Of a DNA stretch of 64,000 nucleotides, positions 1-64,000 are shown one piece after another. Within the stretch, counting starts at the first letter, position 1. Every line of letters starts with the position of its first letter. Made by a program: the position numbers and the translations under genes. The stretch covers positions 22,859-86,858 of IMG/VR virus record IMGVR_UViG_3300044630_004371. One strand, given 5' to 3'. Under the pieces are notes generated by a model that made no database searches, was not told where the DNA came from, and saw only the letters and a program-made list of their open reading frames with translations. Source of the DNA: a virus.

Positions 1-8
1 TAAAACAA

Positions 9-710
9 TTGGAGAGTGAAGCCAAGATAAATAACATTGTTGATAAAATGGTTAATAACGTAAATAAAAACCCTATTGGTGATTCTGCGTTTTCATTTAC
101 CAAAGAAGAAACTTATGCAAATCAAATAGAAGCTTTGAATAGAAAAAAAGGTTCTATTACGGTTGACGTTGCTAATAAAGTTCCATCAAGTGTGCCAATT
201 GATAGCCTAACCAATTTTAATACTGATATGTCGTTTGCAACTACATTGCTAGAAAAGAAAGATGCCTTAACCAGTAACTTGAATAAAATGGCTAATTTAA
301 GTGCTTTAAATATACCTAGCAAAATTGATATACCCACTGTAAAATTGGGTTTTATACAACAGATTATTAGCAGTATGATAAAATCTATTGTAAATATTTT
401 TTTATCACCAAAGATTATTTTTTCTTTTGTTATAAACTATAAAATAGTTTATGGTCCAACATCTACATTTACTGATGCAATAGATTTTATCAAAAAAAAT
501 AAAAATCTAATGAATTCAATTATGAAAGCTATCGCTGAAGAATTGATTAAAATTTTATTGACAATAGCTTTAAAAGAAATATCTTCTTTGGTATCCGAAG
601 CAATTGCAAAAAGACAAAAAGAAAAAGCCGTCAACAAATTGGCACAATTACAAAGTCTTGCTGGTATACCAATAGACACAATAAAGAAAATTTTAGAAAA
701 TTTAATATAA
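9..710 (+). CDS. Hypothetical phage protein, probably truncated by the window edge
   Basis: 233-aa ORF whose frame is open back to the window start; its stop overlaps the next ATG (TAATG). Confidence 0.7.
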   Translation: MESEAKINNIVDKMVNNVNKNPIGDSAFSFTKEETYANQIEALNRKKGSITVDVANKVPSSVPIDSLTNFNTDMSFATTLLEKKDALTSNLNKMANLSALNIPSKIDIPTVKLGFIQQIISSMIKSIVNIFLSPKIIFSFVINYKIVYGPTSTFTDAIDFIKKNKNLMNSIMKAIAEELIKILLTIALKEISSLVSEAIAKRQKEKAVNKLAQLQSLAGIPIDTIKKILENLI

Positions 711-1141
711 TGTCAGATTCAAAACCAATCCCAATTTCTGGGTTTAATTTATCGTCAATAAATGGTGTTTTAAATATAATTTTAAGTGCCTTTTCAATAC
801 CACAAATACCAGTTGAACCATTGCCACCACCGTTGATTATGATTGGTGCTAAATTACGTCCTGGTATTTCAGCACAAAGCATCGCTGCTGAAATTATTAG
901 CAAACAATCCAATTCTGGTAGAGTTGTTGGTGATGTTTTCGCCGATGGTCCAAACTCGGAAGAGGCTATGGAAGTGATAAGAATTCAAGGAATTATTGAT
1001 GCAATATTAAACGAAGCCAGAGTTGATGTTGTTATTCAACCTGGTATTGCTGTATCAACCGTTGGTGCTTCACCACTTGGACCAGTTGTATCACAAGGTG
1101 CTACAACGGCTATGGGTATTGGTGATGGTATAATAAGATAA
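710..1141 (+). CDS. Hypothetical protein, possibly virion/baseplate-associated
   Basis: 143-aa ORF coupled to the upstream gene; lies in a + strand structural-looking cluster. Confidence 0.65.
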   Translation: MSDSKPIPISGFNLSSINGVLNIILSAFSIPQIPVEPLPPPLIMIGAKLRPGISAQSIAAEIISKQSNSGRVVGDVFADGPNSEEAMEVIRIQGIIDAILNEARVDVVIQPGIAVSTVGASPLGPVVSQGATTAMGIGDGIIR

Positions 1142-1155
1142 TAAAAACACAAATC

Positions 1156-1335
1156 ATGGAAGATTTAGAAAACAAATCAAATAATGAAATTCTTTTTGAG
1201 ATTAAACAAATGGAAGCCGATTATGAAGCATTGAAATTAAAAATGCTTAAAGATTATGATAAGATGGAAGAATTACAAATAAAATATGAAAGAGCACATA
1301 AAATAATATTTAAAAGGGTAAACAGTGGGCACTAA
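1156..1335 (+). CDS. Small coiled-coil protein (59 aa, MEDLENKSNNEILFEIKQ...)
   Basis: Read by eye: ATG 1156 to TAA 1335; fills the gap between neighbours; below the ORF-track cutoff. Confidence 0.65.
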   Translation: MEDLENKSNNEILFEIKQMEADYEALKLKMLKDYDKMEELQIKYERAHKIIFKRVNSGH

Positions 1336-2320
1336 TAAAGCAGAAAGAAACGAAGAAAGTTTATATGACAAAATAAACATAACACCAAAAATAAGAATAG
1401 GTATTGTTAAAGAAATTGAACATAATTCTGGTCCTAAAAAAGATATGGGTCTTGGTAGAATAAAAGTTCATATCAAAGGTCCAAAGTCTCAAGGTGCTGA
1501 TGATGGCAAATTAGACATAGATTTACCATGGTGTTTTCCATTATTACCTAAACATTTGTCAGTAACACCTAAAATTGGTGAGGCCGTGCTTATTTTTGTG
1601 TTTAGTGATTATCAACAACATGTAGATAGACTTTACATAGGCCCAATTATTTCACAACTACCATTACTAGATAGAGACCCATTCGAATTTTCAGCTTTGG
1701 CTGGTTTTACTTTTGCTCCAGCCTACCCAGCTAAAAATCCAAAACTAATACCAGAACTAAACGGTGTTTTTCCAGAACCACACGACATATCTATTCAAGG
1801 TAGGTACAATACTGATATAACTCAAAAAAATAATGAGATTGTTATTAGAGCTGGTAAATTTGAAACATCTAAACCTAACGATAACAATCCTTATTCTTTT
1901 AAATTCAATACCAGAACACAAAGCTATATTCAAATTAAAAATGATGTGATTGTTGTACCCAAAACCAATAATCAAGATGAACTAAGAGGTTCAGTTACCA
2001 ACATTGTGGCCAGTAAAATAAATCTTATAACACATGCTGATGGTAGCCCTAGGTTCAATATAACAAATCAAGATAATTTGATTAGTGATGATGAATTGGC
2101 GAATATCCTAGACCAAGCTCATCAATTGCCATTTGGTGATGTTTTATTGCAGTATTTGATTCTTATGAAAGAAGCTTTGTTTAACCACGTACATAATGGA
2201 AGTGGAAACTTTCCAACTGATTTGACCTCAGATGGAAACAAACAATCTATAGCAATATTCAAAACCAAAGCTGACGATTTGGAAAAATCTATGCTTTCAA
2301 AAAACATTCGTATCAATTAG
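1325..2320 (+). CDS. Putative baseplate hub/spike protein (gp5/gpV-like N-terminal OB fold)
   Basis: GRIKVHI...LPWCFPLLP...PKIGEAVLIF pattern typical of gp5-type N-terminal domains; C-terminal HxH (NHVHN). Confidence 0.55.
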   Translation: MGTNKAERNEESLYDKINITPKIRIGIVKEIEHNSGPKKDMGLGRIKVHIKGPKSQGADDGKLDIDLPWCFPLLPKHLSVTPKIGEAVLIFVFSDYQQHVDRLYIGPIISQLPLLDRDPFEFSALAGFTFAPAYPAKNPKLIPELNGVFPEPHDISIQGRYNTDITQKNNEIVIRAGKFETSKPNDNNPYSFKFNTRTQSYIQIKNDVIVVPKTNNQDELRGSVTNIVASKINLITHADGSPRFNITNQDNLISDDELANILDQAHQLPFGDVLLQYLILMKEALFNHVHNGSGNFPTDLTSDGNKQSIAIFKTKADDLEKSMLSKNIRIN

Positions 2321-2355
2321 TAGGCTGCTATATATTTATAGTAAAACAAATAACC

Positions 2356-3762
2356 ATGGTAATTAGAACCTTTTTTGATAAAAATAATACAATCGTTAGT
2401 AACCTAGACGTAAATACTGGTTTAAACCCAGTATCTGAACTATTTTATGGTGGTGCTATTGGTGAACAAAAATATAGTCGTTTATTATTTCATTTTGATG
2501 AAACAAGACTTAAAGACTTATATACAGGCGGTACTTTTACCGATTTAACCAAATTAAAACATACTCTTAGACTTACAAATACAGCTTCTTTTGATACAGC
2601 TTATTTGAATGGTACCATGGGTGGAAAAGATAGAGCAAGTTCTTTTGATTTGATAGCCTTTAAAATAAACCAATCGTGGGATAATGGTGTTGGTTATGAT
2701 TATGAAATACCAATTTTAATGTTTGGTGAAGGAGCTTTTTCCAATGGTGCGTCAAATTGGGTTGAAGCTCAAACAGGTGTTGCATGGGCCAACGGCACTG
2801 GCGTTTATTCTGGAAGTCCTTCTGGTATAACGGTTAGTACGCAACACTTTGACAAGGGTAATGAAAACCTAGAAATGGATATTACTAATTATGTAAATGG
2901 TTTACTAACTGGTAATACAAATTATGGGTTAGGTATTGCGTATAATAGACCTTTTGAATTAATGAATACAACAACATTACAATATGTTGGTTTCTTTACA
3001 AACAATACACAAACCTTTTATGAACCTTACATTGAAACAATCTATGATAATCATATAAGTGACGATAGAAACAATTTCTTCTTGGATAAACCTAACGAAC
3101 TATACCTATATGTAAACCTAGCTGGTAACCCAACCAATTTAGATACCCTCCCAAGTGTTTATATATATGATAATAACGGAACAGTAGTTCAAACATTCAT
3201 ACCTTCACAAGTTAATCATGTAACGCTAGGTGTTTACTCAATTGATATAACGGTAGCAACTACATCATCAAACATTGAAACAATGTACAACGATATGTGG
3301 GCTGGTATTGTTGTAAATGGTGTATCTAGAGATGATATTAGTTTAGATTTTGTACTTAAAGATTCAATGGGTTACTACAACATAGGTAACAACGATATGC
3401 TACCTAAAAAAATTGCTGTGTCTATTGGTGGTATTCAAAATAAAGAAAGAATCAAACGTGGTGATATTCGTAAGGTTATGGTTTCTGCTAGAATACCTTA
3501 TACTGTTGAACAAACTCAAGCAATTGATGGGATAAAATACAGATTGTATGTCTCTGAAGGTGTGCGTGAGCTTACAGTTATTGATTTTCAACCAATAGAA
3601 ATGGCCAACAATTATTACTATTTCTTATTGGATACAGCTAGTCTAATACCTAATACTTATTATTTGGATGTAATAGTCACTTCAAATTTAGAAGTAACAA
3701 CAATAAAGAACGCTGTTCAATTTGATATTATCAGCCAAGTAGAATTAAGAAAAGGTCAATAA
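2356..3762 (+). CDS. Putative virion structural protein (beta-rich)
   Basis: 468-aa Thr/Asn/Gly-rich ORF preceded by the ATATTTATA motif at 2332-2340. Confidence 0.6.
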   Translation: MVIRTFFDKNNTIVSNLDVNTGLNPVSELFYGGAIGEQKYSRLLFHFDETRLKDLYTGGTFTDLTKLKHTLRLTNTASFDTAYLNGTMGGKDRASSFDLIAFKINQSWDNGVGYDYEIPILMFGEGAFSNGASNWVEAQTGVAWANGTGVYSGSPSGITVSTQHFDKGNENLEMDITNYVNGLLTGNTNYGLGIAYNRPFELMNTTTLQYVGFFTNNTQTFYEPYIETIYDNHISDDRNNFFLDKPNELYLYVNLAGNPTNLDTLPSVYIYDNNGTVVQTFIPSQVNHVTLGVYSIDITVATTSSNIETMYNDMWAGIVVNGVSRDDISLDFVLKDSMGYYNIGNNDMLPKKIAVSIGGIQNKERIKRGDIRKVMVSARIPYTVEQTQAIDGIKYRLYVSEGVRELTVIDFQPIEMANNYYYFLLDTASLIPNTYYLDVIVTSNLEVTTIKNAVQFDIISQVELRKGQ

Positions 3763-3763
3763 T

Positions 3764-4465
3764 ATGAAAAACTTTATAAAAAAATTACTACGTGAAGTAA
3801 TAAACGCCAGCGAAGCACAACGAGATGAAGATGCTTTAAAAACTGTTATAGACGGAAAGAGAGATTTGGGGTTCATAACCTTAAAAGCCGCAACAATCCC
3901 AGAAAAAACATTTTGGGATGAAATTAAAAAACATGGTTTAGGAACTATAAGTCTTCCATTGAATCGTTATAACGCTTTCATTTATTTTAGAAAAGGTGCT
4001 GAATTAAAAGCCCTTGAATTATCTAATATTGCAAATAAATATGGTGGTTATCTATCATATGAAGCAACCAGAGATGAGACAATAAGAATTGGGCAATTGC
4101 TAGGTTATAAAGAATCAGATATATCTGATTATATAAATAAAAAATACCCAGTAAATGAACAAATGATTGATGGTCAAGACATGAATCAAGGGACCCAAAC
4201 CCTGTGTAATAAAATGACCATAAACAGCTATCAAGAAGCCGCATTCTACGTCAAGAAGGCTCTAGAAGGTATGGATAAAACAACCAAAAATAGAATCATG
4301 CAAAAGATTCATGTGCCTTTGGAGAACCTTAGACAAGAACAAAATACAATCAATTCAGAAATCAAAAATAATGGTATGTCTGGAGATTCAATACCAGACG
4401 AAGCTGATACATATTGGCATCAAATTCAATCAACCATTTGTGAAATGGGTTCAGATTTTGAATAA
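3764..4465 (+). CDS. Putative internal head protein with IKKLLRE tag; two modules
   Basis: Starts MKNFIKKLLRE; internal VNE junction. Confidence 0.6.
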   Translation: MKNFIKKLLREVINASEAQRDEDALKTVIDGKRDLGFITLKAATIPEKTFWDEIKKHGLGTISLPLNRYNAFIYFRKGAELKALELSNIANKYGGYLSYEATRDETIRIGQLLGYKESDISDYINKKYPVNEQMIDGQDMNQGTQTLCNKMTINSYQEAAFYVKKALEGMDKTTKNRIMQKIHVPLENLRQEQNTINSEIKNNGMSGDSIPDEADTYWHQIQSTICEMGSDFE

Positions 4466-4501
4466 AATCACTTGACAATTTTATAAGTTTTAGTATATTT
4501 A

Positions 4502-4578
4502 TTATTGCGTTGACTAATGTATTGGTCCCGACTGGTAAAACAGTTTAGAGTTGTTTCGGCAACAAAGGTATCGGTACA
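4502..4578 (+). promoter_or_regulatory. Structured 5' leader (multibranch) whose first 15 nt are complementary to the 3' UTR
   Basis: TGTATTGGT/ATCGGTACA stem encloses GACTG-GTAAAA-CAGTT and GTTGT-TTCG-GCAAC hairpins; TTATTGCGTTGACTA (4502-4516) pairs with TAGTTAACGCAATAA (5525-5539). Confidence 0.55.
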
Positions 4579-4605
4579 AATAACAAAAATTAAAAGTTAA
4601 TAAAA

Positions 4606-5514
4606 ATGAAACAAAACATCTGTGCACCAAGTGTGCCCACAGCAAACCTTGCTGTCAACAAATCTAGAGTAAAGCTCTATTCAAAGGGTCTGGATATGCC
4701 GACCTATTATCTCCAAAAAGGACAAGAGTTCCAATTTGAATTATTTAACCCAACATCAGACGTAGTACTGGCCAAGATTCAGTTAAATAGAAAGGTTATT
4801 TCCCAAGGAGGGTTAATAATAAATCCAGGTCAACGTTTATTCCTTGACCGTTATTTGGATGTTGCTCAAAAATTCTTATTTGATACCTATGAAGTGGGTG
4901 AAACCGATGAGGTTAAAAAAGCCATTGAAAACAATGGTGATATCAAAGTTGAATTTTATAAAGAACGTCAAGAAAACCCACCGATTAGAATAACACCAAA
5001 TTGGACTTATAGAACTAATATTTATTACAGCAATACAAGTATTGGTGGTTCTAATTTTACAGGTACTGACCCTCAGTTTTTACGTAATGGTACAATGTCC
5101 ACAAATAGTTTGACCAATGGTTCCGTAACAACTACAAACGTATCTACTGGTAATGCTAGTTTTACACCATCAGTGTCTTCTAATCTATTCAACCTTTCTA
5201 ATTCTAAGACAACGTTTGATTCTTTTATTGATGATTTTAATGCTATTAAGGACGTTAAAAGAACTCTAGCCAGAAACAAAAAATCAATAGAAACAGGAAG
5301 AGTTGAAAAAGGTTCACATTCTGAGCAAGAGTTCACCTATGTAAACAAATCATTTGAATATTCACCATTCCATATAGTAGAGTATAAACTCTTACCAGTT
5401 TCTCAAAAGGTTAATACCGTAGATGATATCAATGTAAAAAGATACTGTACCAACTGTGGTTCAAAATTTGGCAAGACCGATAAATTCTGTGCGAATTGTG
5501 GTCAAAAAGCCTAA
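4606..5514 (+). CDS. Conserved phage protein with C-terminal zinc ribbon
   Basis: C-terminal CTNCG...FCANCG. Confidence 0.75.
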   Translation: MKQNICAPSVPTANLAVNKSRVKLYSKGLDMPTYYLQKGQEFQFELFNPTSDVVLAKIQLNRKVISQGGLIINPGQRLFLDRYLDVAQKFLFDTYEVGETDEVKKAIENNGDIKVEFYKERQENPPIRITPNWTYRTNIYYSNTSIGGSNFTGTDPQFLRNGTMSTNSLTNGSVTTTNVSTGNASFTPSVSSNLFNLSNSKTTFDSFIDDFNAIKDVKRTLARNKKSIETGRVEKGSHSEQEFTYVNKSFEYSPFHIVEYKLLPVSQKVNTVDDINVKRYCTNCGSKFGKTDKFCANCGQKA

Positions 5515-5537
5515 TCAAAAATAATAGTTAACGCAAT

Positions 5538-5568
5538 AAAAAAGGGGTTTTTAACCCCCTTTTTTTTT
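5538..5568. terminator. Bidirectional intrinsic terminator
   Basis: A-run-GGGGTT-TTT-AACCCC-C-T-run between convergent genes. Confidence 0.8.
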
Positions 5569-6325
5569 ATCTCATATTTTTACCTAATAACCCTTCTCTA
5601 TTCATTCTAATTTTTAAATCTCTTATCCATCTTTCTTTAAAATTACTTGGTAAACTATTATTTACAGTGTTTAAGGCTGGTGATATATTTAATATATCGT
5701 CAAATGTCAAGACATTCCAATTATTTTTATATTTATTGTATAATTGTTTAATATTATGAATTTGTCCTTGTATTTCCATTTTTGTTGCGTTAACTGGAAT
5801 TCCACCTATATCTCTTGTTTGTAATTCCACCTGTTTATTGATTCTTTTTTCTATGTGTCTATTATGAAACACATCATCAATCCAATGTGTTAATTCATGA
5901 TGAATAGAACCTTTAATTTTTTCTTCGGTAAATTCTATTTTAAATATCTTTTTTTGTTTGTAATCACTTAAATCATTAACAGCTTTAACAAAATCACCAC
6001 CATTCGATAACACATGAGCTAAAGCATTTTTATGTATACCAATACTTATTAATGATTTTTTTGGGTCGTAAAAATTACTACCCATATTAACCAAAATAGT
6101 ACATGGTTTTAATTGATTAGCAATGATACATTCCCCATCTTTAAAAATCCTCGTTGTTGTTTGATTTTCTTTAAACATATTTCTAGTTACAATATTGGTT
6201 CTTTCAATCTCATCAATATCATTTTTAAAATAAAGATTGTATAATAAATTAACATCTGATTCTATATTTGTTAATCTCTCAATTAACAAATTTTCTCTTA
6301 AAAGTTTTTTAATTAAATTTTTCAT
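5567..6325 (-). CDS. Putative internal head protein with HExxH metallopeptidase-like motif
   Basis: Starts MKNLIKKLLRE; HHELTH motif; ATATTTATA 6 nt before the ATG. Confidence 0.6.
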   Translation of the reverse strand: MKNLIKKLLRENLLIERLTNIESDVNLLYNLYFKNDIDEIERTNIVTRNMFKENQTTTRIFKDGECIIANQLKPCTILVNMGSNFYDPKKSLISIGIHKNALAHVLSNGGDFVKAVNDLSDYKQKKIFKIEFTEEKIKGSIHHELTHWIDDVFHNRHIEKRINKQVELQTRDIGGIPVNATKMEIQGQIHNIKQLYNKYKNNWNVLTFDDILNISPALNTVNNSLPSNFKERWIRDLKIRMNREGLLGKNMR

Positions 6326-6439
6326 ATCAACTATAAATATTTGTAATTTACAATAAGTTTTGGTATCTTTATAAAAATTAACCTATTATGACAACAAGAG
6401 AATGAATCAGCTGAATAGCTTAAAGACTTTGAGTGATTG

Positions 6440-7417
6440 TTAAGGTTGATGCAATGTTTTTATGATAGATTTTACACTATCGTCAATTGTTTTGATGGGT
6501 TCCCAACCCATTATATTTTTTGCTTTTGAACTATCTGAATATATTTTTTCAATATCACCATCCCTACGTGGACATATTTCATATGGTATTTCATAACCAT
6601 GTCTTTTAAAAGCTTCAAGTACATCCATAACGCTATACCCATTTCCAGAACCAATATTGATAACAGAAAATGTTTCTTTTTCAGTAACTGAAATTGATTT
6701 TACATGTGCATCGGCCAAATCATTGACATCAATATAATCCCTAATTGCCGTTCCATCATGTGTATTATAATCGTTGCCAAATATTTTTAAATTAAGATAT
6801 TTACCTTCTATCACACCCGTAATGTATGGTATAAGATTCTCTGGCACACCTTTAGGTTTTTCTGATATCAATCCAGATGGATGAGCTCCAATAGGATTAA
6901 AATAACGCAATATAACCACATTTAAACCACTTTTACTAACTTCTTGTAGGATTTCCTCACAAATCTGTTTTGTGAGCCCATATGGGCTTTTAGCTGGCTT
7001 TATTGGTGTATCTTCATTTACTGGAAACTTATCTGGTTCACCATATACAGTACATGATGATGAAAAGATAAACTTCTTTACACCCATGCTTTTTGCTGCT
7101 TGTAAAAGCTTGATTGTACTGGTAATATTATTATCAAAGTATTTTATTGGTTCCCTAACTGATTCAGAAACTGATTTATATGCCGCAAAGTGTATGATAC
7201 AATCAACATCTGTAAGCACATTCTCTATAGAAAAAACACTCAAGTCAATAAAATGACATTCTACTTCTTTACCTGTCAAGGTTTTTATGTTTTCAAGCAC
7301 ATCAATTGATGAGTTGGACAAATTGTCGACAATGATTGGGTTATGACCTTCTTCGATAAGTTTTACTACGGTATGGCTACCAATATAACCAAGACCACCT
7401 GTTACTAAAATATTCAT
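6440..7417 (-). CDS. galE: UDP-glucose 4-epimerase
   Basis: ILVTGGLGYIGSHT Rossmann motif, HFAAYKSVSES, SSSCTVYG, YGLTK (YxxxK), LRYFNPIGAH; start moved to ATG 7417. Confidence 0.95.
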   Translation of the reverse strand: MNILVTGGLGYIGSHTVVKLIEEGHNPIIVDNLSNSSIDVLENIKTLTGKEVECHFIDLSVFSIENVLTDVDCIIHFAAYKSVSESVREPIKYFDNNITSTIKLLQAAKSMGVKKFIFSSSCTVYGEPDKFPVNEDTPIKPAKSPYGLTKQICEEILQEVSKSGLNVVILRYFNPIGAHPSGLISEKPKGVPENLIPYITGVIEGKYLNLKIFGNDYNTHDGTAIRDYIDVNDLADAHVKSISVTEKETFSVINIGSGNGYSVMDVLEAFKRHGYEIPYEICPRRDGDIEKIYSDSSKAKNIMGWEPIKTIDDSVKSIIKTLHQP

Positions 7418-7492
7418 AAGTATAATATACGTATAAAACAAAAAAAGGCTAGAATAAATTCTAACCTTTTTAAGTTTATATAAGAATATTAA

Positions 7493-7561
7493 TTATCTTA
7501 ATTCTGCTACGTTGAATGTAGGTACACCATCTACTCTTACATGCCCGTAAAACCTGTTATT
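7493..7561 (-). repeat. Orphan second copy of the last 22 codons plus stop of the major capsid gene
   Basis: Translates to NNRFYGHVRVDGVPTFNVAELR*, identical to 8746-8814, with 13 nt differences that are all synonymous; has its own terminator-like hairpin at about 7440-7472. Confidence 0.95.
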
Positions 7562-7958
7562 TGGTTAGAATAATTTGATATGTTAAATCAGCAACGTACT
7601 CCAACATGGTCTTTCCGTGTTGTTTTATGAATTTAATTCTATGTTTATTTACATTAAATGATTCTAATTTTGGTATTTCATTTACTTCACCCATAACATA
7701 TTTATGAGCCATTGGATAATTTATAGCAAAAACCTTAAAACCCACCGAATTCACCAGCTCAACATCTCTTTTATTACCACCCCATAATTCAAGCTCATTA
7801 ATATATTTATCTAAATCTTCTCGTAGGATACACCAACATTGAATGCCATCATAAGGTAATTTTCTAATGGTACCACGATTATCAAAATTCTTTGTTCGTA
7901 CAAAAATGATGTCATTATTAAGGTTTTCTCTTAATATTTTTTTTATCAACAACTTCAT
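7557..7958 (-). CDS. Putative internal head protein inside the HNH cassette
   Basis: Starts MKLLIKKILRE; ATATTTATA 3 nt before the ATG. Confidence 0.65.
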   Translation of the reverse strand: MKLLIKKILRENLNNDIIFVRTKNFDNRGTIRKLPYDGIQCWCILREDLDKYINELELWGGNKRDVELVNSVGFKVFAINYPMAHKYVMGEVNEIPKLESFNVNKHRIKFIKQHGKTMLEYVADLTYQIILTK

Positions 7959-7960
7959 AT

Positions 7961-8650
7961 CTATAAATATCTTGGTCCTTTAGAAAGATTATCTGGCCAC
8001 CATAATGGTTGAAGATTTTCCAATCGCCAACACTCTTTAAACTCTGGGTCTTCTGGTGATGTAAAATTAAAACTTGACATTGGTCTTATATGGTCAACAT
8101 GCCACTCACCATAATTATCCCACGTCATACCGTTTACAAATTGTTTTTCCAAATGATTCATCAATTCCTCAATCGTATACCCAAGCAATTCAAATGTTTT
8201 ATTTGTTTTTTTAATACCACGCTCTTTAAGCAATTGCCAAACAGCGGTACGGGTTCTAACACCTAAACGATACTTTGGGTCCTCAGAACGTCTTTTACGT
8301 TCATAATCACGCTTATATTTATTTACACGTTCTTTATTATCTTCCCTCCATTCAGTATGTTTTTCACGTAAATATTCTCTATTTTCTTTAGACCATTCTT
8401 TATAAAATTTGCTTCTTTTTAATTTTATATCTGGTTTAGATTCATATTTCTTTTGTGCAACTTGTCTACCTCCAATATTTCGTCTTCCAGATGACCCTAA
8501 TACAATTCCATTTTCTTTAAGTGTTCTAATAATGATTGTTTTATGTATACCCATTTTTTTGCTAATTGTTGTTGAACCTAATAGTTCTTCATTATACATA
8601 CGTAAACATTCATATGTTTGTTCTGGCGTTAATTCTATTTTTTTACTCAT
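7961..8650 (-). CDS. HNH homing endonuclease
   Basis: GMTWDNYGEWHVDHIRP...NLQPLWWPDNLSKG; N-terminal HTH-like segment; start moved to ATG 8650. Confidence 0.85.
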   Translation of the reverse strand: MSKKIELTPEQTYECLRMYNEELLGSTTISKKMGIHKTIIIRTLKENGIVLGSSGRRNIGGRQVAQKKYESKPDIKLKRSKFYKEWSKENREYLREKHTEWREDNKERVNKYKRDYERKRRSEDPKYRLGVRTRTAVWQLLKERGIKKTNKTFELLGYTIEELMNHLEKQFVNGMTWDNYGEWHVDHIRPMSSFNFTSPEDPEFKECWRLENLQPLWWPDNLSKGPRYL

Positions 8651-8696
8651 AATATAAATATACAAACAATCTATTTAAAAGTCAAGTACTAAAAAC

Positions 8697-8724
8697 AAAA
8701 AAGGTGAGAAAAATCTCACCTTTT
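8697..8724 (-). terminator. Intrinsic terminator after the major capsid gene
   Basis: AAGGTGAGA-AAAA-TCTCACCTT hairpin with a U-tract on the - strand. Confidence 0.8.
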
Positions 8725-8745
8725 AAGTTTTTATTTTAGAATTAA

Positions 8746-10635
8746 TTATCTTAATTCAGCTACATTGAAGGTTGGAACACCGTCTACACGCACGTGGCCG
8801 TAGAACCTATTATTCACAACTTTTTTAGCGTAACGAGTCATGATACCTTTAACTGGAGCAAAGTTAAAAGGATTGTACATTGTTGGAGTCAATTGCAATG
8901 GCACGTATGGTGCGTAAATGTAACCTGTATCCAATAATGATTTACCTTTGTGACCAACGACTACTGAGTAAGCTGGAGCATAAGGGTCACGGTACACTTG
9001 GTAACGTCCACTTAAAGTTCCGATTCTTTCAATACCCATGTTGTATTGGTCTTGCTCTGGGTTAGCATCTGATACGTGGAAATATTCCAAATCATCGAAA
9101 ATTGCAGAGATTTCAGAAGAAACCACGATGAAGTTAGCACCACCACGAAGAGTTGATTTATGAATTTGAGCACTCAATTGGTTAACTCTAGTAAGAAGAG
9201 TTTGGTTCCAGTCTTTTTGAGTGTATGGGCTAGCAGCAGAAGAAGCTTTTCTCCAACCGTTGTAGTCCCAACGTAATTGCCATGCAGCAGCTTTACGTAA
9301 ATCTCTAAGGATTTCACGGTCAATTTCCGCAGCAACTTGTTCTGACAACATAGCTGTCAATTCAGCTTCAGCATCAATGTTGTGGAATGCACTAACATCT
9401 TGAGCCAATTCTGGTGACCATGTTGCACGTAATTTTCTTTCTTCAACAGCAACTACAACTTCAGAAAGTGTGAAAGAAACCTCTCCCAATTCTGTTTCAA
9501 GTTCTAATGAAGAATATTCAGCCCATGCAAAACTTAAACTGTTAGTAACAGCTGAAGTTGAATAAGCAATACCACCAGTAGCACCAGTTGTACCTACATA
9601 ACCATCATAAGTTGAAGTACCAGCAAGGGCAGTACCACTAGCAGTTGTACCAACTGGATGACGGAAATCTAATTCAAGATAGATAAGACCAGTATCAGTT
9701 ACCAAGTTAGATGTTGGATTTTGAACGATAGCCTTGCCATATTGTTGAGTTACTACACGGAAAGGAATTTCTTTGTTAGTAGCAATAACTGTGTTACCAT
9801 CAGAATCTTTATAGTTACCACCAGCAACAACGTGCAATGAAGCCAAGAATGATTCAGTATCCATGTTGTTACCATCTGGACCAGTTAATACTTCACGTCC
9901 ATTAGAACCAGCACCACCAGAGAAACCAGAAAGACCTACGATTGCACTTCTAACTGAACCATCAGTAGATGTTGGCAATAAAGTAGCACCATAAGTAGGG
10001 GTTAATGAACCATCTGAATTAAATGTGAAGGTTGTGTAAGTTGTTTGTGTTTTGATAGTAAGAGTACCTTTTGAATTGTCGAATAAACCGTCATTGTAGA
10101 AGATATCATACATGTTTTTAGCTTGGAACTGAGTCAATGGAGTTGAAGCTTTAGTAGCAGCAACTGGCAACGCAGCAGCAGTAGCAACACCGTTGTGTTC
10201 ACCATTCAAACCAGTGTGAGCTGAGAATGTTGTACCATAAACGTCTGAACTTGGACTTAATGAATAATCATCACCAGCAACACCAGCAGAGTTTACACGG
10301 CTAGATGTTTGAGGGACAAAGAAGAACAATTTACCAATAGGCATGTTCATAGCTTGTACAGACACGATGTCGTTAGCTAATAATTTAGAGAAAACTCTAC
10401 GTACAATTGGGAATACAACTGTTTCGAAAGAACCAGAAGATTGTGCAGTTGTAGACTCAGTAAGTAATGTAGAAGCTTGGTTCTCATATAACTGAGCGAT
10501 ATTTTCTTTTACGTGGCCTTTAAGACCGTCAAGGAAGCCTAAGCTATCCCATTTTGATTGGGTTTCTTTACGGATAGCCTTCATGTGGTTCAATCCGATA
10601 TTACCCACTTGTCCAGATGTTAATAAATGTGACAT
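8746..10635 (-). CDS. gp23: Major capsid protein (T4 gp23-like)
   Basis: VRRVFSKLLANDIVSVQAM, RKLRATWSPELAQD, HNIDAEAELTAMLSEQVAAEIDREI, GYIYAPYVPL, GIMTRY. Confidence 0.97.
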   Translation of the reverse strand: MSHLLTSGQVGNIGLNHMKAIRKETQSKWDSLGFLDGLKGHVKENIAQLYENQASTLLTESTTAQSSGSFETVVFPIVRRVFSKLLANDIVSVQAMNMPIGKLFFFVPQTSSRVNSAGVAGDDYSLSPSSDVYGTTFSAHTGLNGEHNGVATAAALPVAATKASTPLTQFQAKNMYDIFYNDGLFDNSKGTLTIKTQTTYTTFTFNSDGSLTPTYGATLLPTSTDGSVRSAIVGLSGFSGGAGSNGREVLTGPDGNNMDTESFLASLHVVAGGNYKDSDGNTVIATNKEIPFRVVTQQYGKAIVQNPTSNLVTDTGLIYLELDFRHPVGTTASGTALAGTSTYDGYVGTTGATGGIAYSTSAVTNSLSFAWAEYSSLELETELGEVSFTLSEVVVAVEERKLRATWSPELAQDVSAFHNIDAEAELTAMLSEQVAAEIDREILRDLRKAAAWQLRWDYNGWRKASSAASPYTQKDWNQTLLTRVNQLSAQIHKSTLRGGANFIVVSSEISAIFDDLEYFHVSDANPEQDQYNMGIERIGTLSGRYQVYRDPYAPAYSVVVGHKGKSLLDTGYIYAPYVPLQLTPTMYNPFNFAPVKGIMTRYAKKVVNNRFYGHVRVDGVPTFNVAELR

Positions 10636-10669
10636 GTTTTTATTTGTTTTAGTTTTTTGTTATTTGTTA

Positions 10670-11935
10670 TTATTTTCTTTCAACTCTATTAATCAAATCT
10701 AAGATTCGTTTAGTTGAAGGGTCTACATACGCAGTACTTTCGTTCAATTGTCTTGAAGAACTTGTTGTAGCTTCTTTAATGATTTTGTTTTCTACTGATT
10801 CAGAAATTGGTTTTCTAGTTTCCAATTCGTTGACAATAGTTTTGTACAACTTTTTAGATTCTTTAAGACTTAAAACATCTTCATCAAATCTTTTAATGAT
10901 GTTTTGTTTTTCAACCTTAGTAGTAGCGTGTTCGGTAAACAATTTAGTTACATAAGTAAGATTGCTATTAAACACTACAGTTTCTACCAATTTTGTTCTA
11001 AACTCTTTCAAAGCTGTTCTGAACTCTTGGTTCTCAGCTCTCAATTTGCTAGCTTCAGTCAATAAAAGGTTATATTTTTTGGTTGTTTCAGAAACAAGTT
11101 TCTTAGTGGCTTCAGTGATAGATTTAGGGTTTTCTGGAGCTCCAATTGATTTTGGTCCTTTACCACGATGTGTTCCCACGCTCATATTAGTACCAATACT
11201 AATTTTTTCTTCAATAGGTTCTTCTTCAGACTCTTCCTCTTCTTCTTCCTCTTCACCTTCTTCATCATCCACAGACATCAAATCAGTTGGTTCTTCACCA
11301 TCTTCTTCGTCACCCATTTCGATTTCATAATCTACGTCACCTTCTTCATCACCCATTTCTGGTTCCATTTCTGGTTCCATTTCTGGTTCCATTTCTGGTT
11401 CCATTTCTGTAGAACCTTTAAGGTCAGATGTTTTGATAACGTATTCTCCTGGTTCAGAGACACTAAGGTGAATTTCGTCACCCACGATTTCGATTTCATC
11501 ATCACCACTCAATTTCTTGTAGATTGCGATAACGTCATCATCTGATGCAGATGTCATGTCCAATTCTTCTGATGCACCTAAGTCATCCATTCCTTCTTCG
11601 TATGTCATGCCTTCAGCTTCCATACCTTCTGTGTCCATACCTTCTGTCATTTTTTTAGATTTAGCTTTTTCTTTCTTTTCAGAACCACCTTTGCCATGTT
11701 CAGCTTTTTCTTCTTTTTCAGATTCACCAGCTTCATGTTCTTCATGTGATTCTTCATTTACAGAACCAACTTCCTCTTCTTCATAAACCTCTCTAGTTAG
11801 AGATTCTTTCACAACACCATCAATTTCTTCTCTAGCTACGCTACGAAGTATTTCTTTTGTGTTGGCATTGAGAGCACTTTGAATATTTTTAATATCCAAT
11901 AAAGCTTCTTCAAGTATTGATTTTTTGTCTGCCAT
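10670..11935 (-). CDS. Prohead core scaffold protein (T4 gp22-like position)
   Basis: Acidic, coiled-coil, many (I/L)xE sites; lies between the protease and capsid genes. Confidence 0.75.
   Translation of the reverse strand: MADKKSILEEALLDIKNIQSALNANTKEILRSVAREEIDGVVKESLTREVYEEEEVGSVNEESHEEHEAGESEKEEKAEHGKGGSEKKEKAKSKKMTEGMDTEGMEAEGMTYEEGMDDLGASEELDMTSASDDDVIAIYKKLSGDDEIEIVGDEIHLSVSEPGEYVIKTSDLKGSTEMEPEMEPEMEPEMEPEMGDEEGDVDYEIEMGDEEDGEEPTDLMSVDDEEGEEEEEEEESEEEPIEEKISIGTNMSVGTHRGKGPKSIGAPENPKSITEATKKLVSETTKKYNLLLTEASKLRAENQEFRTALKEFRTKLVETVVFNSNLTYVTKLFTEHATTKVEKQNIIKRFDEDVLSLKESKKLYKTIVNELETRKPISESVENKIIKEATTSSSRQLNESTAYVDPSTKRILDLINRVERK
11354..11409. repeat. 12-bp tandem repeat (EMEP x4) in the scaffold gene
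   Basis: CATTTCTGGTTC repeated 4 times plus a partial copy. Confidence 0.9.
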
Positions 11936-12056
11936 TTTAGTGTTTGTTTATTTTTAATTTTTAGATAAATAAAATTATATTTACCTTATTTGATAATAAA
12001 TATATGTCTTTTGATGAAAAGACGAATACAAGTTAAAAAAAATGATTTTTTTTACT

Positions 12057-12779
12057 TTAATCGGTCAAAAAATTATCAAGTTTATCAGTTAGGTTCTCTT
12101 TGATGATAGATTTTTTAATTTCTACGTTCTCTACATAGGGTTTAGACTCTTCAACATTCCTAAAAATCCATGCGTCTGGTGTTGATGGAGCTGTTACTAC
12201 GTCCCAGCAGATAATCTCAAAATCATCTTGAACAATTTGTTCACCATTTCTACCTTCTTTCAATGAACCAACACCTCTAGATGATACACCAATCTTTATT
12301 CTATTTCTCAATAGATTAGCTACTTCATCACCTTTGGTTGAAACAATACCGTAATTGATAAAACCAGGTGTCATAAGGATTTCCATTTTACCCATAAGAG
12401 TATGAGCTTCCCACCATGTTTCGATAATATTATGTGAAATTCTATCACCAGCGATAATACTAGATTCTGGGTGGTCTAATTCACCAACAGCACTACGCTC
12501 TCTAATTGCTTTTTGATATAGTTCGTTTTGTCTTACAAGGATTTCTTTCGGATATATACGTCCATTACGGTTTAGGATACCGTATTTTTGGAGAATAACG
12601 TAAACTACTAGTGGTTCGGCAATAACCAATTTACCAGTTTCTAATTTTCTTAACTCATTGATAAAAGGCTGGTTTCTTGGTTCGTCTGGGCTTATATAGC
12701 CAGCATCGTGCTCAATCAATCCACCCCACCCACTTTCACCACGTTTTAGTACTTTAAAATCTTTATAATTTATATCCAT
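12057..12779 (-). CDS. gp21: Prohead core protein protease (T4 gp21-like)
   Basis: NRNGRIYP, GELDHP, SHNI, GVSSRGVGS, DVVTAPSTPDA. Confidence 0.95.
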   Translation of the reverse strand: MDINYKDFKVLKRGESGWGGLIEHDAGYISPDEPRNQPFINELRKLETGKLVIAEPLVVYVILQKYGILNRNGRIYPKEILVRQNELYQKAIRERSAVGELDHPESSIIAGDRISHNIIETWWEAHTLMGKMEILMTPGFINYGIVSTKGDEVANLLRNRIKIGVSSRGVGSLKEGRNGEQIVQDDFEIICWDVVTAPSTPDAWIFRNVEESKPYVENVEIKKSIIKENLTDKLDNFLTD

Positions 12780-12819
12780 GTTTGCTAGTTTATAGATATA
12801 AATATATAAAATAAATAAA

Positions 12820-12852
12820 AAAAGCCCTACTTCAATAGTAGGGCTTTGTTTT
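12820..12852 (-). terminator. Intrinsic terminator
   Basis: AAAGCCCTACT-TCAAT-AGTAGGGCTTT hairpin with flanking A/T runs. Confidence 0.75.
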
Positions 12853-13295
12853 TATTTTTTTTTCTTGTGGAAAATAAATGTGTCGTTGTTATCAAAAACA
12901 TTTTTAATCAAATAATTTGATACGTCAGTTAGTACGTTTGTCATATATTCTGAGTTTACTGGTGTTTCAATTTCAGAAAATAATGTAATGTCACAACTCA
13001 TAAAACTACGTTTTCCATATCTTATACCAGATTCTCTAATATCAAAATCTACAATTGTTTTTTCTTTTATAAAGTTTGAACTCTTGTCATCATTAAAAAA
13101 ATAATAAAGTTGTTGTTTTACTTTTTTATTGATGTTTCTGATAACCCTAGAATAATTTATATCTGTTTCGTGTTTGGGTTCGACCCATGCTGAAAGGTTG
13201 ATATAAACGGCTTTAGCTTTTTTGTTGTTTACACTTCCAAAGATTATATTATAATCTTTTGAAATATTAGTTTTTACTTCTTTTCCTGTTTTCAT
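12852..13295 (-). CDS. Conserved hypothetical phage protein
   Basis: 147-aa ORF with an upstream TATATTTG host-type -7 box at about 13313-13320. Confidence 0.7.
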   Translation of the reverse strand: MKTGKEVKTNISKDYNIIFGSVNNKKAKAVYINLSAWVEPKHETDINYSRVIRNINKKVKQQLYYFFNDDKSSNFIKEKTIVDFDIRESGIRYGKRSFMSCDITLFSEIETPVNSEYMTNVLTDVSNYLIKNVFDNNDTFIFHKKKK

Positions 13296-13348
13296 TTTAC
13301 CTGGTTTTTATACAAATATAATGAAAATATTTCATAGTGTCAAGTACT

Positions 13349-13687
13349 TTATTTTAACTTAACCCAAACAGCTACCACAATACCAATAGTTATTTGTACA
13401 AAGGTAATGATAGCTATTGCCGCTGCCCATCTATTCTTTTGATGATATAATTCATCTTTGGCTTCTTTCATTTGTGATGGCGACCATACATCATTAACCT
13501 TTTCAATCCATTTGGCTTGATTTTCAACTTTACCTTCAGTATTCTTAAATTCAGTAAGTTTTAAGTTAAGTTCTGAGAAACGACTATCCATATCGGTTCT
13601 CATTTTATCATAGTTATCGTTAAGGCGTTCTAATTCTTTGAGAACCAATTTACTGTAGTCCCCCCAAGTTCCTGTTTCTTCTGACAT
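13349..13687 (-). CDS. Coiled-coil protein with C-terminal transmembrane helix
   Basis: C-terminal WAAAIAIITFVQITIGIVVAVWV. Confidence 0.7.
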   Translation of the reverse strand: MSEETGTWGDYSKLVLKELERLNDNYDKMRTDMDSRFSELNLKLTEFKNTEGKVENQAKWIEKVNDVWSPSQMKEAKDELYHQKNRWAAAIAIITFVQITIGIVVAVWVKLK

Positions 13688-13689
13688 GG

Positions 13690-13911
13690 TTAAAATTTAA
13701 TATTGATTAAAATGTTATTTATTTTTAGGCACATTTTCTCATAACACTTAATTTTGTTCTGTGATGTCAATTGTAAAGCTTCTTCTTCACATTCCTCAAC
13801 CACAGATTTTACATTTTTTAAAACTTTTTCGTAATCACCATCAGGATATTTACATATTTTATTGGTTAATTCTCTTAACTTTAAAATATTTTCGCTTGTA
13901 ACACTTGCCAT
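13690..13911 (-). CDS. Hypothetical protein
   Basis: 73-aa ORF in the operon. Confidence 0.6.
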   Translation of the reverse strand: MASVTSENILKLRELTNKICKYPDGDYEKVLKNVKSVVEECEEEALQLTSQNKIKCYEKMCLKINNILINIKF

Positions 13912-13923
13912 TGTTTATAACTT

Positions 13924-14721
13924 TTAGTTTTCTTTTAAATTACTTCTTAGTTCTACAATCTTTGAAATATTTTTTATGAAATCTTCATTGATATCTTGTT
14001 TATCGTTTAAAAGCTTATCTTTGACTCTTAAAAGTTTATCTTTAGCGTTTAAATCAGTTGTGTCAAGTTTCTCATCAATAAATGCGATACACTCTCTAAT
14101 TGTGTTTGAATAAACTTCTTTCTTTTCCTCATCTGTTGAATCAATCAAAGTTTTTAAAATTTTCCTTTCTGATTCATCCAATGAAGCATATTTTTCGTTG
14201 TATTTATCAACCATCATTGTACTTAACATACTGTTAGGTAATTCAATCGCCTCAGTTAAAGTTTTAGCTTTGTTGTTCACAATCCAATCAACAACCTTGC
14301 TTGTAGCTTCTACAATAGTATCAACTGTTTCTGGATTTTTGTTTGTGAAGATAAGGATTGAAACATTTTCATATAACTCTGTTTTACCGTCATAAAGTTC
14401 TGCTTCAAAAAGCTTTTTCTCTAAATTTATCAATTTTGTATTGGCTTCTAAAATATCTTTTTTGTTGAACTTAGAAAACAATTTAATGTTTTCCTTTACG
14501 AACATAGTGGCTTTGGTCACATCTGACTCTACCTTTTGTTCAATATTGGTATAAACCAAAAATTGAGTCTTAAGAATTTTGTTTTCTGCTATACATTTAA
14601 CGTAACTCTTAAATAACTCTTTTTTTGATTTATCATCTGACATAACGCTTTCAGCTAAAATTGTGTTATAAACACTCTTAATATGGCCGAAGTTTTTTGT
14701 TATTAATGTTAAATCTGTCAT
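13924..14721 (-). CDS. Conserved hypothetical head-cluster protein
   Basis: 265-aa helical ORF directly after the portal gene; ATATTTAT motif upstream. Confidence 0.7.
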   Translation of the reverse strand: MTDLTLITKNFGHIKSVYNTILAESVMSDDKSKKELFKSYVKCIAENKILKTQFLVYTNIEQKVESDVTKATMFVKENIKLFSKFNKKDILEANTKLINLEKKLFEAELYDGKTELYENVSILIFTNKNPETVDTIVEATSKVVDWIVNNKAKTLTEAIELPNSMLSTMMVDKYNEKYASLDESERKILKTLIDSTDEEKKEVYSNTIRECIAFIDEKLDTTDLNAKDKLLRVKDKLLNDKQDINEDFIKNISKIVELRSNLKEN

Positions 14722-14767
14722 TATTACTGTTTAATTAATAAATATCATTATTTACCACAAAAATTGA

Positions 14768-16831
14768 TTACTCATCCAACATTTTATCAATGTCGTTAAT
14801 CATTTCGTCAATTTCTTTATTTACCTTGACGTTTTTATCGTAAATTTTTATTTTTTCTACGTGTTCTTTTGGTGTTGATTTTACTGATTCGATAAGTCTT
14901 TCTACAAATCTACCTTGATATTTCTTGGTTCTTTCATTTAACTTCTTAGCCAAAACAACCTTTTGTTCTTTAAGTAATTTTTGTATTTTCTTTACTGATT
15001 CAGTTACTTCAGTTGGGGTTTCTTCAGCACCAGCTTCTTCAGCACCAGCTTCTGTTTCGGCAGCACCTTCTTCACCACCAGCTTCTGTAGCTGCTTCGCT
15101 TTCACCTTCATCACCAAAATCTAAATCTTCACCGCCAGTTCCACCTCCACCAAATGAACCGCCTAGGCCACCACCGCCACCGCCACCGCCGCCGCCACTG
15201 CTGCTTTCTCCACCACCTTCTTCACCACCACCATCTCCACCACCTTTAAGGGCAAGTTTAAAATCACCATAAACTCTATCTACAATATCAAACATACCAG
15301 TGTGTTTTATTACACTAGAAGAGTTGGCCAATTCAGCAGCTGCTGCTTTTTCCATACGTTGTTCAAGCAAGTCTTGTTTGATTTCATCATCAGACATACC
15401 CAAGATATCTCTCTTACCACGAGTCATTGACATAGCACCAAATCCGTTTCCAGAATCAGATACCGCATCTTTGTAAAGTGTAACCTTGGTTTGCATGTGT
15501 TCAATCTTAAGCATTTCAGCTTGAGTTGATGGATTGTTAAGGGTAAGTGTAAAATTATCAAAATCTTCTTCAAATCCTAACAAATACAGATGAATGATGG
15601 CAATCTTGTTAAATTCTTGTAACATAGCTTGTTGTATTCTGTTTATAGTTCTAGAAAAACGTATGTCTTGCAATGCAAGGTTTTTACCTTCACCAGTTGT
15701 ATCATCAAAACCCAAGAATGGCTTAGGAACTCTAAGAGCTGTAAATAAATTGCTTCTCAAATACTCAATATCCGCAATTTGGTCTAGGTTTGTAGCACCT
15801 GGCAAGGTATCAATTGGGTTGGGTGCGTCTTCAGAACGAACTGGGATAAAATAATCTTGGTCGTTTGAAAGTTGATTATAACGCAAGTCCATTTGACCAG
15901 TTTGTGAGTCAATAATAGGCATACGCTTGAATCTATCTGCAATTTGGTTTACATATGCTTCAACATCGGCATCATCAATATTACCAACATAGATTTTATA
16001 TACACGTCTTTCTGGTGCACGAGTTACACGATAAACCAACATTGAATCCTCAGAAAGGATAAGTTGTTTCCATATACGTCTAGCCTTTTCCAATACTGAA
16101 GTACCATAAGGTAAACGTCTGTCGTCTCCCAACAATCTGAAGTGAGCTATTTGCCATGAGTTGAACTCAACGTCACGTCCTCTCCAAAAAAATTTGGTTT
16201 TATCAGCTGTTGCTACTTGGCTGTTGACTGTCTCACGACCAGTAATCATATCAAACAAACCACTTTCTCTACGTTCCATTTCGTAGTTAGGCATTTGCTT
16301 GGCACCCAAGATACCATGTTTTTCATCAATATTTAAGTAAACGAAATTATCACCATACTTGCATGTGTTTCTTGTCCACATAGGCAAAGACACATGTAAA
16401 TCTAGTCTATTAAAAAATAAATCTTCAAGAATACCCTTTACACGTTTGCTATCTGAATATATGTTCATGATTCTACCCTTGTCATTTAGAGTAGAAGATT
16501 CTTCCATCATTACATCTAAAGCAGCTGCGATGGTTGGATAAAACTCCATGGCCTCAAAATCTGAATAAGAACCAATACGTGTTGTTTCATAGTTGATGGA
16601 TTGTTGAAATAATCCATTTTCAACCTTCTTCCACATTTGCCCTAGATACTTGTTTTGTTGTGCTTGTAACTTGGTTCTTTCAAATTCAGCCTTGTTGTCT
16701 GTTTTAAGCAGTACATCATTGCCAATATTGTATCTTTGTGGTTGCGGTTGGTTTTGTTTTACTTTAGGTCCATCTGGTCCGATAATTTGACCAAGCTTCT
16801 GGAAGACCGTTAACTTTTGTTTTTCTGCCAT
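14768..16831 (-). CDS. gp20: Portal protein (T4 gp20-like)
   Basis: SVLEKARRIWKQL, EDSMLVYRVTRAPERRVYKIYVGN, DYFIPVR, IDTLPG, ALRVPK; Gly/Glu-rich C-terminal tail. Confidence 0.95.
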   Translation of the reverse strand: MAEKQKLTVFQKLGQIIGPDGPKVKQNQPQPQRYNIGNDVLLKTDNKAEFERTKLQAQQNKYLGQMWKKVENGLFQQSINYETTRIGSYSDFEAMEFYPTIAAALDVMMEESSTLNDKGRIMNIYSDSKRVKGILEDLFFNRLDLHVSLPMWTRNTCKYGDNFVYLNIDEKHGILGAKQMPNYEMERRESGLFDMITGRETVNSQVATADKTKFFWRGRDVEFNSWQIAHFRLLGDDRRLPYGTSVLEKARRIWKQLILSEDSMLVYRVTRAPERRVYKIYVGNIDDADVEAYVNQIADRFKRMPIIDSQTGQMDLRYNQLSNDQDYFIPVRSEDAPNPIDTLPGATNLDQIADIEYLRSNLFTALRVPKPFLGFDDTTGEGKNLALQDIRFSRTINRIQQAMLQEFNKIAIIHLYLLGFEEDFDNFTLTLNNPSTQAEMLKIEHMQTKVTLYKDAVSDSGNGFGAMSMTRGKRDILGMSDDEIKQDLLEQRMEKAAAAELANSSSVIKHTGMFDIVDRVYGDFKLALKGGGDGGGEEGGGESSSGGGGGGGGGGLGGSFGGGGTGGEDLDFGDEGESEAATEAGGEEGAAETEAGAEEAGAEETPTEVTESVKKIQKLLKEQKVVLAKKLNERTKKYQGRFVERLIESVKSTPKEHVEKIKIYDKNVKVNKEIDEMINDIDKMLDE

Positions 16832-16887
16832 GTTGTATTTTTTATTAAATTATACTATTTTTTTATCAAAAATAAAGACTTTACACT

Positions 16888-18681
16888 TTATTTGCTTCCG
16901 CTAAATAACCACATATATTGACCAGTTGGGTCTTGCATGTTTTTAGAAACTATTGGGTTAAATTTAGGTTTTTGTGTTGGTAGTTTATTTCTATTTTCTT
17001 TGCTAACAAACCCAGTTCCTTTTTCAAGGTCTGTTTGTGTAGGGTTGGTATTGGCCCCAATCAACCAACTATTTAAAATAGCTTTGGTTTGTTTTTCTAA
17101 TTTCTCTAGATTTTTAAATGAATGTTCAACCACCCACAAAGCCATACCCAAAGCCATAAGCAAATCATCATGATAACCTTCCATATGGTCTGGTCTTCCG
17201 TTCTTATAGATAAAGGTTTTCATTTCTGAAGTCATTCTAGCTGAACGAATTTTGATACCATCAGTCCTAATCTTAAACTCAAGATTTGAAATCATTGGTA
17301 AACGAACAGAAGTTGCGTGAAAACCTGGAATTTTATTCTCCTTGTTGTAAGTCGCCAATTCTCTTTGTCTAGCTGATAAAATTTTACCGTTTTGATTATC
17401 ATAATGAAGCCTCTTGTAATCAAATTCGAGCAATTTCAATACGGTAGAAACACCCATACCACCAGTAACATCGACTACCGTATATGCTTTGTACATTTCA
17501 CCATATTCTTCTACCAATTGAGCCAACAAATCTGGTTGAATCTTACCTTGATATTCCATTACTTGTTCCATGGTAGTAAAGTCTACCACAACAATAGTAG
17601 AAGAATCCTCCCCATCACCTCTGGATACGTCAACGCCCATAACATATTGGTGTCCCTCTTGAGGAAGTTCCCATATCCATGTTTCGTTTTCACCTCCCTT
17701 GGTAATCACAGGGTCTTTTACGTTGTTTTTATTTTGTAAATCAATATACTGTTCGTCAATAACGTTACCACCAGAACCAATAAATGATACATCCAATTCT
17801 TGTGCAATCATCTTGGCATCGTTGTTCATACCACGACACATTTCTTCATACCATGATGAAGTAGGTTTCCACCCATCTTCTAGTCTGTTTTTATAAGATT
17901 GAAATGTAAATTCTACCTCTTCTTCAATTAACTCATCTTTCAACCACTTTAAATCTTTATTGTAACGCAAATCTTCATACCATTTCATTTCAATGATGTT
18001 GAAGTTGTTTTCTTTTTTCTTGGCTTGGTCGTATGTTTTGTAATACAAAGCATCCATACCACGTGGTGTAGAAATAAGAGTTGCTTTGCCACCAGTACCC
18101 AATGCAGTCAAAGCGGCACCGAATACTTCAGCACCATTATCAATATACGCAGCCTCATCCATTACAAGATATGTAGGTGTAAAACCACGCAACGCATCTT
18201 TTGATGTAGCAACCGCTTTTACACGACTACCGTTAGGGAGTTTAATCTCTTTTTTGGAATCTGTAAGGAAAATACTCTTGGATTCATTTTTAGCATTACC
18301 ATAATATTCATCACCCCAAACCCATCTTGGTAATTGAGATAGAAAATCTTTAATCTTGGCAAGGAATTCAAACGCCAATTCTTGTTTGTTGGCGATGATA
18401 AGAACCGCTTCTGGGTTTTCGGAATCAGCAAAACCAACCTTTATTGACATATATGCAGCTGTTGTAGTAGATACACCAGCCTGTCTAGGTTTTGTGATAA
18501 GGTTAAATCTATGTTTATCGTAAGCGTATATTATTTCTTTTTGTCTAGGAAATAGTCTGAAGGGAACAAAACCCTCTTGAGTTTTATCAAATGTTTCCAA
18601 ATAAGTTTCAATCGCATAGATTGGACTCGTCAAAGATTTGGCGTATTCTTTAAAAATCTCTTCTTTAGTTAAATTACTCAT
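16888..18681 (-). CDS. gp17: Terminase large subunit (T4 gp17-like)
   Basis: KPRQAGVST Walker A region, LVMDEAA Walker B, ISTPRG, GVDVSRGDG and HDDLLMA nuclease motifs. Confidence 0.95.
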   Translation of the reverse strand: MSNLTKEEIFKEYAKSLTSPIYAIETYLETFDKTQEGFVPFRLFPRQKEIIYAYDKHRFNLITKPRQAGVSTTTAAYMSIKVGFADSENPEAVLIIANKQELAFEFLAKIKDFLSQLPRWVWGDEYYGNAKNESKSIFLTDSKKEIKLPNGSRVKAVATSKDALRGFTPTYLVMDEAAYIDNGAEVFGAALTALGTGGKATLISTPRGMDALYYKTYDQAKKKENNFNIIEMKWYEDLRYNKDLKWLKDELIEEEVEFTFQSYKNRLEDGWKPTSSWYEEMCRGMNNDAKMIAQELDVSFIGSGGNVIDEQYIDLQNKNNVKDPVITKGGENETWIWELPQEGHQYVMGVDVSRGDGEDSSTIVVVDFTTMEQVMEYQGKIQPDLLAQLVEEYGEMYKAYTVVDVTGGMGVSTVLKLLEFDYKRLHYDNQNGKILSARQRELATYNKENKIPGFHATSVRLPMISNLEFKIRTDGIKIRSARMTSEMKTFIYKNGRPDHMEGYHDDLLMALGMALWVVEHSFKNLEKLEKQTKAILNSWLIGANTNPTQTDLEKGTGFVSKENRNKLPTQKPKFNPIVSKNMQDPTGQYMWLFSGSK

Positions 18682-18774
18682 ATCCTATAAATATGTTAAT
18701 ATACTATAAAGTGCCCTATTTTAAATAAATAAGACCCCAATTTGGGGCCTTATTGTGTCTATGTAAGTTCTATT

Positions 18775-20073
18775 TTAAAATAACTCATCAAACTTGAAAC
18801 CATCGGAATCACCATCGGAATCTTCATCCTTATCATTACCAAAAAGGTCTTTAAAATCAAACCCTCCATCGCTTTTAATACCATCGGAATTTGTTTCCAT
18901 CGAACCCTCACTATTTTTATTTACCTCATTCATTGCGTCATTAAATTCATCTTCTTGTAAACCAGTTTTAACTTCGCTAACAATTCCTTGGATTATCTTT
19001 TTACCTTCTTTGGTACCAGCCATAATCTCTCTCATTTTAACGTTGAATTCTCTAACTGGAAGTAAAGCCAATTCACTATAAATGTGATGTTTCAAATGAA
19101 AATCATCTGGTTCAATCATATTTGTAAATCTACTCCATAGACCTGGTCCTAGGCGCATATCCCATGGTTCAGCGGCCAAGAAATCAGCTTTGTTGATTAC
19201 ATATTCACCTAGTTTTTTATTTTTAGGTAAAGCATGTGCTGATAACAACTCCATTACACCCTTGACCAATTCATGGATAAGAACTGGGAATACCATCGCT
19301 TGTGCGTAGATAATGGCTTTTGGGTTTGATGTTGTTGGAAATTGAACCCTTACAACACCTCCATTTACACCATTTTCCATCTCTGGAATAATGTAATACA
19401 TATAATCAGCAGCTGCCATCATCTTAGAATATTTGTTTGGAAGTCTTGGGTCCAAATCTGTCAACTCATCATCAACCATGTGAAACATGTGGTTGCATTT
19501 TTTAGCAGCACCTTGTATCATGGCGTTCATAAACCTTCTTCTGTAAACCTCGTCCTTTGCGTTTACCATTTCATCATGGTTTTTAAACTGCATTTCACTT
19601 GTCATAGGTTTAGGATTCTTTTTGGTTGCAACCATATTTATTTCGGTAGTCAATTCAGCGTGAATTTCAACAACGTCTTTGCTCATATTAAATTCCTCAC
19701 GTATCATTTCTTCAGCCAATTTACAAAGAGCTTTTCTGTGTTTTGTCTCCAACCCTATGGTTTCATAAACCATGGGCATCATTTCACGCATAACATCTCT
19801 ATTTTCAATTGAATCAACATCAAACGTTCTTTTATAACGTTTGGCAACTTCGCTAAAACGTTCACCCATTATTTTTTCTTCAAACATAGCTTCATCCCCT
19901 TCTGGAAATACTGGATGTTTACCCAATGAATGGTTTCCATTAAGCAAATCCTCCTCAAGTTTCTTGTGCATTCTTTCAGACATACCTTCTGGATACACAA
20001 CACCCTCGTTCAAAGTTTTTGGGTTGTTGGCTTTTTTCAAAGCATTTTCAACTATTTTTTTGTAATCACTCAT
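18775..20073 (-). CDS. Conserved head-associated protein of unknown function
   Basis: 432-aa ORF in the late operon; N-terminal ...KTLNE possible cleavage site. Confidence 0.7.
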   Translation of the reverse strand: MSDYKKIVENALKKANNPKTLNEGVVYPEGMSERMHKKLEEDLLNGNHSLGKHPVFPEGDEAMFEEKIMGERFSEVAKRYKRTFDVDSIENRDVMREMMPMVYETIGLETKHRKALCKLAEEMIREEFNMSKDVVEIHAELTTEINMVATKKNPKPMTSEMQFKNHDEMVNAKDEVYRRRFMNAMIQGAAKKCNHMFHMVDDELTDLDPRLPNKYSKMMAAADYMYYIIPEMENGVNGGVVRVQFPTTSNPKAIIYAQAMVFPVLIHELVKGVMELLSAHALPKNKKLGEYVINKADFLAAEPWDMRLGPGLWSRFTNMIEPDDFHLKHHIYSELALLPVREFNVKMREIMAGTKEGKKIIQGIVSEVKTGLQEDEFNDAMNEVNKNSEGSMETNSDGIKSDGGFDFKDLFGNDKDEDSDGDSDGFKFDELF

Positions 20074-21101
20074 TATTTTATATCTTTTACTTTTACTACT
20101 TTTATTACTTTTGGTTTTGATAAACTTTCAGTTAATTCAGCTTTTGTTATAACTTTTTTTTCAGTTATTGGAGCTGCTGGTTCAACATCTTTAGTTTTAG
20201 ATAAAACTTTTAAACCGTTTATTAAATTAGGTAACCCTTGTCTCGGAACACCAATTAATTCAGCGAAAGCTGCTATTACTTCTCTTTTAGCAACAGGGGT
20301 TTTAATAGTTTGAATTATGTTTGTTGGGATTCTTTTAGATATCAATACCATAAGTTTTTTAGCTTTAGCATTCATTTCTTCATCGTTTTCTTCACCAGTA
20401 GGTGTCACCTCCACTAAACTTATTTTTGATTCTTTTTTCCCACCAAACACTCTATTTTCAAAGAATTTTCTAAATTCTTTGATTGTCATGTATTTTTCAT
20501 CTTCACTCATTACAGCAACAGCCAATTCAACAATGTTTTTAAATTTTCTGAATTTACCAGTTTTTTCATTAACTAAATAATGTTTAAATTCAGAAAGATT
20601 TAAAGAATCCATACCTTTAGATTCAAGTTTAATTTTTTCTTCAATATTACCACCAAACATATCTTCATGTTGTATCATTGTTTCTTTTTCCATCATAGGT
20701 TTGGCAATGTTTTCTTCAAAATAATCCATAGGGTAAATAATGTTTTCACCAGCTTCATCTGTTTCATCGTGACAAAATACAGCCAAACCAACCTCTCCGC
20801 TAGGGTGAATACCTCTAATCATTTGATATTTATTATTACCTATATCGAATGGGGCTGAAACCTCACCAGTATTTTCGTCTTTCACGTTGGAAAGATACTT
20901 GATAGTTGCTTTGTCTTGTGGTTCGATAAAAGCTTCTGGTGACACCATTTCATTTTCTTCCATCTTACTAGACATTGATGAAGATGATGCTCCTTTATCA
21001 ACTATTCTAACTGTATCTGTTGGTTTAAGATGTCCTCTTTGTTTATTCAATTCGTCACCTGTCAATTCTACTGTAATTTCGTTAACTTTTTTATTGTTCA
21101 T
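20073..21101 (-). CDS. Putative internal head protein
   Basis: Multiple VNE/IEE/ITE/LTE sites; translationally coupled to neighbours. Confidence 0.6.
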   Translation of the reverse strand: MNNKKVNEITVELTGDELNKQRGHLKPTDTVRIVDKGASSSSMSSKMEENEMVSPEAFIEPQDKATIKYLSNVKDENTGEVSAPFDIGNNKYQMIRGIHPSGEVGLAVFCHDETDEAGENIIYPMDYFEENIAKPMMEKETMIQHEDMFGGNIEEKIKLESKGMDSLNLSEFKHYLVNEKTGKFRKFKNIVELAVAVMSEDEKYMTIKEFRKFFENRVFGGKKESKISLVEVTPTGEENDEEMNAKAKKLMVLISKRIPTNIIQTIKTPVAKREVIAAFAELIGVPRQGLPNLINGLKVLSKTKDVEPAAPITEKKVITKAELTESLSKPKVIKVVKVKDIK

Positions 21102-21498
21102 GATTTTGTTTGTTATAATTTAGTATTAGGTCTTTTTCATATAGTTTACCTTCAACACTCTTCAAAGGCTCACCAAATTTAAAACAAAGTCTTTTATCTG
21201 GGTAAGAATCATAAACGTTTATGTTCTCCCACGCCAAAGCTATAACATCATCTACCGCATCCCAAACAGCGAACGTGTCACTATTTTGTATTACGTCCAA
21301 TTTTAATTCTGATTCCAAACGACCAACTTTTTTAATAAAGTGTTCGTGTGGTGCTTCTGGTCGGCCAGAGGCTGGGAAAGTATCCCATTCATTTCCATCA
21401 ATATTTTTGGTCGTATCAGAAAAGATAAATTCATAAAGATAATCACCTTTATAATCTTTACCAACCATGTTTACATATATTAAAAATAGGTCTTTCAT
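21091..21498 (-). CDS. Conserved hypothetical protein
   Basis: 135-aa ORF overlapping both neighbours. Confidence 0.7.
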   Translation of the reverse strand: MKDLFLIYVNMVGKDYKGDYLYEFIFSDTTKNIDGNEWDTFPASGRPEAPHEHFIKKVGRLESELKLDVIQNSDTFAVWDAVDDVIALAWENINVYDSYPDKRLCFKFGEPLKSVEGKLYEKDLILNYNKQNHEQ

Positions 21499-24103
21499 TA
21501 ACCGATATACATGTTTAATTCATAGTTACCACCATCCATTCTATAAATTTGAATATTTAAAGACTTTCTTTGTGGCATACCATCCTTTGTTAGTTCTTTG
21601 TGTAATCTTTCTGTATGACCATAAGGTACGTGTTGAACATCGTTCATATCAAACTCAACCCCATCGTAACCTCTATTGATAGCATAACCTCTAACTGCAT
21701 CCAAAGCACTAGAAAGAGTCTTGTGGTATGTCTCATAATCAAATTTACCCTCTTTAACAGCTTTTGGGTCTGGTTGAGTGCTGGGCATTGGTAGGAAAGG
21801 TTTATCCTTTCTACTTGGTTGTCTTACAGGTTGTTCTGCTGGTTTAGTTGTTGGTTTTACAACTGGTTCTGTTACTGGTTGATTCATAGTGTCTTCTTGA
21901 TTAAAAGATTCATACATCTTCATTTTAATATAATTTTTATCAAATATACTACTTTTTTTTGATTCTGACAAGTCTTTTTCAACAATTTTAGACACTGGTT
22001 TTTTAGACCACATTCTACATGACCAATATTTAGGTGTTGTTCTATCTTTGGCTTGAGAACACTTGTGTCTTGCTCTAAAAGATTTTCTTCTTTTTGGATT
22101 GTCTCTTTTTATTTCCATATTGGGGTCACCAAAATTGACTTTTACAACCTTACCAGAACTATTTTTAACAAATACCTTGAATTTCTTAACATCACCTCTC
22201 ATTGGTTTACCCAATTTTACAGTTCTGCCTTTATATTCAGCTTCATTCATGGTTGTATTTTGAACACTACCGTATTCATCACTATAACCACCTTGAGTTT
22301 CACCATCATAAGAATCAACCTCGGTTTCAATAAAGTGATAAACTTCTTCAACATCATCAGCTGAAGTAGCCACATGGTCTAGTGCCCAACCATGACCATC
22401 AGATAGAATTGAATCAACTCTAGATGGGTCCATTTCTAACATTTCTTTGGCACCATGATGCATGGTTTTTAGGTTTTGCCAAAACATGTAATTATTTGAT
22501 TCATGTTCGTGTTCCATCATAGGTTCACCATCAGCACCTTCATAGTTTATTTGACCTTCCAAGAAATGATAAACTTCTTCAATGTCATCATTTGCAGTAG
22601 CCATATGGTCTAGTGCCCAACCATGACCATCAGATAGAATTGAATCCACTCTATTGCAATCCATTTTCATCAACTCACCAGTTGCATGAACAATTGTTTT
22701 AAGGTTAGACCAAAACATGTAATTATTTGTTTCACCCATATTTTCATTAAGTTCATCTGAAGTATCATAATGTTTTAAGTTTCCTATAGGATATCTTTCA
22801 CCAGTTTCAGCGTTATATAAAACAATCACCTCTTCACCATCTTTATTACCAATAAAATAGTGTATGTTATCATTGGTTAAACTCCAATATAAAGTTCTTC
22901 CATAATCATCTTCTTCTCTTTTTTGTACTTTATCACCAGAAGCAGACTCAATAGCTGATTTAACAAAATCAAAACTAATATTTTCATAAACGTTATATTT
23001 GGATTCATTTGTTGATTTTTTACCCCATGAATCACCTTTTCCTTTGGTTTTACAAGCACTAGGTGTTGGTCTGCATGAAGGATACTTGGCTCTGCTTTCA
23101 CCATCTTCTCTACCACATGGTTTACATTTTCCATCCCTACATGTATTGCAATCTACCCAACCCTTGCTACCTTCACCACCTCTTCTAGAAAACCAACCAT
23201 GCAATCCGCTTTCTTTTTCTTTAGAAAAATCAGTTTTTTTAGCGGCTTCTTCTATTGATTCATTATGTTTTTTTCTTCCTTGGCAATGTGCTTTTTGACT
23301 AAAACCCTTAGGGTTGTCACAATCAATACTTCTTTTATATTTTTGTGACCATTTTTCATCTAATTGTTCGTCAGTCATGGACTTATAATCACCCATTTCT
23401 TTTAAATCTTCCTCCTTAAGCCCTTTCCAAATCTTACCTTTTCTGCATCTAACAACAGCACCAGAAGCATAAGCAGATGGCCAAACATCATATTTGCTTT
23501 TAGCTATTCTTGTGCATCTGTCTGATTCATCTAAAATATCATTTGAACCATCTTGAAACATATTGTTTTTCTTAGGGTTAACAAATAAATTATCCATGTT
23601 TTCGTAAACATGCAATTCATCCAAACCTTCTTCGTCAGATGGTTCAGATTCTGGTTCTGGTTCTTCGCTAGGTGTTTCATCAGATGTTTCATCGCTTTCT
23701 GGGGCAACATCTTTATCTTTTTGACCAGCAGTTTTAACTTTGTTTATGATGTCTTTTTGGTCATCAACATCCATTTCAGAAGTGTGAGTTGCTGACAATA
23801 ACGAATTTATTGAGAACTTTTCTAGTTCAAAATCTGGTTGACCTTGTTCTTCAGTATATTTTCTTAGGGATTGTCCTAACTTTCCAGTTAGTTGCTCAAT
23901 AAATTTCTTTGGGTCTGTTTCTTCATTAGCATCAACACCAGCATCAAATGGTTCATCATCAAATGGTTTTTCATTTGAACTTGGTGTTTCACTATCAAAT
24001 GAAATATCTGCTGGTTCTGCTGGTTCTGCTGGTTCAGTTGTAGCTGCTGGTTCTGGGGTAGAACCAGCAACTTTTAACTTATATTTTGTTTCTTCAGTTA
24101 GAC
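21498..24103 (-). CDS. Modular head polyprotein, downstream frame of a -1 frameshift (about 1108 aa when fused to 24098-24823)
   Basis: The frame of the 766-aa ORF stays open upstream to the A10 run at 24104-24113 with no ATG near its 5' end; small modules (WPSAYASG, DCDNPKGFSQKAHC, GLHGWF..WVDC, NNYMFW x2, KVNFGDP..SFRARHKC) are separated by xxE sites. Confidence 0.75.
22330..22735 (-). repeat. Internally duplicated domain (NNYMFWxNLKT...ILSDGHGWALDH...EEVYHF) x2
   Basis: Identical DNA cores, e.g. TGGTCTAGTGCCCAACCATGACCATCAGATAGAATTGAATC, at about 22375 and 22606. Confidence 0.9.
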
Positions 24104-24823
24104 TTTTTTTTTTAACCCTTCAGTTAGGTTATTGATAAGTCTATCCATGTTTTTAATTGATGTTGAAATGCTAAGTTTTGATTCTTCCATACCTTTCTTT
24201 TCACCTCTTAACTTTTTGAAATCATCACTATCCAACTTGCCATTTTTATTCATGTCAAGTTTTGATTGATTTCCTTTAAGTTCTTCTCTAGTCATCATTT
24301 CATCTATGGCTTTTTCAGCTTCAGAAAGCTCATCTTCTTCTTCTTCTTCTTCTTCCCACATTGATTGTTGTCCTTCATTGTTTCCTTTACCAGAAAAACC
24401 ATTGGTTTTCATTTCAGAAAAACCACCAGCACTAGGCATGTTTTCTGAAATAAGGTTGTCGTTTTCAAATATGTTGATTTCACCTTCAAAGTTATAAGCT
24501 TCAGCTAGACTTTTGAATTTAAAACTTAAATGTTTGATGGCCTTGGCATATGAAGTGTAAACTTCATCTTTTTTGTTCATCAAACCTCCGATATATTTGA
24601 AATCTTCAGCAACCAAGTTAGAAGTTTTGGTGGTTTTTTTAATAAACCATTCGTGGTTTTCTCTTATGATAGCATAAGCGTTACCGTCTGGACCCATCTT
24701 GGTCAATTCAACAACAACATTAGATTGGTTTTCATTAATAGATTTGATACCCATTAATTCTTTCATACGTTCATTTATTTGTTGTCCCTTAAGACCAACT
24801 GGTGTGATTCTATTATTTTTCAT
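24098..24823 (-). CDS. Head-associated protein; upstream frame of the -1 frameshift
   Basis: 241 aa ending LKKKV* across TTA AAA AAA AAA GTC TAA; EF-hand-like DMNKNGKLDSDDF; ATATTTATA motif upstream. Confidence 0.8.
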   Translation of the reverse strand: MKNNRITPVGLKGQQINERMKELMGIKSINENQSNVVVELTKMGPDGNAYAIIRENHEWFIKKTTKTSNLVAEDFKYIGGLMNKKDEVYTSYAKAIKHLSFKFKSLAEAYNFEGEINIFENDNLISENMPSAGGFSEMKTNGFSGKGNNEGQQSMWEEEEEEEDELSEAEKAIDEMMTREELKGNQSKLDMNKNGKLDSDDFKKLRGEKKGMEESKLSISTSIKNMDRLINNLTEGLKKKV

Positions 24824-24864
24824 GTTATATCCTTTTGTTTTTTGTTTATTTTAATATAAATATG

Positions 24865-25122
24865 TTACTGCCCCAAATAGTAACCATTTGGTAAACCTTG
24901 AAATACATTTTGTTTTTCACCTAATAGATAACAACCAGTACCACCACTTACACTATTAACCCAAACCCTTAAATTTGATTGAGCCCCTACACTAACGGTT
25001 ACACCATTAAGTACTATTGTACAACCAGCAGAACCACCATATATTTCATTATATGTGTGTGCTGTCAAATTAGGTGACTGAGCTGGAACGATTATGCTAT
25101 GTACATCATTAATATTTGTCAT
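24865..25122 (-). CDS. Small late protein, possibly virion decoration
   Basis: 85-aa beta-rich ORF with the ATATTTATA motif at 25139-25147. Confidence 0.65.
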   Translation of the reverse strand: MTNINDVHSIIVPAQSPNLTAHTYNEIYGGSAGCTIVLNGVTVSVGAQSNLRVWVNSVSGGTGCYLLGEKQNVFQGLPNGYYLGQ

Positions 25123-25204
25123 TTTTATATTGTTTTCTTATAAATATCACTTAAAACAAAAAAAGCACCTCTAGGTGCTTTTATATTATTATTTTAATTG
25201 GTAG

Positions 25205-26200
25205 CTAGTTGCTTAAAGGTGCTTTTATTGTTGGGTGTGATTGATAATCACCTAATTGTATATCTTCTTCTAATAAGCATCTACAAAATTCATCATTTTT
25301 AAATGAATCAAAAATAGCCGCTGCATCTAAAGGTCCTTCACCACACTCACCACCTTCATAAGGCCAAAACTCAGTGTTGATGTTTAGGGTTGGTAGTGGA
25401 TATGGTTCTCTTGCTCTGGTTGGAACCCCCCATGTATCTAAACAATATAATATTTTATCATCATCATTTTGTGTATGACCAAAATCTAATAATCCATCAT
25501 ATCCTAGTATATCAATACCATAATTAGTTCTTTCTTCCAAACTCAATTCTCTACCAATTTGTTCTTTGGCTTGTTCAACATGATTTGAATATAAATGCAC
25601 ATCACCTAAATTACCAATAAGCTCATCTGGAACCATATTAACTGCCTTGGCGATTATTTCAAGTAGCAATCCATAAGAAGCAATATTGAATGGTAAACCT
25701 AAGAATGTATCTACTGAACGTTGATTCCACATCAGTGAGATTGCTCTGGTTGGTATTGTATCTTTGTACTTTTCATAATCCATTCCAATATCTCCGTACT
25801 TTTTAATATATAAATCAACTCTTTCTCCTCTATTCAACTCTCTTGTATAAACTTGAAATCCATAATGACAAGGTGGAAGAACCATTTGGTCGAGCTCGGC
25901 TGGGTTCCAAGCTGACACAAGTAGGCGTCTTGAATCTGGGTTTGTTTTAAGGTCTTGGATTAGGTTTGCGATTTGGTCTGTGTGTGTGAACTCTGTTGAA
26001 TGTATTTTATAGATACCTTCCGTTTTATCTAATTCATCAACGTGAATAGTCTTAAATTGTTTCCAACTTCTCCATTGCTTACCATACACTGGCCCGAGGT
26101 TACCAAACCTATCAGCAAATTTTTTATCAGTTTTTATTTTTTCTACAAATTCTTCTTTTGTATAGGGTCTACCCTCTGGATGTAAATGTTCTTTATTCAT
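25205..26200 (-). CDS. thyA: Thymidylate synthase, C-terminal (catalytic) fragment
   Basis: LGPVYGKQWR, PDSRRLLVSAWN, LPPCH, QRSVDTFLGLPFNIASY, GDVHLYSNH, IKAPLSN; likely start MNKEH, 4 nt after the GIY-YIG stop. Confidence 0.93.
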   Translation of the reverse strand: MNKEHLHPEGRPYTKEEFVEKIKTDKKFADRFGNLGPVYGKQWRSWKQFKTIHVDELDKTEGIYKIHSTEFTHTDQIANLIQDLKTNPDSRRLLVSAWNPAELDQMVLPPCHYGFQVYTRELNRGERVDLYIKKYGDIGMDYEKYKDTIPTRAISLMWNQRSVDTFLGLPFNIASYGLLLEIIAKAVNMVPDELIGNLGDVHLYSNHVEQAKEQIGRELSLEERTNYGIDILGYDGLLDFGHTQNDDDKILYCLDTWGVPTRAREPYPLPTLNINTEFWPYEGGECGEGPLDAAAIFDSFKNDEFCRCLLEEDIQLGDYQSHPTIKAPLSN

Positions 26201-26204
26201 AACT

Positions 26205-26948
26205 TTATTTTTTTTTACAATTATCAAAATGATACCTGACCATATTTGCCGATTTTTTAGCGGATAAATTACAATGAGGACAAGTAATTATTTCACGATT
26301 TTTAATTGATTCTTTTTGTTTTCTAATGCTATCATCACTTCTTTTACTACCTAATTTTAATTCTGATAATATTTTTTTTGTTTTGTCCGTGTGGTGTTTT
26401 CCAAACATAGAGTTTTTTTCTCCTTTTGATGTACCATTAATTCTTTTAGTTTCCTTTTGTTTATTTATCTGTTCAATCGGTTTTGGAACCCCTTTTTGAG
26501 ATTCACTAATTTTTTTATTTCTTTCAAGTATGAAAGTGGGATTATTTAATCTTGTTTCATTCCACTTGTTTTTCATTGATTCGGAAATTTTTTTTATTCT
26601 ATTTTCTTTCTCATCTGTCGGTTTGTCACTTTCAGTTTTTCTTTTCCTTTCATAAATTTCTTTTTTTTGTGGATTATTAGAAATTGTATCTCCCCCATTT
26701 CCTCCTAATGCAATATTATAACCTTCTTTTATAGAATTAAAATAATTAATCCAATAAACTTCTCTTTCTAACCAAGTTTTTTCATTTTCACATTCTTCAA
26801 TCACTTCTTTAACAAAGTTATCTTTACCATATTTCACTATAGCTTGTTTCAATATTTTACCAGAACCAAGATACTTATCGTTGTTGTGTTTATCCTTACC
26901 TATATAAATTTTCCCGTTAATCAAATTTGTTGTTTTGTATATAATCAT
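26205..26948 (-). CDS. GIY-YIG (Seg-like) homing endonuclease with NUMOD3-type repeats
   Basis: MIIYKTTNLINGKIYIGK, YLGSG, GYNIALGG, GEKNSMFGKHHT, C-terminal CPHC; own ATATTTAT motif at 26965-26972. Confidence 0.9.
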   Translation of the reverse strand: MIIYKTTNLINGKIYIGKDKHNNDKYLGSGKILKQAIVKYGKDNFVKEVIEECENEKTWLEREVYWINYFNSIKEGYNIALGGNGGDTISNNPQKKEIYERKRKTESDKPTDEKENRIKKISESMKNKWNETRLNNPTFILERNKKISESQKGVPKPIEQINKQKETKRINGTSKGEKNSMFGKHHTDKTKKILSELKLGSKRSDDSIRKQKESIKNREIITCPHCNLSAKKSANMVRYHFDNCKKK

Positions 26949-27004
26949 AATAATATCTTTATTAATAAATATACAAAAAAACCAAAAAAACTCAATAAGA
27001 ATAG

Positions 27005-27322
27005 TTATTTATTTGAATTTTTTTCTAACTTTTCACACTCTTCCAAATAAGAACGGTAAGCGTCTCCTGTCCAGATATTACAGTCGTTTTCTAATAGATA
27101 CTCTATTGATGTATCACCGCGTAAAAACCAAATAAGTTCAGTAACCATTGTTTTAAACGCCATCTTCTTGGTAGTCAACAATGGAAAACCATCACTCATT
27201 TTATGACGAATTTGTCTACCAAATACCGATAGCACTTCTCCATTTCTGGTTTGTTTCTTTACTCCATTATCTAAGATGTCTTGGAGTAGGTCTGTGTAAC
27301 TTTTATCTAATGTGTTACTCAT
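27005..27322 (-). CDS. thyA: Thymidylate synthase, N-terminal fragment
   Basis: [48 protein letters not shown]; ends in TAA before the endonuclease. Confidence 0.93.
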
Positions 27323-27980
27323 AACTTTCTATTGTTTTATCGTTGTATGTTATTGTGATTAGTTTGGTTGGGATATTAAAATCATCTAAAAAGCGATGTG
27401 ATGGTAATGCCATTCTATCCCATGGAAATTGTTTATCTTTTGGATAATAATCAAAACGGATACGCCATCTTTCTTCTTCACTTAACTCTCTTTCCGCAAT
27501 CTTTAATCCCCACTTTTCACTGAACTCTGGATTGGTTTTACATTCAAAAACAAAAAGTTCTTTTGTGGGGATGTCATCACAACCTAAAAAATAATTGTGG
27601 TAATTATCGTAAGCCTTATCCAATAAATCACTTTCCTCAAGTGTATTTTTCTGAATAGTTTGTTTTTCTATAGCTTTAAAGATTGAAAATTTTTTATTGG
27701 TATGTTTTAAATTATTTAAAACACCGCTCTCTTCCCATTTTTTTAAAATTTCTTCTTTTTCCCTTATAATTTTATTTTGAATATTAATACCAGCACTCCA
27801 ATTTAACCACTTTATTACAAATAAATAAGTTATTTTATCATCTTCGGTTATCTTTCTCCAATCCAATTTTCGAAACCCAATAGTTGGGATTAAATAGCAT
27901 AATTCTTCTTCTCCGAAATGTAAGCTAATTTTATCTGTTAATGTAATATCGTAATTTTTTAACATGGTTTTAAGCTTCAC
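27315..27980 (-). CDS. Hypothetical protein whose C-terminal half resembles ThyA insertion segments
   Basis: [35 protein letters not shown] parallels ThyA AYRSY..TKEEF..KTDKKFADRFG..RELNRGER..IPTRAI. Confidence 0.6.
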
Positions 27981-28449
27981 TTGTTTCTGGTTGAGGGTTA
28001 GTTACTTTATAGTAAGCGGCCATTTTGCTTTCCAATTTACGAAGGATATCATTATCAACTTTTCCAGTGCTTATGTAGTTGGCAACCATAGCAGCCATAA
28101 TTTCCATCATATTTTTAGAAACACCTTCAGTTGAAGCCTTTTCTTCAGCTACTTTCAGTTCATCAACTTCTTTTAAGATAGATTTAATAGTGTTTTCATC
28201 AAGCTTGTCCAATTTTTCAAAGTTGGTATATTTTTTCTTTATGTAAGTGCTAAATGTTATCCCATTACTATCAGATGTTTCAAATCTTGTGTAGTCAGTT
28301 AATTCAACATTAGGATATTTGTATTGCCCTCCATTGTTAAAGATTACTGTTAAGTCTTTGGTTAGTGTGTCAAATATTGAAGCGCAAATTGTTGAAGACG
28401 AATACATTGCCTTTATTTTTCCATTTTTTTCTTGTTTTTTAATAATCAT
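27970..28449 (-). CDS. KTSC-domain-like protein
   Basis: SSTI....FD..TKDLTVIFNNGGQYKYPNV...Y..F..SDSNG pattern. Confidence 0.7.
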   Translation of the reverse strand: MIIKKQEKNGKIKAMYSSSTICASIFDTLTKDLTVIFNNGGQYKYPNVELTDYTRFETSDSNGITFSTYIKKKYTNFEKLDKLDENTIKSILKEVDELKVAEEKASTEGVSKNMMEIMAAMVANYISTGKVDNDILRKLESKMAAYYKVTNPQPETSEA

Positions 28450-28472
28450 TTAATCATTTATTTATTTATTTG

Positions 28473-28709
28473 TTATTTTGAATGAGTTTTATAAGCAGCG
28501 ATATCCTTTAATGGGAAAATCTTACCAGTACTGGTCAAGGCATCTTTTATTTCATCTCTTTCATCTATTATTACTATAATATAATCACCAGTTATCATAA
28601 GTCCACAGTCTTCAAAACTTATATTTATTGTAGATGGAAGACTAGAATCGTCTGTTTTAAGTAATAATTCTACTTTTCCAAATTTGGGAGCCATGTTTGA
28701 TGTCATCAT
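28473..28709 (-). CDS. Hypothetical protein
   Basis: 78-aa ORF with a TATCTTTG box upstream, divergent from clpC. Confidence 0.65.
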   Translation of the reverse strand: MMTSNMAPKFGKVELLLKTDDSSLPSTINISFEDCGLMITGDYIIVIIDERDEIKDALTSTGKIFPLKDIAAYKTHSK

Positions 28710-28801
28710 TTACTTTTTATACAAAGATACTAATATTTATTTAAAGAATCAAGCACTTGTTAGATTAAAAATAATGTAGTATATTTGCATAAATTAAACC
28801 T

Positions 28802-31315
28802 ATGAATAGAGAGATTTACCCAAAGGTAAAATTGATAATTACCCAATCAATGAAGGAGGCCAAGTCTTTTGATGATGTTAAAGTTAGACCAGAACACATA
28901 GTTATGTCTATTTTATTAGACGATGACAATGAATGTGTTAAAATACTTAAAAAGTTGAATGTAAATACAATAGATTTGTATGATAAAATAAGTGAATATC
29001 TTAGGTTAAATGATTTAACACCTAGGGTTATTAATTCGACCAAAACCAAACTTCCTTTTTCTGATGAAACCAAATCGGTTATAAAAGACTTGGATAAAGA
29101 ATGTGAAAAAATGAATGATAATATGATAGACACAACACATATATTGTTATCTATCTTATCAAAAAAATTACCATCGACCAAAATATTGAATGAGGTTTAT
29201 GATATAAATTATAACAGTTTTATGAAAGAAATGAAAAAAATTAAAGATGGTTTTAAGGGCAACGTATACGGTGCGGCTTACGAAGGGGATGAAGGGGATG
29301 AACAAGAATCGTTAAAAAGAAAATCCAAACAAGTTGATGGAAAAAGCAAAACACCTGTATTAGATAATTTTTGTAGAGATATATCCAAGGCTGTGGATAA
29401 AGATGAAATAGACCCAGTTGTTGGTCGTAAAATAGAAATCAAACGTGTTTCACAAATTCTATCTAGAAGAAAGAAAAACAATCCAATATTGATTGGTGAA
29501 CCAGGGGTTGGTAAGAGTTCTATTGTAGAAGGTCTTGCTCAACTCATCAAAGATGGCAACGCACCCAGAACACTTATTGGTAAGAAAATATTCATGTTGG
29601 ACCTAGCATCACTGGTAGCTGGTACCAAATATCGTGGCCAATTTGAAGAAAGAATGAAAGCTGTTTTGGAAGAATGTAAAGCCAACCCAGACATCATTTT
29701 ATTTATTGATGAATTACACACAATCATTGGTGCTGGTAATGCGTCTGGTTCGCTAGATGCTTCAAACATATTTAAACCAGCGTTGGCACGTGGTGAAATA
29801 CAAATAATTGGTGCTACTACTCTTGATGAATATCGTGAGAATATTGAAAAAGACGGTGCTTTGACAAGACGTTTCCAACAAGTATTAGTTGAAGAACCTA
29901 CACTTGAAGAAACCAAAATTATCCTTATGAACATCAAGGATAAATACGAAAAACATCACAAGGTAAAATATACTGAAGAAGCTATTGATGAGTGTGTTAA
30001 ATTAGCAGACCGTTATATCACGGAAAGAAGTATGCCAGATAAAGCTATTGATATCATGGATGAAGCTGGTGCGTCAACCAATGTAACGCTTGAAAAACCA
30101 GAAGAAATGAAACAACTTGAAGCTAAAAAGCTTGAAATAAACGAAAGAAAGAAAGAAGTTGTTATAAAACAAAAATATGAAGAAGCTGCCAAGCTTAGAG
30201 ATGAAGAAAAAAAAGTAATTGAAGAGCTTCAAAATGTTATGAATAAATGGAACGAAAGACTTGAAAAGAAAACTACCGAAGTTGGTGTTGAATTGATTTC
30301 GGAGGTTGTGTCTATGATGACTGGTATTCCTTTGACCAAAATTTCTTCTCAAGAAAGCAAACGTCTGATGAATATGGACAAAGAACTCATGGGCAAAATT
30401 ATTGGCCAAGATGCCGCTGTTAGCAAAGTGGTTAAAGCGATAAAAAGAAGTAGATTGGGTCTTAAAGATAAAAACAAACCAACAAGCTTTATCTTTATGG
30501 GTGGTAGCGGTACTGGAAAAACCCTATTAGCTAAAAAAATAGCTGAAAAATTATATGGAGATGTTGATTCTTTAGTTAGATTTGATATGAGTGAATACAT
30601 GGAGAAACATTCCGTTTCAAAATTAATAGGTTCCCCAAATGGTTATGTTGGTTATGAACAGGGTGGTCAATTAACTGAAAAAATAAGAAGAAAACCGTAC
30701 TCAATCATTCTATTAGATGAAATTGAAAAAGCACACGAAGATGTTTTTAATATATTCTTACAAGTTTTTGATGAAGGTCATTTAACTGATGGATTAGGTA
30801 GGAAAGTTAATTTTAAAAATACCATTTTTATTATGACCTCTAATATTGGTGTTAAAGAATTAAATTCTTTCGGTTCATCTCTAGGTTTTCAAACTACAGA
30901 TACTATCTTAAACCAAGAAAATAGAAATAAAAATATACTAGAAAAAGCTTTAAAAAATAAATTTAAACCAGAATTTTTAAATAGAATTGATGAAATCATT
31001 ATATTTAAAGGTCTTTCATCAGAAGACATACATAAAATAATTTATCTTGAGATTGAAAACCTTGAAAAACGTTTATTAGAAATGAATTTTAAGTTAAAAA
31101 TTTCAAAAGAAGCTGTAGAATATTTAGCAAAACAAGGTTATGATGAAGCTTATGGTGCTAGACCAATAGCTAGGGCCATCCAACATTATGTTGAAGATGC
31201 AGTGGCCGATGAAATCCTTAACGGAAACATCAAAGAAGGTGAAACCATAACCATAGGATTTGAAGTTGAAAAAGAACAAATAACCATTAAATCAAACAAA
31301 ACAAAAACAAAATAA
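28802..31315 (+). CDS. clpC: ClpC-like AAA+ chaperone / protease ATPase subunit
   Basis: Clp N-domain, GEPGVGKS and GGSGTGKT Walker A motifs, UVR-like [14 protein letters not shown] ClpP-docking loop, [15 protein letters not shown]. Confidence 0.93.
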
Positions 31316-31316
31316 C

Positions 31317-31343
31317 AAAAGGCCCAATTTTTTGGGCCTTTTT
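31317..31343 (+). terminator. Intrinsic terminator
   Basis: AAAAGGCCCAA-TTTT-TTGGGCCTTTTT. Confidence 0.8.
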
Positions 31344-31356
31344 GATATTTATAGTT

Positions 31357-31758
31357 ATGAAACCAATAATTAAACAACTTTTAAGAGAAAGATTGATGGG
31401 AAAAGAAGAGGCTGATTTAAGAGCAGTTGCTGATTTTGTCAACTTTGCCAAAGAATTTTTAGGTATTACAGATGATATAAAAATTAAATTGGCGTTTGAA
31501 AGAACATCAGACCTTAAAACAACAGCTTATTACAGCATGTTGGGTGAGTTGGTTGTCTACGCCAAAGATAGGGCTATTATCGATATCTGTCGTTCAATTG
31601 CACATGAATTGGTTCACCATAAACAAAACCTTGAAGAGCGATTGGTCAACGCTGTTAAAGACGGTGAAGACGGAAGTCCTATTGAAAACGAGGCCAACGC
31701 TGTAGCTGGTGTCATTATCAGAAAGTATGGCAAAATAAAACCAGAAATTTATATATAA
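31357..31758 (+). CDS. Putative internal head protein with HExxH metallopeptidase motif
   Basis: Starts MKPIIKQLLRE; AHELVHHKQ...ENEANA; ATATTTATA 3 nt before the ATG. Confidence 0.7.
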   Translation: MKPIIKQLLRERLMGKEEADLRAVADFVNFAKEFLGITDDIKIKLAFERTSDLKTTAYYSMLGELVVYAKDRAIIDICRSIAHELVHHKQNLEERLVNAVKDGEDGSPIENEANAVAGVIIRKYGKIKPEIYI

Positions 31759-31809
31759 AAAATGTGGTACATATTAAAAACATAATATAAAAGTTAAAAC
31801 CAAAAATTT

Positions 31810-32685
31810 ATGTATAATACAAAGTTATTATTAAAAGAAGAATTGATGCTCAATGATAGAAAAAATCTATTATCCGAGCATTCTATTTCTTTAATTAATA
31901 ATCAAGCGTATGTAAACCATGTCTTGGGTATTGACTGTGTCTTAAATGAACACAATTCATTGAGCTTAAGACGAGCAATCATCAATGAACAATTGATTGC
32001 TGAGGCGATGCTGGATTCAATAAACAAATACATAGGTATTGCTTATGAAAAAGGCAAAGAAAAAACCCTAGAAGTTGTTGATAGCATAAAGAATTTAAAA
32101 GACATAGCAAAATTGGTGAAGGATTTAATGTTGGACCCAGACTTGATGCGGACAGCTCTTAATCACCTTCAAATAAGTTTGGTCGATACCATGAAACGCA
32201 TAACGGATAGTGTAACCAAGATATTAACCACTATAAAGTTTAATATAGAGGGGTTTACTGATAAATTTAGCAAGTTGATTGAACATATAAGCAATGTAAG
32301 TGAAAAACTACTTAGTGAATCAGGGTGGACAGGTTTTCTAATCATCCTATCCTTTACGACCTTATTGGCTTATTTAGAGAAAACTTATATTGATGGAATG
32401 TTAACAAAAGGATTGGACTTTATTACTAAAAATGCTGGTATGGTTTCTATGATAGCAAATATTTTTGATAAATTCAAAGAACTTAAAGGGTTGGTTTTAA
32501 GTGCAGTAGACATCAAACCAATTCTTTCTTGGTTTGCCAGTGTAGGTGTCGGAGCAGCAGCTGGGGCTACAGTCGGAGCAGCATTCGCAGCCGTAGATAT
32601 AATAAATTTAATGGGTAAAATATTAGCACCAGTTATCAAATCAATCGATTGGGGTAAAAAATTACAAAAAAAACCACAAGTTTAA
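31810..32685 (+). CDS. Hydrophobic-helix protein, possibly an ejected membrane-interacting protein
   Basis: N-terminal LKE/LSE/LNE/INE sites; two hydrophobic segments. Confidence 0.6.
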   Translation: MYNTKLLLKEELMLNDRKNLLSEHSISLINNQAYVNHVLGIDCVLNEHNSLSLRRAIINEQLIAEAMLDSINKYIGIAYEKGKEKTLEVVDSIKNLKDIAKLVKDLMLDPDLMRTALNHLQISLVDTMKRITDSVTKILTTIKFNIEGFTDKFSKLIEHISNVSEKLLSESGWTGFLIILSFTTLLAYLEKTYIDGMLTKGLDFITKNAGMVSMIANIFDKFKELKGLVLSAVDIKPILSWFASVGVGAAAGATVGAAFAAVDIINLMGKILAPVIKSIDWGKKLQKKPQV

Positions 32686-32689
32686 AAAT

Positions 32690-33904
32690 ATGCCATATAC
32701 TCATAGAAAAGTAGGAGACAAACAATGCGTCTATAAAAAATACACAGGTTCCAAGGTTGGTTGTACAAAAGGTGATGTGAATAAATATCTAGCCGCATTA
32801 CACGCCAATGCCAATGAATCAGTAACAGAATCCAACACTTTAAAAGGTGGCAGTGATACAAAATATCCATACCCTATTTATAAAGGTGATGTATCAACAT
32901 TAAAAACAGATGGTGAAGGGGTATCTTTTTTCACAAGAGATAAAGAAGCTGCCGATTACTATACTTCTTCAAGACAACAACAAGGAATAAGTCCTAAAAC
33001 AAATAGCACATTTAAGGGATATTTACATACAAAAAACCCTTTGATTGTAGATGCTTTAAAACCAAGTCCTATAGAATTAAAAGACGCAAATGGAAATGTA
33101 TTAGGTATTTTTGGACAGGGTGATTATATCCAAGCAGTAAAAGATGCTGGGTATGACGCAATCATAATAAATAAAAAATTCGGCACCCATTTAGATGGAT
33201 GGGAAATCATCTCGTTCGATAGGAAACAAATAATACCAAAAACAATGGATTCAATTACGGAAATTAACAAACTTAAAGGTGGCAAGTCTGATAAAATGTC
33301 TGTTGAAAATATAGCAAAAAAGTTTAAGGTATCAGTTGGTAAAATACAAGCTCAAATACAAAAGGGTATCAAGATTGAAATGGAACATACTTCCGATAAA
33401 GAAAAAGCGACAGAAATAGCCATGGACCACGTATCTGAATTCCCAGATTACTATGATAGACTTATTAAAATGGAAAAGAAAGCCGATAAAAAATGGGCTC
33501 TAGATGAAAATAAAAGTCTAATTAAACGTTTATTAAATGAAAATTTAAATAAGAGAGAATCTTTAAATAATTTATTATTAAATTTTGGAATGTTAACAAC
33601 GCTGGGTTTTTCACAAATAACTAAAATGGGTAAAGATGAAGAAGCAACCAAGGAATTAACTTTAATGATGCAAAACATTAGAAAACCAATAATAAATGGA
33701 ATGCCATATGTTAAATTAATAGAAAATATAAATGTATTGGTAAATAATCCAAAATTACTTTCAGCTGTTGTTAATAAAGTTAGAGAATTTTTAATCTACA
33801 TAAAACCAAGGATAATTAAATATGTTCAAGATAGTGATGTTAAAACTAATTGGTTGGGGAAAATTGAGAATTTAGAAAAACTATATTTGGAAGTAATAAA
33901 ATAA
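32690..33904 (+). CDS. Polyprotein: small module, ART-PolyVal-like ADP-ribosyltransferase, GIKIEMEH module and helical module
   Basis: YKG..GVSFFT.DKEAADYY..YLHTKNPL..AGYDAIII..EIISFD..QI; modules joined at VTE, ITE, LDE and LIKRLLNE. Confidence 0.6.
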   Translation: MPYTHRKVGDKQCVYKKYTGSKVGCTKGDVNKYLAALHANANESVTESNTLKGGSDTKYPYPIYKGDVSTLKTDGEGVSFFTRDKEAADYYTSSRQQQGISPKTNSTFKGYLHTKNPLIVDALKPSPIELKDANGNVLGIFGQGDYIQAVKDAGYDAIIINKKFGTHLDGWEIISFDRKQIIPKTMDSITEINKLKGGKSDKMSVENIAKKFKVSVGKIQAQIQKGIKIEMEHTSDKEKATEIAMDHVSEFPDYYDRLIKMEKKADKKWALDENKSLIKRLLNENLNKRESLNNLLLNFGMLTTLGFSQITKMGKDEEATKELTLMMQNIRKPIINGMPYVKLIENINVLVNNPKLLSAVVNKVREFLIYIKPRIIKYVQDSDVKTNWLGKIENLEKLYLEVIK

Positions 33905-33939
33905 AAGCTCAAATTAAAAAGGGTTGAAAAAAATGGGTA

Positions 33940-35670
33940 ATGAAAAAAAAAATAAATGAACGTGAAATTGATGGGGATATGGTTATTCATTTCATCAAAA
34001 TTTTGGAAAAATCAAATATAGTCCCACGTGATTCATATAAAAACACAAAATTAATAGAAACGATAACAGCAATCATATCAATGTCTGAAAACGATTTTTA
34101 TAATTATATAAAGGAAAACCCTAATCGTAATGTTCAAATGATTCGAACTGAATTCAATGATTGGAAACAAGTATATGGTAAGATTAGTGAAGGTGTGAAA
34201 AATTATCTTGCAACAGCAGCGTTAGGTTTAGGTTTAATGGGAACCCCTAACATCACAAAGGGTTCAAATTTAACACAAATAGTTCAAAATCAATCACATA
34301 AAATTTTAAACACGGTAAGTTTCGATGCTTATCAACCAACATCAAACCCAGATTTAGATTTGGTTCATGGTGCTTTAGGTTCAAATAGGTTACAAGATGA
34401 TTTTGAAAAAAGAGTTGAACAAGAATTGTCAAGGCAAGTAAAAAATGGCAATACACCTAGTGTGTCTAATATACAAGTAAAAACATATGTACAAGGTGAT
34501 AGAATAATAACCAAAGCATCTTGTGATATCATTCAATCTGAGGATGGAATTGCCTATACACATTTCACAACTAGGGGTTCAATAGGTTCCAATTATGATA
34601 AAAGACATGATATCCAAATAAATGGACTAATTAACAGATTAGAAAACTACTACGGGGGAGTTGCTAAACAAATTGGTAACCCTATTGATATTTCTTTTAC
34701 ATTAAACGGTAGTATTATAACCTATAGACAAAGTTTCTTTGTTGCATCCGATACCAAAAGTCTAATAAAAATAAATTTTGAAAGTAAAGAAATTATTGGT
34801 TCCGATATTAATGATTTGAGAAATAAATTAAATTCGGAAACGCAAAACATTTATATAGACGTTAACTCTATTAATGTTGATATGAATAATTATAAAATAT
34901 CCTACAAAATTGGTAATGTTAAAATATATAAAATTTCTTTATTATTTGACGATTCTGGTAATTTACAAAATAGATTGAAAAATGTAAAGATACAAAACCA
35001 AACCTTTAAAGAAATTAAAGTGGGCAAGGTAGGTAATTTAGAATGGGTTGTTGGTTTAATACCTTATGAAGAAAAAGTAAATGAAGGTACCAAATCTTTG
35101 ATTAAACGTATTATTCGTGAGAAATTTGAAATAGTTAAAAATGTCCTTGATATTCAAGAACCATTTGATTCTATGAAAATTATTAAAATTAACGGTAGAA
35201 ATGTTTATGTGTTATTTGGAAATGTTGATTATTATGAAAATAAAGAATCGATTCTAGCATTAAAAAGAAAATCTAATGATATCTCCATTAATCACGATAA
35301 TTATCATAAATTTTTAATAGAAGCAAAAAATAGATTTTTTAGTATTCCAGAATTAAAAAATGTTGGAACTGTTATCTCAATTGAAACGACAGCCCCGATT
35401 ACTGATGAATTATCTGATGCGCTTAACCTTCCTTATAAAAAACATGGGTTTTTAAAACAAAATTCAAATTTCAAAATGAAAGACGTACCCTTAGATAAAC
35501 GTTCAGAAGTTAAAAATTTATTTAACCTAAACTTTGATATCAAAAATAATGAATCAATATGTATTCTAGATGATTTTATAACGACTGGAACATCATTTAA
35601 AAATGCGTTTAGTCTATTACCAAACAATGTTGATTCTGTTGGTGTGTGTTTATTTATTTTAAAAAGCTAA
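33940..35670 (+). CDS. Polyprotein with C-terminal phosphoribosyltransferase-like domain
   Basis: ICILDDFITTGTSF PRPP-binding loop; junctions ISE, VNE and LIKRIIRE. Confidence 0.65.
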   Translation: MKKKINEREIDGDMVIHFIKILEKSNIVPRDSYKNTKLIETITAIISMSENDFYNYIKENPNRNVQMIRTEFNDWKQVYGKISEGVKNYLATAALGLGLMGTPNITKGSNLTQIVQNQSHKILNTVSFDAYQPTSNPDLDLVHGALGSNRLQDDFEKRVEQELSRQVKNGNTPSVSNIQVKTYVQGDRIITKASCDIIQSEDGIAYTHFTTRGSIGSNYDKRHDIQINGLINRLENYYGGVAKQIGNPIDISFTLNGSIITYRQSFFVASDTKSLIKINFESKEIIGSDINDLRNKLNSETQNIYIDVNSINVDMNNYKISYKIGNVKIYKISLLFDDSGNLQNRLKNVKIQNQTFKEIKVGKVGNLEWVVGLIPYEEKVNEGTKSLIKRIIREKFEIVKNVLDIQEPFDSMKIIKINGRNVYVLFGNVDYYENKESILALKRKSNDISINHDNYHKFLIEAKNRFFSIPELKNVGTVISIETTAPITDELSDALNLPYKKHGFLKQNSNFKMKDVPLDKRSEVKNLFNLNFDIKNNESICILDDFITTGTSFKNAFSLLPNNVDSVGVCLFILKS

Positions 35671-35710
35671 ATCAATTGTATAAACATATTCAAATGATTT
35701 TTATAAGTGT

Positions 35711-35983
35711 TTAAGCCAATTTAAATTCAAAATCATTTGCGTAAAATCTTTTCGAACCAAATTCAACAACATATTCACCACTAGTTTCCCTACCAATGTA
35801 TTCACCTTTCATACTTGGGGTAATCGTTTTATCACCAATTTGCTTTTCTTCACCAACCCAAACAATTTCATCACCTCTTTTTAATTCTACACTTTCTTTT
35901 ATTATCATTTTAGTTTTCAAGTATCTTTTTTCAACCAAAATATTGGTTTTACTTATGTTTAATTTTTTATCTGATTTTCTCAT
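35711..35983 (-). CDS. Small putative head protein (SH3-like C-terminal part)
   Basis: 90-aa ORF with an IKE site; ATATTTATA motif upstream. Confidence 0.6.
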   Translation of the reverse strand: MRKSDKKLNISKTNILVEKRYLKTKMIIKESVELKRGDEIVWVGEEKQIGDKTITPSMKGEYIGRETSGEYVVEFGSKRFYANDFEFKLA

Positions 35984-36022
35984 AGTATCTTTTTAATATA
36001 AATATCTTATGGTTGTTAAAAA

Positions 36023-36490
36023 TTACCCCCCAATATACTCATGACTACCACATAGTCTTTTATTATCAGCGTAATGACCCTTGAATATATTATTATGTGT
36101 TATGTCTAATCTAAGTTTTTTATTCTTACTTGTAGGTTTCCACAAAGGAGAATTCTCTCGATACCAAACCATTCGTGGATGTGCAGTACGACTAAAATAT
36201 CTATGACCTTGGTCTATGTGTATCTGACCTATTGCATCTGAAAATCTAACACCAATCCCCATACCTTGATAATCTGGAAGAATACAAGTTCGATGACCAC
36301 GCCATGCTTTTTTTAGTGCACCGTTGGGTAAGGTTAGTGTGGCCCCAAAAGCAACCACTTGGTCTCCCCAAACACCTATATAACATCTGGAAGCTTTGTT
36401 TATGTTGCCATCTAAATAGTGATGGTCTTTAAACATTCGCCAACTATCATAGTTTGTCCGATATATTTTGATAGTGATTTCTGGTCGGAC
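36023..36490 (-). CDS. GNAT/Mom-like acetyltransferase domain, -1 frame continuation of the upstream ATPase
   Basis: RPEI...W.MF..HHYL, R.CILPDYQGMGIG acetyl-CoA motif; frame is open from the T9 run. Confidence 0.75.
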   Translation of the reverse strand, partial: VRPEITIKIYRTNYDSWRMFKDHHYLDGNINKASRCYIGVWGDQVVAFGATLTLPNGALKKAWRGHRTCILPDYQGMGIGVRFSDAIGQIHIDQGHRYFSRTAHPRMVWYRENSPLWKPTSKNKKLRLDITHNNIFKGHYADNKRLCGSHEYIGG

Positions 36491-37101
36491 AAAAAAAAAC
36501 CGTGAAGTAATTCACCAGTATCCGTATTAAGAACCCAATCTGGTTCCAACCACTCTACAATATCATGATGACATGTTGATATAACAACATTATGTATATC
36601 ATTGCTTTTGATATACCTAGATAAAGATACACTGGCTGCTTTGGCCACCGTTCTATCAACAACACTGGTATACTCGTCAATAACAGTCCCTGTCTTAATT
36701 TTTCTAGCTAAATCAGCTCTAAATTTTTCACCGTTGGATAAAACATTGTAAGGTTTGTACCATGAAGGTATTGTGTTAAAACCAACAGAACCCAATCTAT
36801 TGATTCCTTCGTCTGGGGTGTCAAAATGTGAAATGATTGATTTGTTGGTATCCCAAATAGGATATTCTTCTTTTCCAAATTTTTTAAGTATGGTTGATTT
36901 ACCAGAACCACTAGAACCCACTATTACACCTATTTTAAACGTGTTTGGAAGACTAGTTGGCATCTTCCATGGGTAGAATCTTGATGTGCCATCAAAGGTA
37001 CAATCAAATGCTTTTTCACTAGCAGTTATAAATTCATCTCTAACAACACTTGAAATCAATGGTTCTGACTCTCTGACTAATTTTTCGATTATATTGTCCA
37101 T
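36412..37101 (-). CDS. Soluble ABC-type ATPase
   Basis: GSSGSGKST, LSNGEKFRA signature, VIDEYTSVVDR, TCHHD. Confidence 0.85.
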   Translation of the reverse strand: MDNIIEKLVRESEPLISSVVRDEFITASEKAFDCTFDGTSRFYPWKMPTSLPNTFKIGVIVGSSGSGKSTILKKFGKEEYPIWDTNKSIISHFDTPDEGINRLGSVGFNTIPSWYKPYNVLSNGEKFRADLARKIKTGTVIDEYTSVVDRTVAKAASVSLSRYIKSNDIHNVVISTCHHDIVEWLEPDWVLNTDTGELLHGFFLSDQKSLSKYIGQTMIVGECLKTITI

Positions 37102-37191
37102 TGGATAAAGATACTGGGGAATAACCTTAAAGTAAATAAAATAGCTAGGTTACCCTAAAAGATAACCTAGCCATTGTATTTTTTGTTAAAA

Positions 37192-37401
37192 TTACTTCCT
37201 TTTTCCTTCAGTTAAAGCTTTGTATTGAGCTTCTAACTTAGCGATTTTACCTTCCAAAACAGTTGTTTTGTTAGTTTGTTTTTTTGCTTGTTCGTTAACC
37301 CACTGTTGTTTTTTTACTGCAACTGCTTCATTTACGATATTATCAATCAAGTCCACAAGGTCGTTTTCTTTAATTTTAACTGTTTTTTTTGTATTTGACA
37401 T
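37192..37401 (-). CDS. Small coiled-coil late protein
   Basis: KKTVKIKENDL..IVNE tag; ATATTTATA motif upstream. Confidence 0.65.
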   Translation of the reverse strand: MSNTKKTVKIKENDLVDLIDNIVNEAVAVKKQQWVNEQAKKQTNKTTVLEGKIAKLEAQYKALTEGKRK

Positions 37402-37488
37402 GTCTTTAAGGTTTTAATAAAATCTTATTTATTACATATAAATATGTTGGTATTCCCAAAAAGAATACAATAACTAAAAATAATTTGG

Positions 37489-37638
37489 TTATTCTTCTTC
37501 AACAATAAATATCATTAATAATGACTCAACGTCAAGTTTTTTTATGTTAGCGAAAAAATCTCTAGCCTCAAAAAGACTTTCAGCTTTGATTCTATAAATT
37601 ATCTCACCAGTTCTATTTTTTAATACGTATTTATCCAT
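37489..37638 (-). CDS. Small hypothetical protein (49 aa, MDKYVLKNRTGEII...)
   Basis: Read by eye; ATATTTATA at 37652-37660. Confidence 0.5.
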   Translation of the reverse strand: MDKYVLKNRTGEIIYRIKAESLFEARDFFANIKKLDVESLLMIFIVEEE

Positions 37639-37779
37639 ATTTATGCTTTTATATAAATATACAAAAACATCAGCAACAAATAAAGATTAACACTTATAGT
37701 TGATAACGTTTAATATCACATAAGCTTTTTAAAACTTGATATAAATAAAAAAGGCCCCAAATATATTGGAACCTTTATC

Positions 37780-39204
37780 TTAATTTATTTCAGTTTTTGG
37801 TAACAAAAGTTTTAATTTTTGATAGTTCTCTTCACCTATATCACCTTCTTTTATACCCAATCTATGTAGTGACCCACCGTTGCTTTTATCTAAATAGGTA
37901 ATTTCAAATGGAATATCTTTAATCGGGTTACCTGTAAGATTCAAAAACACAAGGTTTTTTAACGCACCTATTTCTTTAGGTAACGTTTTGATACGGTTAT
38001 CAGTCAAGACCAACATCTCCAAATTCTTCAAATCACCAATAGATGGATGTAGCTCAACCAATTTTGCCTTGGTGATAATAAACTGGTCAATGTTCTTAAA
38101 TCGACTTAAACTTGGTAATTTAGGTACGTCTCTATTCATAATTCTTATTGTTGGTGTGTCTTCTGGAAACATTTCGAATAAACTCTCTGCAAACCCAAAT
38201 TGAATCAAAAAATCCAAATATTTGTTGTTTTCTATTCCTTTTTTAAACTCTTTAGCCATTCCCATCAATTCCTCGTAAAAGTAATTGCTTAACCCTTCAC
38301 TCTCAGCAATTACATCCTCAAAAATACTAACGTTTTGGCTGTTTTTTCTATCTTTTAATTGGTTGGTTTCAAAGTGTATTTGATACATCTCTTCAGATTC
38401 ACCACTAAAAAATTTATTGTTTATTATAATATAGATATTTGAGTTTTTACCATTTGGCTTTTTATGGTTTTGAGTATAGTTTTTAAACATCCCATTACCA
38501 TCTTTTGCTGTACACCAGTTAGCAAACTTATCAAACACAACATTCGCTGCGGTTGTTTTAGGAATAAACAGTGTAAACTTTCTATCCTTGACTGGAATCT
38601 CAGCTTGTCCAGATTCCATAAATTTATTCATTGTCCTCTCAACCGCACTTGGTTCCCTCTCAATAAAAGGGTCAACAGCATCAAATAATTGTGATAACGA
38701 TTTGTATTGGTTGATATTGGTAGGGTCTTCCACATGTTTAAGACTATAACTGTTTTGACACAATTCCTTAAATTTACGCTTTCTTTTATTATCCTCAAAC
38801 AATAAAAGATAAACATTGGCTTGTGGCAAGTCCTCACTAACAAATCGTATAGCAGATAAAATGTCGTTTTCACCACCATTTTTTAATAGTCTAGTAAACA
38901 CGTTAAGCATCCATTGTAAATACATTTTATGTTCAGTTGGGTCAGCTACTATCATTTCTGAAAATACTTGAGAACAAACACTAACTTTTTTTAATATACG
39001 ATTTTTGTCATTGTTTTTCATGGAAAGAATACCAATTAAATTACCATTGGTGGTTGTAATCTTTTTGCTCTCATATCCATCAATTTTTAATTGTCCTAGT
39101 TTGGTATCAAGAGGGTCGCTATCTAAATTATCACTAACACACTCAAAAACATCAAATTGTTCAGCCAAGAATGATAATCTATCTGTAATATTTATTTCTT
39201 TCAT
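37780..39204 (-). CDS. Leucine-rich-repeat protein
   Basis: C-terminal LHPSIGDLKNLEMLVLTDNRIKTLPKEIGALKNLVFLNLTGN; central NWCTA motif; start moved to 39204, behind a TATATTTG box. Confidence 0.8.
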   Translation of the reverse strand: MKEINITDRLSFLAEQFDVFECVSDNLDSDPLDTKLGQLKIDGYESKKITTTNGNLIGILSMKNNDKNRILKKVSVCSQVFSEMIVADPTEHKMYLQWMLNVFTRLLKNGGENDILSAIRFVSEDLPQANVYLLLFEDNKRKRKFKELCQNSYSLKHVEDPTNINQYKSLSQLFDAVDPFIEREPSAVERTMNKFMESGQAEIPVKDRKFTLFIPKTTAANVVFDKFANWCTAKDGNGMFKNYTQNHKKPNGKNSNIYIIINNKFFSGESEEMYQIHFETNQLKDRKNSQNVSIFEDVIAESEGLSNYFYEELMGMAKEFKKGIENNKYLDFLIQFGFAESLFEMFPEDTPTIRIMNRDVPKLPSLSRFKNIDQFIITKAKLVELHPSIGDLKNLEMLVLTDNRIKTLPKEIGALKNLVFLNLTGNPIKDIPFEITYLDKSNGGSLHRLGIKEGDIGEENYQKLKLLLPKTEIN

Positions 39205-39249
39205 ATTATATTTAGCAAATATACTAAAAAATTTTGAACAAGACAAGTA

Positions 39250-39594
39250 TTATAAGTAGAATCGTCTAAAATAATCATCTTCTAAATACTCCTCAACTCT
39301 TCTTTTAAAAAACCAAGTCGAACAATCAACATTTTCTGACTCTCTTTCAATAATATTTAAAATTACTTCATTTGGATTTTCACCATCTGATAACCTATAT
39401 TTTATCTCTTTTAAATAATTTCCTTTGCCCTGTCTAACCAACTGTTCTATTATTATACTATACGTTTCCCATCTAGTCTCTCCCTCTTCATCAATAGTGT
39501 TTAAAATGTTAAATAAGTGATTGTTATAAGCCTCGTCAAGTCTAGATTTTTTACTATGACTAGGGTTTAATAAAAAAATATTAGTTCCCATCAT
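39250..39594 (-). CDS. Hypothetical protein, paralogous to 40670-40990
   Basis: Shared W.TY..I...L...KE..Y.L.D..NPNEVI pattern. Confidence 0.65.
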   Translation of the reverse strand: MMGTNIFLLNPSHSKKSRLDEAYNNHLFNILNTIDEEGETRWETYSIIIEQLVRQGKGNYLKEIKYRLSDGENPNEVILNIIERESENVDCSTWFFKRRVEEYLEDDYFRRFYL

Positions 39595-39631
39595 TGTAGT
39601 TTAAGTTAAATGTTATTTACTATAAATATCT

Positions 39632-40669
39632 TTAAACTACCAATAGGTCTAGTTTTAGGATGACATCTTCTACTTTTGTTTGACCCTCAGCATCATAATT
39701 TACACTGGTTAAATCATTGGCGCAAAACCTAGTAACATTGTTTTGAAATTCATGCCATTTTGGGCTAATATCGCTTATCATCACCACATGTTTACCCAAC
39801 GACCATGCCAGCCAACTCAACCCAGAACTAACACCCAAGTGAAATTCTGCGTTCAAAATATCAAAAATTCTATTGCTTAAATTGCTATCACCAGTCATAT
39901 CTATAACATTTTTTAATTGAGTTGGTTCTTTTGATATCACAACAACATCATAACCCTTGCCAACCAAAAAATCAACAATCTCTTGCCAGCCGTTTTCAAC
40001 TTTCCATGATTTGTTATCAGAACTACCAAATTCAGCCATTGTAACATATTTTTTGGTTATATTTGTTTTAATGCTTTGATAACCAATGGATAAATCTGGA
40101 CATAGTTCTTGCCAAGGTAAACCAAGGGTTGCGGACGCTACCATCTGCAATGGGACCTCAAAAGCTTTTACTGGTGTATAATATGGGTTCTCTTCTTCAC
40201 AGGCACCAATATAATATTGGGTGTAAACATTTTCAATGACTGTATTGGGGTTTACAAAAAGAATATTTGGATAAGCATTAACAAATAAATTGTTTTTAAA
40301 GGTTGAACAGATTACAGTACAATCATGTTTTTTTCTAAACTCTTCAACATAAGGAATCCACGCTATAGTATCACCCAAAGCATATGAGTCCATTTTAATA
40401 AACACAACTTTTTTACTTGGGTTGAAGTCATCAACAAAAACGATTATTCCATCGCTGTTCTCAACAATAACCCTCCATTCTGTATACCATTGTTTTGTCT
40501 TGGCAATTATGGTTTGATTGGTTTCACAATAACCAGAACTAATCAAACCTATATTCTTATCGTAAAATTTAACAAAATATTTATGCTGTATATCACCACT
40601 AATTATTACCCTAGGCGCATTGCCTTCTCTTGGCAATGTGGTAACATAATTTACCTTAAAACTATTCAT
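39632..40669 (-). CDS. Glycosyltransferase (GT9-like; autotransporter O-heptosyltransferase-like)
   Basis: SYALGDTIAWIPYVEEFRKKHDC, HLGVSSGLSWLAWSLGKHVVMIS. Confidence 0.75.
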   Translation of the reverse strand: MNSFKVNYVTTLPREGNAPRVIISGDIQHKYFVKFYDKNIGLISSGYCETNQTIIAKTKQWYTEWRVIVENSDGIIVFVDDFNPSKKVVFIKMDSYALGDTIAWIPYVEEFRKKHDCTVICSTFKNNLFVNAYPNILFVNPNTVIENVYTQYYIGACEEENPYYTPVKAFEVPLQMVASATLGLPWQELCPDLSIGYQSIKTNITKKYVTMAEFGSSDNKSWKVENGWQEIVDFLVGKGYDVVVISKEPTQLKNVIDMTGDSNLSNRIFDILNAEFHLGVSSGLSWLAWSLGKHVVMISDISPKWHEFQNNVTRFCANDLTSVNYDAEGQTKVEDVILKLDLLVV

Positions 40670-40990
40670 TTAAAAAGATTTAATCTTATAATATAACCTC
40701 TCAAGCTCTGGGGTAAAAGTTTTAACTTCCTCAATAGCCTCAATGATTATTTCATTTGGGTTACCATCATCAGTTAACTTATACTGTAACTCTTTAACTC
40801 TGAGCATGTCTTTTAAACTATGCTTTAACTCTAAAACAACTTGGTTATACGTTGCCCATTCTTCCCTTTTGGATGAGGGTCCTTCAATAAGGTTTTCAGT
40901 AAGTTTATGTTCATACTGGTGTTCTAATATGGTTTCAAAATTACCATATTCTTTGTTAAGAGCACACCTTATTTTTGCTTTCAAGTTCAT
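40670..40990 (-). CDS. Hypothetical protein
   Basis: 106-aa ORF; paralogue of 39250-39594. Confidence 0.65.
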   Translation of the reverse strand: MNLKAKIRCALNKEYGNFETILEHQYEHKLTENLIEGPSSKREEWATYNQVVLELKHSLKDMLRVKELQYKLTDDGNPNEIIIEAIEEVKTFTPELERLYYKIKSF

Positions 40991-40994
40991 CTCA

Positions 40995-41336
40995 TTAATT
41001 CATGGGTGTGTTCTTTGATAGGCGATAATCATCGGTAATCTTGTCATACATCCAATCTCTGATTACTTGTTTGGTAAACTCTTCACCCATTTTATACTTG
41101 TATTTTAAATATTCGTATAACGATTTAGGTGTGATAACCTCTTGGTCGGCTTTAACCATAATCATCGGTTTTTCAGAATATTCACCACCCTCACGAACAA
41201 AATTTTCAATCGATTCATAATTCATATCCAAATCTTCTTTCATTTGTTTGACAATGTTAGAATGAATAGTGCCTTCTTTGAGATTCGATTTTAAACGCTC
41301 TAATTGACCTTCTGTTATGATTAGTTTCTTTTTCAT
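40995..41336 (-). CDS. Putative internal head protein with IITEGQ tag
   Basis: Starts MKKKLIITEGQLERLK; ATATTTATA 3 nt before the ATG. Confidence 0.65.
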   Translation of the reverse strand: MKKKLIITEGQLERLKSNLKEGTIHSNIVKQMKEDLDMNYESIENFVREGGEYSEKPMIMVKADQEVITPKSLYEYLKYKYKMGEEFTKQVIRDWMYDKITDDYRLSKNTPMN

Positions 41337-41376
41337 ATCTATAAATATCGCTGCCAAAGAAAAAGACATATGTATA

Positions 41377-41700
41377 TTACGATAGCAAAGCGTTTATTTT
41401 TTCTTGTAATTCAGCTTTGCTTTTTAAACCGCTTACTCTATCAACAACATTACCACCTTTGATAAATAAAACTGTTGGGATACCTCTGATACCATATTTA
41501 ACAGCTGATGCTTTATTTTCATCAACGTTGACTTTTGCAATGTTAATTTTTTCATTGTTTTCGTTATCTTTTGATAATTCATCAATGATTGGTGATAACA
41601 TCCTACACGGAGCACACCAAGGTGCCCAAAAATCTAATACTGTTAATTCTTTTTCGCTCAACGCTATAGCGATATCTGCGTCTGTTATTTCTAATGCCAT
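41377..41700 (-). CDS. trxA: Thioredoxin
   Basis: LDFWAPWCAPCRML, KVNVDEN, GIRGIPT. Confidence 0.95.
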   Translation of the reverse strand: MALEITDADIAIALSEKELTVLDFWAPWCAPCRMLSPIIDELSKDNENNEKINIAKVNVDENKASAVKYGIRGIPTVLFIKGGNVVDRVSGLKSKAELQEKINALLS

Positions 41701-41759
41701 TTACTTGTTTTTTAATTTTTGTTATAGTTATAAATATAATCAAAACGCTACAATAATCA

Positions 41760-42011
41760 ATGTCTGACTCAGAAATAATTTGGAAATTTTTAATCCGTGA
41801 ATACAAAGATGACCATGTTGTCATATATTTATATTGTTGTGGCAACGTGAGAAGTCCACAAACAGCCATTGACCGTGTTTTTGAATTCACCAAACAAATT
41901 TTTTGCCCAGTAATCCCAGAATGTCTCTTAAAATCTACGGTAATTGCTTACCTAAATTTTAAGAAAAAACGATATCAAAGGGCTGAAATAAATATAAAAC
42001 CGATTTATTGA
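41760..42011 (+). CDS. Hypothetical protein
   Basis: 83-aa ORF. Confidence 0.5.
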   Translation: MSDSEIIWKFLIREYKDDHVVIYLYCCGNVRSPQTAIDRVFEFTKQIFCPVIPECLLKSTVIAYLNFKKKRYQRAEINIKPIY

Positions 42012-42322
42012 TATAAATCCCCTGTGTTTGGGTAAAACTCCTTGGTGGCTCTAACTATATTCTCAAATATTAGATACCTTTCTAAAATAAAATAGTTGGC
42101 TATGTAAATACCAGATGTTTCAGCATCCATGGTAAAGATATTATTAAGCATGTCTGATATGGTTGAGGTGTGATTTTTAACCAAATTTATAACCCTAGCA
42201 TCACTCAAACTAACACCCATCCATCTACAATAACTAACATGAGAATTAAAACCAGTTTGTTTATGAAGTTTTAATGTAATTTCACAAATTGTCAAATAAA
42301 TAAAATTATCGTATTTGGTCAT
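42005..42322 (-). CDS. Hypothetical protein
   Basis: 105-aa ORF. Confidence 0.5.
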   Translation of the reverse strand: MTKYDNFIYLTICEITLKLHKQTGFNSHVSYCRWMGVSLSDARVINLVKNHTSTISDMLNNIFTMDAETSGIYIANYFILERYLIFENIVRATKEFYPNTGDLYQ

Positions 42323-42469
42323 TTTTTAATTAAAAACAAGGTATTTATAATAAATTAATTATCATGGAAGACGAAATTATTGAACAAACAATCGTAATAC
42401 CTGAACCCATATCAACTCACGATGAATGGGATGAATGGGATGATTTTGGTGACCATTGTTGTTTTTAAC

Positions 42470-42718
42470 ATGTATACTGAAGTAGACAAAAGACTTATGC
42501 TTAAATTCCTTGAACGTAATTATCCAGTAACTAGGGTTAAACATAACATGCGTTTTAGAAGAGCTATACTGTTAGACAACGGTCAAACATTTATCCTAAG
42601 TGAACAAGGTTCATGTGCTCAACTTAAATTTCAGTTGCTGGACATTCTACATCAAATTTTTGATTGTGATGACATTATTTGTAGAGTCGTTTTAGATAGT
42701 TTTCTACCAATAAAATAA
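42470..42718 (+). CDS. Hypothetical protein
   Basis: Likely start MYTEVD, directly after a 34-aa acidic ORF at 42364-42468. Confidence 0.55.
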   Translation: MYTEVDKRLMLKFLERNYPVTRVKHNMRFRRAILLDNGQTFILSEQGSCAQLKFQLLDILHQIFDCDDIICRVVLDSFLPIK

Positions 42719-42897
42719 ATACACCAAAACCCTTTTTTATATACACACCAAAAGTAATAATAGGTATAATTGTAAATAAATAAAATAAATTTGGATGGTT
42801 TTCACCACAACAACCTAATAGGTGTTTTAATACTTCTACCATTTTTTATACAAAGGTATGAAAAAAAATCTAAAATACCAAATTTTAAACTGAAAAA

Positions 42898-43350
42898 TTA
42901 TAAAGAATAAACAATAACTTTGATTTCTTTAACCATAAGGTTACCATCAGAATCGTTAACCAGCTCAATTTCAACATCATCACCAACCGTAATAACACCC
43001 GTACCCTTCTCTTCTTCTGTTACTATCATTCCCCAATTTAATTTCATTGGAAGTGTCACCGTATCAGTATTGTCATTATCAATAAAGTATTCAACCTCAG
43101 CTTCTAGTTCTGTTGGACCCATAATTCCAGATAATGAAATACCTTTGACACCCCAGCTTCTACCCTCAAGCTCAATATCATAAGATAAACGAACCTTGAT
43201 AGGCAAAACATCATTGATTTCATAACCCTTATAGTTGGCACGATAAGGGTTAAAAGTTACATTAACCTCTCTGTTGTATCTGTTCCCACCTTGTTCGGTG
43301 ATTTGAGATTTGATTCTTTCTAATTGACCTTCGGTAATTTTTAATTTCAT
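42898..43350 (-). CDS. Putative internal head protein with KITEGQ tag
   Basis: Starts MKLKITEGQLERIKSQITE. Confidence 0.65.
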   Translation of the reverse strand: MKLKITEGQLERIKSQITEQGGNRYNREVNVTFNPYRANYKGYEINDVLPIKVRLSYDIELEGRSWGVKGISLSGIMGPTELEAEVEYFIDNDNTDTVTLPMKLNWGMIVTEEEKGTGVITVGDDVEIELVNDSDGNLMVKEIKVIVYSL

Positions 43351-43355
43351 AGTGT

Positions 43356-43727
43356 TTATTTTTGTTTTATTATAAGCTCGCCCAATACCTCTAATTTACC
43401 TAGCAATTCTTGAAACGCAATCTGATTGATATTCATATCACCCTTGGTAGCCGAATAAAACTTATCTAAAAGCTTATGATATTCTTTTTTGGCATCTTCC
43501 ATCTTTAACTTGCCATTCTTGGCTTTCTCGTAATAAGGTAATTTTACTTTGAAATGATGATAAGTCAACATCGCCAACCCACCTTTCTTTTCTGCATTGT
43601 CAACTATCTTCTCAGCACCACCCAAACGAGTATTGGCAAATTCCTCCATCTTTACATCAGTAGGCTTCGCTTCCATCAATGCATTCATTGTTCTCTTGTA
43701 CTGTTCTTCAGTGATTTTTATTTTCAT
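43356..43727 (-). CDS. Putative internal head protein with KITEEQ tag
   Basis: Starts MKIKITEEQYKR; ATATTTATA motif upstream. Confidence 0.65.
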   Translation of the reverse strand: MKIKITEEQYKRTMNALMEAKPTDVKMEEFANTRLGGAEKIVDNAEKKGGLAMLTYHHFKVKLPYYEKAKNGKLKMEDAKKEYHKLLDKFYSATKGDMNINQIAFQELLGKLEVLGELIIKQK

Positions 43728-43781
43728 ATGTTTTTTATATAAATATCGTTTATTTTTACAAAATACTTAGTACATTACAAC

Positions 43782-44390
43782 ATGGCCAAAAAGAAACCCA
43801 AATTATTAGTGGAACTCATCCCAACTACATGCCACTATAGCAACGTGAGAACAACGGTTAAACCATCTGAATGGGATAAGATTCGTTTTATTTCTTATGA
43901 AGCAGCTGGTCATAAATGTGAAATATGTGGTGAAGTGGGTAAAAACCAAGGATATAAACACAATGTTGAATGTCACGAAATCTGGGAATACGATGATGAA
44001 AATAAAATTCAAAAACTCATAGGTCTAATTTCATTATGTCCAATCTGTCACCAAGTTAAACACATAGGTAGAGCCATAGCAATGAAACGACACAAAATTG
44101 TTTACGACCAACTCATAAAGGTAAACAAGTGGACACAACAAGAAGTAGAACAACACGTATTGACCTCTTTTGAGCTCCATAAAGAACGTTCTAAGTTTGA
44201 GTGGGGCTTGGACCTATCCATACTAACAGAAGAACCCTATGGCATCAAATTAAAGGATTTCAAAACTAGGATATTCAAGGTCAGAAAATACAAGAAAAAA
44301 CGTAAACGCAAATCTACCAAAACAAAAACAGCTGCCAAGAAGACAGTTGCCAAGCGTAATGTAAATAAAAGACCACCTAAGAAACCCTAG
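43782..44390 (+). CDS. HNH-like zinc-binding nuclease with a basic tail
   Basis: CEICG...ECHEIW...LCPICHQVKH; Lys/Arg-rich C-terminus. Confidence 0.7.
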   Translation: MAKKKPKLLVELIPTTCHYSNVRTTVKPSEWDKIRFISYEAAGHKCEICGEVGKNQGYKHNVECHEIWEYDDENKIQKLIGLISLCPICHQVKHIGRAIAMKRHKIVYDQLIKVNKWTQQEVEQHVLTSFELHKERSKFEWGLDLSILTEEPYGIKLKDFKTRIFKVRKYKKKRKRKSTKTKTAAKKTVAKRNVNKRPPKKP

Positions 44391-44420
44391 AACTATCTAG
44401 GTGATAAGTTCGCCAAGCAA

Positions 44421-44834
44421 TTACTTTACCTTAAACCTTTCCTTCCTTTCGTTAATCAAGCCAACAAAAAAAGATTCAAATTTTATCTTTGATTCATAAT
44501 CAATAGATGTTACCAACATGGCATGACGTATATCGTGAATCGAAATCAAAAATCTAGAATCACCCTTATATGAAGATAAATCATTCTTTGCAATGGGTTT
44601 ATCATCATCTTCTTCATGCTTAACAGATATGGGTTGACTATCTTTGGGTGCTTCCACAACATCACCCTTCAATTGCTTATACAAATCATAAATTGGTATC
44701 TCTACAGCTCCAGATTTCATTCCCTTTAGCTTCATGGAAATGGTTTGCTGTTCGGTCAAGGTAATCTGAATCTCACGCTCATCAAATCTTATAGTTGTTT
44801 CACGTGTTATGTCTTTGTCTAATATTGTAGCCAT
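44421..44834 (-). CDS. Hypothetical protein
   Basis: 137-aa ORF with a TACCTTTG box upstream. Confidence 0.65.
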   Translation of the reverse strand: MATILDKDITRETTIRFDEREIQITLTEQQTISMKLKGMKSGAVEIPIYDLYKQLKGDVVEAPKDSQPISVKHEEDDDKPIAKNDLSSYKGDSRFLISIHDIRHAMLVTSIDYESKIKFESFFVGLINERKERFKVK

Positions 44835-44910
44835 TTATTTACATTTTATACAAAGGTACAAAAACTATTTGATATTTCCAAATATTTATAAAGGAAATAC
44901 CAGCACATCA

Positions 44911-46179
44911 ATGAAATTTATAAGAATAAACCCAAAACTCATCAAGGAAAACCTTGCCCCAATCGCCCCAATTCAACATTTGGACGAAATAGATGCATTG
45001 GCCAATACCCTTGATGATAACCTAGGTAAAGAAGTCCATATCCCAAAAGATGTCCTAGATAGCTTCAAAATCAAAAATACACTTAACCCAGAAATCTGGC
45101 TAGAAGGTAATCTTAATCCAAAAGTACAAAAAAACCTTATCAAAATAGCCAATGGTTTTATCAAAGATATAAACCTACCCAAGGGTATAACAATCAAAGA
45201 TATTATCTTTACAGGTAGCCTTGCCAATTATAATTGGTCCAAATTCTCTGATATAGACCTACACGTTGTACTTGACTTTAATGAATTTGATGCCGACCCA
45301 GAAATAATTCAAAACTATTTCAACTCACAAAAAACTCTCTGGAACCAAGAACATGATATTACAATATTCAATTATCCAGTAGAACTCTATGTCCAAGATA
45401 CCAACGCTAAACTTGTAGCAACTGCCATATATTCTGTCTTGCGTAATCAATGGATTAAAAAACCTAAACGTGAAGAATTCAAATTGGATAAAGTCGCTAC
45501 CAAAGACAAAGCCCAATCATTTATTAGCCAACTCAAAGATATACGTGATGATTACAAAGATAAACAATATCAATCAGTTGTGGATAAGGTAACCAAGGTA
45601 AAAGCTAAAATAAAACAAATGAGAAAAGCTGGCCTAGAAAGCGGTGGTGAATTCTCTCTGGAAAACCTTGTGTTCAAGGTTCTACGTAGAACCCCTTTCA
45701 TCGATATCCTAGATAGCTTCAAAGCCAAGGCCTACGATAACCTTATGTCAGTTACAGAGAAAATGGAACCACTGGATGAAGATATAGAATACCCTAAATT
45801 TGGTACGTTGTTTATCAAAGGACCAGCACTGGAAGATGGTACACATAGATTATACGCAACCACCGTAAACAATGTAATCGTATTGGGTAGAAAAAAAATA
45901 GACGATACATCTGGTGAACCAGTTAAAATGGCTGTATTTGGAAACAATCAAGTATTTAGAGTGGGACTGATAGATGGAAAACTTAAAAATATAAAGGTTG
46001 GGTGGAAATCAAATCAATCCATGTTGGAGAAAATGGGACTCACCAAACCCAGCATTGGGCTTCATTACAACAAAACACCAAATCACGAAGATAGTCTTAA
46101 AATAACACAAGTACCTCAAGCCATCAATAGCTTGAGCTCAGAACTACAAAATATCCCAAACATTAGATGGGTCGGCTAA
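44911..46179 (+). CDS. Pol-beta superfamily nucleotidyltransferase with cleavable-looking N-terminus and an extra C-terminal module
   Basis: TGSLANYNWSKFSDIDLH (GS..DxD), PVELYVQD; LIKE/LDE sites; ATATTTATA at 44882-44890. Confidence 0.8.
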   Translation: MKFIRINPKLIKENLAPIAPIQHLDEIDALANTLDDNLGKEVHIPKDVLDSFKIKNTLNPEIWLEGNLNPKVQKNLIKIANGFIKDINLPKGITIKDIIFTGSLANYNWSKFSDIDLHVVLDFNEFDADPEIIQNYFNSQKTLWNQEHDITIFNYPVELYVQDTNAKLVATAIYSVLRNQWIKKPKREEFKLDKVATKDKAQSFISQLKDIRDDYKDKQYQSVVDKVTKVKAKIKQMRKAGLESGGEFSLENLVFKVLRRTPFIDILDSFKAKAYDNLMSVTEKMEPLDEDIEYPKFGTLFIKGPALEDGTHRLYATTVNNVIVLGRKKIDDTSGEPVKMAVFGNNQVFRVGLIDGKLKNIKVGWKSNQSMLEKMGLTKPSIGLHYNKTPNHEDSLKITQVPQAINSLSSELQNIPNIRWVG

Positions 46180-46180
46180 T

Positions 46181-46948
46181 ATGAAAAATTTTATAAAACA
46201 AAAACTATACGAAGCTCTAGAAGACAAAGGTTACAAGGTACTGCCTTATGACCCTAAACCAGAAATGAAAGCGGCTGGTACTTATCCTAGCCTTAGCAAC
46301 CCATCCTTTAAACTAGACCTTAATAAAATCAAATTTAGAATGGCCAAAGCAGCCAACCTAGCATCTGTTTATAAAGCTACCAACCCAGAAGATAACTACT
46401 TCTTGTCACCTACCGATGGAGATGGATTCTATCAAGTGGAATTTCGTCACGATGGTCAAATCAAAACCAAACACATTAGAGCCAGTGCCGATATGATGCA
46501 ACAAGGTGGTGCTTTTCAACCTAGTGATGTGGGTACTTGCAAGTCCTTCCAAAATATCGCTAGATATTGCTTTGTAAAGGCTGGAAAGAATGGTGGTGCT
46601 GTGGGTGTAAGTCCAGCAGATGATGCCGCTAACAAAGCCCTAATCATCTTTAAAAGTGAAATACTAGACTTCCTAGATAGTGGTAGTTATGATGATGGTA
46701 AAGCAGCTGAAATATCCGCCCAATCAATGAATGATAAAATGAAACTTCATAAACAAAAGAAAGACCTCGAAACCCAAATAGGTAGAAGACTTTCTGACTC
46801 AGAATGGCAAAACTTCTTGTCTACGGGTGAAACACCCAAAACCAAAAGTGGAATTGCCATGGACCCAGAAAAAGCAGCTGAAATAGAAAAAAGACAAGCC
46901 ATGGCTCAAGATAGAATAGCAGCAGCCAAAGCTAGAATGAATAAATAA
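46181..46948 (+). CDS. Putative internal head protein
   Basis: Starts MKNFIKQKLYE. Confidence 0.6.
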   Translation: MKNFIKQKLYEALEDKGYKVLPYDPKPEMKAAGTYPSLSNPSFKLDLNKIKFRMAKAANLASVYKATNPEDNYFLSPTDGDGFYQVEFRHDGQIKTKHIRASADMMQQGGAFQPSDVGTCKSFQNIARYCFVKAGKNGGAVGVSPADDAANKALIIFKSEILDFLDSGSYDDGKAAEISAQSMNDKMKLHKQKKDLETQIGRRLSDSEWQNFLSTGETPKTKSGIAMDPEKAAEIEKRQAMAQDRIAAAKARMNK

Positions 46949-46956
46949 ATGTAATT

Positions 46957-48402
46957 TTAAAAAGGCAAGATATTAACATCAAAAGCCATTAACATATCAT
47001 TAACTGTCCCTATATTGGTGTAGTTTTGATGATATGTTTCTTCACCCTTGGCCGTATTCTCAAACCCATTGGCATTGACAAAATCAATCATCATTTTATT
47101 GACCTCATCCACCAATTCTTGAGGTGCTTGTTCATTGAATTTGCCTTTGAATTGTGCATTTACCAAAGCCTTGTCATGACTTGGGTCTATCTTCTCATAA
47201 AGTCCTTTGTTGTTGTATGTTTCTGATATATGATGTGGATGAACCTTTTCTGTTCTGCTTTGATACGTATCCCAATTCAAAGATAATACGTTGACTTGAA
47301 GCGTATAGCCTTTGACATGGAAAATGGCACTTTGTCCCTTGTCCACTTGGTCAATATACGTACCAACACAATGATGCTGCAACATGCCCTCACCCAACAT
47401 ATCCTTGTTGGTTTTTAATAATCTATACCCAGAAAAATCAGCAAATGCCTTGTATATGGGTCTGATATTCAAATCATATTCAATCTCACAATCCAATACT
47501 ATACGTGTAATCTCCTTCGACCACTTGTCATGCTCCTCTCTTAATCTCTTGGCACCCCAAGCACAATTTATCTTTCTACCTAGCGTATTGGCCATCTTGC
47601 ATGTATCATAAAAAAGATGGTCATTCAATAACTCTGGAGTTACATTCTCAAGGTTGTCCAATACCTTGAGTATACTATGCCATCGCTTGATGGGTTCACC
47701 TTGATTCTTAAGAGTCTGAAAGGATTGGCTTTCCATAACTATCTTGGCAATGTTGTTGGGAACTTTCATAACATGTCGGTTCAAATCCTTCATCCCAAAT
47801 AATTTCTGCGTTTTGATAACATTCATATTGGCACCTAGGGATATATCCGATTCAGATAACATTAGCACCCAAGGAAAATGCTTATGAAAATATTTGAAGA
47901 CTTCAGATTTTTCAGTAAAACTACCAACCTCTTTATTCCAAGTATAAAGGTTTTCGCTTTCTTGAATGAAAGAAATGAAGCCTCCATAGGTCAATGGACG
48001 TATAGACTTGTTTTTGTTACGGTTGTTTATATACCAAAACTTGCCCTTCTTGTAAGATATACTGGCTAGTTTCTTCTGTGATGAATATATTCTATTAGTA
48101 GTGCTTATACCAAACTGTACACTAAATTGACATATCTCAAATTCATCGTTGTTAAACTCAAACAATACCAATCTGGTAAAATGAAAATACCCCTTGCCCT
48201 TGTTGTGATATTTGACCCTAGCCTTAAATGGGTCCTCTTTATATATACGAAACAACTCGTTGACCTCTTTTTTGTCAGATTCTTTTATAAGAGTATACTT
48301 TACCTCTTCAGTGGGGTCAATAGCCTTTTTCTTGAATCGTTTGGCTTTCTTTACTGGATGTGTAATATCCTTGGGAATTCTAGGTTGAGTTAATAATTTC
48401 AT
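46957..48402 (-). CDS. PcfJ-like domain protein
   Basis: LREEHD...LLKT..DM..EG.LQHHCVGTY...QFKGKFN. Confidence 0.65.
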   Translation of the reverse strand: MKLLTQPRIPKDITHPVKKAKRFKKKAIDPTEEVKYTLIKESDKKEVNELFRIYKEDPFKARVKYHNKGKGYFHFTRLVLFEFNNDEFEICQFSVQFGISTTNRIYSSQKKLASISYKKGKFWYINNRNKNKSIRPLTYGGFISFIQESENLYTWNKEVGSFTEKSEVFKYFHKHFPWVLMLSESDISLGANMNVIKTQKLFGMKDLNRHVMKVPNNIAKIVMESQSFQTLKNQGEPIKRWHSILKVLDNLENVTPELLNDHLFYDTCKMANTLGRKINCAWGAKRLREEHDKWSKEITRIVLDCEIEYDLNIRPIYKAFADFSGYRLLKTNKDMLGEGMLQHHCVGTYIDQVDKGQSAIFHVKGYTLQVNVLSLNWDTYQSRTEKVHPHHISETYNNKGLYEKIDPSHDKALVNAQFKGKFNEQAPQELVDEVNKMMIDFVNANGFENTAKGEETYHQNYTNIGTVNDMLMAFDVNILPF

Positions 48403-48457
48403 AAGTATTATTTATTTTGATACAAAGGTATGTAAAATATTTCAGACTTCCAAATAT

Positions 48458-48934
48458 TTAGGGTTTTTTTGTTGAATAATATCGCATATAACTCATAAGA
48501 CACTTGGACTTAAAATCTTGCCACTTCTTATCATCTATCCTTATATCCAATATAGAAGCCAATTTATAACCCTCATCCCATGCCTTGAACTCCTCCTCCA
48601 TACACGAAACATTATACTTGACCCTACGCTTGTATTTTGAATCATTCTTGAAAAAATGAACATGCTCAGCATATGCGGAAATTGGCAATACCCTTGTAAA
48701 CTCATCCCAATCCTTCCTCAATATGTGATGACCCAACTCATGCAATAATATGTAAACCTTGATTTCTATTGGATACTTGCCTTGTATCTTTATCTCCAAT
48801 GGAGTGTTGAGTGTCTTTGTCTTCCAATCAATATACGAAACATCATTGTGGTCAAAAATTATTTTCTCATAACCCTCATTATGACCCCAGTGTGTCAACT
48901 TGTCCAATGCTCGTGTATAATTGTATCGACCCAT
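48458..48934 (-). CDS. HExxH metallopeptidase-like protein
   Basis: LLHELGH...EEEFKAW. Confidence 0.65.
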   Translation of the reverse strand: MGRYNYTRALDKLTHWGHNEGYEKIIFDHNDVSYIDWKTKTLNTPLEIKIQGKYPIEIKVYILLHELGHHILRKDWDEFTRVLPISAYAEHVHFFKNDSKYKRRVKYNVSCMEEEFKAWDEGYKLASILDIRIDDKKWQDFKSKCLMSYMRYYSTKKP

Positions 48935-48951
48935 ACCAATAAATATTCCAT

Positions 48952-49150
48952 AAGGGTCTAAAAATCCCCAGAAAAATTTCTGGAAAAAATTTTTTTAAAA
49001 TAGGGGTGGCTGAATTTTTAAGTCGAAAATTTCTGGAAAAAAAATTTTTTTAAAATAGGGGTACCCCTTGACAAGGGTCAAAAAATTCCCAGAAAAAATT
49101 TCACGTATAGCATCATAGCCCCATATGGCACGGGTACGGGGGGGTATATA
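48952..49150. repeat. A-tract direct/inverted repeat cluster ending in a G run
   Basis: AAAATTTCTGGAAAAAA(A)TTTTTTTAAAATAGGGGT x2; AAGGGTC.AAAAAT.CCCAGAAAAA x2. Confidence 0.8.
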
Positions 49151-49212
49151 ATTTTATAACAATATACCTTGACTTTTTAATATTAATTAGTATATTTATA
49201 TAAAAACTAAAT

Positions 49213-49836
49213 ATGGAAAATAAATTTAAAAAAAAATTAAAACGTAGAGGTCAAGAAATATATTTAAGATATTTTGCTAATCCAGATAATGTTATTAATG
49301 ATATAATCAATCAATATGATAATAAAATGTTAATAAATGAAATTGATTGTGAAATTATTTTTAATGTACCAATTACATATGAAAAAGAAATATATGAATT
49401 ATTATTATTTTATCCAAATAAATTAAAAGAATTAAAAATTATTGGTGTTAACGAAATAATTACTTTATATGACGAATATGGTGAAACAATTGATATAATG
49501 AAAACATGTAGAAGTGGTGTTTCTAAAACTAACGCAAGAGGTAAAATATGTGCCAATGCTAGTAGCAACTCAAAAAAGATGGGTTGTTTTTTTAATTTGA
49601 TTAGTGAAGATATTAAATTAGTTAAAATTTGTCCAATATTAAATATTCCTTTAGTGTATGATAATAATATAGCACTTGATGATTCAGCATCTATAGATAA
49701 AATTAACCCTAAACTTGGTTATACTAAAGATAATATACAAATCATTTCTTTATTGGCTAATAAAATGAAAAGCTCAGCAACTAAAGAACAATTAATTTGT
49801 TTTGCTAAAAAAATATTAGAATTATATAAGATATAA
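49213..49836 (+). CDS. HNH-type free-standing endonuclease
   Basis: CPILNIPL...ASIDKINPKLGYTKDNIQIISLLANKMK; more AT-rich than neighbours; ATATTTATA motif upstream. Confidence 0.7.
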   Translation: MENKFKKKLKRRGQEIYLRYFANPDNVINDIINQYDNKMLINEIDCEIIFNVPITYEKEIYELLLFYPNKLKELKIIGVNEIITLYDEYGETIDIMKTCRSGVSKTNARGKICANASSNSKKMGCFFNLISEDIKLVKICPILNIPLVYDNNIALDDSASIDKINPKLGYTKDNIQIISLLANKMKSSATKEQLICFAKKILELYKI

Positions 49837-49841
49837 CATAA

Positions 49842-49984
49842 ACCCTATTTTTAACCTTAAAATTTTTCCAAAAAAAAATTCACGAACATCATCATACCCC
49901 CTTTTTAAGGCTAGCACGGGGGGGCTATATAAGGGGGGTAACAAGCCAAAACGGGGGGAGGGGTGGTATAGGGGGGGGTATAGG
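49842..49984. repeat. Second copy of the A-tract/CACG..CATCATA..CACGGG motif, followed by five G runs
   Basis: G7 49918-49924, G6 49933-49938, G6 49953-49958, G4 49960-49963, G8 49971-49978. Confidence 0.8.
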
Positions 49985-50070
49985 ACAAAGATAAGCATTT
50001 ATATTGACATATCCATATAAAAAGGGAATAAGTTACCCACATTTTTTAGGTGTGGGTAACTTAATTTGTG

Positions 50071-50619
50071 TTAGTATCTTATAACTTTGTAAGTTTCTCC
50101 TAACAAAGCAATTTCAAGTACATTTTTAAGGTACAATTTTCTCCAAAGTATTTCACGTTCAGTACCTTGATTGGTAGCTTTGTTTTCGGTAGGTAAAAAG
50201 TCAACAAGTGTTTTTTTATCAGTTTCCACACCATCAGCAAAGTATTTTGTTTGTGGGAATACATTATCATTAGGTCGGTATTGTAGTACAAATTCGCCAT
50301 TAAAGATACCTATAAATTGGTTATTTTCGCCAAAGGTAATAGGCATTGTATTTTCGCCTTTGATGTAGTCAGTAGCTTGTTTGCCCTCTTTTGCTAATTG
50401 ATTGGTAACTGCTTTCTCATATTCGCTATTAAGCAAAATAGATACCCTTGATTGCTTTAAGATAGATTGATAAGGATTTTTGATATCGTTATTGGTACGA
50501 CTTTTTACAAGGCATTTAGGTAGTGTTTGTTGCAATACACTTGCAAATGTAGGCATACCTTTGGTAATTTTTGCATCAAACAAAATTTGTGCAAGTTCTT
50601 TTTCAGTTACGTTTTTCAT
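50071..50619 (-). CDS. Early hypothetical protein
   Basis: 182-aa ORF with its own promoter. Confidence 0.75.
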   Translation of the reverse strand: MKNVTEKELAQILFDAKITKGMPTFASVLQQTLPKCLVKSRTNNDIKNPYQSILKQSRVSILLNSEYEKAVTNQLAKEGKQATDYIKGENTMPITFGENNQFIGIFNGEFVLQYRPNDNVFPQTKYFADGVETDKKTLVDFLPTENKATNQGTEREILWRKLYLKNVLEIALLGETYKVIRY

Positions 50620-50750
50620 TTTTATGTTTTTTAATGATTGATTGATGATACAAATATAGGTATAATTTTTGAATTATCCAAATTTTTCTGCAATTATTTT
50701 TAATTGAAATTATCCACATATGGATTGTTGATAAGTTAGAATATAGTGTA

Positions 50751-50800
50751 GGTCGGAGTATACCTCCCGTTTCAACAACGTCCCGTTATCAATTGATAAC
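50751..50800 (-). ncRNA. Three-hairpin small RNA candidate, copy 1
   Basis: GTTATC-AATT-GATAAC GGGA CGTT-GTTGA-AACG GGAG-GTATA-CTCC GACC; begins 4 nt after TATCTTTG. Confidence 0.65.
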
Positions 50801-50847
50801 AAGACAAAGATAAGGAAAAGTTTTCACTTTTCCAAATCTTTTTATGA

Positions 50848-51012
50848 TTATTTTTCATCGTAATAAACACTTGTTGGTGGTATTCCTACTGCAACACAAA
50901 TTTCATCAATGATGCAATCCCCAAATTCTTCACTACCATAATCAATAAGAATACTTCTTATTTTTTCATGAGTTTCTTTCAAGGCTTCAATTTGTTCTTT
51001 AATTAATTCCAT
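50848..51012 (-). CDS. Early small protein
   Basis: Start moved to MELIKEQ, downstream of the promoter repeat. Confidence 0.65.
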   Translation of the reverse strand: MELIKEQIEALKETHEKIRSILIDYGSEEFGDCIIDEICVAVGIPPTSVYYDEK

Positions 51013-51089
51013 TGGTATATGTTTTAAATTATTAATAAAACAAAGATAAGGAAAAGTTTTCACTTTTCCAAATCTTTTTTCATTTATTT

Positions 51090-51251
51090 TTAACGATGTT
51101 TTACGTAGTTTTTCCAATTATGTTTTGGTTTCATCATTGCTTTGCCCCACCCTTTGCATTTTTTGTGATGATGTTTGCCATTGATATCAAGTGCATTGGC
51201 ATTGCATACAAAGGCTACTAATAAGATAACGATTACAAGGTACTTTTTCAT
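51090..51251 (-). CDS. 53-aa peptide with a signal-peptide-like N-terminus and basic/His C-terminus
   Basis: MKKYLVIVILLVAFVCNANA-LDINGKHHHKKCKGWG..., read by eye; own promoter. Confidence 0.55.
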   Translation of the reverse strand: MKKYLVIVILLVAFVCNANALDINGKHHHKKCKGWGKAMMKPKHNWKNYVKHR

Positions 51252-51330
51252 AATTATTTATTTTTAATTGATTAATAAGACAAAGATAAGGAAAAGAATT
51301 GACTTTTCCAAATCTTTTTTTAATTATTTT

Positions 51331-51456
51331 TTAGTTGAATAACCACATTGAGATATAGAATAACATTGATAAGGTTGTTAAAAAAACGATACCACCATAA
51401 AATTCTGAAGGAATTTCTTTACGAGCTTGGTTTAGTGTTGAGAAGATTGCTTTCAT
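51331..51456 (-). CDS. 41-aa membrane peptide
   Basis: MKAIFST...GIVFLTTLSMLFYISMWLFN; own promoter. Confidence 0.55.
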   Translation of the reverse strand: MKAIFSTLNQARKEIPSEFYGGIVFLTTLSMLFYISMWLFN

Positions 51457-51663
51457 TTTGATTGATTTTTGATTGATTAATGATACAAAGATAAGAATAA
51501 AAATTGAATTTTCCAAATTTATTTTTAAATAAAAATGAATACGCATAAAATAGTTATTGCTAAAAGGATTACTTTGAGAATGATAAGTTCTTTCATTTTG
51601 ATTGATTTTTGATTGATTAATGATACAAAGATAAGAATAAAAATTGAACTTTCCAAATTTATT

Positions 51664-51831
51664 TTAATCAAACATAACTTTTTTTGAGGTTTGTCTGTTG
51701 TAGTCTTTTTTTGTTTTGTGTACCTTGTGACTGAAGTTAGGAATTTTAGCGTCAATAGAAGCTTGTCTATTAGAGGCTTTATTCATTTTGATAATTTGTT
51801 CTTTGCTAATTTTGATAGTAAAAGCTTTCAT
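51664..51831 (-). CDS. Early small basic protein
   Basis: MKAFTIKI...HKVHKTKKDYNR. Confidence 0.6.
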   Translation of the reverse strand: MKAFTIKISKEQIIKMNKASNRQASIDAKIPNFSHKVHKTKKDYNRQTSKKVMFD

Positions 51832-51912
51832 TGTCTTGTTGTTTTGATAAGACAAAGATAAAAAAAAGGCTTGAATTATCCAAGCCTTTTTTTATAAAGT
51901 TATCAACATTTT

Positions 51913-52245
51913 TTAGTATGCACTTGTAGGCATATTTTGATTTTTTTCGTATGTTTGTCCCTCCCATTCAGTATCGGGGTTTGTAAGGCTGTGGAAGTAT
52001 TTTTTTAGTTGTTCGGCTATGTTGTCCAATTTAGCTTTTTGCTTATCGGTACAAGGCTTATTATAGGCTTGTATTGTGTTGTTGGCTTGTACCCTACCTA
52101 ATAGTCCACCACCCAAGTAGTTTTGGTATGCAGACATTTTTTCATTTTTAAAGCCTAGTGTGTCCAAGCTAATTTCTACACCACCACCACGAGAAGATAT
52201 TTCAGAACGTAGTGTAATGTTTTCAAAGTTGATTGCTTTTGCCAT
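51913..52245 (-). CDS. Early hypothetical protein
   Basis: Start moved to MAKAINF. Confidence 0.7.
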   Translation of the reverse strand: MAKAINFENITLRSEISSRGGGVEISLDTLGFKNEKMSAYQNYLGGGLLGRVQANNTIQAYNKPCTDKQKAKLDNIAEQLKKYFHSLTNPDTEWEGQTYEKNQNMPTSAY

Positions 52246-52325
52246 GATTGTATTGATTTTTGATTGATTAATAAGACAAAGATAAGGAAAAGTTTTCACA
52301 ATTCCAAATCTTTTTTCATTTATTT

Positions 52326-52634
52326 TTAATCATTTATTAAAAATTCGTCAGTAAGTTTGCCGTCCCATTCTAAGCTATTAAGATACCAAACACCTTTTTT
52401 AACTTGTATATGTACATTAGGCAAAGCGTTTAAGCGTTCTTTTGTTGTGTTGGTTTTATACCCACAAGTTGTGATAGCTAAGGTTTTTTCGGGGTTGTTA
52501 TACTTGTATGCTATTTCGTTGCCAAATAGCACCAAAACACTAACATTGGGAAATATTTTAACACTTGTATTACCACTATTAAAGGGTTCAGCGTTTAAAA
52601 ATTTTACTACTGCTTTTTTTGTAATTGTTCTCAT
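52326..52634 (-). CDS. Early hypothetical protein (TTKERLNA family)
   Basis: LFGNEIA...GYKTNTTKERLNAL motif, recalled from other phage early genes. Confidence 0.7.
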   Translation of the reverse strand: MRTITKKAVVKFLNAEPFNSGNTSVKIFPNVSVLVLFGNEIAYKYNNPEKTLAITTCGYKTNTTKERLNALPNVHIQVKKGVWYLNSLEWDGKLTDEFLIND

Positions 52635-52770
52635 TGTATTTTTTTTGATTGATTAATAAAACAAAGATAAGCAATTTTATTTAATTATCCAAATTTATTT
52701 TAAAAAATATTTTTTAAAAATAATCCAAAATAAATTTGGTAGTGTCATTTTTTATTCTTATCTTTGTATT

Positions 52771-52822
52771 GTTCAGTTGATGAACGTGACGGCTTGTAAG
52801 AGTCGGGAGGTATACTCCAACC
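52771..52822 (+). ncRNA. Three-hairpin small RNA candidate, copy 2
   Basis: GTTCA-GTTGA-TGAAC GTGA CGGCTT-GTAA-GAGTCG GGAG-GTATA-CTCC AACC; begins 4 nt after TATCTTTG. Confidence 0.65.
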
Positions 52823-52883
52823 TACCCCATATTTTTTTTAGAATAAATACCCTTATTTTTAAGGGTATTTTAACGTGTTTAAT

Positions 52884-53306
52884 TTAATAACCACCTCTAC
52901 ATATTGGTCCGAGTCCAAACTCAATAGATTTGGCATCTGTGAGTGTTTTACCACATACCAAACAATTGCCTGTATGCATAACTTCAACCAAGCTATCCAA
53001 AAGACCAAAATTTTTGGTTTCAGCTTTGCCCAAAACATAAGCAATAGCCATAGCAGAAGGTGAATCAACTACATTACCCTTGTGTCGAATACAGCCATTA
53101 AAATATGTACCTAAACGAACAAAATTTTGATATTCAACCTCAACCTTAACGTGTGTATACCAAACACCATTGTACTCGCTACGAGATATCTTATAGGTAT
53201 AGTCCTTGCCAGTCTTAATCGACTTGATAGTAAAATCAGAACCATTGTTATTAGCTTTACGATTGATTACCTCATAAAGTGCAGAAGAAGAAATAACGTG
53301 TGACAT
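52884..53306 (-). CDS. DUF6011-like zinc-binding protein
   Basis: CLVCGKTLTDAKSIEFGLGPIC. Confidence 0.75.
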   Translation of the reverse strand: MSHVISSSALYEVINRKANNNGSDFTIKSIKTGKDYTYKISRSEYNGVWYTHVKVEVEYQNFVRLGTYFNGCIRHKGNVVDSPSAMAIAYVLGKAETKNFGLLDSLVEVMHTGNCLVCGKTLTDAKSIEFGLGPICRGGY

Positions 53307-53403
53307 ATTGAATTATTTTGATTGATTAATAAAACAAAGATAAACAATTAATTTGAATTATCCAAATTTATTTTAAAAAAAAACATGCATGGTTTATAGG
53401 CCT

Positions 53404-53453
53404 GGTCGGAGTATACCTCCCGTTTCAACAACGTCCCGTTATCATTTGATAAC
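53404..53453 (-). ncRNA. Three-hairpin small RNA candidate, copy 3
   Basis: Differs from copy 1 at a single loop position; own promoter. Confidence 0.65.
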
Positions 53454-53506
53454 AAGACAAAGATAAGGAATTGTTTTCACAATTCCAAATCTTTTTTCAT
53501 TTATTT

Positions 53507-53803
53507 TTAACTTAATATTTCTTCGATACTTGGCTTGTCCAACTCGGCTTTATAGTCAGCTAAAATCTTTTCAAATTGTGGTAGGCAGTCAGAAGCAGAA
53601 CGACCTTTCAAACCATAATAGCGTTTGATATCGCTAAATTTAACCCCTCTACAAGTCATACCACTTGCCATAATTTTAAGGTTAAAACGATGTACGGCTA
53701 ACTGATAACCAAAGTAATCAATTTGTTTACCACCATTGCTTACTGAAGGTGTTTGTAGTTTGCCCTCACGAACTTGTTCTTGGGCTTGTTCAAATTGTGT
53801 CAT
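53507..53803 (-). CDS. Early hypothetical protein
   Basis: 98-aa ORF with its own promoter. Confidence 0.7.
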   Translation of the reverse strand: MTQFEQAQEQVREGKLQTPSVSNGGKQIDYFGYQLAVHRFNLKIMASGMTCRGVKFSDIKRYYGLKGRSASDCLPQFEKILADYKAELDKPSIEEILS

Positions 53804-53944
53804 AATTTATTTGTTTTAATGATTGATTAATAATACAAAGATGAGAATAAAAATCGACAATTCCAAATATTTTGATAAAAATATTTTTTAAAAATAATTG
53901 AAAATAAATTTGGTGGTCTCATTTTTTATTCTTATCTTTGTAAT

Positions 53945-53991
53945 GTTCAAATAACATAGCGGTCATAACGACCCTCAAGTATACTCCAACC
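53945..53991 (+). ncRNA. Three-hairpin small RNA candidate, divergent copy 4
   Basis: GTT-CAAAT-AAC...GGTC-ATAAC-GACC...GTATACTCCAACC; begins 4 nt after TATCTTTG. Confidence 0.45.
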
Positions 53992-54078
53992 TGGTTTTTA
54001 TCCTAAACAAAACTTTTTTAAAATAAATTTGGTAGTGTCATTTATTATTCTTATCTTTGCTTTATAAAATCAATCAAT

Positions 54079-54309
54079 ATGTACAACTTCACATTCAAAA
54101 CAGACGCAGAATTATTCCAAGCAGAATCCAAAGGCTTTATTGAAAGCTATGACATGGTTCGCATGGTGGTTAAAACAGGCAATTTAAACACTTGTGACTT
54201 CCCTTGCAAATCAGAAGAAGAATACAATAGATGTATTAAAATCTATAGTATTAAAATCGAACGTGTTTACCAAGATACACACAGCTTTGACATCATGGAT
54301 TATAATTAA
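54079..54309 (+). CDS. Early hypothetical protein
   Basis: 76-aa ORF behind a + strand promoter. Confidence 0.65.
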   Translation: MYNFTFKTDAELFQAESKGFIESYDMVRMVVKTGNLNTCDFPCKSEEEYNRCIKIYSIKIERVYQDTHSFDIMDYN

Positions 54310-54361
54310 AAAACTTGGGGAAACATTTGGTTTCCCCATTTATTTTTTGTATCTTTGTATT

Positions 54362-54432
54362 GTCAAGGTGGTGAAACGGTAAACACAAAGGGCGTTGCTC
54401 TAAATGTACAGGTTCGAATCCTGTCCTTGACA
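54362..54432 (+). tRNA. tRNA-like RNA with a non-canonical anticodon arm (identity not assignable)
   Basis: Acceptor GTCAAGG/CCTTGAC, D arm GTG-AAACGGTAAA-CAC, T arm ACAGG-TTCGAAT-CCTGT; anticodon arm AGGGC-GTT-GCTCT; no encoded CCA. Confidence 0.7.
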
Positions 54433-54433
54433 C

Positions 54434-54464
54434 AAAAAAGGCTAGAGTTAATCTAGCCTTTTTT
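54434..54464. terminator. Bidirectional terminator after the tRNA-like RNA
   Basis: AAAAAAGGCTAGA-GTTAA-TCTAGCCTTTTTT. Confidence 0.8.
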
Positions 54465-54555
54465 GGTATAGGTTATGTACGCAATTGTGTATATAGGGGT
54501 TATCCTTTAGCATACTCCTTTTCAAGTTCTTGCTCGAATAGGTTGGTATCCAAAT

Positions 54556-54768
54556 TTATTTGCAATTTTCTATGGCTTCCGAGTGTTTCATTTGTTCCTC
54601 AATAGATAACTCAGCAACACACACGATTTCTTCATTAGGTTTTAACTTAAAACCATTGTTGATAAGTTCTACAATGCTCGTGTAATGATACACTATATCA
54701 TAGGAATCAATACTTTTTTTTGTTGTTTTATTAAAGATAACGTAATCTTCTTTGGATATGTTTTGCAT
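54556..54768 (-). CDS. Early small protein
   Basis: 70-aa cassette ORF. Confidence 0.65.
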   Translation of the reverse strand: MQNISKEDYVIFNKTTKKSIDSYDIVYHYTSIVELINNGFKLKPNEEIVCVAELSIEEQMKHSEAIENCK

Positions 54769-54837
54769 AATGTTATTTGATTAGGATACAAAGATAAGGA
54801 GAATTTTTCAATTCTCCAAATCTTTTTACAATTATTT

Positions 54838-54987
54838 TTACAATCTATAAAACTTTTTTGTTCCATCTTTGTGAACAACGTTGAAGCAACGTCCCGAACC
54901 ATCTTCCATATCAATGCTTTGTACTTTGACTAGGTACTTGATTTCGATAAGTTGCTTTGCTAATTCTTTGATTGATTTTTCTAACAT
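54838..54987 (-). CDS. Early small protein (49 aa, MLEKSIKELAKQ...)
   Basis: Read by eye between two promoter repeats. Confidence 0.55.
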   Translation of the reverse strand: MLEKSIKELAKQLIEIKYLVKVQSIDMEDGSGRCFNVVHKDGTKKFYRL

Positions 54988-55052
54988 AGTATTTTAATTT
55001 ATTAGAATACAAAGATAAGGAGAATTTTTCAATTCTCCAAATCTTTTTTTAA

Positions 55053-55265
55053 TTAAATTTTATGCTCCCCAAAGGTATCAAAGTCTTGCACCTCATCATC
55101 AGCACTCATTCTAATTTCATCGTCAATACTATCAGCGTATTTTATCTCATTAAAGATAGCGTCTATCTTATCTTTATCTTCTTGTGTAGCAGAATTGCTA
55201 TCTTCAAAAATAATAAGCAATTCACAAGCATTGTTTAATAATCGTTCTAGGGTTTCTTTTTTCAT
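55053..55265 (-). CDS. Early small acidic protein
   Basis: Start moved to MKKETL. Confidence 0.65.
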   Translation of the reverse strand: MKKETLERLLNNACELLIIFEDSNSATQEDKDKIDAIFNEIKYADSIDDEIRMSADDEVQDFDTFGEHKI

Positions 55266-55366
55266 AACTATAATGTTTAATTGATTAGGATACAAAGATA
55301 AGAATAAGTTTTGACACTACCAAATAAAAAAGGAGGAATTTTCATCCTCCAATTTTAATCAATCAA

Positions 55367-55570
55367 TCAACAAGGCACTACTGAACAATAGTCAGCAATA
55401 TCTTCTAAAGGTATTCTTCCACGATTGGAGGAATAATACCCTTGTCTTTCATATCTTTTGGCAAAGTCCTCAAGTTCTTTTGGGACTTGCTTTTCGGTAT
55501 AGTTTGCTTTGTCCATTCGGATATCAAAGCCATCGGGAGATAATATTCTAAATTTTTGTACTTTTGACAT
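55367..55570 (-). CDS. Early small protein
   Basis: Start moved to MSKVQK. Confidence 0.65.
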   Translation of the reverse strand: MSKVQKFRILSPDGFDIRMDKANYTEKQVPKELEDFAKRYERQGYYSSNRGRIPLEDIADYCSVVPC

Positions 55571-55613
55571 AACTTTATTGATTTGATTAGGATACAAAGA
55601 TAAGCAATTAATT

Positions 55614-56012
55614 TTAATTTTCCAAATCTTTTTCAAACTTTTTCACAAAAAAATTGCTAATAGAATTTAGTTTGGTTCTCATTTTGATTGCATCTTCATC
55701 TTGCCCATTATCCTCTAAATCATCAGCAACATCATAAAGGCTTGTCAGTTCTTCAAAAACTTTTTTTGGTGTTTTATCCAAATCTTTCATGTAAATTATT
55801 TCACCATTCCATTGTGGGTGTGCATACATTTCAAGACACAAATAACAATCATAACCTTTTTCTTCAAGGTCATCAATATATTGGTCATATTGGTCAGCCA
55901 AGATTTGAATGTGAGTTCCCTTGTCAAATATTCTTACTGGTGACTTATCGGTTTTATCTTCGTGTGCAGTATCCCAAGTGCCATTGATAAAGATGTTGAT
56001 TAATGTATTCAT
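55614..56012 (-). CDS. Early hypothetical protein
   Basis: 132-aa cassette ORF running into the next repeat. Confidence 0.65.
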   Translation of the reverse strand: MNTLINIFINGTWDTAHEDKTDKSPVRIFDKGTHIQILADQYDQYIDDLEEKGYDCYLCLEMYAHPQWNGEIIYMKDLDKTPKKVFEELTSLYDVADDLEDNGQDEDAIKMRTKLNSISNFFVKKFEKDLEN

Positions 56013-56080
56013 TGTTTTGATTGATTTGATTATGATACAAAGATAAGCAATTAATTTGAATTATCCAAATCTTTTTGTAT

Positions 56081-56284
56081 TTATTTTCTAAAATTTCTTG
56101 TGATGTCCTTGGGGTTGGAAGTTTGCCCATCAGCATATTCTAATACACTATGTAGGGTTTCATCTTCACCCATTTCATTTTTAAGGAAGTCTATTACCTC
56201 ATCTTTGGTATCGAAGTCATAAGATTCTTCAATATAATCCCCATCATTAAAGTGGTTTCTTGTTTCTACTGAATAGGTTGGCAT
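56081..56284 (-). CDS. Early small acidic protein
   Basis: Start moved to MPTYSVE. Confidence 0.65.
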   Translation of the reverse strand: MPTYSVETRNHFNDGDYIEESYDFDTKDEVIDFLKNEMGEDETLHSVLEYADGQTSNPKDITRNFRK

Positions 56285-56589
56285 ATGATATTTGTTTTGA
56301 TTATGATACAAAGATAAGGAATTATTTTCACAATTCCAAATCTTTTGTAAAGTTTTTTAATAACCTCCAGTAAATGTTATAACGATATTTGCATCTTCTT
56401 CGATAGCATCAAAGGTTACACCTGATGCAATAAGGTCGGATAACATTTTTGTAAAGGTTTCTTTGGTTACGATTAGTACTCTCATTGTTTTATTGTTTTG
56501 ATTATAATACAAAGATAAGGAATTATATTGACACTACCAAATAAAAAAGGAGGAATTTTCATCCCTCCAATCTTAATCAATCATTATTT

Positions 56590-56847
56590 TTATACTGCGA
56601 TTACCCAATCGGTAACACCCCAATTTACCGAAGACGATACTGAGTATCCTTTCTTTCTCAATCGGTCAGCCACAATCGGCATATACATATACTCCTCAAC
56701 GCTCCAACCATAAGACGGTGCACACGATGAAGTTGTAAATGTGGTGGTTAGAGCATCTCCCGATAACCAACCTTCTATTCTTTCTTGAAGGCTTTGGATA
56801 AAATTTTCTTTTCTTTCTTGTGGTGTAAGTGTTGCTGTTTCTAACAT
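56590..56847 (-). CDS. Early small protein
   Basis: 85-aa cassette ORF. Confidence 0.65.
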   Translation of the reverse strand: MLETATLTPQERKENFIQSLQERIEGWLSGDALTTTFTTSSCAPSYGWSVEEYMYMPIVADRLRKKGYSVSSSVNWGVTDWVIAV

Positions 56848-56932
56848 AATTTTATTTATTTTGATTGTTGATTAATATGATACAAAGATAAGGAAAAGTT
56901 TTCACATTTCCAAATATTTTTGTAATTAATTT

Positions 56933-57478
56933 TTATTCATCTTCACCCCATTCATCTTCATCTTCATCTTCTTCTGCTTCGATAAAAACTACTTGGAATG
57001 CCACATACTCACCATTGCTATCTTTTTGCCCAAATACCCGATAAGAGCCATCTCCAAAACCCGATGAAGATACAACACCATTAGGTAATACACCCCATTG
57101 TTCATCAGCCAAGGTAATATCAGCACAAGCACGATACCACTCATCACCTTCTTCCGTATCGTAATCATCACCAAAATTGTGTTTTTTTAACTCTTTTGCT
57201 TTCTCATCATTACGATAAAACTCTTTGTCAAAGAAGCCAAATTGCCCACTATCAACCCCAGCACTAAAAGGCATTTCTTCAAACTTACCCGATAGAAAAT
57301 GATTTACGTGGTTAATACGTAATTCAGCTATTCTACGACCCCAAGATTCATCTTCTTCAACGTCAGCAACCCAAGTGCCTTTCTTTACGTTTTCTACGAT
57401 ACCTTGACACCAAGTCGGAATTGAGTAGCAAGGGTCGGAACAAACAAGTGTTCCCGATACAATTTCAAATTTTTCCAT
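56933..57478 (-). CDS. DUF4241-like protein
   Basis: LVCSDPCY, GVDSGQFGFFD, SSGFGDGSY. Confidence 0.7.
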   Translation of the reverse strand: MEKFEIVSGTLVCSDPCYSIPTWCQGIVENVKKGTWVADVEEDESWGRRIAELRINHVNHFLSGKFEEMPFSAGVDSGQFGFFDKEFYRNDEKAKELKKHNFGDDYDTEEGDEWYRACADITLADEQWGVLPNGVVSSSGFGDGSYRVFGQKDSNGEYVAFQVVFIEAEEDEDEDEWGEDE

Positions 57479-57549
57479 AATTTATTTAATTGATTAGAAT
57501 ACAAAGATAAGGAAAAGTTTTCACATTTCCAAATATTTTTTCAACTTTT

Positions 57550-57765
57550 TTAAATTGCTCTTGATTGCTCAATAAGTTTCAAAATTTCTTCAACTGATTC
57601 AACAACCTTATAACCACCATTGTTATGTGAATCGTGCTTTAATGTGCTACCTATACCATCTTCATGTGGATACATACCTTGAATACCATTGACACTTAAA
57701 ACCATTTTGGTTCCAATCATTTGGTTGTAATTGTTGGTTACTGTAATAAATCTAATATTGCTCAT
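57550..57765 (-). CDS. Early small protein
   Basis: C-terminal VVESVEEILKLI pattern. Confidence 0.65.
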   Translation of the reverse strand: MSNIRFITVTNNYNQMIGTKMVLSVNGIQGMYPHEDGIGSTLKHDSHNNGGYKVVESVEEILKLIEQSRAI

Positions 57766-57829
57766 ATCTTTTGTTTTTGATTAGAATACAAAGATAAGGA
57801 AAAGTTTTCACTTTTCCAAATCTTTTTTG

Positions 57830-58099
57830 TTAAAATTTGCTACACTTGTCAATCCACTCTGCCACTTCATTTGCCGAACAATAGCCTTTAACTTCATCAG
57901 TACCAAAGTCAAACCATTTATCGTCTTTATCCCACATGGCAATTTCTGCCGTTTTACTCTCCAAGTCCTTTGTGTTGTTCCATCCGTCTTGTGATATACT
58001 TCTATTATCACAATAGTTTCCATAACCCCATTGTACAGATATTGTCCACCCGTTTTCAAAAGTAATTTGAAAGCCTTTTCTTAATGTTGATTTGAACAT
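57830..58099 (-). CDS. Early hypothetical protein
   Basis: FENGWTISVQWG.GNYC..AEIA..DEVKGY motif, recalled from other phage early genes. Confidence 0.7.
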   Translation of the reverse strand: MFKSTLRKGFQITFENGWTISVQWGYGNYCDNRSISQDGWNNTKDLESKTAEIAMWDKDDKWFDFGTDEVKGYCSANEVAEWIDKCSKF

Positions 58100-58172
58100 A
58101 GTTGTTTGTTTTGATTAGAATACAAAGATAAGGAAAAGTTTTCACTTTTCCAAATCTTTTTTCAATTATTTT

Positions 58173-58448
58173 TTAGTGTACAAGATAATTTTCACCTTTG
58201 ATTGTTAGCCTTGTAATAGTGTCAAGGTTAATCATTCGCCATTCTTTGACTTGCATATCATACACTGGCTTTAACCCCTTAAGACTTGGATTGTAAGCCA
58301 TACCACTACCTGTTACACCTTTGGTTACACCCAAACGGCAATTCATTACTCGTGTGGTGTTGTCTTTCTTTCTGAATTCAGCGGTGAAGATTTTACCTTT
58401 GGATTGGTTGATAAGCTCAACTGCGGCTACTTTGCTAATAAATTGCAT
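58173..58448 (-). CDS. SH3/WYL-like beta-barrel protein
   Basis: FTAEFRKKDNTTRVMNCRLGV...VYDMQVKEWRMINL; start moved to MQFISK. Confidence 0.7.
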   Translation of the reverse strand: MQFISKVAAVELINQSKGKIFTAEFRKKDNTTRVMNCRLGVTKGVTGSGMAYNPSLKGLKPVYDMQVKEWRMINLDTITRLTIKGENYLVH

Positions 58449-58516
58449 AATGTTATTTGATTTGATTATGATACAAAGATAAGGAAAATAAATGACTTTT
58501 CCAAATCTTTTTTCAA

Positions 58517-58777
58517 TTATTTTTCTAATGGTGTCCACTCTATATCGTAAAGGTCTTCATCTAATTCGGGGCTATAAGCTGAATAGCCCTCAACAACTGA
58601 TGGGTAAACATATTCACCACTACGATTACAATATCCAATGGGTTTTGTTGTTGATAAAATTACACTTTCTTCACTTCCATTAACCATGTGGATAAATGGC
58701 TGATTTTGTTCGTTTGTGATTACCATATCTTTAGGGTAAGCACTTAGTAATTCGATTAGTTTTCCTACTGTTGTCAT
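58517..58777 (-). CDS. Early small protein
   Basis: MTTVGKLIELLSAYPKDM. Confidence 0.65.
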   Translation of the reverse strand: MTTVGKLIELLSAYPKDMVITNEQNQPFIHMVNGSEESVILSTTKPIGYCNRSGEYVYPSVVEGYSAYSPELDEDLYDIEWTPLEK

Positions 58778-58842
58778 GATATTTGATTTGATTAGAATAC
58801 AAAGATAAGGAAAAGTTTTCACAATTCCAAATCTTTTTTCAA

Positions 58843-59235
58843 TTATTTTTTGTCAAACATACTTGATTTTTCTTCTAATAAAAGTTCAGTATCTGCAATT
58901 GTTTTTGTCATTATAAGTTGGCGGTGCATTTGGTCACTCATACCAACCTTTTCAAGGATATACTGCATTCTCTCTCCATCAATATCAATAGCTTTCAGTT
59001 TCTTGATGATTTCATTCACTTCTTCATAGTTATAAAAACCCCAAGTCAAAGATTCATTGCTTGTTAAATCACAGGCTATTTCGATGTTGTTAAGGTTCGT
59101 AAAGGCTTCATCTGATGTTGATGAACGCATTTGGAATGCCTCGGTTAAACCTCGTTGTGCGATGAATTTTCTGATTACTTTTAAATCGTCAGCTACCATG
59201 GCTAAACGATGTTCTAATTGTTGCTCTTTTGTCAT
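58843..59235 (-). CDS. Early hypothetical protein
   Basis: 130-aa cassette ORF. Confidence 0.65.
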   Translation of the reverse strand: MTKEQQLEHRLAMVADDLKVIRKFIAQRGLTEAFQMRSSTSDEAFTNLNNIEIACDLTSNESLTWGFYNYEEVNEIIKKLKAIDIDGERMQYILEKVGMSDQMHRQLIMTKTIADTELLLEEKSSMFDKK

Positions 59236-59592
59236 GATTGATTAGATTAAAATGTTACTGAATAAATGATTGCAATAGTACCTAAGATTGCTAATACCTT
59301 CAAAATATTTGCCCATTGTTGTATTGTTACTTTTTTCATGATTGTTTGATTTGATTATGGTACAAAGATAAGAAAAAAAAATGACATTACCAAATAATAA
59401 TGCCACTTTTTTTCAATCAATCTAAAAGTTGTGAATACCATGCACAATCACATTGTAAACTATAAGACTTACTAATGTCAATGCAATACAACACATTAAA
59501 ATAACTTCTGATATTACTTTCATCGTTTTTATTATTTGATTAGAATACAAAGATAAGGAAAGTATTTCTACTTTCCAAATCTTTTTTCAAAT

Positions 59593-59913
59593 TTATTTTA
59601 TTTTAATTCCGTTTTGTATTAGGACTGCATCAATTAAAGTTTTTTCTTCGTTTGCATCTACTACAAAGTTATCACAAGCCTTTTGACTGAACCTTGCCAT
59701 ATCTTTTAAATGCTTTTTAAAGCCACTAAAAGCTGCATAACTTTCAGAATTTTCTGTTCTACTAACTGGCGACACAGATAATTTGATACCTCTAGATTCA
59801 ACGCCACCTGTAAAATAATTTGCACCACCTTTGTCATAATATACTTCAACTTTTAAATGTGTTGCTCTTGGATTAGGTTCTAATTCTAGATACTTTTTAC
59901 TAATTTTTGCCAT
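59593..59913 (-). CDS. Early hypothetical protein
   Basis: YYDKGGANYFTG..RGI.LSV.PV. Confidence 0.7.
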   Translation of the reverse strand: MAKISKKYLELEPNPRATHLKVEVYYDKGGANYFTGGVESRGIKLSVSPVSRTENSESYAAFSGFKKHLKDMARFSQKACDNFVVDANEEKTLIDAVLIQNGIKIK

Positions 59914-59986
59914 GGTTGATTGTTTTGATTAATAATACAAAGATAAGGAAAAGTTTTCACTTTTCCAAATCTTTTTTCGTTTATTT

Positions 59987-60616
59987 TTAATCTTCTTTGA
60001 TAACATCAAAACTCTTGGTTATACTTAACGTAAGTACGTTATCTACAAGTTTCAACTCTTCACCCTCTTCATTTGTAGTATAGGTATGCCACTCATTTAT
60101 TTCACCCTTAACATCATTCGGTGTATAATCTTGGGCAAATTCGGATATTTTTTCTTCCAACCCTTTCAAAGTTTCTTCTTGCTCGTTGGTAAGGATAAAG
60201 TCCTTTTTGTAATTGGTTTGTATATCATCTTCACCACCATTGATATTCAGTACATAGTCAGCCACAAATTTAGCTTCTTCATCAGTAAGTTCAATTTCAG
60301 CTTCGTTTACTGAACTTTCACTCCATTCACTTGATGAAGATTTTGAGTAGGTAAAATCGTTTTCATCTTCATCAAACTCAATAGTTACCACTCCAAACTC
60401 ACCTTGATAATGTCCGTCAGAATTTACATAAAACTCTACGTTGTTGTAGGTTTTGTCATCAAAGTATGTTTCAAGTTCACTATCTTGTACCAACTCACCC
60501 TCTTTGTCAAAGATTTCAATACTTGTGTCATTCATACTATCACCACCACAACTAAAATTAAAATTAACGTGGTCAATGTTTTTTTCTTTCCAAATTTTGA
60601 TAATATTTTCTGCCAT
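59987..60616 (-). CDS. Acidic protein (DUF6878-like)
   Basis: FSCGGDS...G.FGVVTIEF; very Asp/Glu-rich. Confidence 0.55.
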   Translation of the reverse strand: MAENIIKIWKEKNIDHVNFNFSCGGDSMNDTSIEIFDKEGELVQDSELETYFDDKTYNNVEFYVNSDGHYQGEFGVVTIEFDEDENDFTYSKSSSSEWSESSVNEAEIELTDEEAKFVADYVLNINGGEDDIQTNYKKDFILTNEQEETLKGLEEKISEFAQDYTPNDVKGEINEWHTYTTNEEGEELKLVDNVLTLSITKSFDVIKED

Positions 60617-60673
60617 TTGTTTATGATTTTTGATTATGATACAAAGATAAGTAATTAAATTGAGATTACCAAA

Positions 60674-61069
60674 TTATTGGCTAATTTTTTCTAAAAATTC
60701 TTTTGCAGTTTGTTCTGCTTCGGGATTGTCAATGTTTTTTACTGCATTGTTAAACCAGGGTTGAACTACAACGTGCTTCAAATAATCTTGTGGTGTTGGT
60801 ACAAATTTCATTCTAAAATCTTCTGCTATATGTAGCATAGCAATATCAACACTATCAACACTTCTGCCATCGGAATTGATTATATTATACCCAAAAATCT
60901 TTGGAATGATAGTGTATGCAAACCAAGTATTATGTGTTAATAACCTTGCTGAATTGTTGTTCATTGTAGCTTTTGGACTATCAATAAGTTCGTGGATAGC
61001 TAAATAATCTTCTACTTTTCCACCCCAACGCTTAACGCTGGATTTTGAATGTATCATTGGATTTGCCAT
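60674..61069 (-). CDS. DUF6915-like protein
   Basis: NPMIHSKSSVKRWGG..DYLAIH..ID..K...R..TH...HIAEDF. Confidence 0.65.
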   Translation of the reverse strand: MANPMIHSKSSVKRWGGKVEDYLAIHELIDSPKATMNNNSARLLTHNTWFAYTIIPKIFGYNIINSDGRSVDSVDIAMLHIAEDFRMKFVPTPQDYLKHVVVQPWFNNAVKNIDNPEAEQTAKEFLEKISQ

Positions 61070-61139
61070 AATTGATTGATTTGATTATGATACAAAGATA
61101 AGGAAAAGTTTTCACTTTTCCAAATCTTTTTTCATTTTT

Positions 61140-61406
61140 TTAGTCCCAAATTTGACTAATTTTTTGGTCAAATGGATTGTACTCAACTTGTTTACCCATT
61201 ACCCAATTACCCTTTTCAACTGCAAGGGTTTGATGTTCGTTACTCCAAGAACCATTGGGCATTTCGTGTTTCAATAAGCTATCCTTTTTTACAACAAGGT
61301 CAGCAAAGTCGGTAGTTTCTTTTTCAATGGCAAATTCGCCATACAAGGTATGTTGGTTTGCACCCTCACCTTTCAATAGTGTTTGTTTTTTTACGTTACG
61401 TTTCAT
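61140..61406 (-). CDS. Small His-motif protein
   Basis: LLKGEGANQH...LKHE..EH...QVEYNP. Confidence 0.65.
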   Translation of the reverse strand: MKRNVKKQTLLKGEGANQHTLYGEFAIEKETTDFADLVVKKDSLLKHEMPNGSWSNEHQTLAVEKGNWVMGKQVEYNPFDQKISQIWD

Positions 61407-61513
61407 TTGATATGATTTTTTAATTATGATACAAAGATAAGCAATTTATTTGAAAAATCCAAATTTTTTATGAAAAAAGGTGGAAAATAAATTTCCACCC
61501 TTTTATCAATCAA

Positions 61514-62188
61514 TCAACTTTCAGCAACCAAAAGTTCCTTATATTCTTTTTCAGTCAAGTGTCTTGCACTATCCAAAGGTTTGTATTTGCCATTGGGTTT
61601 GATTAATACGCAATCACCTTGTCGGATAATCTTTTCAATGCTACCTTGTGGTACGTTGGTTTGGATAGTCCAAGCAATACATTGGATAGCATTGATTTTT
61701 TTAATATCATACTCCCAACGATTTTCATTATTGGTATTATAAACACTTTGTGGCTCAACCCAAATAAAATAGTTTCTATCAGTTGATGTATCTTTCAGTT
61801 TCACAAAGTAAGCATTTTCCATTTTATTCCAACCTTGCAACCCCTCGTTAAAATACTCACCACTTACCTCGTAAAGTTCATAGGTATCATTGAATTTTGT
61901 TGTAACAAGTTTTCCGTTTTCATCTACCCAATTAGTAGATTTTTTTAGTGTTTTTTTGCTCAATAATTTTGGTTGAACTTCACTTGCAAGTCGTTCCAAC
62001 CCCAAGCATAATACACCTACTCTACGTTGTTCCAAATTAGGTAGTTTGGCAATATCTTTGAATGTCAAAGGAACAATATCGTTCCAAATATCTTCAAGTT
62101 CAGCCATTGGGCAATCTTTGTGTTTCAACTTCAACAAACGACAACCCATATCGTAAGGAAACTTTTGATTGTTGATAATGATTTGCAT
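61514..62188 (-). CDS. DUF6745-like protein
   Basis: NLEQRRV...DTSTDRNYFIWVEP...AIQCIAWT...RQGD. Confidence 0.55.
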   Translation of the reverse strand: MQIIINNQKFPYDMGCRLLKLKHKDCPMAELEDIWNDIVPLTFKDIAKLPNLEQRRVGVLCLGLERLASEVQPKLLSKKTLKKSTNWVDENGKLVTTKFNDTYELYEVSGEYFNEGLQGWNKMENAYFVKLKDTSTDRNYFIWVEPQSVYNTNNENRWEYDIKKINAIQCIAWTIQTNVPQGSIEKIIRQGDCVLIKPNGKYKPLDSARHLTEKEYKELLVAES

Positions 62189-62246
62189 ATTTTTATTATT
62201 TGATTAGAATACAAAGATAAGGAAAAGATTTGGTATTTCCAAATTT

Positions 62247-62489
62247 TTATTTAGAATTTTTTAAAACTTCATCAATAGCTGTCTTTAAATCTTTTAGCTG
62301 TTCTCTCGTCATTAGTGGTATCATCATTGAACTAAACCCTAAATCACGTCTTTCAGTACGACTATCACTATCGGGATAAAGGTTATTATCAGTTATACTC
62401 ACATAACCTATATTACCTGTTAAACCTACACTTATTGTGTGTCCATTGGTACTGATTTGTCTTTGTGCTAGTTTATGTTGGTTAGCCAT
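62247..62489 (-). CDS. Early small protein
   Basis: 80-aa cassette ORF. Confidence 0.65.
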   Translation of the reverse strand: MANQHKLAQRQISTNGHTISVGLTGNIGYVSITDNNLYPDSDSRTERRDLGFSSMMIPLMTREQLKDLKTAIDEVLKNSK

Positions 62490-62864
62490 TGTTATTTGAT
62501 TTGATTAGAATACAAAGGTAAGGAAAGTATTTCTACTTTCCAAATCTTTTTGCAATTATTTTTTCATAATGACTTTGTTTTCTATCATACCTTGTCCTAT
62601 CACATCAAAACGTTCACCCAAAGATAAGTTTTCATACCCCTCAAATGGATAAACAACTCTAAAGTTGCAACGAGGATTGGTTTCACAAGTAATTTCTTTT
62701 TTGCTAAAAACACTTAATAGTAATGCTAACATAATTATTTTATTTGATTAGAATACAAAGATAAGGAATTAATTTGACACTACCAAATTTATTTTTGATT
62801 ATTTTTAAAAAATATTTTTGTATAAAAGTTTGGAAATGTCAATTCTTTTTTCTATCTTTGTATT

Positions 62865-62912
62865 GTTCAATTGATGAACGAGACGATGATGAATCGGGAG
62901 GTATACTCCACT
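62865..62912 (+). ncRNA. Three-hairpin small RNA candidate, copy 5
   Basis: GTTCA-ATTGA-TGAAC GAGA CGAT-GATGA-ATCG GGAG-GTATA-CTCC; begins 4 nt after TATCTTTG. Confidence 0.65.
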
Positions 62913-62979
62913 ATGCCCCTACTTTAACCTAACACCAAAAAGCAAAGGAGCCAATAGGCCCCAATTGCTTCATCAATCA

Positions 62980-63177
62980 TCAAGCGTTTACCAAACTTGA
63001 ATGTTTGGCTATAAATTCTTTATAAACGACATATGGGTCAACTTCGGTGTTGGTATCTTTGTAATTCAGTACCAAGTACTTGACAAAGTTGATACGTGTG
63101 TTTGTCTGTGGGGCTGTCAAATCTTCTTGTATATCTGACAAGTGGCTTAGAATAATCATGCTTACTTTTACTTTCAT
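62980..63177 (-). CDS. Early small protein
   Basis: 65-aa cassette ORF. Confidence 0.6.
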   Translation of the reverse strand: MKVKVSMIILSHLSDIQEDLTAPQTNTRINFVKYLVLNYKDTNTEVDPYVVYKEFIAKHSSLVNA

Positions 63178-63246
63178 TGTTTTTGATTTTGTTAAGACAA
63201 AGATAAGGAATTGTTTTCACAATTCCAAATCTTTTTTAAAGTTTTT

Positions 63247-63525
63247 TTAGATTATCCAAAACATTATTGTTCCGCAATCATGCCATTCAGCAAACCAACC
63301 ATGCTTCTCTAAAAAGTTGTAGATTTCAGTATGCACTCCCAACTCGTAACGTTTGCCTTCACCATAGTGGTTGAATAATGGGTAGCCATCTTTGGCTGGT
63401 AATCTATCTTCACCACTTGACCAAATTCCACCCTTCCAACCACCGAATTCTTCAGTTGTGCGTAAGAACATTTTAGGGTATTTCACCTCTAATAGTTCAA
63501 TCATTTGTTCTCTTGTCTTTACCAT
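63247..63525 (-). CDS. Early small protein
   Basis: 92-aa cassette ORF. Confidence 0.65.
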   Translation of the reverse strand: MVKTREQMIELLEVKYPKMFLRTTEEFGGWKGGIWSSGEDRLPAKDGYPLFNHYGEGKRYELGVHTEIYNFLEKHGWFAEWHDCGTIMFWII

Positions 63526-63593
63526 TGTTTTATTGTTTGATTATAATACAAAGATAAGAATAAGTTTTCACACTTCCAAATTTATTTGCAACT

Positions 63594-64000
63594 TTATTTT
63601 ATTCTTTTGATAATTACCAAAGTCATCGGATACGTATCTTGGTAGTAAAAGAATTCAACCACTTCGTAGTTCCAACCTGTAACCTTGTTAAAATAAGCCT
63701 CAATAGCCCTGTCTGACATACATCTGTCATCTGCATTATTGATAGCCGCAAGCCCTTTTAATTTTTCAGCCTGTGGCGTTGTGCCTCTCATTGGTTTGGC
63801 AAACGTAACACACATACAACCACCAACCACAACCAAATCATTGGTAATAGCATATTCAACTTCTTTGCTTATTGTATGCAATTCACCACAATAATCCATA
63901 ATAAGATGTGCATAACTATTTTCAATTTTGCCATAGACTTTATCGCCAAAGTAACCCAAATACGTTTCAGCATTTAAGCCTGTATTTTTAAGGTTTGAAC
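63594..64000 (-). CDS. Early hypothetical protein, 5'-truncated by the window edge
   Basis: Reading frame continues to the end of the window. Confidence 0.6.
   Translation of the reverse strand, partial: SNLKNTGLNAETYLGYFGDKVYGKIENSYAHLIMDYCGELHTISKEVEYAITNDLVVVGGCMCVTFAKPMRGTTPQAEKLKGLAAINNADDRCMSDRAIEAYFNKVTGWNYEVVEFFYYQDTYPMTLVIIKRIK

Follow-up and report, generated by a model that had tools for sequence, protein, structure and literature searches.

Small structured elements behind predicted early promoters of large uncultured phages: a putative RNA gene family

What is made from five promoters which lead to no open reading frame? In the window (the whole stretch of 64,000 nucleotides that was analysed) each of them is followed by a related element of about 50 nt, read in the original prediction as a non-coding RNA with three hairpins, P1 to P3. 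Re-reading of the sequence confirmed the position and strand of all five copies, each of which starts with GTT exactly 4 nt past the box TATCTTTG (5/5), as had been observed. The label early is taken over from the host type of the promoters. Bit scores listed below refer to models built from the copies (R1, R2).

50751..50800, minus strand: copy 1; R1 69.2 bits, model match 50745-50800
50805..50836, minus strand: promoter of copy 1; TTTG, hairpin-bearing spacer and TATCTTTG, ending 4 nt before the element
52735..52766, plus strand: promoter of copy 2; TTTG ... TATCTTTG
52771..52822, plus strand: copy 2; model match 52771-52828, 72.1 bits; followed by a T8 run, 52833-52840
53404..53453, minus strand: copy 3; model match 53398-53453, 66.8 bits; followed by a U9 run (minus strand), 53375-53383
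53458..53490, minus strand: promoter of copy 3
53909..53940, plus strand: promoter of copy 4
53945..53991, plus strand: copy 4, a variant without the P3 5' strand that retains GUAUACUCCAACC; 45.7 bits; also found in relatives L170 and L206
62829..62860, plus strand: promoter of copy 5
62865..62912, plus strand: copy 5; model match 62865-62919, 73.8 bits; tail ACUAUGCC, not RACCURCC

The box TATCTTTG was counted 55 times against 4.9 expected, and the early region, with 42 boxes in 14 kb, is cassette-like. At up to 2 mismatches GGAGGTATACTCC occurs 4 times against 0.46 expected, a number reached in 0/100 shuffles. The copies are GC-rich, as claimed (0.43–0.50, against 0.316 for 49900-64000, where only 3.7% of 50-nt windows reach 0.45). 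Small frames with TTG starts overlap the copies. Since these frames differ from copy to copy, and P2 length differences are steps not divisible by three, the copies are read as non-coding, in agreement with the original prediction. Window genes downstream of the copies possess their own promoters, and the positions of copies relative to homologous ORFs vary among relatives. Contigs from RNA libraries of three lake runs include the early ORFs nearby, and reveal nothing clear on the elements.

Membership and spread of the family

The five copies gave zero matches to Rfam at gathering scores, which upholds the view that the element belongs to no known RNA family. Elements were without match also when Rfam 15 was searched over 50000-64000 with lax filters at E<=10, as were related loci. 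A tRNA or tRNA-like identity was rejected: ARAGORN detected 0 tRNA genes in the window, and RF00005 matched only at 54362-54432, outside the elements. The family is new relative to Rfam, and may be included among the 10,006 candidate structured RNAs predicted in IMG/VR by Fremin et al. 2023 (PMC10690425).

Homologues with covariation, the search for which had been proposed earlier, are many; their absence, or a match to Rfam, was to refute the original prediction, and neither was encountered. Loci to be searched with R1 and R2 were chosen by the 17-letter core GGAGGTATACTCCRACC. The element was detected in 21 of 22 IMG/VR loci holding the core, and in 68 of 80 metagenome loci fetched by the same core (85 hits, E<=0.01). 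Among 20 large records, selected by TerL relationship or by pattern, 11 contain it. Carriers are many uncultured large phages from lakes and seas, belonging to two clades between which TerL identity is just 28–30% over the N-terminal part. Records contain 1 to 6 copies, near-complete genomes one good copy each. No convincing copy was found in 185,579 bacterial species genomes, where the exact 17-mer core marks 18 stretches, once in each, in no arrays; 50,697 GenBank phages contain no copy. The comparison supports an RNA gene, its predicted helices P1 and P2, its coupling to promoters and its spread as a family, and the copies very probably are members of a real small RNA gene family.

Most upstream regions carry a TAnnTTYR box (70 of 105 unique regions), which in 55 of these ends exactly 4 nt before the element. 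Other upstream regions feature TGGTATATT, 7 nt upstream of the element. The predicted start of transcription coincides with the first base of the element in two or more promoter classes. At the opposite side, runs of 5 or more T residues begin 13–14 nt past CUCC in 35/109 unique tails. Intrinsic terminators are G+C-rich hairpins with a U run within 0–2 nt, and a scan of 50600-54600 called none after copies 1-4; given the distance of the U runs from CUCC, identity of the element with an intrinsic terminator was rejected. The 3' ends of the window copies are uncertain because no canonical terminator was called after them. In one lineage the element is equipped with its own 10-bp terminator hairpin and U run. 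Many copies of the family are followed by a second, two-way terminator. No protein family is common to the neighbours across lineages, and no Pfam enrichment was found among 136 neighbour clusters. Scorable downstream ORFs converge on the element in 31/91 cases and are co-directional in 60/91. In one lineage a DnaB/RecA-like ATPase gene resides near the element.

Stems and invariant core

Folded alone, four window copies give three hairpins, with an MFE frequency of ~0.8 and z of about −2.2 to −2.5. The paired changes between copies described earlier in P1 and P2 were found again, and P3 is identical in four copies. Copy 4 lacks the P3 5' strand and retains GTATACTCCAACC, as had been noted. 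It had also been called degenerate; the close relatives L170 and L206 carry the same variant, element sequence unchanged, so it is better viewed as a kept variant than as simple decay.

In alignment A3, fitted to the model as are all alignments used to count covariation, pairing is seen in 90.6% of cells (shuffles, 80.4%). Covariation scores 0.240, and 0.089 when shuffled (0/500 reach 0.240), slid controls measure at most 0.062, and seven P1/P2 pairs are altered on both sides. In set A4, made by sequences found by model rather than by pattern, the score is 0.329 against 0.097, and 8 pairs are altered on both sides. Three hairpins form without any alignment in 68/93 unique sequences; MAFFT combined with RNAalifold recovered only 3 P3 pairs. 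Compensatory changes, as originally claimed, are featured by P1 and P2, which covary strongly, but not by P3 (GGAG/CUCC). The latter shows zero covariation in the alignments examined, its 5' strand varies without compensation, and its inner pair is absent in 13/32 of the model-found set. Pairing of the helices is maintained through G-U pairs on the transcribed strand. Because of these pairs and of the promoter coupling, the signal is taken to be at the RNA rather than the DNA level, and the idea of a primer or ssDNA signal put forward earlier gains nothing from the data.

The motif GUAKACUCC is unchanged in 116/116 full model hits, whose 5' strand and tail are variable. This invariance is partly built in, as most homologues were fetched by the exact 17-mer and the models score heavily on the core. 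Loop variation is confined to position 4 (U or G), and the P3 loop is compatible with a GNRA-like pentaloop having a looped-out base. Pentaloops of this type are described as protein-recognition sites, as in boxB bound by the N peptide (PMC12550061). The purine-rich strand is mostly GGGAGG, with GGGAAG, GGAAGG, GGAAAG, GGUAGG and CUCAAG as variants. The core can pair with CUCC or, alternatively, with the tail ACCUNCC, 5–7 of 7 pairs being formed in 74/94. Covariation is lacking in the alternative pairing (507 observed, 503.6 with shuffled tails), and pairings of linker with tail and of loop with tail are likewise unsupported by covariation. The three hairpins stand in series, with almost no junction bases.

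A possible function in trans, and its rivals

The reading we prefer, held tentatively and with somewhat less than even confidence, is that of a trans-acting RNA which presents an invariant module to a conserved partner. Trans action, the kind of partner and the early timing are what we infer. Each copy would be a stand-alone small non-coding RNA gene, transcribed from the first base of the element by a strong host-type promoter. The lack of common neighbours, the converging ORFs and the terminator found in one lineage favour such a gene. The RNA would measure ~65–75 nt in many relatives; in the window its 3' end is not fixed. P1 and P2 would be scaffold hairpins, free in sequence so long as pairing holds, and the short linker would terminate in A, directly before the C opening P2. 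The 3' module would be made by the purine-rich strand (mostly GGGAGG), GUAKACUCC and RAC, in this order, and may close as a weak 3–4 bp hairpin with a G-U-A-K-A pentaloop. Its partner would most likely be a protein, either of the host or of the phage, and the RNA would serve as decoy, sponge or small RNP, its dose depending on how strong the promoter is and on the number of gene copies (1 to 6 in a record).

Of the earlier interpretation, the promoter-coupled structured element, the compensatory changes outside P3 and the lack of an Rfam family stand; the precedents named for a decoy fail in the tests that follow. RNA anti-CRISPRs are solitary CRISPR repeat units matching the repeat of a host array. 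The core is no CRISPR repeat, and the candidate was rejected, the 18 single hits lying outside arrays in the 185,579 species genomes (core only, exact matches). ToxI RNAs consist of tandem repeats of ~34–36 nt that immediately precede the gene of an endoribonuclease toxin. The copies are dispersed, not tandem, adjoin no toxin gene and have a promoter each; as neighbours feature neither a common family nor Pfam enrichment (136 clusters), a ToxI-like type III antitoxin was rejected as well. A further reading, which we deem unlikely, is an RNA-only take-over or counter-defence factor, made in bulk at infection onset, which would mimic a site conserved across bacterial phyla and titrate its reader. 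The mimic would be the invariant boxB-like pentaloop hairpin with the C-rich tail, and an immune effector that targets RNA could be what is titrated. For Bacteroidota the target could be ribosomes with a free anti-Shine-Dalgarno end (no bS21), and the RNA would cooperate with the phage's own bS21.

Alternatively, the element may be a base-pairing sRNA, in which the invariant C-rich UACUCCRACCU would be the seed for a conserved G-rich site. At least 9 invariant bases amid variable hairpins recall Yfr1 of cyanobacteria as described in PMC2190773. The ultraconserved ACUCCUCACAC of Yfr1 may likewise be a pairing seed. More specifically, GGGAGGU in the core, which is SD-like, would pair with the anti-Shine-Dalgarno end of 16S rRNA, and the RNA would then be connected with bS21 biology in the ribosomes of Bacteroidota. 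GGGAGGU complements indeed the 16S 3' end ...ACACCUCCUUUCU of a Flavobacteriaceae genome, host rpsU features GGAGGUGA or GGAGGUAG before ATG in 3 of 4 Flavobacteriaceae genomes examined, and both near-complete phages carrying the RNA encode bS21. However, genes for bS21 are common in such phages anyway, and the SD-like strand is the variable part, the invariant part being not SD-like. Sites complementary to GUAUACUCCRAC were not found in the window beyond elements and background (up to 2 mismatches), nor in four large phage records and three Bacteroidota MAGs (up to 1 mismatch). Base pairing is regarded as fairly unlikely. Quite unlikely is a cis-acting, promoter-proximal leader, where the nascent element would alter the polymerase, or the choice at the following U run, as a nut/put-like antitermination site or a riboswitch-like attenuator, the short RNA being merely a terminated by-product. 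Its constant position at +1 of a promoter, the U runs 13–14 nt past CUCC and the two alternative partners of the core would suit such a leader, and so would the pentaloop, boxB-like by comparison with PMC12550061. A cis role keeps some probability because 60/91 downstream ORFs are co-directional. Against it, promoter-proximal position is not consistently accompanied by co-directional terminators and genes to read through: 31/91 ORFs converge on the element, many copies precede a second, two-way terminator, and downstream genes in the window are driven by their own promoters. Moreover, the alternative pairing lacks covariation, and two Flavobacteriaceae rrn leaders show nothing resembling the element.

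Covarying helices around invariant junction or loop bases are typical of riboswitch aptamers and small ribozymes. Helices of the element could thus be the scaffold, and its invariant bases the pocket or active site, kept across host phyla. This reading is very unlikely: no Rfam riboswitch or ribozyme was matched even at E<=10, hairpins in series leave hardly any junction, linker-tail and loop-tail pairings have no covariation support, and there is no consistent gene to regulate. Most improbable is a replication primer, an origin transcript (examples are T4 ori(uvsY) and ori(34)) or another DNA-level signal. Short G-rich transcripts, predicted from promoters in both orientations, and the DnaB/RecA-like gene would agree with it. 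Replication-gene synteny is limited to that one lineage, however, no unwinding element is evident, near-complete genomes contain a single good copy, and G-U pairs of the transcribed strand keep the helices paired. We give equally little credit to an element with no function of its own, either a selfish promoter cassette that shuffles, or an odd terminator carried along by hitch-hiking. The cassette-like early region and the shifting positions relative to homologous ORFs would fit, but the element is kept in two deeply separated phage clades and behind promoters of two classes, and features compensatory changes and an unchanged core while flanks diverge.

Few phage-encoded small RNAs have known roles, and we know of none common to distant clades of large environmental phages. 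The family is amenable to experiment, as its natural variants exceed 100, its design is clearly that of a scaffold plus an invariant module, and its start is defined. If several phyla shared the partner as a host factor, the RNA would represent a take-over or anti-defence tool of a new kind; with a phage protein as partner, it would stand for a new small RNP in jumbo and T4-like phages. In uncultured phages of Bacteroidota, the family can also be used to mark early promoters and the starts of transcription.

Comparison with known systems

RNA anti-CRISPRs and pseudo-ToxI RNAs are, as the element, phage-made small non-coding RNAs with their own promoter, possibly titrating a partner. In T4-type phages, PeSL (promoter-early stem-loop) cassettes border protein genes, with a stem-loop that works as terminator. 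They reside in a similar setting: the early region is swappable, an early promoter precedes each of its small genes, and the order of units varies among relatives; in contrast, the unit described here has no ORF, and holds a conserved three-hairpin RNA. The lambdoid boxB/nut sites and the put sites of HK022 are also short structured RNAs, located right after early promoters and repeated several times in a genome. The element differs from nut/put as one third of scorable copies have no co-directional gene; no boxA-like word was seen in it. With boxB as presented in PMC12550061 the element shares a pentaloop of the G-N-R-(N)-A type, variable at the fourth position only. The candidates of Fremin et al. 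(PMC10690425), as reported there, come from the same source and are objects of the same kind, covarying phage RNAs with function unassigned. Yfr1, as described in PMC2190773, is a host RNA with the word unpaired between two hairpins; the element is phage-borne, made by three hairpins, and its conserved GUAKACUCC occupies the third hairpin, from the loop into the 3' strand. Membership in Yfr1 was rejected on this ground, the word being inside a hairpin and not an unpaired ACUCCUCACAC, and for lack of an Rfam match. In the same description (PMC2190773) Yfr1 resembles the element in its length of ~55–70 nt, in variable stem-loops around a perfectly conserved C-rich word starting with ACUCC, and in being found lineage-wide.

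The element in the window and its early region

The source IMG/VR virus record measures 86.9 kb, and the window makes up its final 64 kb. The window's large terminase shares 28-30% identity with those of Flavobacterium phage immuto, a Microcystis phage and T4-like cyanophages, and 78-96% with many uncultured IMG/VR contigs. In a close relative (G021:C1:51049-53478) the terminase match falls in two pieces inside one open frame of 819 aa (597 aa in the window), and the roughly 200 aa inserted in frame may be an intein. Small ORFs are densely packed from about 49.9 kb onwards to the window end, the majority on the minus strand, with a promoter before each. These promoters follow the Bacteroidota pattern of TTTG, a gap of about 19-20 nt and TAnnTTTG. 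In the window the box TATCTTTG is found 55 times (4.9 expected), 42 of them within the last 14 kb. Spacers between TTTG and TATCTTTG are often hairpins of 7-8 bp of the GGAAAAGTGAAAACTTTTCC type (50814-50833, 51050-51069, 51290-51309, 53467-53486, and others). The features of the region are:

50751-50800, minus strand, element copy 1
52326-52634, minus strand, early ORF, Kyano_Gp96 match (45 bits)
52771-52822, plus strand, element copy 2
52884-53306, minus strand, early ORF of 140 aa, DUF6011 match (39 bits)
53404-53453, minus strand, element copy 3
53945-53991, plus strand, element copy 4
54362-54432, plus strand, tRNA-like gene (Rfam tRNA, 49.1 bits; no ARAGORN call)
58176-58538, minus strand, WYL_2-like ORF of 121 aa in the same early region (weak, 22.7 bits, below cut-off)
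62865-62912, plus strand, element copy 5

All five copies lie where the original prediction had placed them, and each starts with GTT four bases past TATCTTTG, as it had stated. The 13-mer GGAGGTATACTCC is found four times in the window against 0.46 expected. The predicted three consecutive hairpins were recovered in four copies, which fold alone into P1, a 4-nt linker GNGA, P2 and P3; in these P3 is GGAG-GUAUA-CUCC, and the MFE frequency is about 0.8. Copy 4 was rightly called degenerate in that the 5' strand of P3 is absent, but the same variant is retained in two close relatives. Because copies 1 and 3, as copies 2 and 5, are nearly identical, the window holds only two independent versions and the variant copy 4. 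The copies are indeed GC-rich (43-50%, against 31.6% in the surroundings), and TTG-start frames overlapping them are not common to different copies. Rfam 15 gave no match at gathering scores or at E<=10, in keeping with the original remark that it was not recognised as a known RNA family, and ARAGORN called nothing. The DUF6011 ORF is flanked by copies 2 and 3, which face each other. The tRNA-like gene likewise begins 4 nt after TATCTTTG, and a terminator hairpin lies 3' of it at about 54436-54465; its anticodon arm, of 5 bp and a loop of 3 nt, rules out decoding.

Relatives, spread and genomic neighbours

The strict pattern (promoter box, GTT and the core) has zero matches in IMG/VR, and the relaxed core pattern GGAGGTATACTCCRACC marks 22 stretches. 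The covariance-model search for homologues that had been proposed was successful: R1, a model built from the five window copies, matches 21 of these 22 at E<=0.01 over the full model length, and in the remaining one the element is interrupted by the contig end. In metagenomes the core, searched as GGGAGGTATACTCCRAC, occurs in at least 119 stretches, of which 80 were fetched; a further model, R2, gives 85 matches at E<=0.01 in 68 of them. A few of the weakest (for example loci L160, L164, L182, L166 and L142), all devoid of a promoter, may be chance matches. Run over whole large records, with the pattern not used, R2 finds the element in 5 of 5 records of one set and 11 of 20 of another; these are fragments, in which absence of a match means little. 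Two near-complete jumbo genomes (217 kb, 84% complete; 253 kb, 94% complete) carry one copy each, other records 2 to 6. Their TerL is only 28-30% identical to that of the window phage, over the N-terminal part only, and the element RNA thus spans two deeply separated phage clades. A divergent second copy of the 3' module, GGGUAGACUCCGACCUGCAC, lies at L119:15340-15440 (minus strand), which is large record G002 near 185.4 kb. It sits directly 3' of the terminator of the upstream gene, with no promoter of its own by eye, and is missed by R2 at E<=0.01.

In a set of one representative genome each for 185,579 prokaryotic species the core turns up in 18, once in each. R2 scores at these bacterial loci reach at most 30.6 bits, with E<=0.01 in 3 of 18. 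Three of the 18 were inspected. Loci L126 and L124 were rejected as genuine copies, as the sequence reads like coding DNA and the promoter is absent. A Mycobacterium MAG contig (L125:3781-3879, minus strand) has an exact core and an R2 match of 21 bits, 3' of a promoter-like pair TTGACG...TTTAACAT; it may be chance, or a remote relative carried by an actinobacterial phage or prophage. Among 50,697 GenBank phage records, none has a core-covering match to either of two representative copies.

No protein family among the element neighbours is common to different lineages, and none of the 136 neighbour clusters shares a Pfam family with another. By naive ORF calls (115 elements) the next downstream ORF is co-directional in 60 and convergent in 31; in 20 the contig end truncates it, and 4 have none. 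The position of the element relative to homologous ORFs differs from relative to relative. No Rfam RNA adjoins the element in 24 related loci, and two Flavobacteriaceae rrn leaders, compared with it for likeness to rRNA leaders and boxA, bear no resemblance to it. WYL_2 was rejected as a conserved neighbour, being found just downstream in one jumbo-phage sub-lineage only (9 near-identical ORFs). There the gene lies about 115-390 nt downstream of the RNA gene, and one such ORF (L087:4022-4276, plus strand) encodes an 85-aa WYL_2 protein (Sm-like SH3 fold; 58 bits). A search of ten records for the family gave one weak match only.

Predicted transcript ends, helices and the invariant module

A TAnnTTYR box is found in 70 of 105 unique upstream regions, and ends exactly 4 nt before the element in 55. 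Another group has TGGTATATT, an extended -10 of sigma-70 type, 7 nt before the element. Given these spacings, the first base of the element coincides with the expected start of transcription in two promoter classes, which suggests hosts of different phyla. At the opposite side, a run of at least five T occurs within 30 nt in 46 of 109 unique tails, starting 13-14 nt past CUCC in 35 of the 46, and AUA usually precedes it. The jumbo-phage lineage has, about 20 nt further on, a separate 10-bp hairpin and a U run. A simple scan called no canonical terminator 3' of the window copies. Of the words of 50600-54500, seventeen lake-water DNA runs contain 79% or more, three RNA runs 8-17%. Among the contigs of the three RNA runs (X18, X19 and X20) and of run X1, those from RNA libraries cover ORFs neighbouring elements; they show no transcript starts or ends and are uninformative on the elements themselves.

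Among metagenome copies aligned by fitting to the model (71 distinct rows), 90.6% of pairing cells are paired, against 80.4% in shuffles, and the covariation score is 0.240 against 0.089, a value reached in 0 of 500 shuffles. When partners are slid by 1-3 columns, pairing falls to 35-55% and the score to at most 0.062. The compensatory changes originally claimed hold for P1 and P2, which account for all seven pairs altered on both sides in this alignment, but not for P3, which has none. In the set found by the model alone (32 distinct rows) the score is 0.329 against 0.097, with 8 pairs altered on both sides. Single folds, which are alignment-free, give three hairpins in 68 of 93 unique sequences (mean z -1.3). 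MAFFT with RNAalifold on 37 diverse copies recovered only three P3 pairs, invariant, and neither P1 nor P2, because helices of varying length are not lined up; support for covariation therefore rests on the model-fitted alignments and the single-sequence folds.

The 3' strand of P3, CUCC, is never altered. The 5' strand varies (GGGAAG, GGAAGG, GGAAAG, GGUAGG, CUCAAG), never with compensation. GUAKACUCC is constant in 116 of 116 full matches, a constancy owed partly to the way matches were found, and is usually followed by RAC and thereafter often by CUR-CC. Three further pairings compatible with most sequences were rejected: linker with tail (a closing helix or tandem G-A pairs), where the linker/tail table lacks covariation; core 5' strand with tail (GGGAGGU/ACCUNCC), 507 against 503.6 with shuffled tails; and loop with tail (GGUA/UACC), 290 against 287.7. 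Mutual information across the element gave no signal that pairs. Possible likenesses to SRP RNA domain IV (for P2 in one lineage), loop B of the hairpin ribozyme, the operator loop of T4 gp43 and 16S helix 45 are not relied on. The loop G-U-A-K-A varies at position 4 only, as would be tolerated by a GNRA-like pentaloop in which one base is looped out. Such pentaloops are protein-recognition sites in boxB-N complexes (PMC12550061).

Readings of function

The data fit a stand-alone RNA gene: it has a promoter of its own and frequently a stop as well, no neighbour is fixed, and one copy in three lacks a read-through target. A leader acting in cis is improbable. Two free scaffolds with one fixed module, 1-6 copies, and retention across clades and host types point to an RNA that would be bound in trans by one conserved partner. 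A protein is the favoured partner, if tentatively, as the fixed module occupies a small hairpin that is possibly GNRA-like, together with its surroundings, and no complementary RNA site was found: the search for antisense targets in phage genomes and MAGs gave none beyond the elements themselves and background.

A base-pairing role ranks second and is unlikely. Its special case is intriguing, in that the core is SD-like, and CUCC with the tail ACCURCCUU anti-SD-like. Flavobacteriaceae host rpsU genes with rare strong SDs speak for it, as does bS21, encoded by both near-complete carriers (G001:C1:41662-41814 and G002:C1:224366-224527; 46 and 50 bits for the two); the SD-like strand, however, is the variable part of the element. 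The G002 phage bS21 gene, unlike host rpsU, has no SD-like sequence upstream by eye. An aptamer or ribozyme has little probability, and less still attaches to a primer or origin transcript; that the element has no function of its own is just as hard to credit.

The core 13-mer and four core-tail 13-mers occur in no paper searched, and a literature search by terms found no description of such an RNA. PMC10690425 has 10,006 unnamed candidates, and the family may be one of them. That the element constitutes a new orphan RNA family, in general kind a phage small RNA, is well supported.
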